From contig CAYYGK010000001.1 in NCBI GenBank assembly GCA_964471145.1, forward strand, positions 1-41,122: a stretch of 41,122 nt of DNA, given 5' to 3'. Both the position numbers and the translations under genes were made by a program. This document shows, piece after piece, positions 1 to 41,122 of this stretch (the first letter of the stretch is position 1; each line of letters opens with the position of its first letter). A model generated the notes under the pieces. That model had not been told where the DNA came from. It did not search any database and worked only from the letters and a program-made list of their open reading frames with translations. Origin of the DNA: an uncultured Eubacteriales bacterium. Its GTDB lineage: Bacteria > Bacillota > Clostridia > Acetivibrionales > STF1-152.

Positions 1-47
1 TATAACCTCTCAAGATTTTGAAGCTCCTTTTTTCTTCCAATAAACAT
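1..47 (-). CDS. 5' end (about 15 codons) of an AAA+ ATPase/DUF234-family paralog; the gene continues past the window start
   Basis: The minus strand reads GGAGG-6nt-ATG TTT ATT GGA AGA AAA AAG GAG CTT CAA AAT CTT GAG AGG TTA, giving MFIGRKKELQNLERL. This parallels the N-terminus FIGRENELSKLEKLY of the intact ATPase at 36398..37798. Confidence 0.45.
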   Translation of the reverse strand, partial: MFIGRKKELQNLERL

Positions 48-83
48 CAACAATCCTCCATTTACTGAAATACGAATAAGTTT

Positions 84-112
84 ATTATAATTAAGAAAAT
101 TTCATTTGTCAA
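84..112 (-). promoter_or_regulatory. Perfect consensus sigma-A type promoter (TTGACA-17-TATAAT) for the edge ATPase paralog
   Basis: The reverse complement of 84..112 is TTGACA aatgaaattttcttaat TATAAT. It lies about 36 nt upstream of the ATG at 47. Confidence 0.5.
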
Positions 113-320
113 AAACCTCTGAAATTTCCCCATATAACTTTTTGCAAAGCAGCAATTACCATTGGAAACAGTACAGGCACATCATAATTATTACACAAAC
201 ATGTTTATACTTTGACTAAATGGGGAAAAGAATATATGATATGCAGTATCAGTGTTGACACGGAATGCTGTTAATAATACTATGATAAAGTGAGACTAAA
301 ACTGACAAGGAGGTTTTATT

Positions 321-650
321 GTGGCTGATGACAATATTTTAACAATAACTTCAAACAATTATGACCAGGAAATTGCAAAATCTGATATACCTGTGATGGT
401 GGATTTCTGGGCACAGTGGTGCGGTCCCTGCAGGGCTGTAGCTCCTATTATGGAGGAACTTGCAGCAGAATATAAAGGTAAAGCCAAGGTAGGCAAAATA
501 AATGTTGATGAACAAGCTGAATTGGCTTCAAAATTCAGGATAATGAGCATACCGACAGTAATGCTTTTCAAAAATGGAGAACCTGTTGAAAAGGTTATAG
601 GCGCCAGGAGTAAAAAAGATTTTTCGGCATTGATTGACAAACACGTTTAA
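321..650 (+). CDS. trxA: Thioredoxin
   Basis: 109 aa with the WCGPC active site and typical thioredoxin length. GTG start 7 nt after AAGGAGG. Confidence 0.95.
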   Translation: MADDNILTITSNNYDQEIAKSDIPVMVDFWAQWCGPCRAVAPIMEELAAEYKGKAKVGKINVDEQAELASKFRIMSIPTVMLFKNGEPVEKVIGARSKKDFSALIDKHV

Positions 651-851
651 AGATAATTAGGGGGGATCGATAATTGGAATGAGAACCCCCTGTTTATCCA
701 TTTCCCGGGAGTTTTAAGTGCCTTTGCATTGCAGAGAAGGATATTACCTGTGTACATATGGTGAAATTTGTTCTATAATATGGTACATGGGTAATGTATT
801 CGTATGTGCTTAGGAACAGGTAAATAATTGTAAAGGGGGGAAACCTTTAAG

Positions 852-1283
852 ATGGCAGGACAAAAAAGGTTCAAGACTGCTCTTTTCGGTTTCAGGAAGA
901 GGGATGTAAACTATTACATAGAAAAGATGCTTAAGGAGTTTGAAGACAGGATAAAGGAAAAGGACGATGAAATTTTAAAATTAAAAGAAAAGAACAGTAA
1001 TGCAAGGGACAGGTATGAGGAGCTTGCCCGTAAAGCAGACCAGATTGAGCAAGACAGGAAGAAGATTGCTGATGTACTTATAAAAGCAGAAGAAAAAGCC
1101 GAACTTATTATACAGGAGTCGCAGGAAAAGGCAGTTAAGGAAAAGGATGGTATCGAGTCACTTATTGAGGAAGAAAAGGAAAAGCTGATTGATGTTAAGC
1201 GCGAATTGAAAGTTTTAAAGTCTGAGGTAGTAAATACATTGAGGAGATATGAGGAACAGCTCAGCGGAATGATTCAGGAATGA
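852..1283 (+). CDS. DivIVA-domain coiled-coil protein
   Basis: 143 aa. The N-terminal FGFRKRDVNYYIEKM resembles the DivIVA N-domain motif. The rest is a Lys/Glu-rich heptad-like coiled coil. A GGGGGG Shine-Dalgarno lies upstream. Confidence 0.65.
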   Translation: MAGQKRFKTALFGFRKRDVNYYIEKMLKEFEDRIKEKDDEILKLKEKNSNARDRYEELARKADQIEQDRKKIADVLIKAEEKAELIIQESQEKAVKEKDGIESLIEEEKEKLIDVKRELKVLKSEVVNTLRRYEEQLSGMIQE

Positions 1284-1290
1284 TTGGGTA

Positions 1291-1319
1291 TTGATAAGTG
1301 ACATGACACATAGTATAAT
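1291..1319 (+). promoter_or_regulatory. Candidate promoter TTGATA-17-TATAAT for the Lrp/aminotransferase/ANTAR unit
   Basis: TTGATA at 1291-1296, a 17-nt spacer, TATAAT at 1314-1319. It lies about 135 nt upstream of the ATG at 1455. Confidence 0.45.
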
Positions 1320-1454
1320 GTTCTTTACAATACTTAATAGGTATTGTAAGTGATTGTGGCAGACTGACACTGTCGGTTGCTCCTTCGGGTTATGGCATGA
1401 AGGGGTTTTTTGTTATCTGTGTGCTGTTTTGCACACTGGAAGGAGATGAGTAAA

Positions 1455-1934
1455 ATGGAGGAGCTGCTTGAAATACTTGAGGAGAACAGCAGATACACTG
1501 CAGAGCAGATTGCTGTGATGCTGGGCCGTCCGGTTGACGAAATAAGGAAAGCTATAAGGAAGCTGGAGGAAGACAATGTTATAGCGGGTTACAATGCACT
1601 GGTCAATTGGGAAAAGACTTCAAAAGAGACAGTTACCGCACTTATTGAAGTGAAGGTTACACCTCAGAGGGGAGAGGGCTTTGACAAAATTGCAGAGAGG
1701 ATATACAGGTATCCGGAGGTTAAAGCCTGTTATCTGATGTCAGGCGGATTTGACCTTACTGTATTGATAGAGGGCAAGACCCTTAAGGAGGTTGCGTTTT
1801 TTGTTTCTGAAAAACTCTCCCTTCTTGAGTCAGTTGTCAGTACTTCAACACATTTTGTTTTAAAGAAATATAAGGACAGCGGCATCATATTTGATGAAAA
1901 GAAAAAAGATGACAGGGAGGCAGTTGTCTTATGA
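1455..1934 (+). CDS. Lrp/AsnC-family transcriptional regulator
   Basis: N-terminal HTH (YTAEQIAVMLGRPVDEIRKAIRKLEE) followed by an AsnC-type ligand-binding domain. I chose the ATG at 1455, 9 nt after GGAAGGAG. The ORF-track start at 1410 reads through leader hairpins. Confidence 0.85.
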   Translation: MEELLEILEENSRYTAEQIAVMLGRPVDEIRKAIRKLEEDNVIAGYNALVNWEKTSKETVTALIEVKVTPQRGEGFDKIAERIYRYPEVKACYLMSGGFDLTVLIEGKTLKEVAFFVSEKLSLLESVVSTSTHFVLKKYKDSGIIFDEKKKDDREAVVL

Positions 1935-3121
1935 GACCGGAAGATATGATAGTTCCTGGTGTCAGAAATATGTCACCTTCAGGTATCCGTAAATATTTTG
2001 ACATGGTCAATGAAATGGAGGATGTCATCTCCCTCGGCATAGGCGAGCCTGACTTTGTAACTCCCTGGAGAATAAGGGAGGCTGGGATATATTCACTTGA
2101 AAAGGGGCATACGCATTATTCTTCAAATTCCGGATTTGCTGAATTAAGAAGTGAAATTGCATCATATATGAAACGGCGCTTTGGCCTTTCGTATGATTAC
2201 TTAAATCAGATTATTGTCACAGTAGGGGGCAGTGAGGCGATAGATATTGCATTAAGAGCTTTGGCAGGACCGGGGGATGAGGTAGTGATTCCGGAACCCA
2301 GTTTTGTGGCATACAAGGGATGCGCCAGTATAAGCGGTGCAAAATTGGTAACTGTTGAATTAAGAGACTGCGATGAATTCAGACTGACCCCTGACCTGCT
2401 TGAAAAGGCCTTGTCGGACAGGACAAAGGTGGTCATACTGCCATTTCCCAATAATCCTACCGGAGCCATTATGAAAAAGCGGGACATTGAGCAAATATCT
2501 GAATTGTTAAGAAGCAGGGATGTAATAGTTCTTTCGGATGAGCTGTATGCAGAGCTTACTTATGAAACGGAGCATGTTTCTATTGCCTCCTTTCCGGGGA
2601 TGAAGGAAAAAACAATAGTGATTAATGGTTTTTCAAAGGCTTATGCAATGACAGGTTGGAGAATCGGATATGCCTGCGGAAACAGCAGCATAATAGATGC
2701 TATGAAAAAGATACACCAATATGCCCTGATGTGTTCACCTACAACTGCCCAGTATGCAGCCATGGAGGCGCTGAGGAATGGAGATGATGAAGTGCGCAAA
2801 ATGGCCAGGGAGTATAACAGGAGGAGAAGGGTAATGGTGGACGGTTTCAGGAAAACAGGGCTGGACTGTTTTGAGCCCGGGGGGGCCTTTTATGTTTTCC
2901 CGTCAATAAAGTCTACACACCTTTCATCCGATTCTTTCTGTGAACGGCTGTTGAAGGAGGAAAAGGTGCTTGTGGTGCCCGGTACGGCTTTTGGCAGCTG
3001 TGGCGAGGGATTCATACGTGCAACCTATGCAAATTCAATGGAGAATATTATTGAAGCGGTGAGAAGGATCAGTGATTTTGTAGAAAGACTAAGCGGTCAT
3101 AAGGAAAAGCGTGGCAGGTGA
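1931..3121 (+). CDS. Class I/II PLP-dependent aminotransferase (aspartate/alanine aminotransferase-like)
   Basis: 396 aa with the NNPTG and SKAYAMTGWRIGY (PLP lysine) motifs. ATGA overlap with the Lrp gene. The pairing resembles the B. subtilis alaR-alaT arrangement (inference). Confidence 0.9.
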   Translation: MRPEDMIVPGVRNMSPSGIRKYFDMVNEMEDVISLGIGEPDFVTPWRIREAGIYSLEKGHTHYSSNSGFAELRSEIASYMKRRFGLSYDYLNQIIVTVGGSEAIDIALRALAGPGDEVVIPEPSFVAYKGCASISGAKLVTVELRDCDEFRLTPDLLEKALSDRTKVVILPFPNNPTGAIMKKRDIEQISELLRSRDVIVLSDELYAELTYETEHVSIASFPGMKEKTIVINGFSKAYAMTGWRIGYACGNSSIIDAMKKIHQYALMCSPTTAQYAAMEALRNGDDEVRKMAREYNRRRRVMVDGFRKTGLDCFEPGGAFYVFPSIKSTHLSSDSFCERLLKEEKVLVVPGTAFGSCGEGFIRATYANSMENIIEAVRRISDFVERLSGHKEKRGR

Positions 3122-3129
3122 GGGCTGAC

Positions 3130-3711
3130 ATGCGTGACAAAAAGTACATTATTGCTACAGAAGAGAACCCTTTTCATATTGAAGTGCGAAATATATTGAA
3201 CCCCTGCGGGTATGTATTTATTGAAAGGTGCAGTAATCCGGCTTTCCTGATAAGAATGGTCAGAAACTACCATCCGGATTTTGTTGTTGTTGACGACACC
3301 ATGAATTTGGGGCAGCTCAGGGTAGTCCTTGAGACTATAGATGAAGAGATGCTGTGTGCCTGTATTATTGCAGGAGGACAAAAACCGGGACTTGATGAAA
3401 TTTTGGAAAACTCAAGGGTTATTATGCTGTGCACAAAGCCTGTCAACAGGGATATACTTATAAATACGGTGGAAATGGCAAACTTAAGTTTTGCACGAGT
3501 TTCAAGGCTTGCACATCAGCTTCGTGAGATGACAGAGAATTTTGAAACAAGAAAAACCATGGACATTGCCAAGGCGCTGCTGATTAAGAGGCACGGCATA
3601 GGTGAGAAAGAGGCATACGGGAGAATAAGAACAAGGAGTATGGATATGAGGGTGTCCATGAAAGAAGTGGCTCAGGCAATAATTGAACATGAGAACATGA
3701 AGAGGAGATGA
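3130..3711 (+). CDS. Receiver-like domain plus ANTAR RNA-binding antiterminator-type regulator (PdtaR/AmiR-like)
   Basis: The C-terminal AKALLIKRHGIGEKEAYGRIRTRSMDMRVSMKEVAQAII is a typical ANTAR helix bundle. The N-terminus is CheY-like (PDFVVVDD, TKP). The ATG at 3130 follows AGGTGAGGG. An alternative GTG at 3118 overlaps the aminotransferase stop. Confidence 0.8.
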   Translation: MRDKKYIIATEENPFHIEVRNILNPCGYVFIERCSNPAFLIRMVRNYHPDFVVVDDTMNLGQLRVVLETIDEEMLCACIIAGGQKPGLDEILENSRVIMLCTKPVNRDILINTVEMANLSFARVSRLAHQLREMTENFETRKTMDIAKALLIKRHGIGEKEAYGRIRTRSMDMRVSMKEVAQAIIEHENMKRR

Positions 3712-3716
3712 TAGGT

Positions 3717-4839
3717 TTGATTGAATTGGAGCAATATGCTCAGAAAATTGATATCTTGAAAGATGAATTGGATGAAATGAGGGGATCTCTTTGACATCCC
3801 TGTCATAGAAAAAAAGATTAAGGAACTAGAGAGCGAGTCTTCCTGTCCTGAATTCTGGGATGATATTGAGAACTCTCAAAAGGTTCTCAAGGAGTTAAAA
3901 TCTCTGACTGGAACTGCTGAAAAGCTTCATTCTATCGAACAGCGGTTCGAGGATATGATCACGCTCAAGGGGCTTGCAGAGGAGGAAAATGATACTTCGG
4001 TTATTGGGGAGATAGCTCAGAGCATAGAGGAGTTGTCGGTAAAACTTCAGGAATTGAGACTGGAAACCCTGCTGTCCGGAACATATGACAGTAATAATGC
4101 CATCCTGACACTGCATGCGGGAGCGGGAGGGACTGAAGCGCAGGACTGGGTTGGCATGCTTTTGAGGATGTATACAAGATGGTGCGAAAAGAGGGGTTAC
4201 AGTATAAGCACTCTTGACTTCCTTGAAGGGGATGAGGCCGGAATAAAGAGCGCTGCTGTGCTTGTCGAGGGAGAAAATGCGTATGGCTGCCTGAGGGGAG
4301 AAAAGGGTGTGCACCGTCTTGTCAGGATATCCCCGTTTGATTCTTCCGGAAGGAGACATACATCCTTTGCATCACTGGAGGTTATGCCGGAGATAGATGA
4401 TACGGTTGAGGTGGACATCAATCCTTCAGACCTTAGGGTAGACACATACAGGTCAAGCGGTGCCGGAGGGCAGCATGTTAACAAGACCGATTCAGCTGTG
4501 AGGATAACCCATCTGCCTACAAATACAGTTGTATCCTGCCAGAATGAACGCTCACAGCATCAGAACAGGGAGAACGCAATGAAGATGCTAAGGTCAAAGC
4601 TGCTGGAACTGAAGGAGCATGAACAGAGGGAAAAAATGGATAAAATGAAGGGTGACCAGAAGGATATAGCGTGGGGAAGCCAGATAAGGTCATATGTATT
4701 CTGCCCGTATACGATGGTTAAGGATCACCGTACCGGTCATGAGGAAGGCAATGTTAATGCAGTGATGGATGGGGAACTGGACGGCTTCATAAACTCCTGC
4801 CTCGTATGGAGGTCCGACAGTGGAAAGGGTAAAGCTTAA
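3717..4839 (+). CDS. prfB: Peptide chain release factor 2, with programmed +1 frameshift (3717..3791 joined to 3793..4839)
   Basis: Frame 0 from TTG 3717 encodes MIELEQYAQKIDILKDELDEMRGSL and then TGA. The site AGGGGA-tct-CTT TGA C lies at 3780-3795. The +1 frame continues DIPVIEKK... into the 294-aa ORF, which carries the SPF and GGQ motifs. Confidence 0.95.
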
Positions 4840-4845
4840 ATAAGA

Positions 4846-5649
4846 ATGAATACAGGTGAAAAGTTTGACTATCTTAAAAGAATATTAAAGGAAACAAAAA
4901 AAGCAGCTGTTGCCTTTTCCGGTGGAGTGGACAGCTCCTTTCTTCTTTATACGGCACATAGTATCCTGGGCGATGGACTACTGGCGGTAACTGTCTGTTC
5001 AGAGCTGATGCCGCAGCAGGATATAAAAAACACTCAAGAGTTTGCCGGCAGGTATGGAATATGGCATGTAAAGATAAATGTCAATATTGATTCAATCTGT
5101 GGTTTTAGGCCCAACACGCCTGACAGGTGTTTCCTGTGTAAAAGGCATATTATGAAGGAAGTAATCAGTGCCGCCAAAAAGTACGGCATAACGCGTGTTG
5201 TGGAGGGTTCAAACACAGACGACAGATCTGATTTCAGGCCGGGGCAAAAAGCACTTGAAGAGCTGGGGGTTGAAAGCCCCTTAATCCGGGCAGGTCTGAC
5301 AAAGGCGGAAATACGCAGGGTTTCAGCGGCTCTTGGGCTTGAAACGCATGACAGGCCTGCTCAAGCATGTCTTGCTTCAAGAATACCTTACGGAGAAGAG
5401 ATTACCCGGGAAAAGCTTAAGGTCATAGAGGATGCGGAGCAGTATCTGCGGAAGCAGGGATTTACACAGGTACGTGTTCGCCATCATCAAAGCATTGCAA
5501 GAATAGAAGTTTTGCCAAGGCAAATGGAGATTCTTTTCCGTGACGGTGTGATGCAGAAAGTGGATGCCACGCTCAGGCAGCTGGGTTTTAATTATGTCAC
5601 CCTGGATCTGGGGGGATACAGGACAGGCAGCCTTAACGAGTCTTTATGA
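4846..5649 (+). CDS. larE: ATP-dependent sacrificial sulfur transferase LarE (PP-loop ATP pyrophosphatase, TIGR00268-like)
   Basis: 267 aa with the PP-loop AFSGGVDSS and the conserved ACLASRIPYG cysteine region. It starts 6 nt after the prfB stop. Confidence 0.75.
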   Translation: MNTGEKFDYLKRILKETKKAAVAFSGGVDSSFLLYTAHSILGDGLLAVTVCSELMPQQDIKNTQEFAGRYGIWHVKINVNIDSICGFRPNTPDRCFLCKRHIMKEVISAAKKYGITRVVEGSNTDDRSDFRPGQKALEELGVESPLIRAGLTKAEIRRVSAALGLETHDRPAQACLASRIPYGEEITREKLKVIEDAEQYLRKQGFTQVRVRHHQSIARIEVLPRQMEILFRDGVMQKVDATLRQLGFNYVTLDLGGYRTGSLNESL

Positions 5650-5670
5650 GTAAGGCTGCCTGACTGCAGG

Positions 5671-6480
5671 TTACCTTAAATCAACACGCCTTTCCAGCAG
5701 CATTGAAGAGACAAAGTACGATATTGAAATATAAACTGTGTACATAGCCCCCATGATCAGGGTATACTTCATTATAATGGTGTTAATGTTTATTGACATA
5801 TTGTTTTTTAAAAACACAACCGCCGGTTCGTACATCGACAGGCTTTTAAAGTCGTCCATCAGACCAAACAAGGATACAATACCCATGCTTGCAAACTGCA
5901 TGCCTGTATTCAGTGCAAGATAAAACACGATGCTTACAAGCCAGCTGTATTTGCTGCCAGACAGAAGTGTTACCGTAAGGGTTATTGCAAGCACAGCAGT
6001 TGTAATGATATTCAGCCACTGCAGCACGGTTGAAAAGGACAGCACGAATACATGACCGGCAGAGGGTATATAGTCTTTCAGATACTGCGTTATCATGCTG
6101 AAGAATTCACTGTATACACTCTTTAGTACAAGATAATCAATGACCAGAAGACCGGTAGCAATCAATACAAAAAACAGAAGCTCTGCAAGGCTTACTATCA
6201 TTTTTGCACCAATGATTTTGTAGGCACTGTTGGGGGTCAAAAACAGCATATAACCTTGCCTGCTGTTTAAGTCCCTGTAGTATGTCCGTATTCCGTCAAA
6301 CAGGACAAACAGGTACACACCTGCCGTAAGCAGTATCAGAAGTATAACTGACAGAGCCGTCCAGCTGTTTCCCTTATAAAAACCAAGCACTATCAGGCTC
6401 TGCACTACGGTGATTATAAGCACAACAACAAATACTGCATTTTTACGCCTTTGGACTTCATATTTTATGAGATTAAGCAC
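5671..6480 (-). CDS. Multi-pass membrane protein, putative permease partner of the adjacent ABC ATPase
   Basis: Several hydrophobic helices. The start is reassigned to GTG 6480, 9 nt after GGGAGG, overlapping the ATPase stop by 8 nt. The ORF-track start at 6561 lies inside the ATPase gene. Confidence 0.6.
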   Translation of the reverse strand: MLNLIKYEVQRRKNAVFVVVLIITVVQSLIVLGFYKGNSWTALSVILLILLTAGVYLFVLFDGIRTYYRDLNSRQGYMLFLTPNSAYKIIGAKMIVSLAELLFFVLIATGLLVIDYLVLKSVYSEFFSMITQYLKDYIPSAGHVFVLSFSTVLQWLNIITTAVLAITLTVTLLSGSKYSWLVSIVFYLALNTGMQFASMGIVSLFGLMDDFKSLSMYEPAVVFLKNNMSININTIIMKYTLIMGAMYTVYISISYFVSSMLLERRVDLR

Positions 6481-7171
6481 TGGTAAACACCTCCCTGTAG
6501 GTCTGTGCAATTGATTTTCCTGTTTCGGCACGCAGCTCCTCAGCATTTTTTGAAAGTACAATTTTGCCCTTCTTAATCAACATAACAGAATCCAGCAGGT
6601 TTTCAACAGCATCAATGAGGTGGCTGGATAGTATTATCGCATTGTTTTCACCAGCCTGCCGTATAATCGCATCAACTATTTTGTCCCGTGCAATAAGGTC
6701 TATGCCGTTTAACGGCTCATCCAGCATAAACAAAAGTGCATTTCTTGACATAGTCACCGCTACCCGGAGTTTTGCAGCCATGCCTGATGACAGTGATTTT
6801 ACTTTCATTTCCATATCCAGCTCCATGTATTTTACAAGCTGTGCATACCTTGCCCAGTCAAAGTCCTCATAAAAGTCCAGGTAGAACCTGCCTACCTGCC
6901 GTATTGTCATATACCTGTAAAAAAACTGTTCGGTACACATGAATGCAACGCTCTTTTTTGTCTGTGTTCCTACAGGAATGCCGGCGACTTCTGCTTTTCC
7001 GCATGTAGGATTAAGCAGTCCTGCAATTATTTTCATATAGGTGGTTTTTCCGCTGCCGTTGGATCCCAGCAAACCGTATATACCGCCTTTTTCAATTACG
7101 GTATCTGCGTCTTTAACGGCATATACCGAGCCGAATGCTTTGGTAAGACCCTCAGTTTTTAGTATTGCCAT
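6473..7171 (-). CDS. ABC transporter ATP-binding protein
   Basis: Walker A GSNGSGKTT, signature LSSGMAAKL, Walker B LFMLDEP. It overlaps the GntR gene end. Confidence 0.9.
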   Translation of the reverse strand: MAILKTEGLTKAFGSVYAVKDADTVIEKGGIYGLLGSNGSGKTTYMKIIAGLLNPTCGKAEVAGIPVGTQTKKSVAFMCTEQFFYRYMTIRQVGRFYLDFYEDFDWARYAQLVKYMELDMEMKVKSLSSGMAAKLRVAVTMSRNALLFMLDEPLNGIDLIARDKIVDAIIRQAGENNAIILSSHLIDAVENLLDSVMLIKKGKIVLSKNAEELRAETGKSIAQTYREVFTSA

Positions 7172-7529
7172 TTTCCATTACCTCTCTTTCATCAATGAAT
7201 TCATGCATGTCGGTGAAGCTGAACCCAAGCTGTTTCATGCTGCGTACAAATATATCTGCCGTTCTTTGTGCCATCTCGTTTCGAATCCGGGATATTGTAC
7301 CGGCTGATTCTGTAACAAATGTCCCCAGACCTCTTTTTGTCTGGCATATGCCCTGATCATTCAGTTCGTGATAAACACGCACGGCCGTATTTGGGTTAAT
7401 GCCGTATTCAACAGCAAGGTCCCTGCTTGAAGGTAGTCTGTCACCAGGCTTGTATACGCCCAGAACGACCTTCTGCCTGATGTCTTCAGCAACCTGCAGG
7501 TAAATGGGTGTACTCGGATTAAATTCCAT
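7152..7529 (-). CDS. GntR-family transcriptional regulator, short YtrA-like subfamily
   Basis: 125 aa. The GntR wHTH reads LPSSRDLAVEYGINPNTAVRVYHELNDQGI. A short C-terminus is typical of YtrA-type regulators, which sit in operons with ABC transporters. Confidence 0.9.
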   Translation of the reverse strand: MEFNPSTPIYLQVAEDIRQKVVLGVYKPGDRLPSSRDLAVEYGINPNTAVRVYHELNDQGICQTKRGLGTFVTESAGTISRIRNEMAQRTADIFVRSMKQLGFSFTDMHEFIDEREVMENGNTKN

Positions 7530-7542
7530 AAAATCACCTCTT

Positions 7543-7574
7543 TACTAGTGCACTATAAATATAGTACACTAGTA
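7543..7574. promoter_or_regulatory. Near-perfect 15-bp-arm palindrome, probable GntR/YtrA operator overlapping the operon promoter
   Basis: TACTAGTGCACTATA aa TATAGTACACTAGTA has one mismatch between the arms. On the minus strand, TTGACG (reverse complement of 7584-7589), 17 nt and TACTAT place the -10 element inside the palindrome. Confidence 0.6.
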
Positions 7575-7670
7575 TTATAATATCGTCAATATTTTTTTGC
7601 ACAATTTTAACTGTATATAAAGAATGCCGCTGAAAAATAATAAAACCACAAAGAAATGAGGAGGATTCAT

Positions 7671-7847
7671 ATGGACAAGTGCCAGCGGGTAATGTGTTCG
7701 GTTTCCAGCTGTATTCACAACCATAAGGACGGTAATATGTGTAATTTAGACTCAGTGCAGATAAGTGCTGCTGCCAAGTCGGACAGCGGAGCGCCCTATG
7801 ATGAAACGCTCTGTGCAAGCTACAAGCCTCACCAGAATATGAAGTAG
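7671..7847 (+). CDS. Small Cys-rich DUF1540-like protein
   Basis: 58 aa with two C-x-V-x2-C...C repeats (CSVSSCIHNHKDGNMC and a distal C). The ATG at 7671 lies 7 nt after GGAGG. Confidence 0.6.
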   Translation: MDKCQRVMCSVSSCIHNHKDGNMCNLDSVQISAAAKSDSGAPYDETLCASYKPHQNMK

Positions 7848-7857
7848 ACGAATCTGT

Positions 7858-7884
7858 CCGGGGAACATGAACCATGTTCCCCGG
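7858..7884. terminator. Strong hairpin between convergent genes (12-bp perfect stem, 3-nt loop), with no U-tract
   Basis: CCGGGGAACATG aac CATGTTCCCCGG. An A-run follows on the + strand. No T-run follows on either strand, so its role as an intrinsic terminator is uncertain. Confidence 0.4.
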
Positions 7885-7935
7885 TGCAAAAAGGGATTAC
7901 GAGGCAGTGGGCAGAAAAAGCAGGGTATAACACAG

Positions 7936-8670
7936 TTAGTGAAAAACAAGCAGAAATGAAGCGACCGAGAACAGAAGGCTTACAAGTGTTCCCAGCAGAT
8001 AGTATTCCCCGAACTCACGGTCTTTTGATATTCTGCTGTATCTCGCTATTGACTTTGCAGTAAGAACCAGCCCGATTGCAGAATACTGGCCGATGCTCAT
8101 GAAAACAACTATGATTATTCTCTCCAGTGTGCCTATTACGGCACCTGTCTTTCGGTTGTCTTCAATTTCATCTTCAACAGGCTTGAAGTGTGAAAACATC
8201 CTGCGGAAAGTGACATTTGCCGGTTTACCTATAATAAGCAGCAATAATGCCCATTTGAGCAGTGTGGTTTTGTCAATGCCCATAATATTTATTACCTGTG
8301 AGACGGCTTCCAGAATATTTAATGAATTGCCTCTGAGGGTGAAAACGCCTCCCAGCAGCAGGATTGTTATTACATGTGCAGCCTGGTCCAACGCATATAC
8401 CGGCCCGGACGGAGTATTGTAAAGCCTGCACACTGTGAACTTGACAATATCAATCAGCAAATGTATTACTGCTGAAATAAAGACATATGTAAAAAGCTCC
8501 ACATCCCAGAAAAAAGAGGCAACGACTGCTGAGACAACGGCATACACAAGCGAATGCATCAGTACCCGGTGTATTTTCCGGTCTTTGCATTCAGCCAGCC
8601 GGCGAGGCTGAAAATAGTAATCCCCCAGTATGTGAGATGTAAGAAGCAGCAGGCTTAATCCCTCAATCAT
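7936..8670 (-). CDS. DUF3307-like integral membrane protein
   Basis: 244 aa and multi-TM. The N-terminal LLLTSHILGDYYFQ motif is characteristic of DUF3307. It starts 11 nt after the SatD-like gene. Confidence 0.55.
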   Translation of the reverse strand: MIEGLSLLLLTSHILGDYYFQPRRLAECKDRKIHRVLMHSLVYAVVSAVVASFFWDVELFTYVFISAVIHLLIDIVKFTVCRLYNTPSGPVYALDQAAHVITILLLGGVFTLRGNSLNILEAVSQVINIMGIDKTTLLKWALLLLIIGKPANVTFRRMFSHFKPVEDEIEDNRKTGAVIGTLERIIIVVFMSIGQYSAIGLVLTAKSIARYSRISKDREFGEYYLLGTLVSLLFSVASFLLVFH

Positions 8671-8681
8671 TGTCTACCCCT

Positions 8682-9326
8682 TCACGCCATATTTTTAAGT
8701 GCATTCTGTATTTCCCTTTTTGCATACAGGTAATTGTAAAACCCTGAACTGCTCAATGATCTCTGTATCGTTGACTGTGAAACTCCCAGCCTGTTGGCGG
8801 TTTGTGTCTGACTGTCCCCGAAACTCAGGTAGTCGGATATGGCCTCCCTCTGCTTCCTTGTCCATTTCTTTTCAATGAATGAACACAGCGCAAGTGATAC
8901 ATTTACAAGGCGGTCAACGCTGCTTTTTTCAGATTGTATTTTAACGTCAGCATCGCTGCGGGCCTTGCTCTTTTCTGCGTTCTTTAATTCATCTATCATT
9001 TTTCGTGCCCTGTGATAGGCAGGCCCGTCCGTTCCAAAGGGCATATTCCTTTGTATTGCGGTATTAATATCTCCTATCCCTATGCCAAACCGTATACTGA
9101 CAGGAGACATCTTCATCTTTATGCATTCAATTATATCAATAACACTGTCCGGGTTTTCAAGAAGGCCTTGAAATTCATCCCCCAGTGTTATCATGAAGTC
9201 TGATGCAATAAGTTTGTCAAACTTGTTGTTTATATGCTCAAGTATCTGCTTGAGCCTGTTCTGGGCACCGGACCGGTCCTGTATATTCCTTGATCGTATA
9301 ATGTCTCCTATCACAGCACAATACAT
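8682..9326 (-). CDS. SatD-family protein with C-terminal HTH
   Basis: 214 aa. The N-terminal MYCAVIGDIIRSRNIQDR matches the SatD-family signature as I recall it. The C-terminal QTQTANRLGVSQSTIQRSL is HTH-like. Confidence 0.55.
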   Translation of the reverse strand: MYCAVIGDIIRSRNIQDRSGAQNRLKQILEHINNKFDKLIASDFMITLGDEFQGLLENPDSVIDIIECIKMKMSPVSIRFGIGIGDINTAIQRNMPFGTDGPAYHRARKMIDELKNAEKSKARSDADVKIQSEKSSVDRLVNVSLALCSFIEKKWTRKQREAISDYLSFGDSQTQTANRLGVSQSTIQRSLSSSGFYNYLYAKREIQNALKNMA

Positions 9327-9414
9327 ACAGCATCATCCTCTCTCATATGTATATTACAGGAAAGACGTTGGAATTGTCAATGATTATGCATGTATGAGAG
9401 CATGTTATTCAGTC

Positions 9415-9461
9415 ATGCATATACCAATGCATAAGCATGGATTATGCATTGGTATATGCAT
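9415..9461. repeat. Perfect 20-bp inverted repeat with a 7-nt spacer in a divergent promoter region
   Basis: ATGCATATACCAATGCATAA gcatgga TTATGCATTGGTATATGCAT. Five ATGCAT hexamers lie within 9386-9461. Confidence 0.85.
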
Positions 9462-9556
9462 AATATACAGTACCGGGTTGACAGAACAGGGATATTAAAG
9501 CATACTTGAATAGTGAAAACACACACGTCCTATTCAGGGGGTTTAAGGATGTGAAT

Positions 9557-11491
9557 ATGAAAAGAGCGGCATTAATTTTTGCGGTAGTGATAGCTGCAGC
9601 GGCAGGGTGCACCGTGGTTCCTCGGGAAGTTATAAAGACTGATGTTCCCAAAAAGCCGGAAAGAGGGTTTTTTATGGGGGTGCTGCCGGTGCCCGCAGAA
9701 GAGCAGACTTTTGAGGAGGTTTACAAAGAAACATCGACACATTCTGAAATTGTACCGGTATGGGGAAGACCAACTCCCTTCTACAACCTGCCTTCAGACT
9801 TGTCGGGCAGCTGGGGGGAAACCTTTGTGGAAGGATACACAAGGCAGAATGGCATGGTGCCCATGATAAGCATGTCATTTATGGACAGAGGGCTGACCCT
9901 TGCAATACCTCCCGGCATGGATGGTGCATCATTAAGCAGCAAAGATTGGAGAGACAGTTATATAGAGGCAGCGGTTGAAGCGGTTAAGGCCGCAAGGCCC
10001 CAATTCTTGTCGGCAGGCAATGAGGTTAACCGCTGGTATGAGAAATACGGCGGGGGAACTGAAGACCCCAACGGATTCGGACACTTTGCAAGCCTGTATG
10101 AGGAAGTTTATGATGCTGTAAAGAAGGTATCGCCTGACACTCTTGTGTTTTGTACATTTTCACGTGAAATTGTTTCGGAAAACAGAGAGGCAGACCTTGC
10201 AGCAGTTGATATGTTTAAGCCCCACAAGATGGACATGCTTGTTTTCACAAGCTATCCGCACTCGGTAAGAGGAATAAACAGGCCTGGGGACATCCCGGAA
10301 GATTACTATTCCAGAGCTGCTGACTGTATGCCAGGCAAGGCGTTCGGTTTCAGTGAAATTGCATGGCCGTCAAGAAGTGAGTTTGGCGGAGAAAGTGCTC
10401 AGGCAGAATTTCTTTATATGGTTTCAACCCCTCTTACACGAAGCAGGGGTATTAAGCTTGAGATGATAATGTGGCCGTGGCTTACAGATCTTGATAACAG
10501 CGACTTTATCGGTCTTTTAGGAAGGGACGGGACTAAGAAGCCTGCGTTCAGGGTCTGGAAGAACCTGTACCTGAGCAGGGGGATTAACGGGATAAGACTG
10601 AGGGAAACCTCAATATCCCGGCACAAGGTAAAAATGGGACCTGAAAGTGACAGCTTTCCTCCAATACTGAACTATGATGGATGGAAAACTCCCGTACCTA
10701 TGCCGGGAGAGGTAAACACTCCGGGAGGAGAGGACTCCCCCTTTATAACAAATGACGGTAAAGACTTCTACTTCTTCTTTACCCCTGATACCGATGTGGC
10801 TGTTGAAAAACAGGTGATTGACGGGGTGACAGGCACCTGGATGGTCTCTATGACGAATGACGGATGGACAAAACCCCAAAGGGTTGTACTGCATGATGAT
10901 GCGGCAATGGACGGGTGTACATACGTAAACGGGGATATAATGTGGTTTGCATCTGTAAGGGCGGGCAATTACGGGGAGATTGACATCTATACAGCAAGGC
11001 TTGTGGATGGCAGATGGACCGATGTAAGCAATGCAGGAGAGCAGCTCAACAGTGATTATGACCTGGGGGAGTTCCACATAACTGCAGACGGACAGGAGAT
11101 GTACTGCGGCGGATCGCAAAAATGGGAGGATTTTGAGGGCAAGGACATATATGTGCTAAAGAAGACAGGGGATGGATGGAGCCCGCCTGTAGTTCTGCCT
11201 GCACCGGTAAACACCAGGAAGTATAATGAGGACCAGCCATTTATCAGCACCGACGGGACAGAGCTTTGGTTTACGGGACAGAGCAGGCTTGGTCATCCCG
11301 GCCCTGCTGTTTTCAGGTCAGAGAGGATGCCTGACGGAAGCTGGGGAGAGCCTGATGAGGTAATATCACGCTTTGCGGGGGAGCCCACAGTTGATGATGC
11401 AGGAAACATATACTTTGTACACCACTTTTTTACCAGGGATATGAAGATGATAGAGGCTGATATATATGTGGCATACAAAAAGAAAAAATGA
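9557..11491 (+). CDS. Lipoprotein: clan GH-A-like TIM-barrel glycoside hydrolase domain fused to TolB-like (PD40) beta-propeller repeats
   Basis: Signal peptide with lipobox MKRAALIFAVVIAAAAGC. Candidate catalytic Glu pair in AGNEVNRWYE and FSEIAWPS. The C-terminal repeats are SPFITNDGKDFYFF, EFHITADGQEMYC, QPFISTDGTELWFT and EPTVDDAGNIYFV. Confidence 0.65.
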   Translation: MKRAALIFAVVIAAAAGCTVVPREVIKTDVPKKPERGFFMGVLPVPAEEQTFEEVYKETSTHSEIVPVWGRPTPFYNLPSDLSGSWGETFVEGYTRQNGMVPMISMSFMDRGLTLAIPPGMDGASLSSKDWRDSYIEAAVEAVKAARPQFLSAGNEVNRWYEKYGGGTEDPNGFGHFASLYEEVYDAVKKVSPDTLVFCTFSREIVSENREADLAAVDMFKPHKMDMLVFTSYPHSVRGINRPGDIPEDYYSRAADCMPGKAFGFSEIAWPSRSEFGGESAQAEFLYMVSTPLTRSRGIKLEMIMWPWLTDLDNSDFIGLLGRDGTKKPAFRVWKNLYLSRGINGIRLRETSISRHKVKMGPESDSFPPILNYDGWKTPVPMPGEVNTPGGEDSPFITNDGKDFYFFFTPDTDVAVEKQVIDGVTGTWMVSMTNDGWTKPQRVVLHDDAAMDGCTYVNGDIMWFASVRAGNYGEIDIYTARLVDGRWTDVSNAGEQLNSDYDLGEFHITADGQEMYCGGSQKWEDFEGKDIYVLKKTGDGWSPPVVLPAPVNTRKYNEDQPFISTDGTELWFTGQSRLGHPGPAVFRSERMPDGSWGEPDEVISRFAGEPTVDDAGNIYFVHHFFTRDMKMIEADIYVAYKKKK

Positions 11492-11533
11492 AATCAGGCA
11501 GTCAAACAGAACTGCTGACGGGGGTCTGTTCAA

Positions 11534-12703
11534 ATGAAAAAAAATGTTGCGGCTGTTTTCGTGATGACTGCTGTGGTCTGCATATGTTTTGCGGTTATCA
11601 TTGTTAACGTGTATTGTGAGGACAGCATTGAACAGGCCGAACAGCAACAGCTTGAGTACCACAGAGCCAGGGTACTCAATGTTATTAAGCATGAAGACAC
11701 CCGGACTGAATACTCGGGAGGGGTTCTGGTATCAAACATTCAGCTGGTTGATGCCCTTATTCTCAAAGGGCAGCACAAGGGAGAGGTAGTGCGTGCCGAG
11801 TATGTGCTCAATTACGGATTCAGCGAAAAATATAAATCGATACAGCTTTCAAAAGGTGACGAGGTGCTGCTGTTTCTCGAGGAGGATGACAGGGGCAAAG
11901 TACAGAAGGCATACGTTGCCGAAATAGCAAGAGACAGGTTTATCCTGTATCTTGTTGCGGGATTTCTGATACTGCTGATAGCAGTCGGAAGGTTAAAGGG
12001 CGTGAAAGCAGTAATATCCCTTGCTTTGACAGCTGCTGCAGTATTCTTTGTTCTTCTTCCTGCAATACTTGACGGCTGGGACCCTGTTATTGTTTCGGTA
12101 GGTGTGTGTGTTGCCGTAATTTGCATTACCTTGATTATTATAGGTGGATTTAACCGCAAGACTTTTTCTGCTGTTGCAGGTACTACAGGGGGTGTTGTAG
12201 CTGCCGGAGTCATAGCCCTCATTATTGGTTCTCTTGCAAAACTGACGGGGTTTGGCGATAATGAATCACAGATGCTTATGTACATACCCCGGGAAATCCA
12301 TTTTGATTTCAGGGGACTGCTGTTTGCGGGGATAATTATCGGGGCTATGGGCGCAACTATGGATGTGGGAATGACTATTGCATCGGCAATGCATGAAATA
12401 AAGGCCAACAGCCCTGACATAAAGACCGCCGCTCTTATAAGGGCGGGCATGAATGTGGGAAGGGACGCCATGGCAACAATGGCAAATACGCTTATACTTG
12501 CCTATGCGGGAGGTTCCCTGCATCTTATGCTGCTGCTGTTTGCATACAGGACGCCTTTTTCACATGTCATCAACTGGGACATGATTGCCTCCGAGGTGCT
12601 AAGGGCTATTGCCGGCAGCATAGGTATCGTATTTACAATACCAATAACTGCTTTTGCCGCAGCACTTGTTGAAGAGTACAGGAAAATGGAGTATAATTTC
12701 TAG
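11534..12703 (+). CDS. YibE/F-family membrane protein
   Basis: 389 aa. An N-terminal TM helix and an extracytoplasmic domain are followed by a polytopic region with GAMGATMDVGMTIASAMHEI, which is typical of YibE/F. Confidence 0.6.
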   Translation: MKKNVAAVFVMTAVVCICFAVIIVNVYCEDSIEQAEQQQLEYHRARVLNVIKHEDTRTEYSGGVLVSNIQLVDALILKGQHKGEVVRAEYVLNYGFSEKYKSIQLSKGDEVLLFLEEDDRGKVQKAYVAEIARDRFILYLVAGFLILLIAVGRLKGVKAVISLALTAAAVFFVLLPAILDGWDPVIVSVGVCVAVICITLIIIGGFNRKTFSAVAGTTGGVVAAGVIALIIGSLAKLTGFGDNESQMLMYIPREIHFDFRGLLFAGIIIGAMGATMDVGMTIASAMHEIKANSPDIKTAALIRAGMNVGRDAMATMANTLILAYAGGSLHLMLLLFAYRTPFSHVINWDMIASEVLRAIAGSIGIVFTIPITAFAAALVEEYRKMEYNF

Positions 12704-12736
12704 GCAAAAAAATACATTAAAACATAACATATTACA

Positions 12737-12765
12737 TTGATATATACCGGATAATACAATATAAT
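12737..12765 (+). promoter_or_regulatory. Candidate promoter TTGATA-17-TATAAT for the B12 riboswitch and importer
   Basis: TTGATA at 12737-12742, a 17-nt spacer, TATAAT at 12760-12765. Confidence 0.5.
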
Positions 12766-12788
12766 TATAGCTACAGTTTCATAATATT

Positions 12789-12942
12789 TGCAGGCGCCGG
12801 GAGCCATACCGGTTAAAAGGGAAGACAGGTGAAATTCCTGCGCGGTCCCGCCGCTGTAAAAGAGGAGTTCCTCATTAATGCCACTGTCATTGACGGGAAG
12901 GCATGAGGGATGTGGATGCTTGAGCCAGAAGACCTGCCTGCA
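12789..12942 (+). promoter_or_regulatory. Cobalamin (B12) riboswitch aptamer
   Basis: AAGGGAAGACAGGTGAAATTCCTGCGCGGTCCCGCCGCTGTAA core, GCCACTG, and the B12 box AGCCAGAAGACCTGCC (12923-12938). A P1 helix can form between TGCAGGC (12789-12795) and GCCTGCA (12936-12942). Confidence 0.9.
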
Positions 12943-12994
12943 ACAATACACCGGGACTCTACGGTTGATAGAGGGGTGCTTGAATGTGGTGAAT

Positions 12995-13036
12995 AAACCT
13001 CTTGGGCATTTGTGCCGGGGAGGTTTTTTTGTTTTG
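12995..13036 (+). terminator. Riboswitch expression-platform intrinsic terminator
   Basis: In AAACCTCTTGGGCAtttgTGCCGGGGAGGTTT, AAACCTC pairs with GAGGTTT and GGCA pairs with TGCC. The run TTTTTTTGTTTTG follows. Confidence 0.7.
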
Positions 13037-13071
13037 TATCACAGAAGAAACTTATTAAAGGGGAGATTGGT

Positions 13072-14541
13072 ATGATTGCAAAAAAGTACAGGATAGTGGC
13101 CGTGTTTTGTGTAATTGTGTTGCTGCTGGTTTCAATGCCTTCAGGTGCAGCGGCTGCAGATGGGATAGGTGTCAGCATAAACGGCACGGAAGTTGTTTTT
13201 ACTGATGCACAGCCATATATGGCGGGAAATGTTGTAATGCTGCCGCTGAGGGCGGTTTGTGAGGCGCTGGGTTCCAATGTGGGATGGAACGGCAAAGAAA
13301 AGATGGTGAGCATCATCAGGGGCACCGATACTGTTGAGCTCAAACAGTTCAGCCGGTATGTCTATGTAAACGGCAGCGCAAAATACATGAGCATGCCTGC
13401 CGATTCAAAAAACTGGAGGACATATGTACCTCAGGATTTTATTGAAACCGTATACGGGGTACAGGCTTTATATGACAGCGATAAAGGACAGGTTTCAATT
13501 GACTTTGAAGCATTTCCGGTGTATTACTCAGATTCGTTCAGCATTGAATACCTGGGCAACGGCTGCAAGATTGTTACCGACGGCGAAGGGCGAAGGCTCC
13601 TTCTGGTTAACAGTGGAAATCAGGCCCCTGATGGAGTATCAGCGGATGCAGAAATTGAAATACCGCTGCAGAATGTAATGGCGGCATCTTCTACACATGT
13701 GGGACCGCTTTTAAAGCTCGGTGTGCTGGACAGTGTAAAGGCCGTGACAACATCCGAACCCAGCTGGTATATTCCTGAAGTAAATGATGCAATTAAGGAC
13801 GGAAAAATACAGTTTGTCGGCGGAGAATTCACAGGACAGCCGGACTATGAACTGGTAACAGCAATAAATCCTGAGGTGAGTTTTGTGTATACAGGGACTT
13901 ACGGACAGCAGCCGCTAATTGAAAAACTCGGTGAACTTGGACTGGAATATGCTGTTAACAATGAGTACATTGAGTCACATTATCTAGGCAGGATGGAATG
14001 GATAAAGTTCATGGGAGCATTCTATAACAAGGAACTGGAAGCCGAAAAACTCTTAAATAATGCGATACGCTATATAAACAATGTGAGAGAAACCATAAAT
14101 GGACTTGAAAAACCCAAAGTGGCATGGGGCTCATCATACCAGGGAACAGTATATGTACCTGACGCCGATTCCTTTATAGGTAAGTGCATAGAAATAGCCG
14201 GGGGTGACTATTTGTTCAGTGATTTGGGAGTGGGCAGTACAGGTACTACAGCGGTTACTATGGAGGAGTTCTACGCAAAGGCAAAAAATTCAGATGTGTT
14301 TATATACTCATCAATGGCAGCATTTATGCCCAACCCTTCTGTTGAAGGCATAATAGAGGAGAATTCGCTTTTTGCAGATATCAGGGCTGTAAAGAACGGG
14401 AATGTATGGGTTTATGCACCCGACTGGTTCCAGACAATTGCTGATACACATATTATTGTGCATGATATAGCAGCTATATTCCATCCGGAAGCATTTGAAG
14501 ACAACTGGGTATACAAGCTGCTTAAGCTTCCAATGGAATAA
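13072..14541 (+). CDS. Secreted ABC substrate-binding protein (BtuF/FecB-type periplasmic binding fold) with an N-terminal copper-amine-oxidase-like stalk domain
   Basis: The ATG at 13072 lies 7 nt after GGGGAG. The signal peptide ends AAAADG. INGTEVVFTDAQPYMAGNVVMLPLRAVCEALG is a Cu_amine_oxidN1-type domain. The C-terminal roughly 330 aa is binding-protein-like. It sits downstream of the B12 riboswitch. Confidence 0.8.
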   Translation: MIAKKYRIVAVFCVIVLLLVSMPSGAAAADGIGVSINGTEVVFTDAQPYMAGNVVMLPLRAVCEALGSNVGWNGKEKMVSIIRGTDTVELKQFSRYVYVNGSAKYMSMPADSKNWRTYVPQDFIETVYGVQALYDSDKGQVSIDFEAFPVYYSDSFSIEYLGNGCKIVTDGEGRRLLLVNSGNQAPDGVSADAEIEIPLQNVMAASSTHVGPLLKLGVLDSVKAVTTSEPSWYIPEVNDAIKDGKIQFVGGEFTGQPDYELVTAINPEVSFVYTGTYGQQPLIEKLGELGLEYAVNNEYIESHYLGRMEWIKFMGAFYNKELEAEKLLNNAIRYINNVRETINGLEKPKVAWGSSYQGTVYVPDADSFIGKCIEIAGGDYLFSDLGVGSTGTTAVTMEEFYAKAKNSDVFIYSSMAAFMPNPSVEGIIEENSLFADIRAVKNGNVWVYAPDWFQTIADTHIIVHDIAAIFHPEAFEDNWVYKLLKLPME

Positions 14542-14556
14542 CAGGGGGGGATTGCC

Positions 14557-15585
14557 ATAAAAAATGCACATGCACACCGCAGCAGGTACCTGCTTATTTT
14601 TATATTTCTTATATGTACGCTGTTTCTTGTTTTTCTGCTTAATGTTGGCAGGGGTACCATTAAGATAAGCATCAGCGAGGTTGCGGAAATACTGGTAAAT
14701 AACATAAGGGATGACTCAACAAACTCCGTTATCATATGGAAGATAAGGCTGCCGCGTGCCCTTGCCGCTATGATGGGCGGTGCTGCTATTGCTGTTTCAG
14801 GCCTTCTGCTGCAGATATTTTTTAAAAATCCCATTGTAGACTCATATGTGCTTGGAGTTTCTTCAGGCTCAACACTTTTTGTTGCGCTGTTCATGCTGGG
14901 GGGCATCACGCTGGGGCTTCAAAAACTGTCCCCCGGTTACATGTTTATAGGGGCTTTTGTTGGTGCCCTTGCAGTAACACTTATTATTCTGGCATTTGCT
15001 TATGTTGTCAGAAACGCTGTGACCCTTCTTGTCATCGGGCTGATGATAGGCTACCTGTGTTCTGCCGCAACAGGCCTTCTTATGACGTTTGCCGACAGGG
15101 AAAAGGTAAAAGGTTTTGTAATGTGGACGATGGGCAGCTTTGCAGGCTTTACATGGCAGAGCGTTAAAATACTTGTACTGATTGGTATACTGTTCATGCT
15201 GCTGGCATTTATAATATCAAAGCCCCTTAATGCCTTTCTGCTTGGTGAGAACTATGCAGGAAGCATGGGGGTAAACATAAAGATTTTCAGGGTATTTATT
15301 GTTACCGTATCCAGTGTACTTACCGCTGCAGTAACCGCATATGCTGGTCCTGTTGCGTTTATAGGGATGTCGGTTCCGCATATGGCGAGGCTTTCCCTGG
15401 GGACATCCGACAACAGGGTGCTTGTACCTGCTGTAGTACTGCTTGGAGGGATAGTCACAGGACTCTGCGACCTTGCTGCCCGGTCGCTTTTTGCTCCGGT
15501 TGAGCTGGCAATAAGCACCGTTACATCATTTTTCGGCGTACCGGTGGTTATTTATCTGCTGCTGAGGAGGAAGACGGTCCTATGA
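14557..15585 (+). CDS. FecCD/BtuC-family ABC permease (start codon unresolved, see findings)
   Basis: The conserved IRLPRALAAMMGGAAIAVSGLLLQIFFKNP and TM1 (RYLLIFIFLICTLFLVFLL) lie upstream of the first ATG at 14770. The frame is open back to the TAA at 14539, with no in-frame ATG, GTG or TTG. ATA at 14557 lies 6 nt after AGGGGGGG. Confidence 0.8.
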   Translation: MKNAHAHRSRYLLIFIFLICTLFLVFLLNVGRGTIKISISEVAEILVNNIRDDSTNSVIIWKIRLPRALAAMMGGAAIAVSGLLLQIFFKNPIVDSYVLGVSSGSTLFVALFMLGGITLGLQKLSPGYMFIGAFVGALAVTLIILAFAYVVRNAVTLLVIGLMIGYLCSAATGLLMTFADREKVKGFVMWTMGSFAGFTWQSVKILVLIGILFMLLAFIISKPLNAFLLGENYAGSMGVNIKIFRVFIVTVSSVLTAAVTAYAGPVAFIGMSVPHMARLSLGTSDNRVLVPAVVLLGGIVTGLCDLAARSLFAPVELAISTVTSFFGVPVVIYLLLRRKTVL

Positions 15586-16769
15586 AAATACTGAAAACGA
15601 AAGACCTTTCAATAGGATATGAGGGCAGGGAGGTTGTCGGTGGTATCGAAATGGAGGTAGAAAGCGGTCAGATCATCTGCCTTCTCGGCCCTAACGGATG
15701 CGGCAAATCAACAATGCTCAAGACCTTCTCTTCACTGCTTGCCCCTGTCAGCGGAAACGTATACATTGAGGAAAAGCCTTTGAAAAGCATACGCAAAAAA
15801 AAGCTGTCGAAAACAATGGCAGTGGTGCTTACAGAACGCCTGTCAGTCGGTCTGCTGACTGCGTTTGAGGTTGCTGCAATGGGCAGGTATCCCCATACCG
15901 GACTTTTTGGGAAGCTGACTCACAGGGACAGGGATGTTGTATGGGAGTGCATACGCATGGTCAAAGCTGAGCATATCGCAGAGAGGCATTTTAACGAACT
16001 AAGCGACGGGGAGAGACAGAAAATCCTGCTTGCAAGGGCGCTTGCACAGGAACCCAGGCTGATTATACTGGATGAGCCCACCACGCACCTTGATGTAAGG
16101 AATAAAATTGAGGTAATGGCTATACTTAAAAGACTGAGCAGGCAAAAGGGTATAACGGTGATTCTCTCACTCCATGAGGTTGATCTGGCAATGAAAACCT
16201 GTGACAGTGCTGTTTTTCTCAAGGACGGCAGGATTATGTATTTCGGAGCACCCGATGAGACAGAAGGAAAGGAAAATATAGCAAAGCTTTATGATATTGA
16301 AGGCACTGCAGGCTTTAGTTTGCTGCTGGGTTCTGTGGAGATGGTAAACCGTGGCAGGCCTTCCGTTTTTGTGGTAGGAGGAAATGGGAAGGGTACACCT
16401 GTATACCGTTTTCTCACAAAGCACGATATAGGGTTTGTTACAGGTATTCTGCATGAAAATGACATTGACTGCCACATAGCAGATGCCATGGGGGCAGAAG
16501 CCATAACTGTAAAGGCTTTCAATGACATAGAAGTAAATAAGTACCAGGAAGCACTGGGGCGTCTGGAAACATCAGAGTTTGTTATAGATGCAGGCTTTCC
16601 TGTGTCTGATATGAACCGGTTCAATCTTGAGCTTGTTGCAGTGGCTCTAAAAAAGGGCATGAAGGTGTTTTCCATGAGGGGAGAAAAGGATATTAAAGAG
16701 CTGTACGGTGATAGATCAGATAGAATTATCCTCTGTGAGAGGTTGTCTGACATTGAGTTTAAACATTAG
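15582..16769 (+). CDS. ABC ATP-binding protein (FepC/BtuD-like) with an uncharacterised C-terminal domain of about 140 aa
   Basis: Walker A GPNGCGKST, signature LSDGERQK, Walker B LIILDEPTTHLD. ATGA overlap with the permease. Residues from about 255 to 395 lie outside the ABC core. Confidence 0.9.
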   Translation: MKILKTKDLSIGYEGREVVGGIEMEVESGQIICLLGPNGCGKSTMLKTFSSLLAPVSGNVYIEEKPLKSIRKKKLSKTMAVVLTERLSVGLLTAFEVAAMGRYPHTGLFGKLTHRDRDVVWECIRMVKAEHIAERHFNELSDGERQKILLARALAQEPRLIILDEPTTHLDVRNKIEVMAILKRLSRQKGITVILSLHEVDLAMKTCDSAVFLKDGRIMYFGAPDETEGKENIAKLYDIEGTAGFSLLLGSVEMVNRGRPSVFVVGGNGKGTPVYRFLTKHDIGFVTGILHENDIDCHIADAMGAEAITVKAFNDIEVNKYQEALGRLETSEFVIDAGFPVSDMNRFNLELVAVALKKGMKVFSMRGEKDIKELYGDRSDRIILCERLSDIEFKH

Positions 16770-16877
16770 AAAAAAACACACCAGGTTCAAGTGCATTGGG
16801 TAAGTTGAACATGAGGGAGGCTGTATAGTCTGCAGCAGCTGTGGTTTTTCAAAACATGTGTAGAATCTTCCGGATAT

Positions 16878-16937
16878 TTAGCTAATACGATTGACAACAT
16901 AGCTAATATGATATATAATACTCGCAGTTAGCTAAAA
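16878..16937 (+). promoter_or_regulatory. Perfect consensus promoter TTGACA-17-TATAAT (16891-16919) interleaved with three TTAGCTAA palindromic boxes
   Basis: TTAGCTAA at 16878-16885, ATAGCTAA at 16899-16906 (7 of 8 positions), TTAGCTAA at 16928-16935. The 8-mer is self-complementary. Confidence 0.6.
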
Positions 16938-16951
16938 TAAAAGGGCGTGAT

Positions 16952-17671
16952 ATTATTAAGGTACCGTCAACCAAAGTACAGAACAACTTCGGCAAGTATC
17001 TGAAAATCGCATCCCAGTGTGAGGATGTCATAGTTACCAGAAAGGGCAGGGAAATAGCTAAGATGATTTCCTGCTCCCCTGAGAGCCTTATTGCTGAAGA
17101 GGCAGCTGGATATAGTTACACGGGAGGGCCCAGGGTAACTTATGAAGAATTCCTGCAGCTTACGAAAGACTCGGAGTCAAGGTATGAGCTTATTGACGGT
17201 GAGGTCTTCAAGCTTGAGTCACCAAGTTATTTTCATCAGACTGCAGTTGACGAGATATATGTCAATTTTCACAATTGGTTCAAAGGGGAAAAATGCAGGC
17301 CCCTTACTTCACCTTTTGATGTGACTTTGAATAAGCTTGATGACATAAATGTAGTACAGCCTGATATCATAGTCATATGTGATACGGAGAACATTGATGA
17401 AAAGGGCAGGTACAAGGGAGTACCCGCTCTCGTGGTGGAGGTTCTTTCACCATCTACCAGGGACAAGGACATGATGAAAAAGGTCAATCTTTTCATGTGG
17501 ACTGGTATAAAAGAGTGCTGGCTGGTTGAAACAGACAAGAGGGAAGTGTATATTTACAGCTTTAAAGATAGCAAAATAAAGGATTACAGGGTTTTTACGG
17601 GAGATATAACAGTAAACTCCGGTGTGTTTGAAGGACTTGAAATTGCCCTGCCGGAAATTTTCACGTATTAG
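16952..17671 (+). CDS. Phd/YefM-like antitoxin N-domain fused in frame to a Uma2-family (DUF820) PD-(D/E)xK endonuclease; start codon uncertain (ATT 16952/16955, or internal ATG 17063)
   Basis: The frame is open from 16919. IIKVPSTKVQNNFGKYLKIASQCEDVIVTRKGREIAKMIS resembles the Phd/YefM N-domain. It then runs VTYEEFLQL...ELIDGEV...QPDIIVI...ALVVEVLSPST, which is a Uma2 core. The SD-like AAAGGGCGTG lies at 16939-16948. Confidence 0.6.
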   Translation: MIKVPSTKVQNNFGKYLKIASQCEDVIVTRKGREIAKMISCSPESLIAEEAAGYSYTGGPRVTYEEFLQLTKDSESRYELIDGEVFKLESPSYFHQTAVDEIYVNFHNWFKGEKCRPLTSPFDVTLNKLDDINVVQPDIIVICDTENIDEKGRYKGVPALVVEVLSPSTRDKDMMKKVNLFMWTGIKECWLVETDKREVYIYSFKDSKIKDYRVFTGDITVNSGVFEGLEIALPEIFTY

Positions 17672-17674
17672 CTT

Positions 17675-17893
17675 TCATCAAAGAAAGTAGTGTTTCGTGT
17701 TTCTAAGAAAAAGGATGGGGATAATAAGGTTGCTGCTTTGGTTTAATCCGATCTGTCCAAAAAGAGATTCCGTAAAAACTGGGCAATGTTTTAATACAAA
17801 AAATTTATAATGTTGATCCTCTCTGTTGTCCCAAATGTAATAATCCCATGCGTATTATATCATTTATTAAAGATGAATTAACTATTTTAAGGC
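17675..17893 (+). pseudogene. IS91-family (Y2) transposase relic, internally deleted and frameshifted
   Basis: The fragments are VVFRVSKKKDGDNKV, SDLSKKRFRKNWAM, and after a frameshift IQKIYNVDPLCCPKCNNPMRIISFIKDELTILR. The last matches the conserved C-terminal Zn-ribbon end of IS91-like transposases. Confidence 0.6.
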
Positions 17894-17906
17894 AGCTGCT
17901 ACTGAT

Positions 17907-17936
17907 TTGCGGCAGTAATCACTGCTGTGCTATAAT
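17907..17936 (+). promoter_or_regulatory. Candidate extended -10 promoter for larB (TTGCGG-18-TGcTATAAT)
   Basis: TGCTATAAT at 17928-17936, about 44 nt upstream of the larB ATG. Confidence 0.35.
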
Positions 17937-17979
17937 ATGAGGGTATTTTTAACAGATTATCATTATGGCGGTGTGCTAA

Positions 17980-18741
17980 ATGGATATAGAAAGCATCAGG
18001 AATCTTCTTGAAGAAGTAAAGAGCGGCAGGACAGGTATTAACAAAGCGATTTCTACATTGAGAGATCTTCCGTTTGAAGACCTGGGATTTGCAAAGGTAG
18101 ACCATCACAGGAGCCTAAGGAACGGTTTTCCTGAGGTTGTGTTCGGCATGGGAAAGACACCCGGGCAGATAGCTTCTATAGTGGAAAGTCTGATAAGGAC
18201 AGACAGCAATATCATGGTGACACGTGCGGACAGGCATGCATTTGATGAGATAAAAAAAATTATACCTGATGTTGTTTATCACGAAACAGCACGCATTATA
18301 GTGATAAAGAAGAGGGATTTAAAGCCTTCAGATACAGGCATTGCTGTTGTGACAGCAGGTACATCCGACATACCTGTTGCCGAGGAGGCTGCTGTTACTG
18401 CTGAAACCATGGGTAACAATGTAGAACGAATATATGATGTCGGTGTTGCAGGAATACACCGCCTTTTTGCAAATATCGGAAAACTGTCAGATGCGGGTGT
18501 AATTGTTGTTGTGGCGGGTATGGAAGGGGCGCTTGCCAGTGTGGTGGGCGGACTGGTTGACAGGCCTGTGATAGGCGTGCCGACAAGTGTGGGCTATGGT
18601 GCAAGCTTCGGGGGACTGTCTGCGCTGCTTACCATGATTAACAGCTGTGCCAGCGGTGTAAGCGTGGTTAACATAGACAACGGTTTTGGGGCCGGGTACC
18701 TGGCCTCGATGATCAACAGGCCTGTAAGAAGCAAGGCTTAA
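17980..18741 (+). CDS. larB: Nickel-pincer cofactor biosynthesis protein LarB (PurE-like NaAD carboxylase/hydrolase)
   Basis: 253 aa. GFPEVVFGMGKTPGQI motif plus the PurE-like VVTAGTSDIPVAEEA and VVAGMEGALASVVGG. Confidence 0.85.
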   Translation: MDIESIRNLLEEVKSGRTGINKAISTLRDLPFEDLGFAKVDHHRSLRNGFPEVVFGMGKTPGQIASIVESLIRTDSNIMVTRADRHAFDEIKKIIPDVVYHETARIIVIKKRDLKPSDTGIAVVTAGTSDIPVAEEAAVTAETMGNNVERIYDVGVAGIHRLFANIGKLSDAGVIVVVAGMEGALASVVGGLVDRPVIGVPTSVGYGASFGGLSALLTMINSCASGVSVVNIDNGFGAGYLASMINRPVRSKA

Positions 18742-18757
18742 ATTATGGAGGAATGGA

Positions 18758-19969
18758 ATGAAAGCATTATATTTTGACTGTTTTTCGGGAATAAGCGGAG
18801 ACATGACACTGGGAGCACTGCTTGATCTGGGAGTTGATGAGAAGCTTTTGAAAAAAGAACTGGACAAGCTGGGGCTCAATGATGAGTTTGAACTTCACTG
18901 CAAAAAAAAGAACATGTACGGCATTACCGGTACTGATGTAACGGTAAAGCTTATCAATGAATATCATCACCATCACAAAGACGGTCACTCTCATCACCGC
19001 CATGCAAGAAACCTTAAGGACATAATGGATATTATTGAAGGAAGCACCCTCAGTTTCAGGGTGAAGGAGATATCAGCAAGGACATTCAGGGAGGTTGCAC
19101 AGGCTGAAGCAAAAGTACATGACAAGCCGCTTGATGAGGTGCATTTTCATGAGGTGGGGGCTACAGATTCAATAGTTGATATTGTGGGGAGTGCTGTCTG
19201 CATAGACCTGCTTGGCATTGAGAGAATATATTCATCTGCTCTTCATGATGGTAAGGGGTTCGTGGAATGCCAGCACGGAAGGATACCCGTACCTGTACCG
19301 GCTGTCATGGAAATGCTAAAAGACAGCAAGATACCGTTGATAACGGAAGACATCGATACAGAGCTTGTAACACCTACCGGGCTGGCCCTTATAAAGACTG
19401 TTGCCTGTCAGTTCGGCAACATGCCTGCAATCATTATAGACAGAGTGGGCTATGGCATGGGCAAAAGGGAGACGGGCAGATTGAATGCCCTCAGGGTTAT
19501 AATGGGGGAGCTTTTTAACGAAGAGGATGCTCTTGAGGAGATAGCCATGCTTGAAACCAACATTGATGACATGACCCCGGAAGTAATGGGTTATACGATG
19601 GAAAGGCTTTTGAAGAAAGGCGCACTGGATGTTTTCTATACACCCGTATACATGAAGAAAAACCGTCCGGCTTACATGCTTACCGTGCTTGGGCACAGGG
19701 AAGATGAAGACAGGCTGGCTGATTTGATACTCAGGGAGACAACCACCCTGGGAGTAAGGAAGAGCAGGGTCCGAAGGAAGTGTCTTGAACGCAGGATTGA
19801 GAAGTTCAGGACCGAGTATGGAGAAGTGAGGGTTAAGATAGCTACGGGCGGCGAATTTACAAAAGTGACACCGGAATATGATGACTTAAAAAAGATAGCA
19901 GATGAAAAAGGCATTCCGCTGTACAAGGTTTTTGACGATATCAAAAGGAGAGTGGATAACCTTACGTGA
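18758..19969 (+). CDS. larC: Nickel insertion protein LarC (DUF111)
   Basis: 403 aa. N-terminal MKALYFDCFSGISGDMTLGALLDLGV and the His-rich tract EYHHHHKDGHSHHRH. Confidence 0.9.
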   Translation: MKALYFDCFSGISGDMTLGALLDLGVDEKLLKKELDKLGLNDEFELHCKKKNMYGITGTDVTVKLINEYHHHHKDGHSHHRHARNLKDIMDIIEGSTLSFRVKEISARTFREVAQAEAKVHDKPLDEVHFHEVGATDSIVDIVGSAVCIDLLGIERIYSSALHDGKGFVECQHGRIPVPVPAVMEMLKDSKIPLITEDIDTELVTPTGLALIKTVACQFGNMPAIIIDRVGYGMGKRETGRLNALRVIMGELFNEEDALEEIAMLETNIDDMTPEVMGYTMERLLKKGALDVFYTPVYMKKNRPAYMLTVLGHREDEDRLADLILRETTTLGVRKSRVRRKCLERRIEKFRTEYGEVRVKIATGGEFTKVTPEYDDLKKIADEKGIPLYKVFDDIKRRVDNLT

Positions 19970-20931
19970 ATGGGCTTCTTTACAACAGGTTTTCGGATTA
20001 TTTAAAAAACATTTACGGCGGCAAGGTGTACAAGCTTCCGGTTAACCTTCCGGTGACATGTCCGAACCGTGATGGAAGACTTGGCAGCAGCGGGTGTGCG
20101 TTCTGCGGCGAAGAAGGAGCAGGTTTTGAAACCCTGTCCGAAAAGTTTCCCGTTTTGGAGCAGCTTGAGAGGAATGCCGATTACATAAGCAATAAGTACA
20201 ATGCAGATATGTTCATAGCATACTTCCAGAACTACACCAATACCTACATGCCTCCGGATATGCTGGAGAAGTATCTTAAAGAGGCATGCAGGGAGGAAGT
20301 TAAAGCAATATACATATCAACACGCCCGGACTGCATAAGCAGCAGGCATGCCGGTATTATGAGGGACATTTCTGCAAGATACAAAAAGCACATCGTGGTT
20401 GAGCTGGGTCTTCAGACAGTAAACTACAAAGCACTCTCAATGCTGAACAGGGGGCATACCCTTGCAGAATTCATAGATGCTGTTATGATACTTAAAAAAC
20501 ACAATATCGGCACCTGTGCACACTGCATAATTGATCTTCCTATGGACACGGAAGAGGATGTTGTTGAAACATCAAAAATAGTATCCTCTCTGCATGTTGA
20601 CCAGGTAAAGTGCCATACACTCTATATCCTGGAGGGCACAGAACTTGGTGAACAGTACAAGTTGGGGAAGCTTAAGCCTTTGAGAATGGAAGAATATATG
20701 GAGAGAATCATACTCTTTCTTGAATACCTGGACCCGGCGGCAGTTGTGCAGAGGATTATCAGCCGTGCACCAGGGGAGAGAACGCTTTTTTGCAACTGGG
20801 GGCTCAGCTGGTGGAAGATAAGGGATATGGTTGAGAATAAAATGGTAAGGGAAGGCAGGTATCAGGGAAGGCATTTTAACTACCTTGGCGGAAGCTGCTG
20901 CAGGTTCCCGGAAACAGGAAAGCTGTACTGA
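19966..20931 (+). CDS. TIGR01212-family (YhcC/YtqA-like) radical SAM protein
   Basis: 321 aa with the CPNRDGRLGSSGCAFC cluster motif near the N-terminus. The GTG start overlaps the larC TGA (GTGA). Confidence 0.75.
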   Translation: MNGLLYNRFSDYLKNIYGGKVYKLPVNLPVTCPNRDGRLGSSGCAFCGEEGAGFETLSEKFPVLEQLERNADYISNKYNADMFIAYFQNYTNTYMPPDMLEKYLKEACREEVKAIYISTRPDCISSRHAGIMRDISARYKKHIVVELGLQTVNYKALSMLNRGHTLAEFIDAVMILKKHNIGTCAHCIIDLPMDTEEDVVETSKIVSSLHVDQVKCHTLYILEGTELGEQYKLGKLKPLRMEEYMERIILFLEYLDPAAVVQRIISRAPGERTLFCNWGLSWWKIRDMVENKMVREGRYQGRHFNYLGGSCCRFPETGKLY

Positions 20932-20958
20932 AAAACATAAAGAAAAGAGGGGCTGTAA

Positions 20959-22500
20959 TTGAAAACCGGTCACCAGACTGTAATTGTACTTGATTTCGGG
21001 GGGCAGTATAATCTCCTTATAGCAAGAAGGGTGAGGGAGGCAAACGTGTACTGCGAGGTACTGCCTTACAATACCCCTGTTGACATGATAATGGGTAAAA
21101 ATCCTGTCGGGATAATACTCACCGGGCGTCCTGCGTCAGTGACGAATGATGATGCTCCGATGTGTGACACGAAAGTTTTCTCCATAGGAGTGCCTGTCCT
21201 GGGAATATGCTATGGTATGCAGCTGATAGGAAGTGTTAAGGGAGGGAGTGTTGCCAGTTCGGTCAGCAGGGAATACGGAAGGGTTGACCTTGAGGTCGTG
21301 GCCTCATCGCAGTTGTTTAAGGGGATAGAGAAGAATACAACCTGCTGGATGAGTCATACATGCCACGTTGACAGGATGCCTTTAGGATTCAGGGTACTGG
21401 CCCGTACGCCGGGTTGTCCGGCGGCTGCGATGGGAGACAGGCAGAAAAAACTCTATGGTGTGCAGTTTCACCCGGAGGTAATGCATACACCAGGGGGAAA
21501 ACAGATTCTTGAGAATTTCCTTTATGGCATATGCGGCTGCACAGGTGACTGGAAAATGTCTTCCTTTGCAAATGAACAGATAAAGTCATTAAGAGAAAAG
21601 GCGAAAAACAGCTCTGTGCTGTGTGCACTGTCGGGAGGGGTGGATTCTTCGGTTGCTTCGGTACTTCTGAACAGGGCGGTGGGAAAAAGACTCATATGTA
21701 TATTTGTTGATCACGGTCTTCTCAGAAAGTATGAGGCAGAGCAGGTTGAAAAGGTATTCAGGGACAGGTTTGATGTAAGGCTTATAAAGGTTGATGCGCG
21801 CAGGAGGTTTCTTGACAGGCTCAAAGGTGTTCTGGATCCTGAAAAGAAACGCAAGATTATCGGTGAGGAGTTCATAAGAGTTTTTGAAGAGGAAGCGGGC
21901 AAACTGGGAAAGGTTGATTTCCTGGCCCAGGGAACCATATATCCTGATGTTGTGGAAAGCGGAACAGGGGATGCGGCCGTTATAAAGAGCCATCACAATG
22001 TCGGTGGGCTTCCCGAACATGTGGATTTCAGGGAAATCATCGAACCGTTGAGAAACCTGTTCAAGGACGAGGTCAGGAAGGTGGGAATTGAACTTGGATT
22101 ACCTGATGAGATAGTGTGGAGGCAGCCATTCCCCGGACCCGGGCTTGCTATAAGGATTATTGGTGAAGTAACGGAAGAAAAGCTTGAGACATTGAAGGAC
22201 ACCGACCATATCTTCAGGGAAGAGGTGTCCCGGGCGGGCCTTGACAGGGATTTAAACCAGTACTTCACCGTGTTAACCGATATGCGGAGCGTAGGGGTGA
22301 TGGGGGATGAGAGAACATACGACTACACGCTGGCACTGAGGGCTGTTACAACAATCGATTTTATGACAGCAGACTGGGCACGCATACCCTATGATGTTCT
22401 TGCCAGGGTATCAAACAGGATCGTAAACGAAGTACCCAGAATTAACAGGGTGGTATATGACATAACAACAAAGCCTCCTGCAACAATTGAATGGGAGTAG
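20959..22500 (+). CDS. guaA: GMP synthase (glutamine-hydrolysing)
   Basis: 513 aa. GATase domain (GICYGMQL), PP-loop SGGVDSSV, and the conserved C-terminal [11 protein letters not shown] start. Confidence 0.95.
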
Positions 22501-22535
22501 ATTTTGTCTTAATTTTTTGCTGTCTTTCATTTTAA

Positions 22536-23210
22536 TATTCCATTATTGAAGCTGTAGCTATGGGTGAGACAAAAACCAACGGCATATATAATAGGACTCT
22601 TATAGACAAAGGCAAGCTTTCTACCTATTTAAAAAGACTAATGGATTTGAATATTGTTAAAAGAGAATTCAGCATTGACACGAAAGCAAGAAACAAGGCA
22701 AAAGCAAGTATGGGATTGTACAAGCTTGATAATAACTATTTCAAATTCTATTTCAGGTACATATATCCATACATTTCTGAAATTGAAAAAGGAGAGCACT
22801 CTGAGGGTTACGAAAGTGTTGTGGAAAATAGCTTAAATCACTATTTGGGACATATCTTTGAAGACATTTGTATTGAATATGTTATAATAAAAAACAAGAG
22901 AAGAGAGCTGCCTGTCAGATTCTTAAAAATCGGCCGCTGGTGGAATAAGAATGAGGAAATTGATATTGTGGCATATCTTAACAGTGACTATATATTCGCA
23001 GAATGCAAATGGAGAAATGAAAAGGCCGGCTCTGAAGTTTTGTCTGAGCTTGAAAAAAGAACAGAATATGTTGTAAACAAGGATGATTTCAATAAGTACT
23101 ACTTCATTTTTTCAAAGAGCGGATTTAAAGAAAATCTGATTAATGAAAGTAAAAGCAGAAATGATGTAATATTGATGGATATTAACAAAATGAATAGTTA
23201 TAAAAATTAA
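22536..23210 (+). pseudogene. 5'-truncated paralog of the AAA+/DUF234 protein (wHTH plus DUF234 half only)
   Basis: YSIIEAVAMGETKTNG...LKRLMDLNIVKRE...EIDIVAYLNSDYIFAECKWRNEK aligns with residues from about 255 to the end of the ORF at 36398..37798. The ATPase half is missing, an in-frame TAA lies at 22533, and the ATG at 22560 has no SD. Confidence 0.65.
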
Positions 23211-23308
23211 AGCATGCATGTATTCTTGACGCAATTAAGTGCAGAATGGTATGATGTTCATTAAGTGGTATATACATCTATACATATTTCAAATGGGGGT
23301 GGGGATAC

Positions 23309-24721
23309 ATGCATACTTATGATGCCATTAAGGATTTGACTCTTCCGGAGCTTGACAGTGATTTTCGTCCTGCTTCGGCAGAGTATTCTGCTTTTGTCAG
23401 GGAAGCGGAACACTCAGGTCAGGATGCTCCTCTGGTAATTTCCATAGAGAGAAAAAACGGGTATGTCTCAAATTTTCGTACTGTGGCATATGCAGATGAA
23501 TCGGATTTTGCAGATAAAAATCTGTTTATTGCCGAAAGGCTTGTCAAGAGCCTTCTGTGGATATGGGGAGGCTGGAAGGTCACTATTGCCGGGAACAGCA
23601 GTATCTACCGGCATATAAAGAATGCTTTCTCAAAAGATGGAGTCAGGCGGTTTGATGTTGAATTCATGGAAAAGATATATGAAAGACCATTTGTGGTTAA
23701 TGAGTGTTCTGTTGATGATATTCCTGCTGCAAGGCAAGGTGCAAGACCTCCTGGTAGAAACCTTGATGGCTGCAGGATAGGGCTTGACCTTGGAGGAAGT
23801 GACAGGAAGGTTTCGGCCGTTATTGACGGCAAAGCTGTATACAGTGAGGAGGTTGTATGGCATCCCAAGCTTTCTGAGGATCCAGACTATCAGTACAAGG
23901 GGATAATGGACTCGCTGACAACCGCCTCATCAAAGATGCCCCGCGTTGATGCAGTTGGGGTGAGTGCTGCAGGCATATATATAGACAACAGAATCATGGC
24001 GGCATCCCTTTTTATAAAAGTGCCGGAAGAAGTTTTTGACCGTAAGGTCAGGAATATGTTTGCAGGAATAAGGGAAGAGATGGGGGGCGTACCGCTGGAA
24101 GTGGCAAATGACGGGGATGTCACCGCACTTGCGGGAGCCATGGAGCTTGATGACACCAATGTTCTTGGCATTGCAATGGGAACAAGCGAGGCGGGTGGTT
24201 ACGTGGATGGGAAAGGCAACATTACCGGCTGGCTTAATGAACTGGCTTTTGTGCCGGTGGATTTTAATGATAAGTCAATGGTTGATGAGTGGTCCGGGGA
24301 TTTTGGTTGCGGTGTCAAGTACTTTTCACAGGATGCCGTGATAAAACTGGCGTCTGCTGCAGGTATAACGCTTAAGGAAACACTGTCCCCTGCAGAAAAA
24401 CTCAAACAAGTGCAAAAGCTGTTGGAAAAAGGCGATGAAAGGGCATATAAGATATTCCGTAGCATCGGGTGCTATCTTGCATACGGCATTTCATATTATT
24501 CATACTTTTATGAAATAAAGCATGTCCTGGTGCTGGGGCGAGTGACCTCCGGACAGGGCGGAAACATAATACTTGATACGGCCCGCAGGGTTTTGAAAAA
24601 AGAGTTTTCGCATCTTGCTAAAAGCATCACACTCTATCTGCCGGACGAGAATAGCAGGAGAGTCGGACAGTCCATTGCAGCCGCAAGCCTGCCGTATATT
24701 AAAAAGGAGGATGTTCGATGA
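23309..24721 (+). CDS. ASKHA-fold (ROK/sugar-kinase-like) protein with an N-terminal extension of about 150 aa
   Basis: 470 aa with GLDLGGSDRKVSAV (phosphate-1) and ANDGDVTALAG. It lacks the CxCGxxGC zinc motif seen in the glucokinase at 34216. Confidence 0.6.
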   Translation: MHTYDAIKDLTLPELDSDFRPASAEYSAFVREAEHSGQDAPLVISIERKNGYVSNFRTVAYADESDFADKNLFIAERLVKSLLWIWGGWKVTIAGNSSIYRHIKNAFSKDGVRRFDVEFMEKIYERPFVVNECSVDDIPAARQGARPPGRNLDGCRIGLDLGGSDRKVSAVIDGKAVYSEEVVWHPKLSEDPDYQYKGIMDSLTTASSKMPRVDAVGVSAAGIYIDNRIMAASLFIKVPEEVFDRKVRNMFAGIREEMGGVPLEVANDGDVTALAGAMELDDTNVLGIAMGTSEAGGYVDGKGNITGWLNELAFVPVDFNDKSMVDEWSGDFGCGVKYFSQDAVIKLASAAGITLKETLSPAEKLKQVQKLLEKGDERAYKIFRSIGCYLAYGISYYSYFYEIKHVLVLGRVTSGQGGNIILDTARRVLKKEFSHLAKSITLYLPDENSRRVGQSIAAASLPYIKKEDVR

Positions 24722-25569
24722 AGTTTTTAAATACTGGGGCAGAGGTCTTTGTTCCTGACGGTATGAATCCTGAGGATGCATTGAGCCGGACAACACATAT
24801 GGGTATTGGCGCACACCACGATGACCTTGAAATAATGGCGTGGCATGGCATTCTTGAGTGCTTTGGTACATGTGACCAATGGTTTGCAGGTGTTGTCACC
24901 ACAAACGGTGCAGGAAGTGCAAGAAACGGCTTGTATGAGAACTGCCCTGATGAACAAATGCAGAAAATACGCAGGGCGGAACAGAAAAAAGCTGCCTGTA
25001 TCGGAGAATATGGAGCGGTTGTGCTTCTTGATTATCCAAGTTCGGAAGTAAAAGACCCTGTTCAAACAAGTGTAAAAGAGGAAATAAAGGCAATTGTCGA
25101 AATGGCTGAGCCGGGTGTAGTATACACACACAACATTGCCGACAAGCATGATACGCATGTTAGCACGGCTTTGCGGGTCATATCCGCCATAAGAGAGCTG
25201 CCGCTGCAAAAAAGGCCGGAGAAGCTTTACGGGTGTGAGGTGTGGCGTGACCTTGACTGGCTTTCGGATGAAGATAAGGTGAGGTTTGACCTGTCTTCAC
25301 GCCAGAATATCGCAGCTTCGCTGCTGGGGGTTTTTGACTCACAGATTTCCGGAGGCAAAAGGTATGACCTTGCAACAGCAGGCAGGAGACTGGCAAATGC
25401 CACTTATGATGAATCACACGGTACCGATGCCGTGTCATCACTTGCCTATGCCATGGATCTTACCCCATTGATAACCGACCCGAGTATTGATATTGAAGAG
25501 TATGTTGCAGGACATATTAAAAGGTTTATGCAGGATGTTTCGTCAAAAGTATCGAAGTTCAGTCAGTAG
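24718..25569 (+). CDS. PIG-L/LmbE-family deacetylase
   Basis: 283 aa with GAHHDDLEI (PIG-L AHPDD-type motif) and HNIADKHDTH. ATGA overlap with the upstream kinase-like gene. Confidence 0.75.
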   Translation: MKFLNTGAEVFVPDGMNPEDALSRTTHMGIGAHHDDLEIMAWHGILECFGTCDQWFAGVVTTNGAGSARNGLYENCPDEQMQKIRRAEQKKAACIGEYGAVVLLDYPSSEVKDPVQTSVKEEIKAIVEMAEPGVVYTHNIADKHDTHVSTALRVISAIRELPLQKRPEKLYGCEVWRDLDWLSDEDKVRFDLSSRQNIAASLLGVFDSQISGGKRYDLATAGRRLANATYDESHGTDAVSSLAYAMDLTPLITDPSIDIEEYVAGHIKRFMQDVSSKVSKFSQ

Positions 25570-26231
25570 TTTATTTCTCATCGATATCACCAAGCGTTGT
25601 TGTAAAAGCGGGACAAACCTTTGTGCTGGCAGATATAGAAGGGCCCGGAGCGGTGCAGCAAATATGGATGACGCCCACAGGCAACTGGAGGTTTGGCATC
25701 CTCAGAATCTACTGGGACGGGCAGGAGCATCCGTCAGTAGAATGCCCGGTGGGTGATTTTTTTACCTGTGGCTGGGGCAGGTATGCACCCGTATCATCGC
25801 TTGCAGTATGTGTTAATCCAGGAAGTGCATTCAACTGCTACTGGGAGATGCCCTTCAATAAAAGATGCCATATTACTCTTACAAATATAGATGCAAATGA
25901 CATGACTTTGTTTTACCGGGTAAACTACACCCTTACGGAAGTTCAGGAGGAATGCGGGTATTTCATGCTTCCTGGACGATGTGGAGGGAAAGGGCCACTA
26001 TGTGGGAACCTACATGGCATGGGGAGTAAATAACAGCGGATGGTCGGGAGAGGGGGAAATAAAGTTCTATCTTGATGATGACAGGGAATACCCCGCCATT
26101 TGCGGCACTGGAACGGAGGACAGTACCTGCCCCTTCAGGATGACATATCATCTGTTGCATACTGGTACCAGACACTGCCGTCAAAAAAGCTTCCAGGACT
26201 GCCTGACAGGGATTATCTTGAGATTATATGA
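25570..26231 (+). pseudogene. Decayed DUF2961 / GH172-family gene (5'-truncated, two or more frameshifts, internal deletions)
   Basis: Frame 0 gives KAGQTFVLADIEGPGAVQQIWMTP...YWDGQEHPSVECPVGDFF. Frame 1 gives DDVEGKGHYVGTYMAWG...GWSGEGEIKFYLDDDREYPAICGTGTED. Frame 0 resumes with DDISSVAYWYQTLPSKKLPGLPDRDYLEII and a stop at 26229-26231. Confidence 0.75.
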
Positions 26232-26330
26232 ACATCTTAGAGGCCGGCTGTTTGAGGACTTGTTCAAATTGACAAAATCAGAACCTTCTGATAGTATACT
26301 GATGTAAAAATTAAGATGTTTTAGCCTGAC

Positions 26331-26363
26331 TTCCTGCAGTGCTGCAGGGGAATTTTTTGTTTT
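26331..26363 (+). terminator. Intrinsic terminator hairpin with T-run
   Basis: In TTCCTGCA gtgc TGCAGGGG, 6 Watson-Crick pairs and 2 G-U pairs form the stem. AATTTTTTGTTTT follows. Confidence 0.6.
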
Positions 26364-26397
26364 AATTTAAAAACCGTAGCCGGAAGGGGAGGTTATA

Positions 26398-27708
26398 ATG
26401 GACAAGCTTTTCAAGTTGAGGGAGAACGGTACTAACGTAAAGACCGAGGTTCTGGCCGGAATAACTACTTTTATGACTATGGCCTACATACTGATAGTCA
26501 ATCCGGGTATTCTTGAAGCCGCAGGCATGGACAAAGGTGCTGTGTTTACTGCCACTGCGCTGGCGGCAGCCCTGGCAACGCTGGTGATGGCTTTTCTGGC
26601 AAATTATCCGATAGCGCTGGCATCCGGTATGGGGCTTAATGCATACTTTGCGTATGTCATTGCATCACAGTATTCATGGCAGATAGCACTGGCTGCTGTT
26701 TTTGTGGAGGGCATACTGTTTATACTGCTGACATTGATAAAGTTCAGGGAGGCCATAGTAAATGCCATCCCGCAAAACCTCAAATATGGAGTAACGGTCG
26801 GCATCGGCCTGTTCATTACGTTCATAGGACTCCAGAACGCTGGAATTGTAATTGACGCACCCACTCTTGTAACTCTTGGAGACCTGAAAAGCGCACCTGT
26901 TATTCTTTCGCTTGCAGGGATTCTTGCAATTACATTCCTGTTGTTTAAGAAGGTCAGGGGAGCACTGCTTATAGGGATACTTGGTACATATGTGTTTGGG
27001 ATAATCCTGGAGCTGCTGGGAGTGAATGTTGCTGACTACAGCCTTATACCAGACAGAATAGTGGACCTTCCACCGTCACTTTCACCGGTGTTCCTTAAGT
27101 TTGACCTGCAGGGTGCATGGAAGCTGGGGCTTGATTTTCTGGTTATCCTGTTTGCATTCCTGTTCGTGGATCTTTTTGATACGGTTGGTACACTTATTGG
27201 AGTGGCAAGCAAGGCGCAGCTTCTTGACGAGAAGGGAAGACTGCCCAGGACCAGGCAGGCGCTTATGGCTGATGCTGTAGGAACCACTGCAGGGGCCGCA
27301 CTAGGCACTTCCACCGTCACCAGCTATATTGAAAGCGCAGCAGGCGTGGCGGAAGGAGGAAGGACAGGTCTTACTTCACTTACAACAGGTATTTTGTTCC
27401 TTATAGCTCTTGTTTTCTCTCCAGTGCTTACTATAATACCAGGGTTTGCAACCGCACCGGCGCTTATAATAGTGGGGCTTTTTATGATTTCAACGGTAAG
27501 TAAAATTGACCTTGGAAAGGACTACACCGAAGCGCTTCCGGCGTTTTTGGCCATTATAGTTATGCCGCTTACATACAGCATAGCCGACGGAATAATGTTT
27601 GGAATAGTATCATGGGTACTACTGAAGGTGTTTGCAGGCAGGATTAAGTCAATACACCCTGTAATGTATGTGCTTGTACTGCTTTTTGTACTCAAGGTAA
27701 TTCTCTGA
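26398..27708 (+). CDS. NCS2/AzgA-family purine (adenine/guanine/hypoxanthine) permease
   Basis: 436 aa and polytopic. The N-terminal FKLRENGTNVKTEVLAGITTFMTMAYILIVNP is typical of PbuG/PbuO/AzgA-type permeases. It lies 33 nt upstream of purE. Confidence 0.85.
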   Translation: MDKLFKLRENGTNVKTEVLAGITTFMTMAYILIVNPGILEAAGMDKGAVFTATALAAALATLVMAFLANYPIALASGMGLNAYFAYVIASQYSWQIALAAVFVEGILFILLTLIKFREAIVNAIPQNLKYGVTVGIGLFITFIGLQNAGIVIDAPTLVTLGDLKSAPVILSLAGILAITFLLFKKVRGALLIGILGTYVFGIILELLGVNVADYSLIPDRIVDLPPSLSPVFLKFDLQGAWKLGLDFLVILFAFLFVDLFDTVGTLIGVASKAQLLDEKGRLPRTRQALMADAVGTTAGAALGTSTVTSYIESAAGVAEGGRTGLTSLTTGILFLIALVFSPVLTIIPGFATAPALIIVGLFMISTVSKIDLGKDYTEALPAFLAIIVMPLTYSIADGIMFGIVSWVLLKVFAGRIKSIHPVMYVLVLLFVLKVIL

Positions 27709-27741
27709 CTGTAAACAATACTACCTGGGAGGAATGATATT

Positions 27742-28257
27742 TTGACACAGAAAAAACCCAAAGCAGCAGTTGTAATGGGAAGCGATTCGGATTTTCCCGT
27801 TGTTGAAAAATGCATTAAAGCACTTGAGGATTTCGGCGTAGAGACGGAGGTTTCGGTTTGTTCGGCCCACAGGACGCCTTACAGGGCTGCCGAGCTTGCA
27901 TCGGAAGCTGAAAAAAGGGCAGTGGATGTAATCATTGCCGCTGCAGGCAAGGCGGCGCATCTTCCGGGTGTGCTGGCTGCATATACCACGCTGCCTGTTA
28001 TAGGGATTCCAGTCAAATCATCCACTCTTGACGGTCTTGATTCCCTCCTTTCTATTGTCCAGATGCCATCAGGCATACCTGTGGCTACTGTTGCAATTAA
28101 TGGTTCCCTCAACGCCGCACTGCTTGCAGTACAGATTATGTCTCTTAAATATGGAGACCTGGCGGAGAAATTGAAGGAATACCGGATCCAGATGAAAAAA
28201 AAGGTTGAAAAAAAGGACAGGGATATAAAGCAGAAGATGAAGGGGTTTGACAGTTGA
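27742..28257 (+). CDS. purE: N5-carboxyaminoimidazole ribonucleotide mutase (class I PurE)
   Basis: [17 protein letters not shown] (the class I signature) and [13 protein letters not shown] start 9 nt after GGGAGG. Confidence 0.9.
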
Positions 28258-29702
28258 CGAAAGAAACAGATGAATATATAGCACAAAGGCCATCGGAGGA
28301 ATGCGGCATATTTGGTGTGTTTAACAGGGGTTTAAAACTGGATGTGGCCCGCCTTACCTACTATGGCCTTTATGCTTTGCAGCACAGGGGTCAGGAGAGT
28401 GCGGGAATTGCCGTAAATGACAAGGGTACTATAGTTGCACACAAGGATATGGGACTGGTTACGGATGTATTCAATGATGTAGTGCTCGATCATTTAAAAG
28501 GAAGAGCGGCTATAGGACATGTCAGGTATTCAACCTCGGGGGCAAGCCTCATCCAGAACGCTCAGCCCATGGTTGTCAATTACCGTGTGGGGCAGATGGC
28601 TCTGGCACATAATGGAAACCTTGTTAACGCAGCCGTACTCCGGCAAGAAATGGAAAACAAAGGCGCAATATTTCAGTCCACAAATGATACAGAGGTTATT
28701 GCAAATCTAATCTCCAGAAAAAGGGTTGCATGTCCTGACATCAGTGAGACACTAAAACAGGTAATGCAGGAGATAGAGGGTTCCTATGCACTGGTTATAC
28801 TCACACCGGATAAGCTTATAGGGATAAGGGACCCGCTGGGGGTTAGACCTTTGTGCATAGGCAGGATGGGAGATTCATATGTGCTGGCTTCAGAGTCATG
28901 TGCGCTGGACACTGTAGGTGCTTCGTTTATAAGGGATGTTAATCCGGGAGAAATTATTCTTGTTGATGAAAATGGACTGGAATCGGTACAAACACCGGCT
29001 GTTGGAGAATCAAGGCTTTGCGTTTTCGAGTTTGTATACTTTGCCAGACCTGACAGCTGTATAGATGGTGTAAGTGTGCACCAGGCACGCATAGAAGCCG
29101 GCAGAAGGCTATATGAAGAGCACCCGGTGCAGGCTGACATGATTATAGGAGTGCCCGACGGGGGTCTTGATGCTGCACTGGGATATTCCAGGGCTTCCAA
29201 CATACCGTATGGGCATGGCCTTCTCAGGAACAGGTATGTGGGCAGGACATTCATACAGCCGGAACAGGGACAGCGTGAGTCGGGGGTCAGGATAAAGTTC
29301 AACCCCATAGGCAGTGAGGTAGAGGATAAGAGAATAGTAATGGTGGATGACTCAATAGTCAGGGGGACCACTACCAGGAAAATAGTGCAGATGCTTAAAG
29401 AGGCTGGAGCACGGGAGGTTCATATGAGAATAAGTTCTCCCCCCTACAGGTTTCCGTGTTACTTCGGTATAGACACACCTTCAGCAAAACAGCTTGTTGC
29501 GTCCAGTCACAGCATAGAAGGGATAAAAGACCTGACAGGAGCGGACAGCCTTGAATACCTTAGCCTTGAAGGGCTGCTTTGTACTCCGCAGGGCTGCAGA
29601 AGCAGTTTCTGTACGGCATGTTTTGACGGGGGATATCCGATGGAGGTGCCGGGTGAGGGAAGCAAACTTAACTGGATGCGTAAAAATGAATGCAGTGATT
29701 AA
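28254..29702 (+). CDS. purF: Amidophosphoribosyltransferase
   Basis: 482 aa. Propeptide followed by CGIFGV (Ntn cysteine), the PRTase motif [12 protein letters not shown], and C-terminal Cys ligands. TTG start overlaps the purE stop. Confidence 0.95.
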
Positions 29703-29717
29703 CAGGAGGTATTTTTC

Positions 29718-30740
29718 ATGACCGGTTACCGTGATGCGGGTGTGGATGTAGAGGCGGGATATGAAGCCGTAAGAAGAATAAAGGGTCATGCACAAAAAAC
29801 ATTGGGGCCTGAGGTGATCTCAGGAGTTGGAGGGTTTGGAGGGCTTTTTGCTCTTGATAATAAGAAATACAGAAAACCCGTACTTGTTTCGGGAACAGAC
29901 GGAGTGGGCACAAAACTCAAGCTGGCATTTATGACCGGCAGGCATGATACAATAGGAATAGACTGTGTGGCCATGTGTGTGAATGATATTGTATGTACCG
30001 GGGCGCAGCCGCTTTTCTTTCTTGATTACCTTGCATTGGGCAAAAACAGGCCTGAAAAGGTGGAACAGATTGTAAAGGGTGTTTCAGACGGTTGCATCAT
30101 GGCAGGATGCAGCCTCCTGGGCGGAGAGACTGCAGAAATGCCCGGATTCTACCCTGAGGATGAATACGACCTGGCAGGGTTTGCAGTCGGCATTGTCGAG
30201 AAGGAAAAAATAATTGACGGCAAAGGCATAGAACCCGGAGATGCACTGGTGGGACTGCCCTCTTCCGGCCTGCACAGCAATGGCTTTTCGCTTGTCAGAA
30301 AGCTTCTGGCTCAAAGCAGGGAGCAAATCCTTGAGTATAACAACATGCTGGGGACAACTGTTGCGGATGAACTGCTAAAGCCCACAAGGATTTATGTAAA
30401 GACTGTTCTTGACCTGGCTGGGAAGTTTAATATAAAGGGGATAGCTAACATTACCGGTGGCGGGTTTGTAGAAAACATACCCCGGATACTGCCTGAAGGT
30501 ATTAATGCTGAAATTTCCTGCGGCAGCTGGCCTGTGCATACCATATTCAGGTTGCTGCAGCAGACTGGCAATATTGAGAAAAGAGAAATGTTTAATACTT
30601 TCAATATGGGTATCGGGATAGTACTTGCGGTAGAGAAGAAAGCAGCACACAGCATTGTAAAACACCTTGAAAGCAATGATGAAAAGGCGTACTTGATTGG
30701 AGAGACCGCTTCAGGCAAGGAGGGGATAAAGCTTTGCTGA
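29718..30740 (+). CDS. purM: Phosphoribosylformylglycinamidine cyclo-ligase (AIR synthetase)
   Basis: 340 aa with [11 protein letters not shown] and [10 protein letters not shown]. Confidence 0.95.
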
Positions 30741-31375
30741 ATCTGGGGGTGCTTGTATCAGGCGGAGGGACAAACCTGCAGGCAATAATCGATGCCATTG
30801 AGCAGGGCTACCTTATAAGGTGCAGGATAGCAGTTGTTGTATCGAGCAGAAAGGATGCATATGCGCTTGAAAGAGCCAGGAAACACTGCCTGCCTGCAGT
30901 ATGCCTTCCAAGGAAGGGCACAACCGCTCAAGAGTATGACAGGCTGCTTGTTGAACAACTTAAAGATAACAATATTGACCTTGTGGTTCTGGCAGGCTTT
31001 ATGTGCATATTGGGGCCTCTTTTCAACAGGGAATTCCGGCACAGGGCGATGAACGTGCACCCCTCCCTTATACCTTCGTTCTGCGGGAGAGGTTTTTACG
31101 GGGCCATACCTCATGAAAAGGCACTGGAATACGGTGTTAAGGTAACAGGTGCAACTGTTCATTTTGTGGAACTGGAAACGGACAGCGGCCCTATTATACT
31201 GCAGAAACCTGTAAAAGTCAGGGATAATGACACCGTCGAGATACTGCAGAAAAGGGTGATGCAGGAGGCGGAGTGGAAAATACTGCCTGAAGCTATTAAA
31301 CTGTTCTCTGAGGGCAGGCTGGTCATAGAGGGCAGGAGAGTGAGGATAATCAAGAGGAAGGATGATATAAATTGA
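30734..31375 (+). CDS. purN: Phosphoribosylglycinamide formyltransferase
   Basis: 213 aa with [23 protein letters not shown] and HFV...D.GPII. TTG start overlaps the purM stop. Confidence 0.9.
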
Positions 31376-32913
31376 TCAAGAGAGCACTTGTAAGCGTATC
31401 GGATAAGACTGGTATAGTGGAGTTTGCAAAAGGACTTGCCCACAGCGGAATTGAACTTGTTTCAACAGGAGGGACTGCCCACAGGCTCAGGCAGTCAGGC
31501 TTACAGGTTACAGGCATTTCAGAGGTTACCGGATTCCCCGAATGCCTTGATGGAAGGGTGAAAACACTACATCCAAAGGTGCATGCTGGACTTCTTGCGG
31601 ACAGGAGTAATCCTGACCATATGAAACAGCTTGACGAACTTGGAATTACCCCCCTGGACATGGTTGTGGTAAATCTGTATCCATTCAGGCAGACAATACA
31701 GAAGGTTGGGACGGAACTTGAAGAGGCCATAGAGAACATAGACATAGGTGGGCCTACAATGCTGAGGTCTGCGGCCAAAAACTATAGTGATGTTGTTGTT
31801 GTTACAGACCCTGCTGACTATGAAGGCATTATCGCAGAGCTCAAGGAAACAGGGGATGTGAGTATTGATACAAAATTCAGGTTGGCATGCAGGGTGTTTG
31901 AGCATACATGCCACTACGATACGCTTATAGCGGAATATCTGCGGATAAGGAGCGGAGCAGGACTTCCCAGGCTTTATACCATGACATATGAAAAGGTCCA
32001 GGACATGCGGTATGGGGAAAACCCGCACCAGAAAGCAATATTTTATAAAGAAACAGCAGGGGGACAGGGTTTTCTGACAGATGCCGTACAATTGCATGGT
32101 AAGGAGCTTTCATTTAACAACATAAATGACACTAACGGGGCATTGGACCTGCTCAAGGAATTCGAAGAACCAGCTGTTATAGCGGTAAAGCATGCCAACC
32201 CCTGCGGGGTTGGTACTGCAGACAGTATTCATGAAGCATACATAAAGGCGTATGAAGGAGACCCGGTTTCAATATTCGGCGGTATAATCGCAGCAAACCG
32301 TCAAATCGATGCTGAAACCGCAGAGAAAATAAACAGCATATTCATAGAAGTAGTGGTGGCGCCTTCATATTCGCAGGATGCGCTCAGGATACTCAAAGGG
32401 AAGAAAAACATACGCATACTCACTCTTGAGGGAGCAGGGGAAAAGGTGCCGGAAGGGACACTGGACATGAAAAAAGTAAGAGGAGGCCTGCTTGTGCAGG
32501 ATTACGACAGCAGTCTTTTGAATATGGATAACCTTGAGTACGTAACAGATAAAAAACCTACCGAAGTACAAATGCAGGACCTTGTTTTTGCCATGAAGGT
32601 TGTAAAGCATACAAAATCCAACGGCATAGCGCTGGCAAAGGACAGAGGCTCGATTGGTATAGGTCCGGGGCAGCTCAACAGGATCCAGGCGGTGAAGATA
32701 GCTGTTGAAAACGCAGGTGAAAAGGCCAGGGGGGCAGTGCTGGCATCAGATGCGTTTTTCCCGTTTGACGACTGGGTCGAGGTAGCCTCAAAAGCAGGTA
32801 TTGCTGCAGTTATACAGCCCGGTGGTTCCAGAAAGGACAGTGATTCCATAGAATCATGCAACACAGAGGGTATAGCCATGGTGTTTACGGGGATGAGACA
32901 TTTCAAGCACTGA
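31372..32913 (+). CDS. purH: Bifunctional AICAR transformylase / IMP cyclohydrolase
   Basis: 513 aa with RALVSVSDKTG, GGTA, GRVKTLHP and the C-terminal FTGMRHFKH. Confidence 0.95.
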   Translation: MIKRALVSVSDKTGIVEFAKGLAHSGIELVSTGGTAHRLRQSGLQVTGISEVTGFPECLDGRVKTLHPKVHAGLLADRSNPDHMKQLDELGITPLDMVVVNLYPFRQTIQKVGTELEEAIENIDIGGPTMLRSAAKNYSDVVVVTDPADYEGIIAELKETGDVSIDTKFRLACRVFEHTCHYDTLIAEYLRIRSGAGLPRLYTMTYEKVQDMRYGENPHQKAIFYKETAGGQGFLTDAVQLHGKELSFNNINDTNGALDLLKEFEEPAVIAVKHANPCGVGTADSIHEAYIKAYEGDPVSIFGGIIAANRQIDAETAEKINSIFIEVVVAPSYSQDALRILKGKKNIRILTLEGAGEKVPEGTLDMKKVRGGLLVQDYDSSLLNMDNLEYVTDKKPTEVQMQDLVFAMKVVKHTKSNGIALAKDRGSIGIGPGQLNRIQAVKIAVENAGEKARGAVLASDAFFPFDDWVEVASKAGIAAVIQPGGSRKDSDSIESCNTEGIAMVFTGMRHFKH

Positions 32914-32926
32914 GAGGAGTTTATGT

Positions 32927-34186
32927 ATGAAGATACTTGTGGTTGGTAAAGGGGGAAGGGAGCATGCCATCCTATGGAAGCTGGCCCGTAGTCCCAGGGT
33001 GAAAAAGCTGTACTGCGCACCGGGAAACGGTGGCATATCAAGAGTAGCAGAATGTATTGACATAGACATCATGGACATGGAAGGAATGGTGGAATTTGCA
33101 GCTGCCAAAAAAATAGACATGGTGGTGGTTGCTCCTGATGACCCGCTGAGTGCGGGTATGATTGATGTGCTGCAATCCGCAGGGATACGTGCATTCGGCC
33201 CTGATAAAAGGGCTGCACTTATAGAGGGGAGCAAGTCGTATGCCAAGGAGCTTATGCAGGCAAACGACATTCCTACAGCCCGGTACAGGGTTTTTGACAG
33301 CAGCCAGGAGGCCTATAAATACCTTGAAGACAGCGAGTTCCCTGTTGTGGTAAAGGCTGACGGCCTGGCACTTGGCAAGGGAGTGATTATTGCAGAGGAC
33401 CTTGAACAGGGCAGGCAGGCGGTAAAAAAGATTATGGTCGACAAGGCATTCGGCCATGCCGGAGACAGGATTGTTATTGAGGAGTTTCTTGAAGGCCCGG
33501 AGGTTTCGGTTCTTGCATTTACAGATGGCAGCACGCTTGTGCCAATGGTTAGCTCACAGGATCACAAACGTGCCCTTGACGGGGACAGGGGCCTCAATAC
33601 AGGTGGAATGGGAGCGTTTTCCCCAAGCAGGATATATGATGACAAAATGGAAGAGTATTGTATGGAAAGGATATTTGTTCCTACAGTGAATGCAATGAGG
33701 GAGGCGGGAAGGAAATTTAAGGGCGTTTTGTATTTCGGACTAATAGTTACAGAAGATGGTCCCAGGGTGCTTGAGTACAATTCAAGATTCGGGGATCCCG
33801 AGGCTCAGGTGGTGCTTCCAAGGCTAAAGACCGACCTTGCTGAAATATTCGATGCGGTTATAGATGAAAGGCTGGATTCGGTGGACATAAAATGGAGTGA
33901 TGATGCGGCTGTGTGTGTTGTTATGGCATCCGGCGGCTATCCGGTAAGCTACAGGAAGGGGCATGAGATAACTGGCCTGGATGAAGCCGGGAAAGATTCA
34001 CAGACTGTTGTTTTCCACGCCGGAACAAAATCAGAAAACGGCAGATACTATACAAACGGCGGAAGGGTACTGGGTGTAACCTCAGTGGACAAAGACCTGG
34101 ACAGTGCAAGAAAGCGGGCTTACAAAGGGATTTCCCGTATAAAATTTACAAGAGCGCATTATCGTAAAGATATTGGAGTCAAGTAG
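32927..34186 (+). CDS. purD: Phosphoribosylamine-glycine ligase
   Basis: 419 aa with MKILVVGKGGREHA, an ATP-grasp domain and YNSRFGDPE. Confidence 0.95.
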   Translation: MKILVVGKGGREHAILWKLARSPRVKKLYCAPGNGGISRVAECIDIDIMDMEGMVEFAAAKKIDMVVVAPDDPLSAGMIDVLQSAGIRAFGPDKRAALIEGSKSYAKELMQANDIPTARYRVFDSSQEAYKYLEDSEFPVVVKADGLALGKGVIIAEDLEQGRQAVKKIMVDKAFGHAGDRIVIEEFLEGPEVSVLAFTDGSTLVPMVSSQDHKRALDGDRGLNTGGMGAFSPSRIYDDKMEEYCMERIFVPTVNAMREAGRKFKGVLYFGLIVTEDGPRVLEYNSRFGDPEAQVVLPRLKTDLAEIFDAVIDERLDSVDIKWSDDAAVCVVMASGGYPVSYRKGHEITGLDEAGKDSQTVVFHAGTKSENGRYYTNGGRVLGVTSVDKDLDSARKRAYKGISRIKFTRAHYRKDIGVK

Positions 34187-34215
34187 ATTAAAAGCCCGGA
34201 ACAGGAGTGGGGGAT

Positions 34216-35193
34216 ATGAAAGACGGAAAATTTATATGTCTTGACATAGGCGGCACTAAAATACTCGGTGCGGTGTTTGACAGGAAGGGGAAAATACTAT
34301 TCAGGGAAAAAAAGAAGACAAAGGCTGAAAATGGAAGAGACCAGATAGAAGAGAGAATAATCTATGTGATTGACAGACTTATTGAGGACTCAAAAACAGG
34401 AGGAAACGATATAGTAGCAATATCTGCAGGCGCCCCGGGGGTGATTGATTCACAAGAAGCCATTATAAAGTATGCACCCAATCTTCCATGGAAGGATTAT
34501 GATATAGGCGCCGTAATGAGGGAAAGGTTCGGGGTGCCCTTTTATATAGGCAATGATGTAAATACCGGGATGTATGGCGAGTTCAGATTTGGAGCGGCAA
34601 AGGGCGTAAAGAACGCTGTGGGGCTTTTCATAGGGACAGGGCTGGGGGGCGGCCTGGTAATAAACGGCAAAATTTATACCGGCTCCGGGTATGCAGGTGC
34701 CGAACTGGGGCACATGTGCTTGGATCCCGAAGGGCCTTACTGCAACTGCGGGCTTAGAGGATGCCTGGAGGCTTATGTGAGCAAGATAGCAATGATGAAG
34801 GAGATAAGAAGGCAACTGGAGGCAGGAAGGCAATCCGTACTTAGTGAACTGATTGACATGCACAGAGAGGTTTTTAAGAGCAAGTACTTGAGGCAGGCAC
34901 TGGACGAAGAAGACGGGCTTGCCCTGGAAATACTGGAAAGAACCGTATATTACCTTGCATGCGGTGCTGGATCGCTTGCAAGCATATTCAACCCGGATGT
35001 GCTGGTTCTTGGCGGAGGTGTGATGGAGGCAGCGGGGGATTACATACTGCCGCGGTTTGGAGAAAGCATAAAAAGGTTCTCATGGTCTGAGTGTACGGAA
35101 GGGATGAAAATTACACAGGCACAGCTTGGGGACGATTCCATCCTGTATGGCGCTTTGGCGGTTATTCTTGACAGGATGGAGGACGGTACATGA
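34216..35193 (+). CDS. glcK: ROK-family glucokinase
   Basis: LDIGGTK, GAELGH, and the ROK zinc motif CNCGLRGCLEAY. The ATG at 34216 is preferred over the GTG at 34207 on SD spacing. Confidence 0.8.
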   Translation: MKDGKFICLDIGGTKILGAVFDRKGKILFREKKKTKAENGRDQIEERIIYVIDRLIEDSKTGGNDIVAISAGAPGVIDSQEAIIKYAPNLPWKDYDIGAVMRERFGVPFYIGNDVNTGMYGEFRFGAAKGVKNAVGLFIGTGLGGGLVINGKIYTGSGYAGAELGHMCLDPEGPYCNCGLRGCLEAYVSKIAMMKEIRRQLEAGRQSVLSELIDMHREVFKSKYLRQALDEEDGLALEILERTVYYLACGAGSLASIFNPDVLVLGGGVMEAAGDYILPRFGESIKRFSWSECTEGMKITQAQLGDDSILYGALAVILDRMEDGT

Positions 35194-35831
35194 TGAAACG
35201 CTCTGTTAAAAGGCTTGGAATAATAGGAGGGACCTTTGACCCTGTACACACTGCGCATCTTGTAATTGCAGAGGCTGCAAGGGCAGAGCTGAACCTTGAC
35301 AGGGTGGTATTCATACCTGCAGGGACACCGCCCCACAAGGATGCCGGACACATAACGGATGAGAGTCACAGGCTTGAGATGACCAAAAGGGCAGTTAAGG
35401 ACAATCCCTCATTCTGTGTTTCGGATATGGAAATATGCAGGGAGGGAGAGTCATATACGGTGGATACCCTTGCTGAGCTTAAAGGTTTATACGGGCAGGA
35501 TTGCAGCATGTATTTTATTGTAGGTGCGGATACGGTGTGGGATCTGTTTAACTGGAAGGACTTTCAGGAAGTTTTTAATATGTGCGGCTTTGCGGCTGCT
35601 GCAAGACCCGGTTATGACCAAAAGCAGCTCAACGAGCGAATTGTAATTTTCAAAGACACGTATTGTGCCGATATCACACTTCTTGATGTACCCAATATGG
35701 ACATATCATCAACAAATATTAGGGAAAGGATATTCGCCGGCAAGCCTGTAAGGTATCTTATCCCTGAAAGAGCAAGGCAGTACATTATAGAAAACGGACT
35801 GTATGCAGATGAGAAAAAAGATGAAGCTTAA
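35190..35831 (+). CDS. nadD: Nicotinate-nucleotide adenylyltransferase
   Basis: GGTFDPVHTAH (the (T/H)xGH motif) and ISSTNIR. Confidence 0.9.
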   Translation: MMKRSVKRLGIIGGTFDPVHTAHLVIAEAARAELNLDRVVFIPAGTPPHKDAGHITDESHRLEMTKRAVKDNPSFCVSDMEICREGESYTVDTLAELKGLYGQDCSMYFIVGADTVWDLFNWKDFQEVFNMCGFAAAARPGYDQKQLNERIVIFKDTYCADITLLDVPNMDISSTNIRERIFAGKPVRYLIPERARQYIIENGLYADEKKDEA

Positions 35832-36384
35832 GGATATGACCAGGGAACTGCAAAAAAACCTTTCATCAGAAAGATTCATCCACTCTGTGAATGTTATGGA
35901 AACAGCACAGAAGCTTGCTGCTCATTACAGGGAGGATGCCGACGGGGCTTCCGTTGCCGGACTGCTTCATGACTGCGGCAAGATTGCTTCAGGTGAAGAG
36001 ATGCTCATGCTGTGTGATAAATACGGTGTATATATTGATGATGTATGCGTGCATGAACCGGGGCTTCTGCATGCACCGCTTGGTGCCGTGCTTGCCAAAA
36101 AAACTTACGGAGTAAGTGACCAGGGTATCCTTGATTCAATACGAACACACACAACAGGTGCAGTGGACATGTCCCTGCTTCAAAAAATAGTGTTCATTGC
36201 CGATTTTATAGAACCCGGAAGGGTTTACAAAAAGGCAGGTGTTATGAGGGAGCAGGTATTCAATGATCTTAACAAGGCACTGCTTACTGCCCTCGACAGC
36301 ACTATACAGCGTGTGATTGAAAAGAAGCGCCTGCTGCATAAAGACACGGTTGATGCAAGAAACTTCATTCTGGCAGGGAAATAA
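35803..36384 (+). CDS. yqeK: HD-domain bis(5'-nucleosyl)-tetraphosphatase YqeK
   Basis: H...HD (LLHDCGK) motifs, the conserved nadD-yqeK order, and about 190 aa. The exact start among several ATGs in 35803-35836 is uncertain. Confidence 0.8.
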   Translation: MQMRKKMKLKDMTRELQKNLSSERFIHSVNVMETAQKLAAHYREDADGASVAGLLHDCGKIASGEEMLMLCDKYGVYIDDVCVHEPGLLHAPLGAVLAKKTYGVSDQGILDSIRTHTTGAVDMSLLQKIVFIADFIEPGRVYKKAGVMREQVFNDLNKALLTALDSTIQRVIEKKRLLHKDTVDARNFILAGK

Positions 36385-36397
36385 TATGTGATTAATA

Positions 36398-37798
36398 TTA
36401 TAAGTTAAACAGCATATCCAAATCCACCAATTCAATATTCTGTGTTTTTGTCAGTTTGATCAGTGTTTCACTGAATCCCGATTTTGAGAACAGGAAAAAA
36501 TACTTTTCATCGTAACCCTTTATCAGTTCTGAATTGAGCTGTAATTTCTCCAATGTTTCTATATCTGTTTTCTCATTTTTAAATTTGCATTCTGCAAAAA
36601 GGGCTTTTTTATCAAAGTCTGATATCGCAACAATATCTATTTCCGCCTGACATTTCTTCCGGGGATTATTACCCCACCAACTTCCAATTTTCAAAAAATT
36701 AAAGGGCAGTTTTCCTGCTTTGTTTCGCCTTAACAGGTGTTGAATACACATCTGTTCAAACACTTTTCCCATATAATCATTTAACCGGGGTCCTACAATT
36801 TCATCATATATAGTTTCCTTATTACCTGCAATAATGCCTGATATATTGGAGAGGACAAATCTGTACCAGAAGCAAAACATATTGTCCTCCAGCAGATATA
36901 TGCTTTTTCTGGTTTTGCTTTCAGTTACAGGTTTTTCTTTTTTAACCAATCCCAAATTCATAAGAGACTTAAGGTATACCGAGCATACACTTGTTTCCAA
37001 TCCGCTGCTTGTTGATATTTCATTAAGTCTTGATGCTCCCATGGCAATGGATGTTATTATGGCGTTATAAGTTTGTGGCTCCCTTAACTCCTGCTTAATA
37101 AGATTACCTGGTTCTTCAAACATATACCCCGTATCATCAAAAAAATTATCAATAATATTTTGTCTGATACTCTTCTTTGGATCTATGAATTCTAAATATT
37201 GCGGGATTCCTCCTGTTATGCCGTAAATAATAGATTTTTCATAGCTGTTAAAATTATCATGAAATCCTGATGTATCAAAATAGTCAAAGGGTCTTATCTT
37301 AAACTGTGCAGTTCTCCTGCCGTATAGAGGGCTTTTATAGCCAAGAACCTGGTTTTCCATGAAACTCATTGATGAACCACATAGAATGAGAAAAAGCCTG
37401 GAGCTTTTGAACTTGTGATCAATATATGCCTGCAAAATAGAGGAAACGGACTTGTCAGCTCTAGCCAAATAGGGATATTCGTCTATTACAAGAATTACAC
37501 GCTGGTTCTTGATGAATTCATACAAGTAATCAAGTGCTTTTTCAAATGAGCTAAAACCTGGTGCTGATTTCAAACCTGGCATTGTAAGGGTAAAAATGCT
37601 TTTACTTAAATTATTCAGATTGTTTTGAATTGTTGACTCTATACTTACAAAATAGATAGCCTTCTTTTGTTTGCAAAACTCATTTATTAGCGTTGTTTTA
37701 CCTACGCGCCTGCGGCCATAAACAATAACAAATTCAAATTTGCTGCTTTTGTAAAGCTTCTCCAGTTTTGAAAGCTCATTTTCCCTGCCAATAAACAA
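36398..37798 (-). CDS. AAA+ (archaeal-ATPase type) NTPase, wHTH and DUF234 (PD-(D/E)xK-like) protein
   Basis: Walker A YGRRRVGKTT, Walker B VILVIDEYPY, and the C-terminal EIDIVA...FAECKFKNEK motif. The start is reassigned to TTG 37798 (MFIGRENEL), 6 nt after AGAGGTG, matching the paralog N-terminus at 1..47. Confidence 0.8.
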   Translation of the reverse strand: MFIGRENELSKLEKLYKSSKFEFVIVYGRRRVGKTTLINEFCKQKKAIYFVSIESTIQNNLNNLSKSIFTLTMPGLKSAPGFSSFEKALDYLYEFIKNQRVILVIDEYPYLARADKSVSSILQAYIDHKFKSSRLFLILCGSSMSFMENQVLGYKSPLYGRRTAQFKIRPFDYFDTSGFHDNFNSYEKSIIYGITGGIPQYLEFIDPKKSIRQNIIDNFFDDTGYMFEEPGNLIKQELREPQTYNAIITSIAMGASRLNEISTSSGLETSVCSVYLKSLMNLGLVKKEKPVTESKTRKSIYLLEDNMFCFWYRFVLSNISGIIAGNKETIYDEIVGPRLNDYMGKVFEQMCIQHLLRRNKAGKLPFNFLKIGSWWGNNPRKKCQAEIDIVAISDFDKKALFAECKFKNEKTDIETLEKLQLNSELIKGYDEKYFFLFSKSGFSETLIKLTKTQNIELVDLDMLFNL

Positions 37799-37854
37799 TA
37801 TATTCACCTCTCACGACATACATAGTAAATCGTATTTTAGTAAATCATAATTAT

Positions 37855-37883
37855 ATTATACGGCCGTGTATGTTTGCTGTCAA
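37855..37883 (-). promoter_or_regulatory. Perfect consensus promoter TTGACA-17-TATAAT for the AAA+/DUF234 gene
   Basis: The reverse complement is TTGACA gcaaacatacacggccg TATAAT. The 5' UTR carries two GATTTACTA direct repeats (37823-37831 and 37838-37846). Confidence 0.55.
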
Positions 37884-38006
37884 ATAATTTCCTGAGAAAA
37901 CGCGTCCAAATAATTTGAAAATTATTATTGACTTATCCGGTCAACTGGTATAATATATTATTGCATTGACCAGATTGGTCTATGAATACAAAAAGAGGTA
38001 TGGAAT

Positions 38007-38651
38007 ATGGATGATTTTTTAAATAACATTGATGAGAAGAAACTGGACAGGATAATAAACAGTGCAATGGGAGAGTTTACACGGTTTCCGTATGAAAAAG
38101 CATCGACAAATAGTATAGTGAAGAATGCAGGCATTTCAAAAGGACTGCTTTTTCACTATTTCGGCAGCAAACAGAAGCTGTACGATTATACGATATCATT
38201 TGCAGTAAACAAACTGTACAGGGAGATTACAGGCAAGATAGATTATGAAGAAAATGACCTGTTTGAAAGGATTAAGCATATTGTAATTTTAAAATTCAAG
38301 CTTGCAGGGGAATACCCACAGCTGTTTGACTTTCTCATAAGCGTCCTTAACAACCAAAAGGCCGGAGGGAGTCTTAAAAGCAGTGTTGAGTTCTTTAAGA
38401 ATCTCGGCCTTAATGTTGAAGATGCGTTCGTCAAAATTTATTACCACAACATCGACTTCGGGAAATTCAAAGATGTGCAGCACAAAGATGAGGTCATAAA
38501 CATCATCCGCTGGACCCTGGAGAAGTTTTCCGACCAGGTTCTGCAAAACCTTGGTGACAGCATGAATTCATCACAGATGAATAACTTCAGGGAACAGATT
38601 GATGTATACATCAGCGTGTTAAGAAAGGCATTCTATAAAACGGGGAGGTAG
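38007..38651 (+). CDS. TetR/AcrR-family transcriptional regulator
   Basis: 214 aa with the N-terminal HTH YEKASTNSIVKNAGISKGLLFHYFGSKQKLY. Confidence 0.9.
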   Translation: MDDFLNNIDEKKLDRIINSAMGEFTRFPYEKASTNSIVKNAGISKGLLFHYFGSKQKLYDYTISFAVNKLYREITGKIDYEENDLFERIKHIVILKFKLAGEYPQLFDFLISVLNNQKAGGSLKSSVEFFKNLGLNVEDAFVKIYYHNIDFGKFKDVQHKDEVINIIRWTLEKFSDQVLQNLGDSMNSSQMNNFREQIDVYISVLRKAFYKTGR

Positions 38652-38658
38652 TGTACAA

Positions 38659-39513
38659 ATGATTTCGGTAAAGAATCTGTCACATTCATACAGCAACAAT
38701 GATAAGCTTGCCCTGAACAACATAAGCTTTGAGGTTGCCAATGGTGAAACTTTTGGTTTTCTGGGGCCGTCCGGGGCAGGTAAATCAACAACACAGGGCA
38801 TACTGACAGGGCTGCTTAAGCAGCAGAGCGGCGAGGTGATGGTAGCTGGATATAATACGATGAAGATACAGAACGAACGCTTTAATAAAATCGGCGTTTC
38901 ATTTGAACAGTCAAACGTCTACAGCAAACTCACTGCGCTTGAGAATCTGCAGTTTTATGCCAGGTTGTTTGATGTGCCTACACGCGACCCGCTGGAGCTT
39001 TTAAGGATTGTTGGTCTTGAAGGAAAGGAAAATGAACGTGCAGGCAGTTTTTCCAAAGGCATGAAGCACAGACTTACGTTTGCAAGGTCTATGCTGAACA
39101 ACCCTGAGCTTTGGTTCCTGGATGAACCCACCACAGGGCTTGACCCTACTATTGCCGCAACCATAAAGGAAGTTATAAGGGAACAGGCAGCGAAGGGGAC
39201 AACCTGCTTTCTGACTACACACAACATGTACATTGCGGATGAGCTGTGCGACAGGGTTGCATTCATAATAGACGGTGAGATAAAACTTATTGACAGCCCG
39301 AAGAACCTGAAACTTCAATATGGAAAGAAGCTTGTTGAGATAGAGTATATTGACAATGGAGAAGTTGCATGTGAAACCCTGAAGACTGTTGACGAAAAGG
39401 ACAGGAATCGTATAGCCGAAATAGTTAAAAACCATGACATCAGGACAATGCATACCAAGGAAGCAACCCTGGAAGAGATATTCATACAGGTAACCGGAAG
39501 GGGGCTCGTATAG
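38659..39513 (+). CDS. ABC transporter ATP-binding protein (ABC-2 exporter type)
   Basis: Walker A GPSGAGKST, signature FSKGMKHRL, Walker B LWFLDEPTTGLD. Confidence 0.9.
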   Translation: MISVKNLSHSYSNNDKLALNNISFEVANGETFGFLGPSGAGKSTTQGILTGLLKQQSGEVMVAGYNTMKIQNERFNKIGVSFEQSNVYSKLTALENLQFYARLFDVPTRDPLELLRIVGLEGKENERAGSFSKGMKHRLTFARSMLNNPELWFLDEPTTGLDPTIAATIKEVIREQAAKGTTCFLTTHNMYIADELCDRVAFIIDGEIKLIDSPKNLKLQYGKKLVEIEYIDNGEVACETLKTVDEKDRNRIAEIVKNHDIRTMHTKEATLEEIFIQVTGRGLV

Positions 39514-39514
39514 C

Positions 39515-40702
39515 ATGAAACTGCTAAGCAGTTATTTAAAGGAGATGAAAATCGCTGCAAGGGGTTTTTACTTCTATGTGGAGATATTCATGGCCGTAAT
39601 CATACTTGTTATTCTTCTTTTTGCAGTCAATGAAGAACCTGTAAGCAGGGCAAAGGAATTCCTGTATTATGACATGCCGGGAGAAGCTGTTAACAGCATA
39701 TATGAAGATTATATCTCCGGGGGCAGTGTCAAGGCTGTAGGGAAGACCGGTTTCGACATGAAAGCATCCTCTTTTGAGGTTGCCAACAAAGAGACAGGCA
39801 ATACCAGAACCTATGAATTTGAGAAGGAAACTTTAACGGCTGACACTTATAAGCAGTATGACAGCAAAACCGGCAGACTGGCAAAAACTATTTATATCAC
39901 CAAAAATGAGGAGGATATGATAAGGCTGGCCCGCAGTGAAAAGGTAATCGGTGCGAAAATTTCGATGAACGACGCGGGTGGTCTGACATATACATACTAT
40001 AACCAGGGATATGAAACAGACAGATACATCAATCTGCTGTATGTCATCCACAACAAATCCGAAGATGAAATGACTGAGGCCTTTAATAGTCAAAAAGTCA
40101 GAAGACTGGGCGAGTTTGACATGCTTAACAACAGGGAGAACCTGATACCCATGTTTATTGTATTTATGGGTGCGTTAATGGGTTTTTTCATAGTGGTGGC
40201 TTATATATTCAATGACAAGGCGGAAGGCGTGATACGTGCATTTGCGGTGACACCATCACCGGTTTGGGAGTATCTTTTAAGCAAGGTCATGGTTATTGTC
40301 ACAACTGTAATTTTCTCTTCATCAATAATTGTTATCCCCATAATGGGAGGAAAACCTGGCTACCTGCTGATGTACCTGCTGCTTATCATATCAAGCTTTG
40401 CCTTTGCCTCGCTTGGACTGCTGGCAGCCAGTTTCTTTGAAACCATGACCAAATCATTCGGCATACTGTTTGCGCTGATGCTTGCAATGCTGGTTCCTGC
40501 ATTATCATATACCATACCCGGGTTTGATCCTGTCTGGCTGCGGTTTTTCCCCACATATCCGCTGCTTCAGGGGTTCAAGGAAATAATTATGGCAGATGGA
40601 GATGCGGGGTATGTACTGACCCTCTGTGGAGTATTTCTGGCAGGAGGTATACTGCTGTTCCTGCTGGCAAACCAAAAATTTAGAAGAACACTTACTGTGT
40701 GA
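39515..40702 (+). CDS. ABC-2 family permease
   Basis: 395 aa with an N-terminal TM helix, a large extracytoplasmic loop and a C-terminal multi-TM bundle. It starts 2 nt after the ATPase stop. Confidence 0.75.
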   Translation: MKLLSSYLKEMKIAARGFYFYVEIFMAVIILVILLFAVNEEPVSRAKEFLYYDMPGEAVNSIYEDYISGGSVKAVGKTGFDMKASSFEVANKETGNTRTYEFEKETLTADTYKQYDSKTGRLAKTIYITKNEEDMIRLARSEKVIGAKISMNDAGGLTYTYYNQGYETDRYINLLYVIHNKSEDEMTEAFNSQKVRRLGEFDMLNNRENLIPMFIVFMGALMGFFIVVAYIFNDKAEGVIRAFAVTPSPVWEYLLSKVMVIVTTVIFSSSIIVIPIMGGKPGYLLMYLLLIISSFAFASLGLLAASFFETMTKSFGILFALMLAMLVPALSYTIPGFDPVWLRFFPTYPLLQGFKEIIMADGDAGYVLTLCGVFLAGGILLFLLANQKFRRTLTV

Positions 40703-40714
40703 GGAGGCATTATT

Positions 40715-41122
40715 ATGTTTAAAAAGATACTTACCATACTTCACAGGGATATGAAATCATCAACCAGGGATTTAATGGTTACGTATATAATGGCAGCACC
40801 TGTACTGCTGGCGATTGTCATAACACTGTTTGCTCCCGGGCTTAATGAGTCAACTATCAGCCTGGCGATGATGAAGGAGGATGATGCAGGGCACATAGAA
40901 TACATAGAACAGTTTGCCAGGGTAGAGTTGTTTGACAGTGTTGAACAGATGGAACAACGTGTAGCCGGGCGTGATGATATTGCCGCACTGATACCAACAG
41001 AGAACGGAGAGTATGAAATACTGCTTCAGGGAAATGAATCAGAGCTGGTTGAAAACTATACCAGAATGCTTAGTTCATTGTACAGTATCAATGCAACCAA
41101 AGAGGATACAAAGGCGCAGATG
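40715..41122 (+). CDS. Second ABC-2 family permease (partial; runs off the window end)
   Basis: The ATG at 40715 follows GAGGAGG. MFKKILTILHRDMKSSTRDLMVTYIMAAPVLLAIVITLFAP shows the same architecture as the preceding permease. Confidence 0.65.
   Translation, partial: MFKKILTILHRDMKSSTRDLMVTYIMAAPVLLAIVITLFAPGLNESTISLAMMKEDDAGHIEYIEQFARVELFDSVEQMEQRVAGRDDIAALIPTENGEYEILLQGNESELVENYTRMLSSLYSINATKEDTKAQM

Follow-up and report, generated by a model that had tools for sequence, protein, structure and literature searches.

Here we report that positions 16955..17671 of the window, the whole 41,122-nucleotide stretch of DNA that was analysed, are one gene of 238 codons plus stop that encodes a two-domain protein, in which an antitoxin-type head precedes a Uma2 domain. 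The fusion is no local accident; it represents a large uncharacterised family, and it is a one-gene module. Our overall reading, to which we assign a probability of about 0.7, is that this is the gene for an autoregulated solo nuclease from a large family of single genes, and that its start codon has recently mutated in this genome. All features described below are on the forward strand.

The reading frame of the Uma2 domain is open from 16919, directly after an in-frame TAA (16916-16918), and runs through the ATG of a 202-aa ORF at 17063 to a stop codon at 17669-17671. There is no in-frame ATG, GTG or TTG at 16919-17062, and ATT codons are found at 16952 and 16955. An earlier reading of this DNA, made from the sequence only, had already noted that the frame extends upstream to the TAA at 16916 without such a start codon, and both observations are correct. 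It had also anticipated that a standard gene caller would overlook the upstream module, and the public gene call for the contig is indeed a truncated 202-aa product (P0001) that begins at ATG 17063. Because gene callers refuse ATT starts, the gene has been mis-called as a 202-aa Uma2 protein, and this annotation is a gene-caller artefact. Homologues of about 239 aa can be aligned with the full coding sequence over its entire length. The internal ATG (17063..17065), which encodes Met37, is not conserved as a start; 32 of the 35 aligned members have Ile or Leu there. A further candidate start, an out-of-frame GTG at 16947 that might have been used via a frameshift, was rejected, since it reaches a stop after 17 codons and the in-frame ATG of a close relative makes it unnecessary.

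Homologues begin MKVPSTEVQNNFGKY (MKVPST...), and their initial methionine aligns with the ATT at 16955 and not with that at 16952; both codons had been put forward as possible starts, and only the former coincides with the start of the family. Among 75 start sites (74 related loci and the window), ATG was read in 62, TTG in six, GTG in three and ATT in one, that of the window. Orthologues keep the fusion and do not share an AUU start. The nearest relative, P0121 (locus L081), is 98.2% identical in nucleotide sequence (13 of 717 nt differ), shares the downstream larB, larC and radical-SAM genes and hence the same neighbourhood, and starts with ATG: GATATT ATG AAGG in L081 aligns with GATATT ATT AAGG in the window. 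Because so close a relative from the same neighbourhood has ATG, the ATT at the family start position (16955..16957) has, as judged from this alignment, arisen recently from ATG through a single substitution, G to T, at 16957. It is an ordinary point mutation and no new initiation mechanism. A second difference between the window and L081 lies near the start, in the Shine-Dalgarno region. The Shine-Dalgarno-like AAAGGGCGTG, which had been placed at 16939-16948, is actually at 16940..16949, with its GGG 9 nt before the ATT at 16955, and is weaker than the AAAGGAGTGG-type site that relatives carry at the same position. AUU initiation in E. coli proceeds at about 1-2% of the AUG level (bioRxiv 10.1101/063800), so the window copy may be effectively silent.

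The stretch upstream of ATG 17063, which encodes ...IIKVPSTKVQNNFGKYLKIASQCEDVIVTRKGREIAKMIS, had been said to follow the N-terminal pattern of Phd/YefM antitoxins, and profile and structural comparisons agree. Residues 1-40 (16955..17074) match NCBIfam TIGR01552 (phd_fam) at 29.0-32.3 bits, above the cut-off of 20.8, over profile positions 1-40 of 53. The hmmscan comparison with Pfam that the sequence-only reading proposed gave a divided result: PF05685 (Uma2) was found at 99 bits, but the window head, which aligns with profile positions 3-41 of 74 in PF02604, reaches only 23-26.7 bits there, short of the gathering score of 29.8. For most homologues a PF02604 match has been precomputed. An AF2 model of the head has a strand-helix-strand-strand order (E2-4, H12-21, E24-29, E32-38) with only moderate pLDDT (63-74), and Foldseek superimposes 38-41 residues on Phd 3hs2, 4zm2 (operator complex), 2odk and the N-terminal domain of VapB46 (6jqy), with probability 0.9-1.0 and rmsd 2.3-2.9. 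Comparison of a head profile with PDB sequences gave weak matches (E 0.03-0.4), of which the top ones are all of the Phd/YefM type and in register. Using the 46-aa head as a phmmer query against 1.84 billion representatives, we reached stand-alone antitoxins of 77-89 aa that pass the PF02604 gathering score (seven checked).

In the 35-sequence alignment no part of the protein is more invariant than a block in the head (S5, T6, Q9, N10, N11, F12, G13, K14 and Y15), and every one of these residues is kept in the window. Amino-acid conservation upstream of ATG 17063 extends to hundreds of homologues, which argues that the head is no product of chance. Taken together, the profile matches and the model suggest that residues 1-40 are the DNA-binding, dimerising head of a Phd/YefM antitoxin. 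The match ends at profile position 41 of 74 (Pfam) or 40 of 53 (TIGR01552), where the linker and Uma2 domain take over and the C-terminal toxin-neutralising segment of Phd/YefM is absent; the proposal that a whole Uma2 domain replaces the toxin-binding tail is thereby upheld. We also looked for the head on its own or joined to other effectors. Of the nine shorter phmmer matches (68-305 aa), the eight with an informative continuation proved to be fragments of the same Phd-head/Uma2 family, and the ninth, P0128, has only the head; ordinary antitoxins come next. The long matches (849, 1139 and 1338 aa) are artefacts caused by repeats or PAS.

Between the head and the nuclease domain lies an acidic linker (aa 41-60; 17075..17134) in which Y53 is invariant and E48 and E49 nearly so; model confidence is low here, with a pLDDT under 50 for residues 47-53. 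The Uma2 domain (PF05685, COG4636; residues 61-238; 17135..17668), of the PD-(D/E)xK fold, accounts for three quarters of the protein. It scores 99.4 bits with PF05685 against a gathering score of 27, over profile positions 2-171 of 172, and Foldseek matches it to 6okh (E 1e-13, TM 0.87), 9y1l (TM 0.86-0.87), 3ot2 (TM 0.80) and 1wdj (TM 0.78). A PD-EXX-K active-site pattern has been described for Uma2 (PMC551604). The predicted catalytic residues here are D137, the Asp of 'PD' (17363..17365), and E162 of the EVLS motif (17438..17440), both aligned with 9y1l and 6okh, together with K176 (17480..17482), the predicted relocated catalytic Lys of the Uma2 family, which aligns with a Lys of 9y1l. 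All three are invariant in the 35 sequences and present in the window, and on this evidence the nuclease domain looks intact. The PADLOC model PDLC04832 (PDC-S03) matches residues 60-236 (profile positions 8-186 of 188; E 1.8e-52), and the head lies outside it. PDCs are putative candidates obtained from guilt-by-embedding and are mostly unvalidated (PMC12988326), and we found no mention of PDC-S03 in the literature searched; the suggested link to defence consists of the match to this one unvalidated candidate.

The fusion is conserved across the family. At E <= 1e-3 there are 1,226 matching database proteins, and nearly all of them combine PF02604 with PF05685. Lengths of 236-273 aa are found for 119 of the best 120, the exception being the window's own P0001 (202 aa). 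Relatives are encoded in at least 531 species-representative genomes, from Bacillota and some Spirochaetes. All 56 columns that are invariant in the 35-sequence alignment are kept in the window. When ORFs within 2.5 kb were clustered for about 75 loci, no conserved partner gene emerged, the largest cluster covering 10 loci. An identical protein, P0016, occurs in five different contexts, several of which adjoin TA, IS or nuclease-helicase genes. The window copy sits between housekeeping operons, with an ABC-transporter ATPase gene and larB as its neighbours, and a possible transposase relic at 17815-17937 has no Pfam match. Searches of the literature on Uma2, DUF820, PF05685/COG4636 and Uma2 with antitoxin returned no study of a Phd-head/Uma2 fusion.

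The promoter matches TTGACA-17-TATAAT at 12 of 12 positions (-35 hexamer TTGACA, 16891..16896; -10 hexamer TATAAT, 16914..16919) and is interleaved with three TTAGCTAA-type palindromes. Box 1, the 8-bp palindrome TTAGCTAA (16878..16885), is a candidate operator half-site just upstream of the -35 hexamer, its TAGCTA beginning at -12 from the start of that hexamer. Box 2, ATAGCTAA (16899..16906), lies in the promoter spacer at +9 on the same scale, and box 3, again TTAGCTAA (16928..16935), lies at +38, at about the transcription start and 5' UTR. Each position has counterparts in homologous loci, where boxes peak at -11/-12, +9 (the commonest spacer position), +30, +34 and +38 to +43, and where a box follows just after the -10 element in 62 of 71 cases. 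The box consensus is (T/A)TAGCTAA(T/A)A, and spacings cluster at 9, 20-21, 30-31 and 41 bp, roughly in helical-turn steps. Over the interval from -150 to -1 of 74 loci there are 182 copies of TAGCTA, a density of 16.4 per kb compared with 0.13 per kb elsewhere and thus a 123-fold enrichment, with at least two upstream copies in 68 of the 74. In the 41-kb window the motif TAGCTAAWA is confined to the Phd-head/Uma2 promoter, where it is present in three copies. TAGCTA is not enriched downstream of the gene, and we discarded the view that a mobile element supplied the boxes as its terminal repeats. A 14-nt intragenic near-copy of box 2, ATAGCTAAGATGAT (17054..17067; repeat family D2, 93% identical; codons I-A-K-M-I), was considered as a conserved fourth operator and rejected; TAGCTA is present at +90 to +109 in only 9 of 74 loci, and the intragenic box is probably coincidental.

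The heads of Phd/YefM antitoxins form dimers and bind to short palindromic operators that overlap the antitoxin's own promoter. The TTAGCTAA boxes share this layout, with the TAGCTA sequence being specific to the Phd-head/Uma2 family, and the conserved boxes most likely mark self-repression by the head. Of the three options that the sequence-only reading had offered for the fusion, a self-repressing nuclease in a single chain is the best fit, since almost every homologous locus has conserved palindromic boxes that overlap its promoter.

According to the mechanism that we propose, the gene would be transcribed from its own consensus sigma-70/sigma-A promoter, and dimers of the protein's own head would, most likely, bind the three TTAGCTAA-type boxes cooperatively and shut that promoter. 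Repression of this kind would keep the nuclease low and self-limited. The product is probably an autoregulated solo nuclease that acts as a toxin-like or defence-like effector. In this genome full-length protein would arise only through weak AUU initiation, and the accompanying loss of self-repression could raise transcription and so offset the weak start in part; alternatively, the copy may just have been inactivated. A more elaborate and rather speculative version, which we consider unlikely to hold in full, is that the head parks Uma2 on the phased TTAGCTAA boxes, that the acidic, disordered linker (E48, E49, Y53) is a remnant of the antitoxin tail that masks the nuclease in cis or serves as a protease target, and that stress or phage infection frees or unmasks the nuclease and, in the same step, lifts the repression of the promoter. 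Such an operator-tethered switch would be a new single-gene toxin-antitoxin or abortive-infection architecture and would provide the first function for Uma2; its negative feedback would buffer the AUG-to-AUU mutation seen here and leave it nearly neutral.

The alternative that deserves most attention is that the window copy is a newly dead gene, in which loss of the ATG ended useful translation as the first step of pseudogenisation and left nothing functional, or no more than a head-less Uma2 fragment made from ATG 17063. We regard this as possible, though on balance doubtful. It accords with the uniqueness of the ATT among the 75 start sites, with the ATG of the closest relative, with the low efficiency of AUU in E. 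coli and with the weak Shine-Dalgarno-like site, and also with an excess of nonsynonymous over synonymous differences from L081 (7 to 4, start codon excluded). These last counts are too small to estimate selection, however, and the nonsynonymous changes are conservative and mostly in the linker. The copy has no frameshift or stop and has lost no invariant residue; it departs from consensus at 9 of 104 conserved columns, when intact divergent members depart at up to 17, and seven of its eight departures other than the start are common to the intact, ATG-bearing P0121. Furthermore, scarcity of the repressor would be expected to raise transcription from a self-repressed promoter and partly offset the weak start. 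The absence of frameshifts and stops, and the location of the most invariant block in the head, speak against the older and different suggestion of a decayed antitoxin gene welded onto Uma2. That the ATT is instead a sequencing or assembly error, the true genome having ATG, is very unlikely. It is true that the one G/T difference at issue, from a relative that is otherwise 98.2% identical, falls exactly on the start codon, but 13 differences in 717 nt would give a chance of about 5% of a true difference in any given 3-nt codon, far likelier than a substitution error, and the second difference nearby, in the Shine-Dalgarno region, also weighs against an error. We give equally little credence to an evolved two-isoform design, with a rare AUU-initiated full-length repressor-nuclease and an abundant nuclease-only form from ATG 17063, which the sequence-only reading had listed among its options. 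The in-frame ATG at 17063 has AGGG 11 nt upstream and is overlapped by the near-copy of box 2, and P0121 also has Met37. That Met37-bearing relative has a normal ATG start, however; the family starts with ATG, TTG or GTG and has ATT only in the window, the residue at position 37 is nearly always Ile or Leu, and the intragenic TAGCTA is rare among the loci.

Two further readings concern what the head does. It could be a targeting device that takes the nuclease to TAGCTA in a restriction- or homing-like manner, the upstream boxes being incidental or self-targets. Many restriction enzymes have a sequence-specific DNA-binding domain fused to a PD-(D/E)xK nuclease; the combination found here is of that kind, and the site is a 6-8-bp palindrome. 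We nevertheless judge this improbable, in that the boxes occupy fixed positions in the gene's own promoter at nearly every locus, which is the signature of an operator, and in that neither a methyltransferase nor any other partner gene is conserved. Nor is TAGCTA avoided elsewhere in the carrier DNA, where 144 copies were observed outside promoters against 91 expected under a maximal-order Markov model. The window itself contains seven TTAGCTAA-like octamers against 19.7 in shuffles, and this depletion is accounted for by the stop codons that the motif carries in two of three frames on both strands. The other reading, which is the one conveyed by public annotation, takes the protein for an ordinary type II Phd/YefM antitoxin that works with a toxin encoded by a separate gene, and it is scarcely credible. 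At NCBI and JGI the homologues are labelled 'type II toxin-antitoxin system prevent-host-death family antitoxin', and the head does pass TIGR01552, but only positions 1-40 of the profile are covered, the C-terminal part that would bind a toxin is lacking, most of the protein is a Uma2 domain, and no neighbour is conserved, those in the window being the ABC-transporter ATPase gene and larB. The locus consists of one gene under its own promoter and has neither a conserved partner nor an adjacent toxin gene of the Doc, YoeB or RelE type. Because the Phd toxin-neutralising tail is absent and no partner gene is conserved, we discard a two-gene toxin-antitoxin system and retain the autoregulated solo nuclease as the preferred reading.

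The predicted nucleases of Uma2 (COG4636/DUF820) form a very large family for which structures have been available since 2004, and the only roles proposed for it are those of a 'solo toxin' and of an unvalidated defence candidate. Makarova et al. (2009) listed Uma2 as a 'likely solo toxin' (PMC2701414). We found no demonstrated activity or role for Uma2 in the literature searched, and no biochemical report on any Uma2 protein in that on Uma2, DUF820 and PF05685/COG4636. The Phd-head subfamily offers a way in, as a single gene, found in hundreds of Firmicute species, that has a strong promoter and whose candidate operator is both conserved and sharply defined. These properties make binding, repression and toxicity testable with one protein and one 70-bp DNA fragment. 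If confirmed, self-repression would be a case in which the DNA-binding half of a classical antitoxin has been put to new use as the built-in governor of an effector domain. The public label of 'Phd family antitoxins' is misleading for these proteins.

The window protein can be compared with several known systems. With Phd of phage P1 and YefM (PF02604/TIGR01552) it shares the N-terminal strand-helix-strand-strand head, in register from residue 1, and stand-alone Phd/YefM antitoxins are the nearest relatives of this head outside the Phd-head/Uma2 family. Unlike them, the window protein has its head covalently joined to a nuclease domain. Canonical Phd/YefM proteins also have a helix after strand 3, which the window head lacks, so dimerisation and DNA binding may differ. 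Stand-alone Uma2/COG4636/DUF820 proteins (1WDJ, 3OT2, 6OKH, 9Y1L) have the same fold and predicted PD-EXX-K residues and are likewise encoded by single genes. They have been reported chiefly from cyanobacteria and Thermus, often as paralogous cassettes, are about 180-190 aa long and have no DNA-binding head, whereas the Phd-head family is mainly found in Bacillota, at stand-alone single-gene loci with a conserved candidate operator. An ATT at the start position is common to the window gene and the AUU-initiated infC and pcnB genes of E. coli. The AUU of infC is conserved and regulatory; in contrast, the ATT of the window is a one-off, with ATG, TTG or GTG as the start codon elsewhere in the family, the nearest relative included. 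In the single-chain toxin-antitoxins EzeT and CapRel-SJ46 an extra domain neutralises the toxin directly. They resemble the Phd-head/Uma2 proteins in carrying a regulatory or antitoxin-derived module and an effector in one polypeptide, and neutralisation in cis is a feature of EzeT and CapRel. The Xre-COG2856 and RHH-HEPN fusions (PMC2701414) likewise unite an antitoxin-type regulatory module with an effector in one polypeptide, the two parts being a Phd head and Uma2 in the family described here.

The reading frame of the 202-residue ORF that begins at ATG 17063 and ends with the stop at 17669-17671 is open upstream as far as a TAA at 16916-16918. As described in the sequence-only reading, this open frame holds no ATG, GTG or TTG upstream of 17063 and carries ATT codons at 16952 and 16955; the ribosome-binding-site-like AAAGGGCGTG is also present, though its coordinates are 16940-16949 and the earlier placement was one base too far left. 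The GTG found at 16947 belongs to another frame. The upstream stretch encodes a Phd/YefM-type N-terminal head, matched by NCBIfam TIGR01552 at 29-32 bits (cut-off 20.8; profile positions 1-40 of 53) and by Pfam PF02604 at 23-26.7 bits, slightly below the gathering score of 29.8 (positions 3-41 of 74), and a complete Uma2 domain (PF05685, 99 bits) makes up the remainder of the protein. The public call on the window's own contig (P0001, 202 aa from ATG 17063) misses the head, as had been foreseen.

The fusion is kept across a large family. A search of 5.8 billion proteins returned 1,226 matches at E <= 1e-3, and 119 of the best 120 measure 236-273 aa, nearly all with both domains, the exception being P0001 itself. 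Scanning species-representative genomes gave at least 531 loci, carried by Clostridia, Paenibacillaceae and other Bacillales, Syntrophomonas, Halanaerobiales and some Spirochaetes. In an alignment of 35 sequences the longest invariant block of the protein lies in the head (S5 T6.. Q9 N10 N11 F12 G13 K14 Y15), and the predicted Uma2 catalytic residues D137, E162 and K176, which fit the PD-EXX-K pattern of Feder and Bujnicki (PMC551604), are invariant and are kept in the window. One related locus, L066, has at about 984-1100 a second, partial head copy (…NKVSSTEVQNNFGKYLLLANEQDIIVTRNGQE) whose start position reads AAT and which lacks upstream TAGCTA boxes; it is probably a duplicated pseudogene fragment.

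The homologues start MKVPSTEVQNNFGKY, and their methionine aligns to ATT 16955, giving a gene of 238 codons. Among 75 start sites (74 related loci and the window) the start column reads ATG in 62, TTG in six, GTG in three and ATT in the window only, the remaining three being offset or partial copies. The second member of P0001's 90% cluster, the 238-residue P0121, comes from an independent assembly, and its contig (L081) has the same downstream genes as the window, encoding a LarB-like AIRC protein, a LarC-type Ni-insertion protein and a radical-SAM protein. The two copies of the gene differ at 13 of 717 nt, and their promoters and early coding regions are almost identical, with GATATT ATG AAGG in L081 and GATATT ATT AAGG in the window. 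Together with the family's start codons, this comparison shows ATT 16955 to be a canonical ATG recently altered by a G-to-T substitution at 16957 and not a family feature. Given 13 true differences in 717 nt, the chance that one falls in the start codon is ~5%, from which we infer that an assembly error is far less probable than a genuine mutation. The 'no canonical start' is an ordinary point mutation compounded by a gene-caller artefact.

The AlphaFold2 model of the protein (mean pLDDT 81.9) places a strand-helix-strand-strand element at residues 2-38 ahead of the Uma2 fold, with pLDDT of 63-74 in the head and below 50 at linker residues 47-53. Foldseek matched the first 38-41 residues to Phd (3hs2, and 4zm2, a Phd-operator complex), 2odk and the VapB46 N-terminal domain with probabilities of 0.9-1.0, and the C-terminal part to 6okh, 9y1l, 3ot2 and 1wdj with TM-scores of 0.78-0.87. 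A phmmer search of 1.84 billion representatives with the head alone also reached proteins of 77-89 aa, of which the seven checked all scored above the PF02604 gathering score and are stand-alone antitoxins; the head is thus a homologue of canonical antitoxin heads. Nine short matches (68-305 aa) were examined. All have the head, and eight run on into the Uma2 region and so are fragments of the same family; the ninth, P0128, departs in sequence past the head. A few long matches were repeat or PAS artefacts, and at that sensitivity the head was not seen joined to any other effector among these representatives. Disorder is predicted for the linker (codons 17075-17134, aa 41-60), yet it contains a conserved acidic motif in which E48, E49 and Y53 are nearly or fully invariant; it also holds four of the seven non-start amino-acid differences from P0121.

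Upstream of the gene lies a perfect promoter (TTGACA-17-TATAAT, 16891-16919) and three copies of TAGCTAA(T/A)A, at 16879, 16900 and 16929, the only ones in the 41-kb window; two form the 8-bp palindrome TTAGCTAA. The TAGCTA motif is found upstream of nearly every homologue: in 74 loci, the 150 nt before the start contain 182 copies, a density of 16.4 per kb compared with 0.13 per kb elsewhere. Two or more copies are present in 68 of these loci, and the consensus is (T/A)TAGCTAA(T/A)A. Spacings between boxes cluster at 9, 20-21, 30-31 and 41 bp, near whole helical turns; measured from the best -35 hexamer, box positions peak at -11/-12, +9, +30, +34 and +38 to +43 (-12, +9 and +38 in the window). 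A box directly follows the -10 element in 62 of 71 loci, and in 48 of the 71 the promoter agrees with the consensus at no fewer than 10 of its 12 positions. The pairing of head and palindrome persists among proteins diverged to 42% identity. An invariant DNA-binding-type head and an invariant palindrome fixed in a strong promoter are the classic signature of negative autoregulation, in which the head would bind the boxes. Within the gene, ATAGCTAAGATGAT at 17054-17067 (codons I-A-K-M-I, including ATG 17063) agrees with promoter box 2, ATAGCTAATATGAT, at 13 of 14 positions. TAGCTA occurs at the equivalent codons in only nine of 74 loci, so the resemblance is probably coincidental, although it may provide an additional binding site in the window's lineage.

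We therefore favour, at a probability of about 0.7 for the whole, a model in which head dimers would occupy the phased boxes cooperatively, repressing the promoter and limiting the level of a Uma2 nuclease that would act as a solo toxin-like or defence-like effector. The head would be its governor and not an antitoxin, since both the neutralising tail and a partner toxin are absent. Of the three options proposed earlier, the single-chain, self-repressing nuclease fits best. An ordinary two-gene antitoxin is ruled out by the truncated PF02604 match and the lack of a recurring flanking gene. The head is conserved more strongly than any other part of the protein, which makes a decayed antitoxin welded onto Uma2 unlikely, and an evolved two-isoform design is unlikely because Met37, encoded by ATG 17063, is not conserved. 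Restriction-like targeting of TAGCTA is without support, as the site is not avoided, and the boxes are unlikely to be a mobile-element terminal repeat because no copies lie downstream.

A rival of a different kind holds that the window's copy is newly dead. AUU initiates at ~1-2% of the AUG level in E. coli (bioRxiv 10.1101/063800). Past the start, the copy has no frameshift or stop and keeps every invariant residue; of 104 highly conserved columns it departs from the consensus at nine, against as many as 17 in intact divergent members, and seven of its eight non-start departures are common to the ATG-bearing P0121. Start codon aside, the copy is free of signs of decay. Under the autoregulatory model, a weak AUU start would yield less repressor and derepress transcription, so we infer that the mutation may be partly buffered. 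We regard recent death as the less probable account, though one of some weight.

No flanking gene is conserved, the largest neighbour cluster covering 10 of about 75 loci; the gene is a one-gene module. In the window it is flanked on one side by an iron-siderophore or cobalamin-type ABC transporter (Peripla_BP_2, FecCD, ABC_tran) and on the other by the larB, larC and radical-SAM cluster. The transporter's ATPase (15582-16769, 395 aa) has an uncharacterised C-terminal extension, its ABC_tran match stopping near residue 168-200 and its final ~190 residues having no Pfam assignment. One and the same 239-residue homologue, P0016, is found in five different downstream contexts (L082-L086), several adjoining PIN-RHH and HepT-MNT pairs, an IS605 OrfB/Y1 transposase, an HNH protein, a methyltransferase and a PLD/DEAD-helicase nuclease. 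These surroundings resemble a variable or defence-type island and contrast with the housekeeping context of the window.

Divergence between the window and L081 is mosaic. Identity is 97.8% over promoter and gene (16874-17704) and 97.7% over the final 87 nt of the ABC gene upstream, but only 89.3% over the downstream larB, larC and radical-SAM genes (17870-20854). The module may have been exchanged recently among related genomes, or selection may have been uneven. Between the ATPase gene and the promoter, ~119 nt of the window (16755-16873), with a terminator-like hairpin at 16830-16844, answer to 13 nt in L081 (88-100), where the alignment suggests that the ATPase gene ends on box 1's own TAG. 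Downstream, ~165 nt (17705-17869) are missing from L081. An open frame from 17815 (17815-17937, + strand), reading DPLCCPKCNNPMRIISFIKDELTILRQLL, has no Pfam match; we take it to resemble the zinc-ribbon C-terminus of an IS91-type transposase, and it may be a mobile-element relic beside the module.

The literature searched yielded no paper on Uma2 biochemistry or on a Phd-Uma2 fusion, and databases already contain the architecture, automatically and misleadingly named 'Phd family antitoxin'. Because its candidate operator is conserved and the module is a single gene, the function of Uma2 can be tested directly. Among PADLOC models, that of the single-gene candidate PDC-S03 matches the Uma2 part (E 1.8e-52) but does not include the head; PDCs are putative, mostly unvalidated candidates (PMC12988326). 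Uma2 (COG4636) is a predicted PD-(D/E)xK nuclease with a relocated lysine (PMC551604), and has been termed a 'likely solo toxin' seldom tied to antitoxins (PMC2701414). The family is an uncharacterised combination of known kinds, an antitoxin head and a solo nuclease, to which the window's locus adds a further member whose start-codon mutation is trivial.
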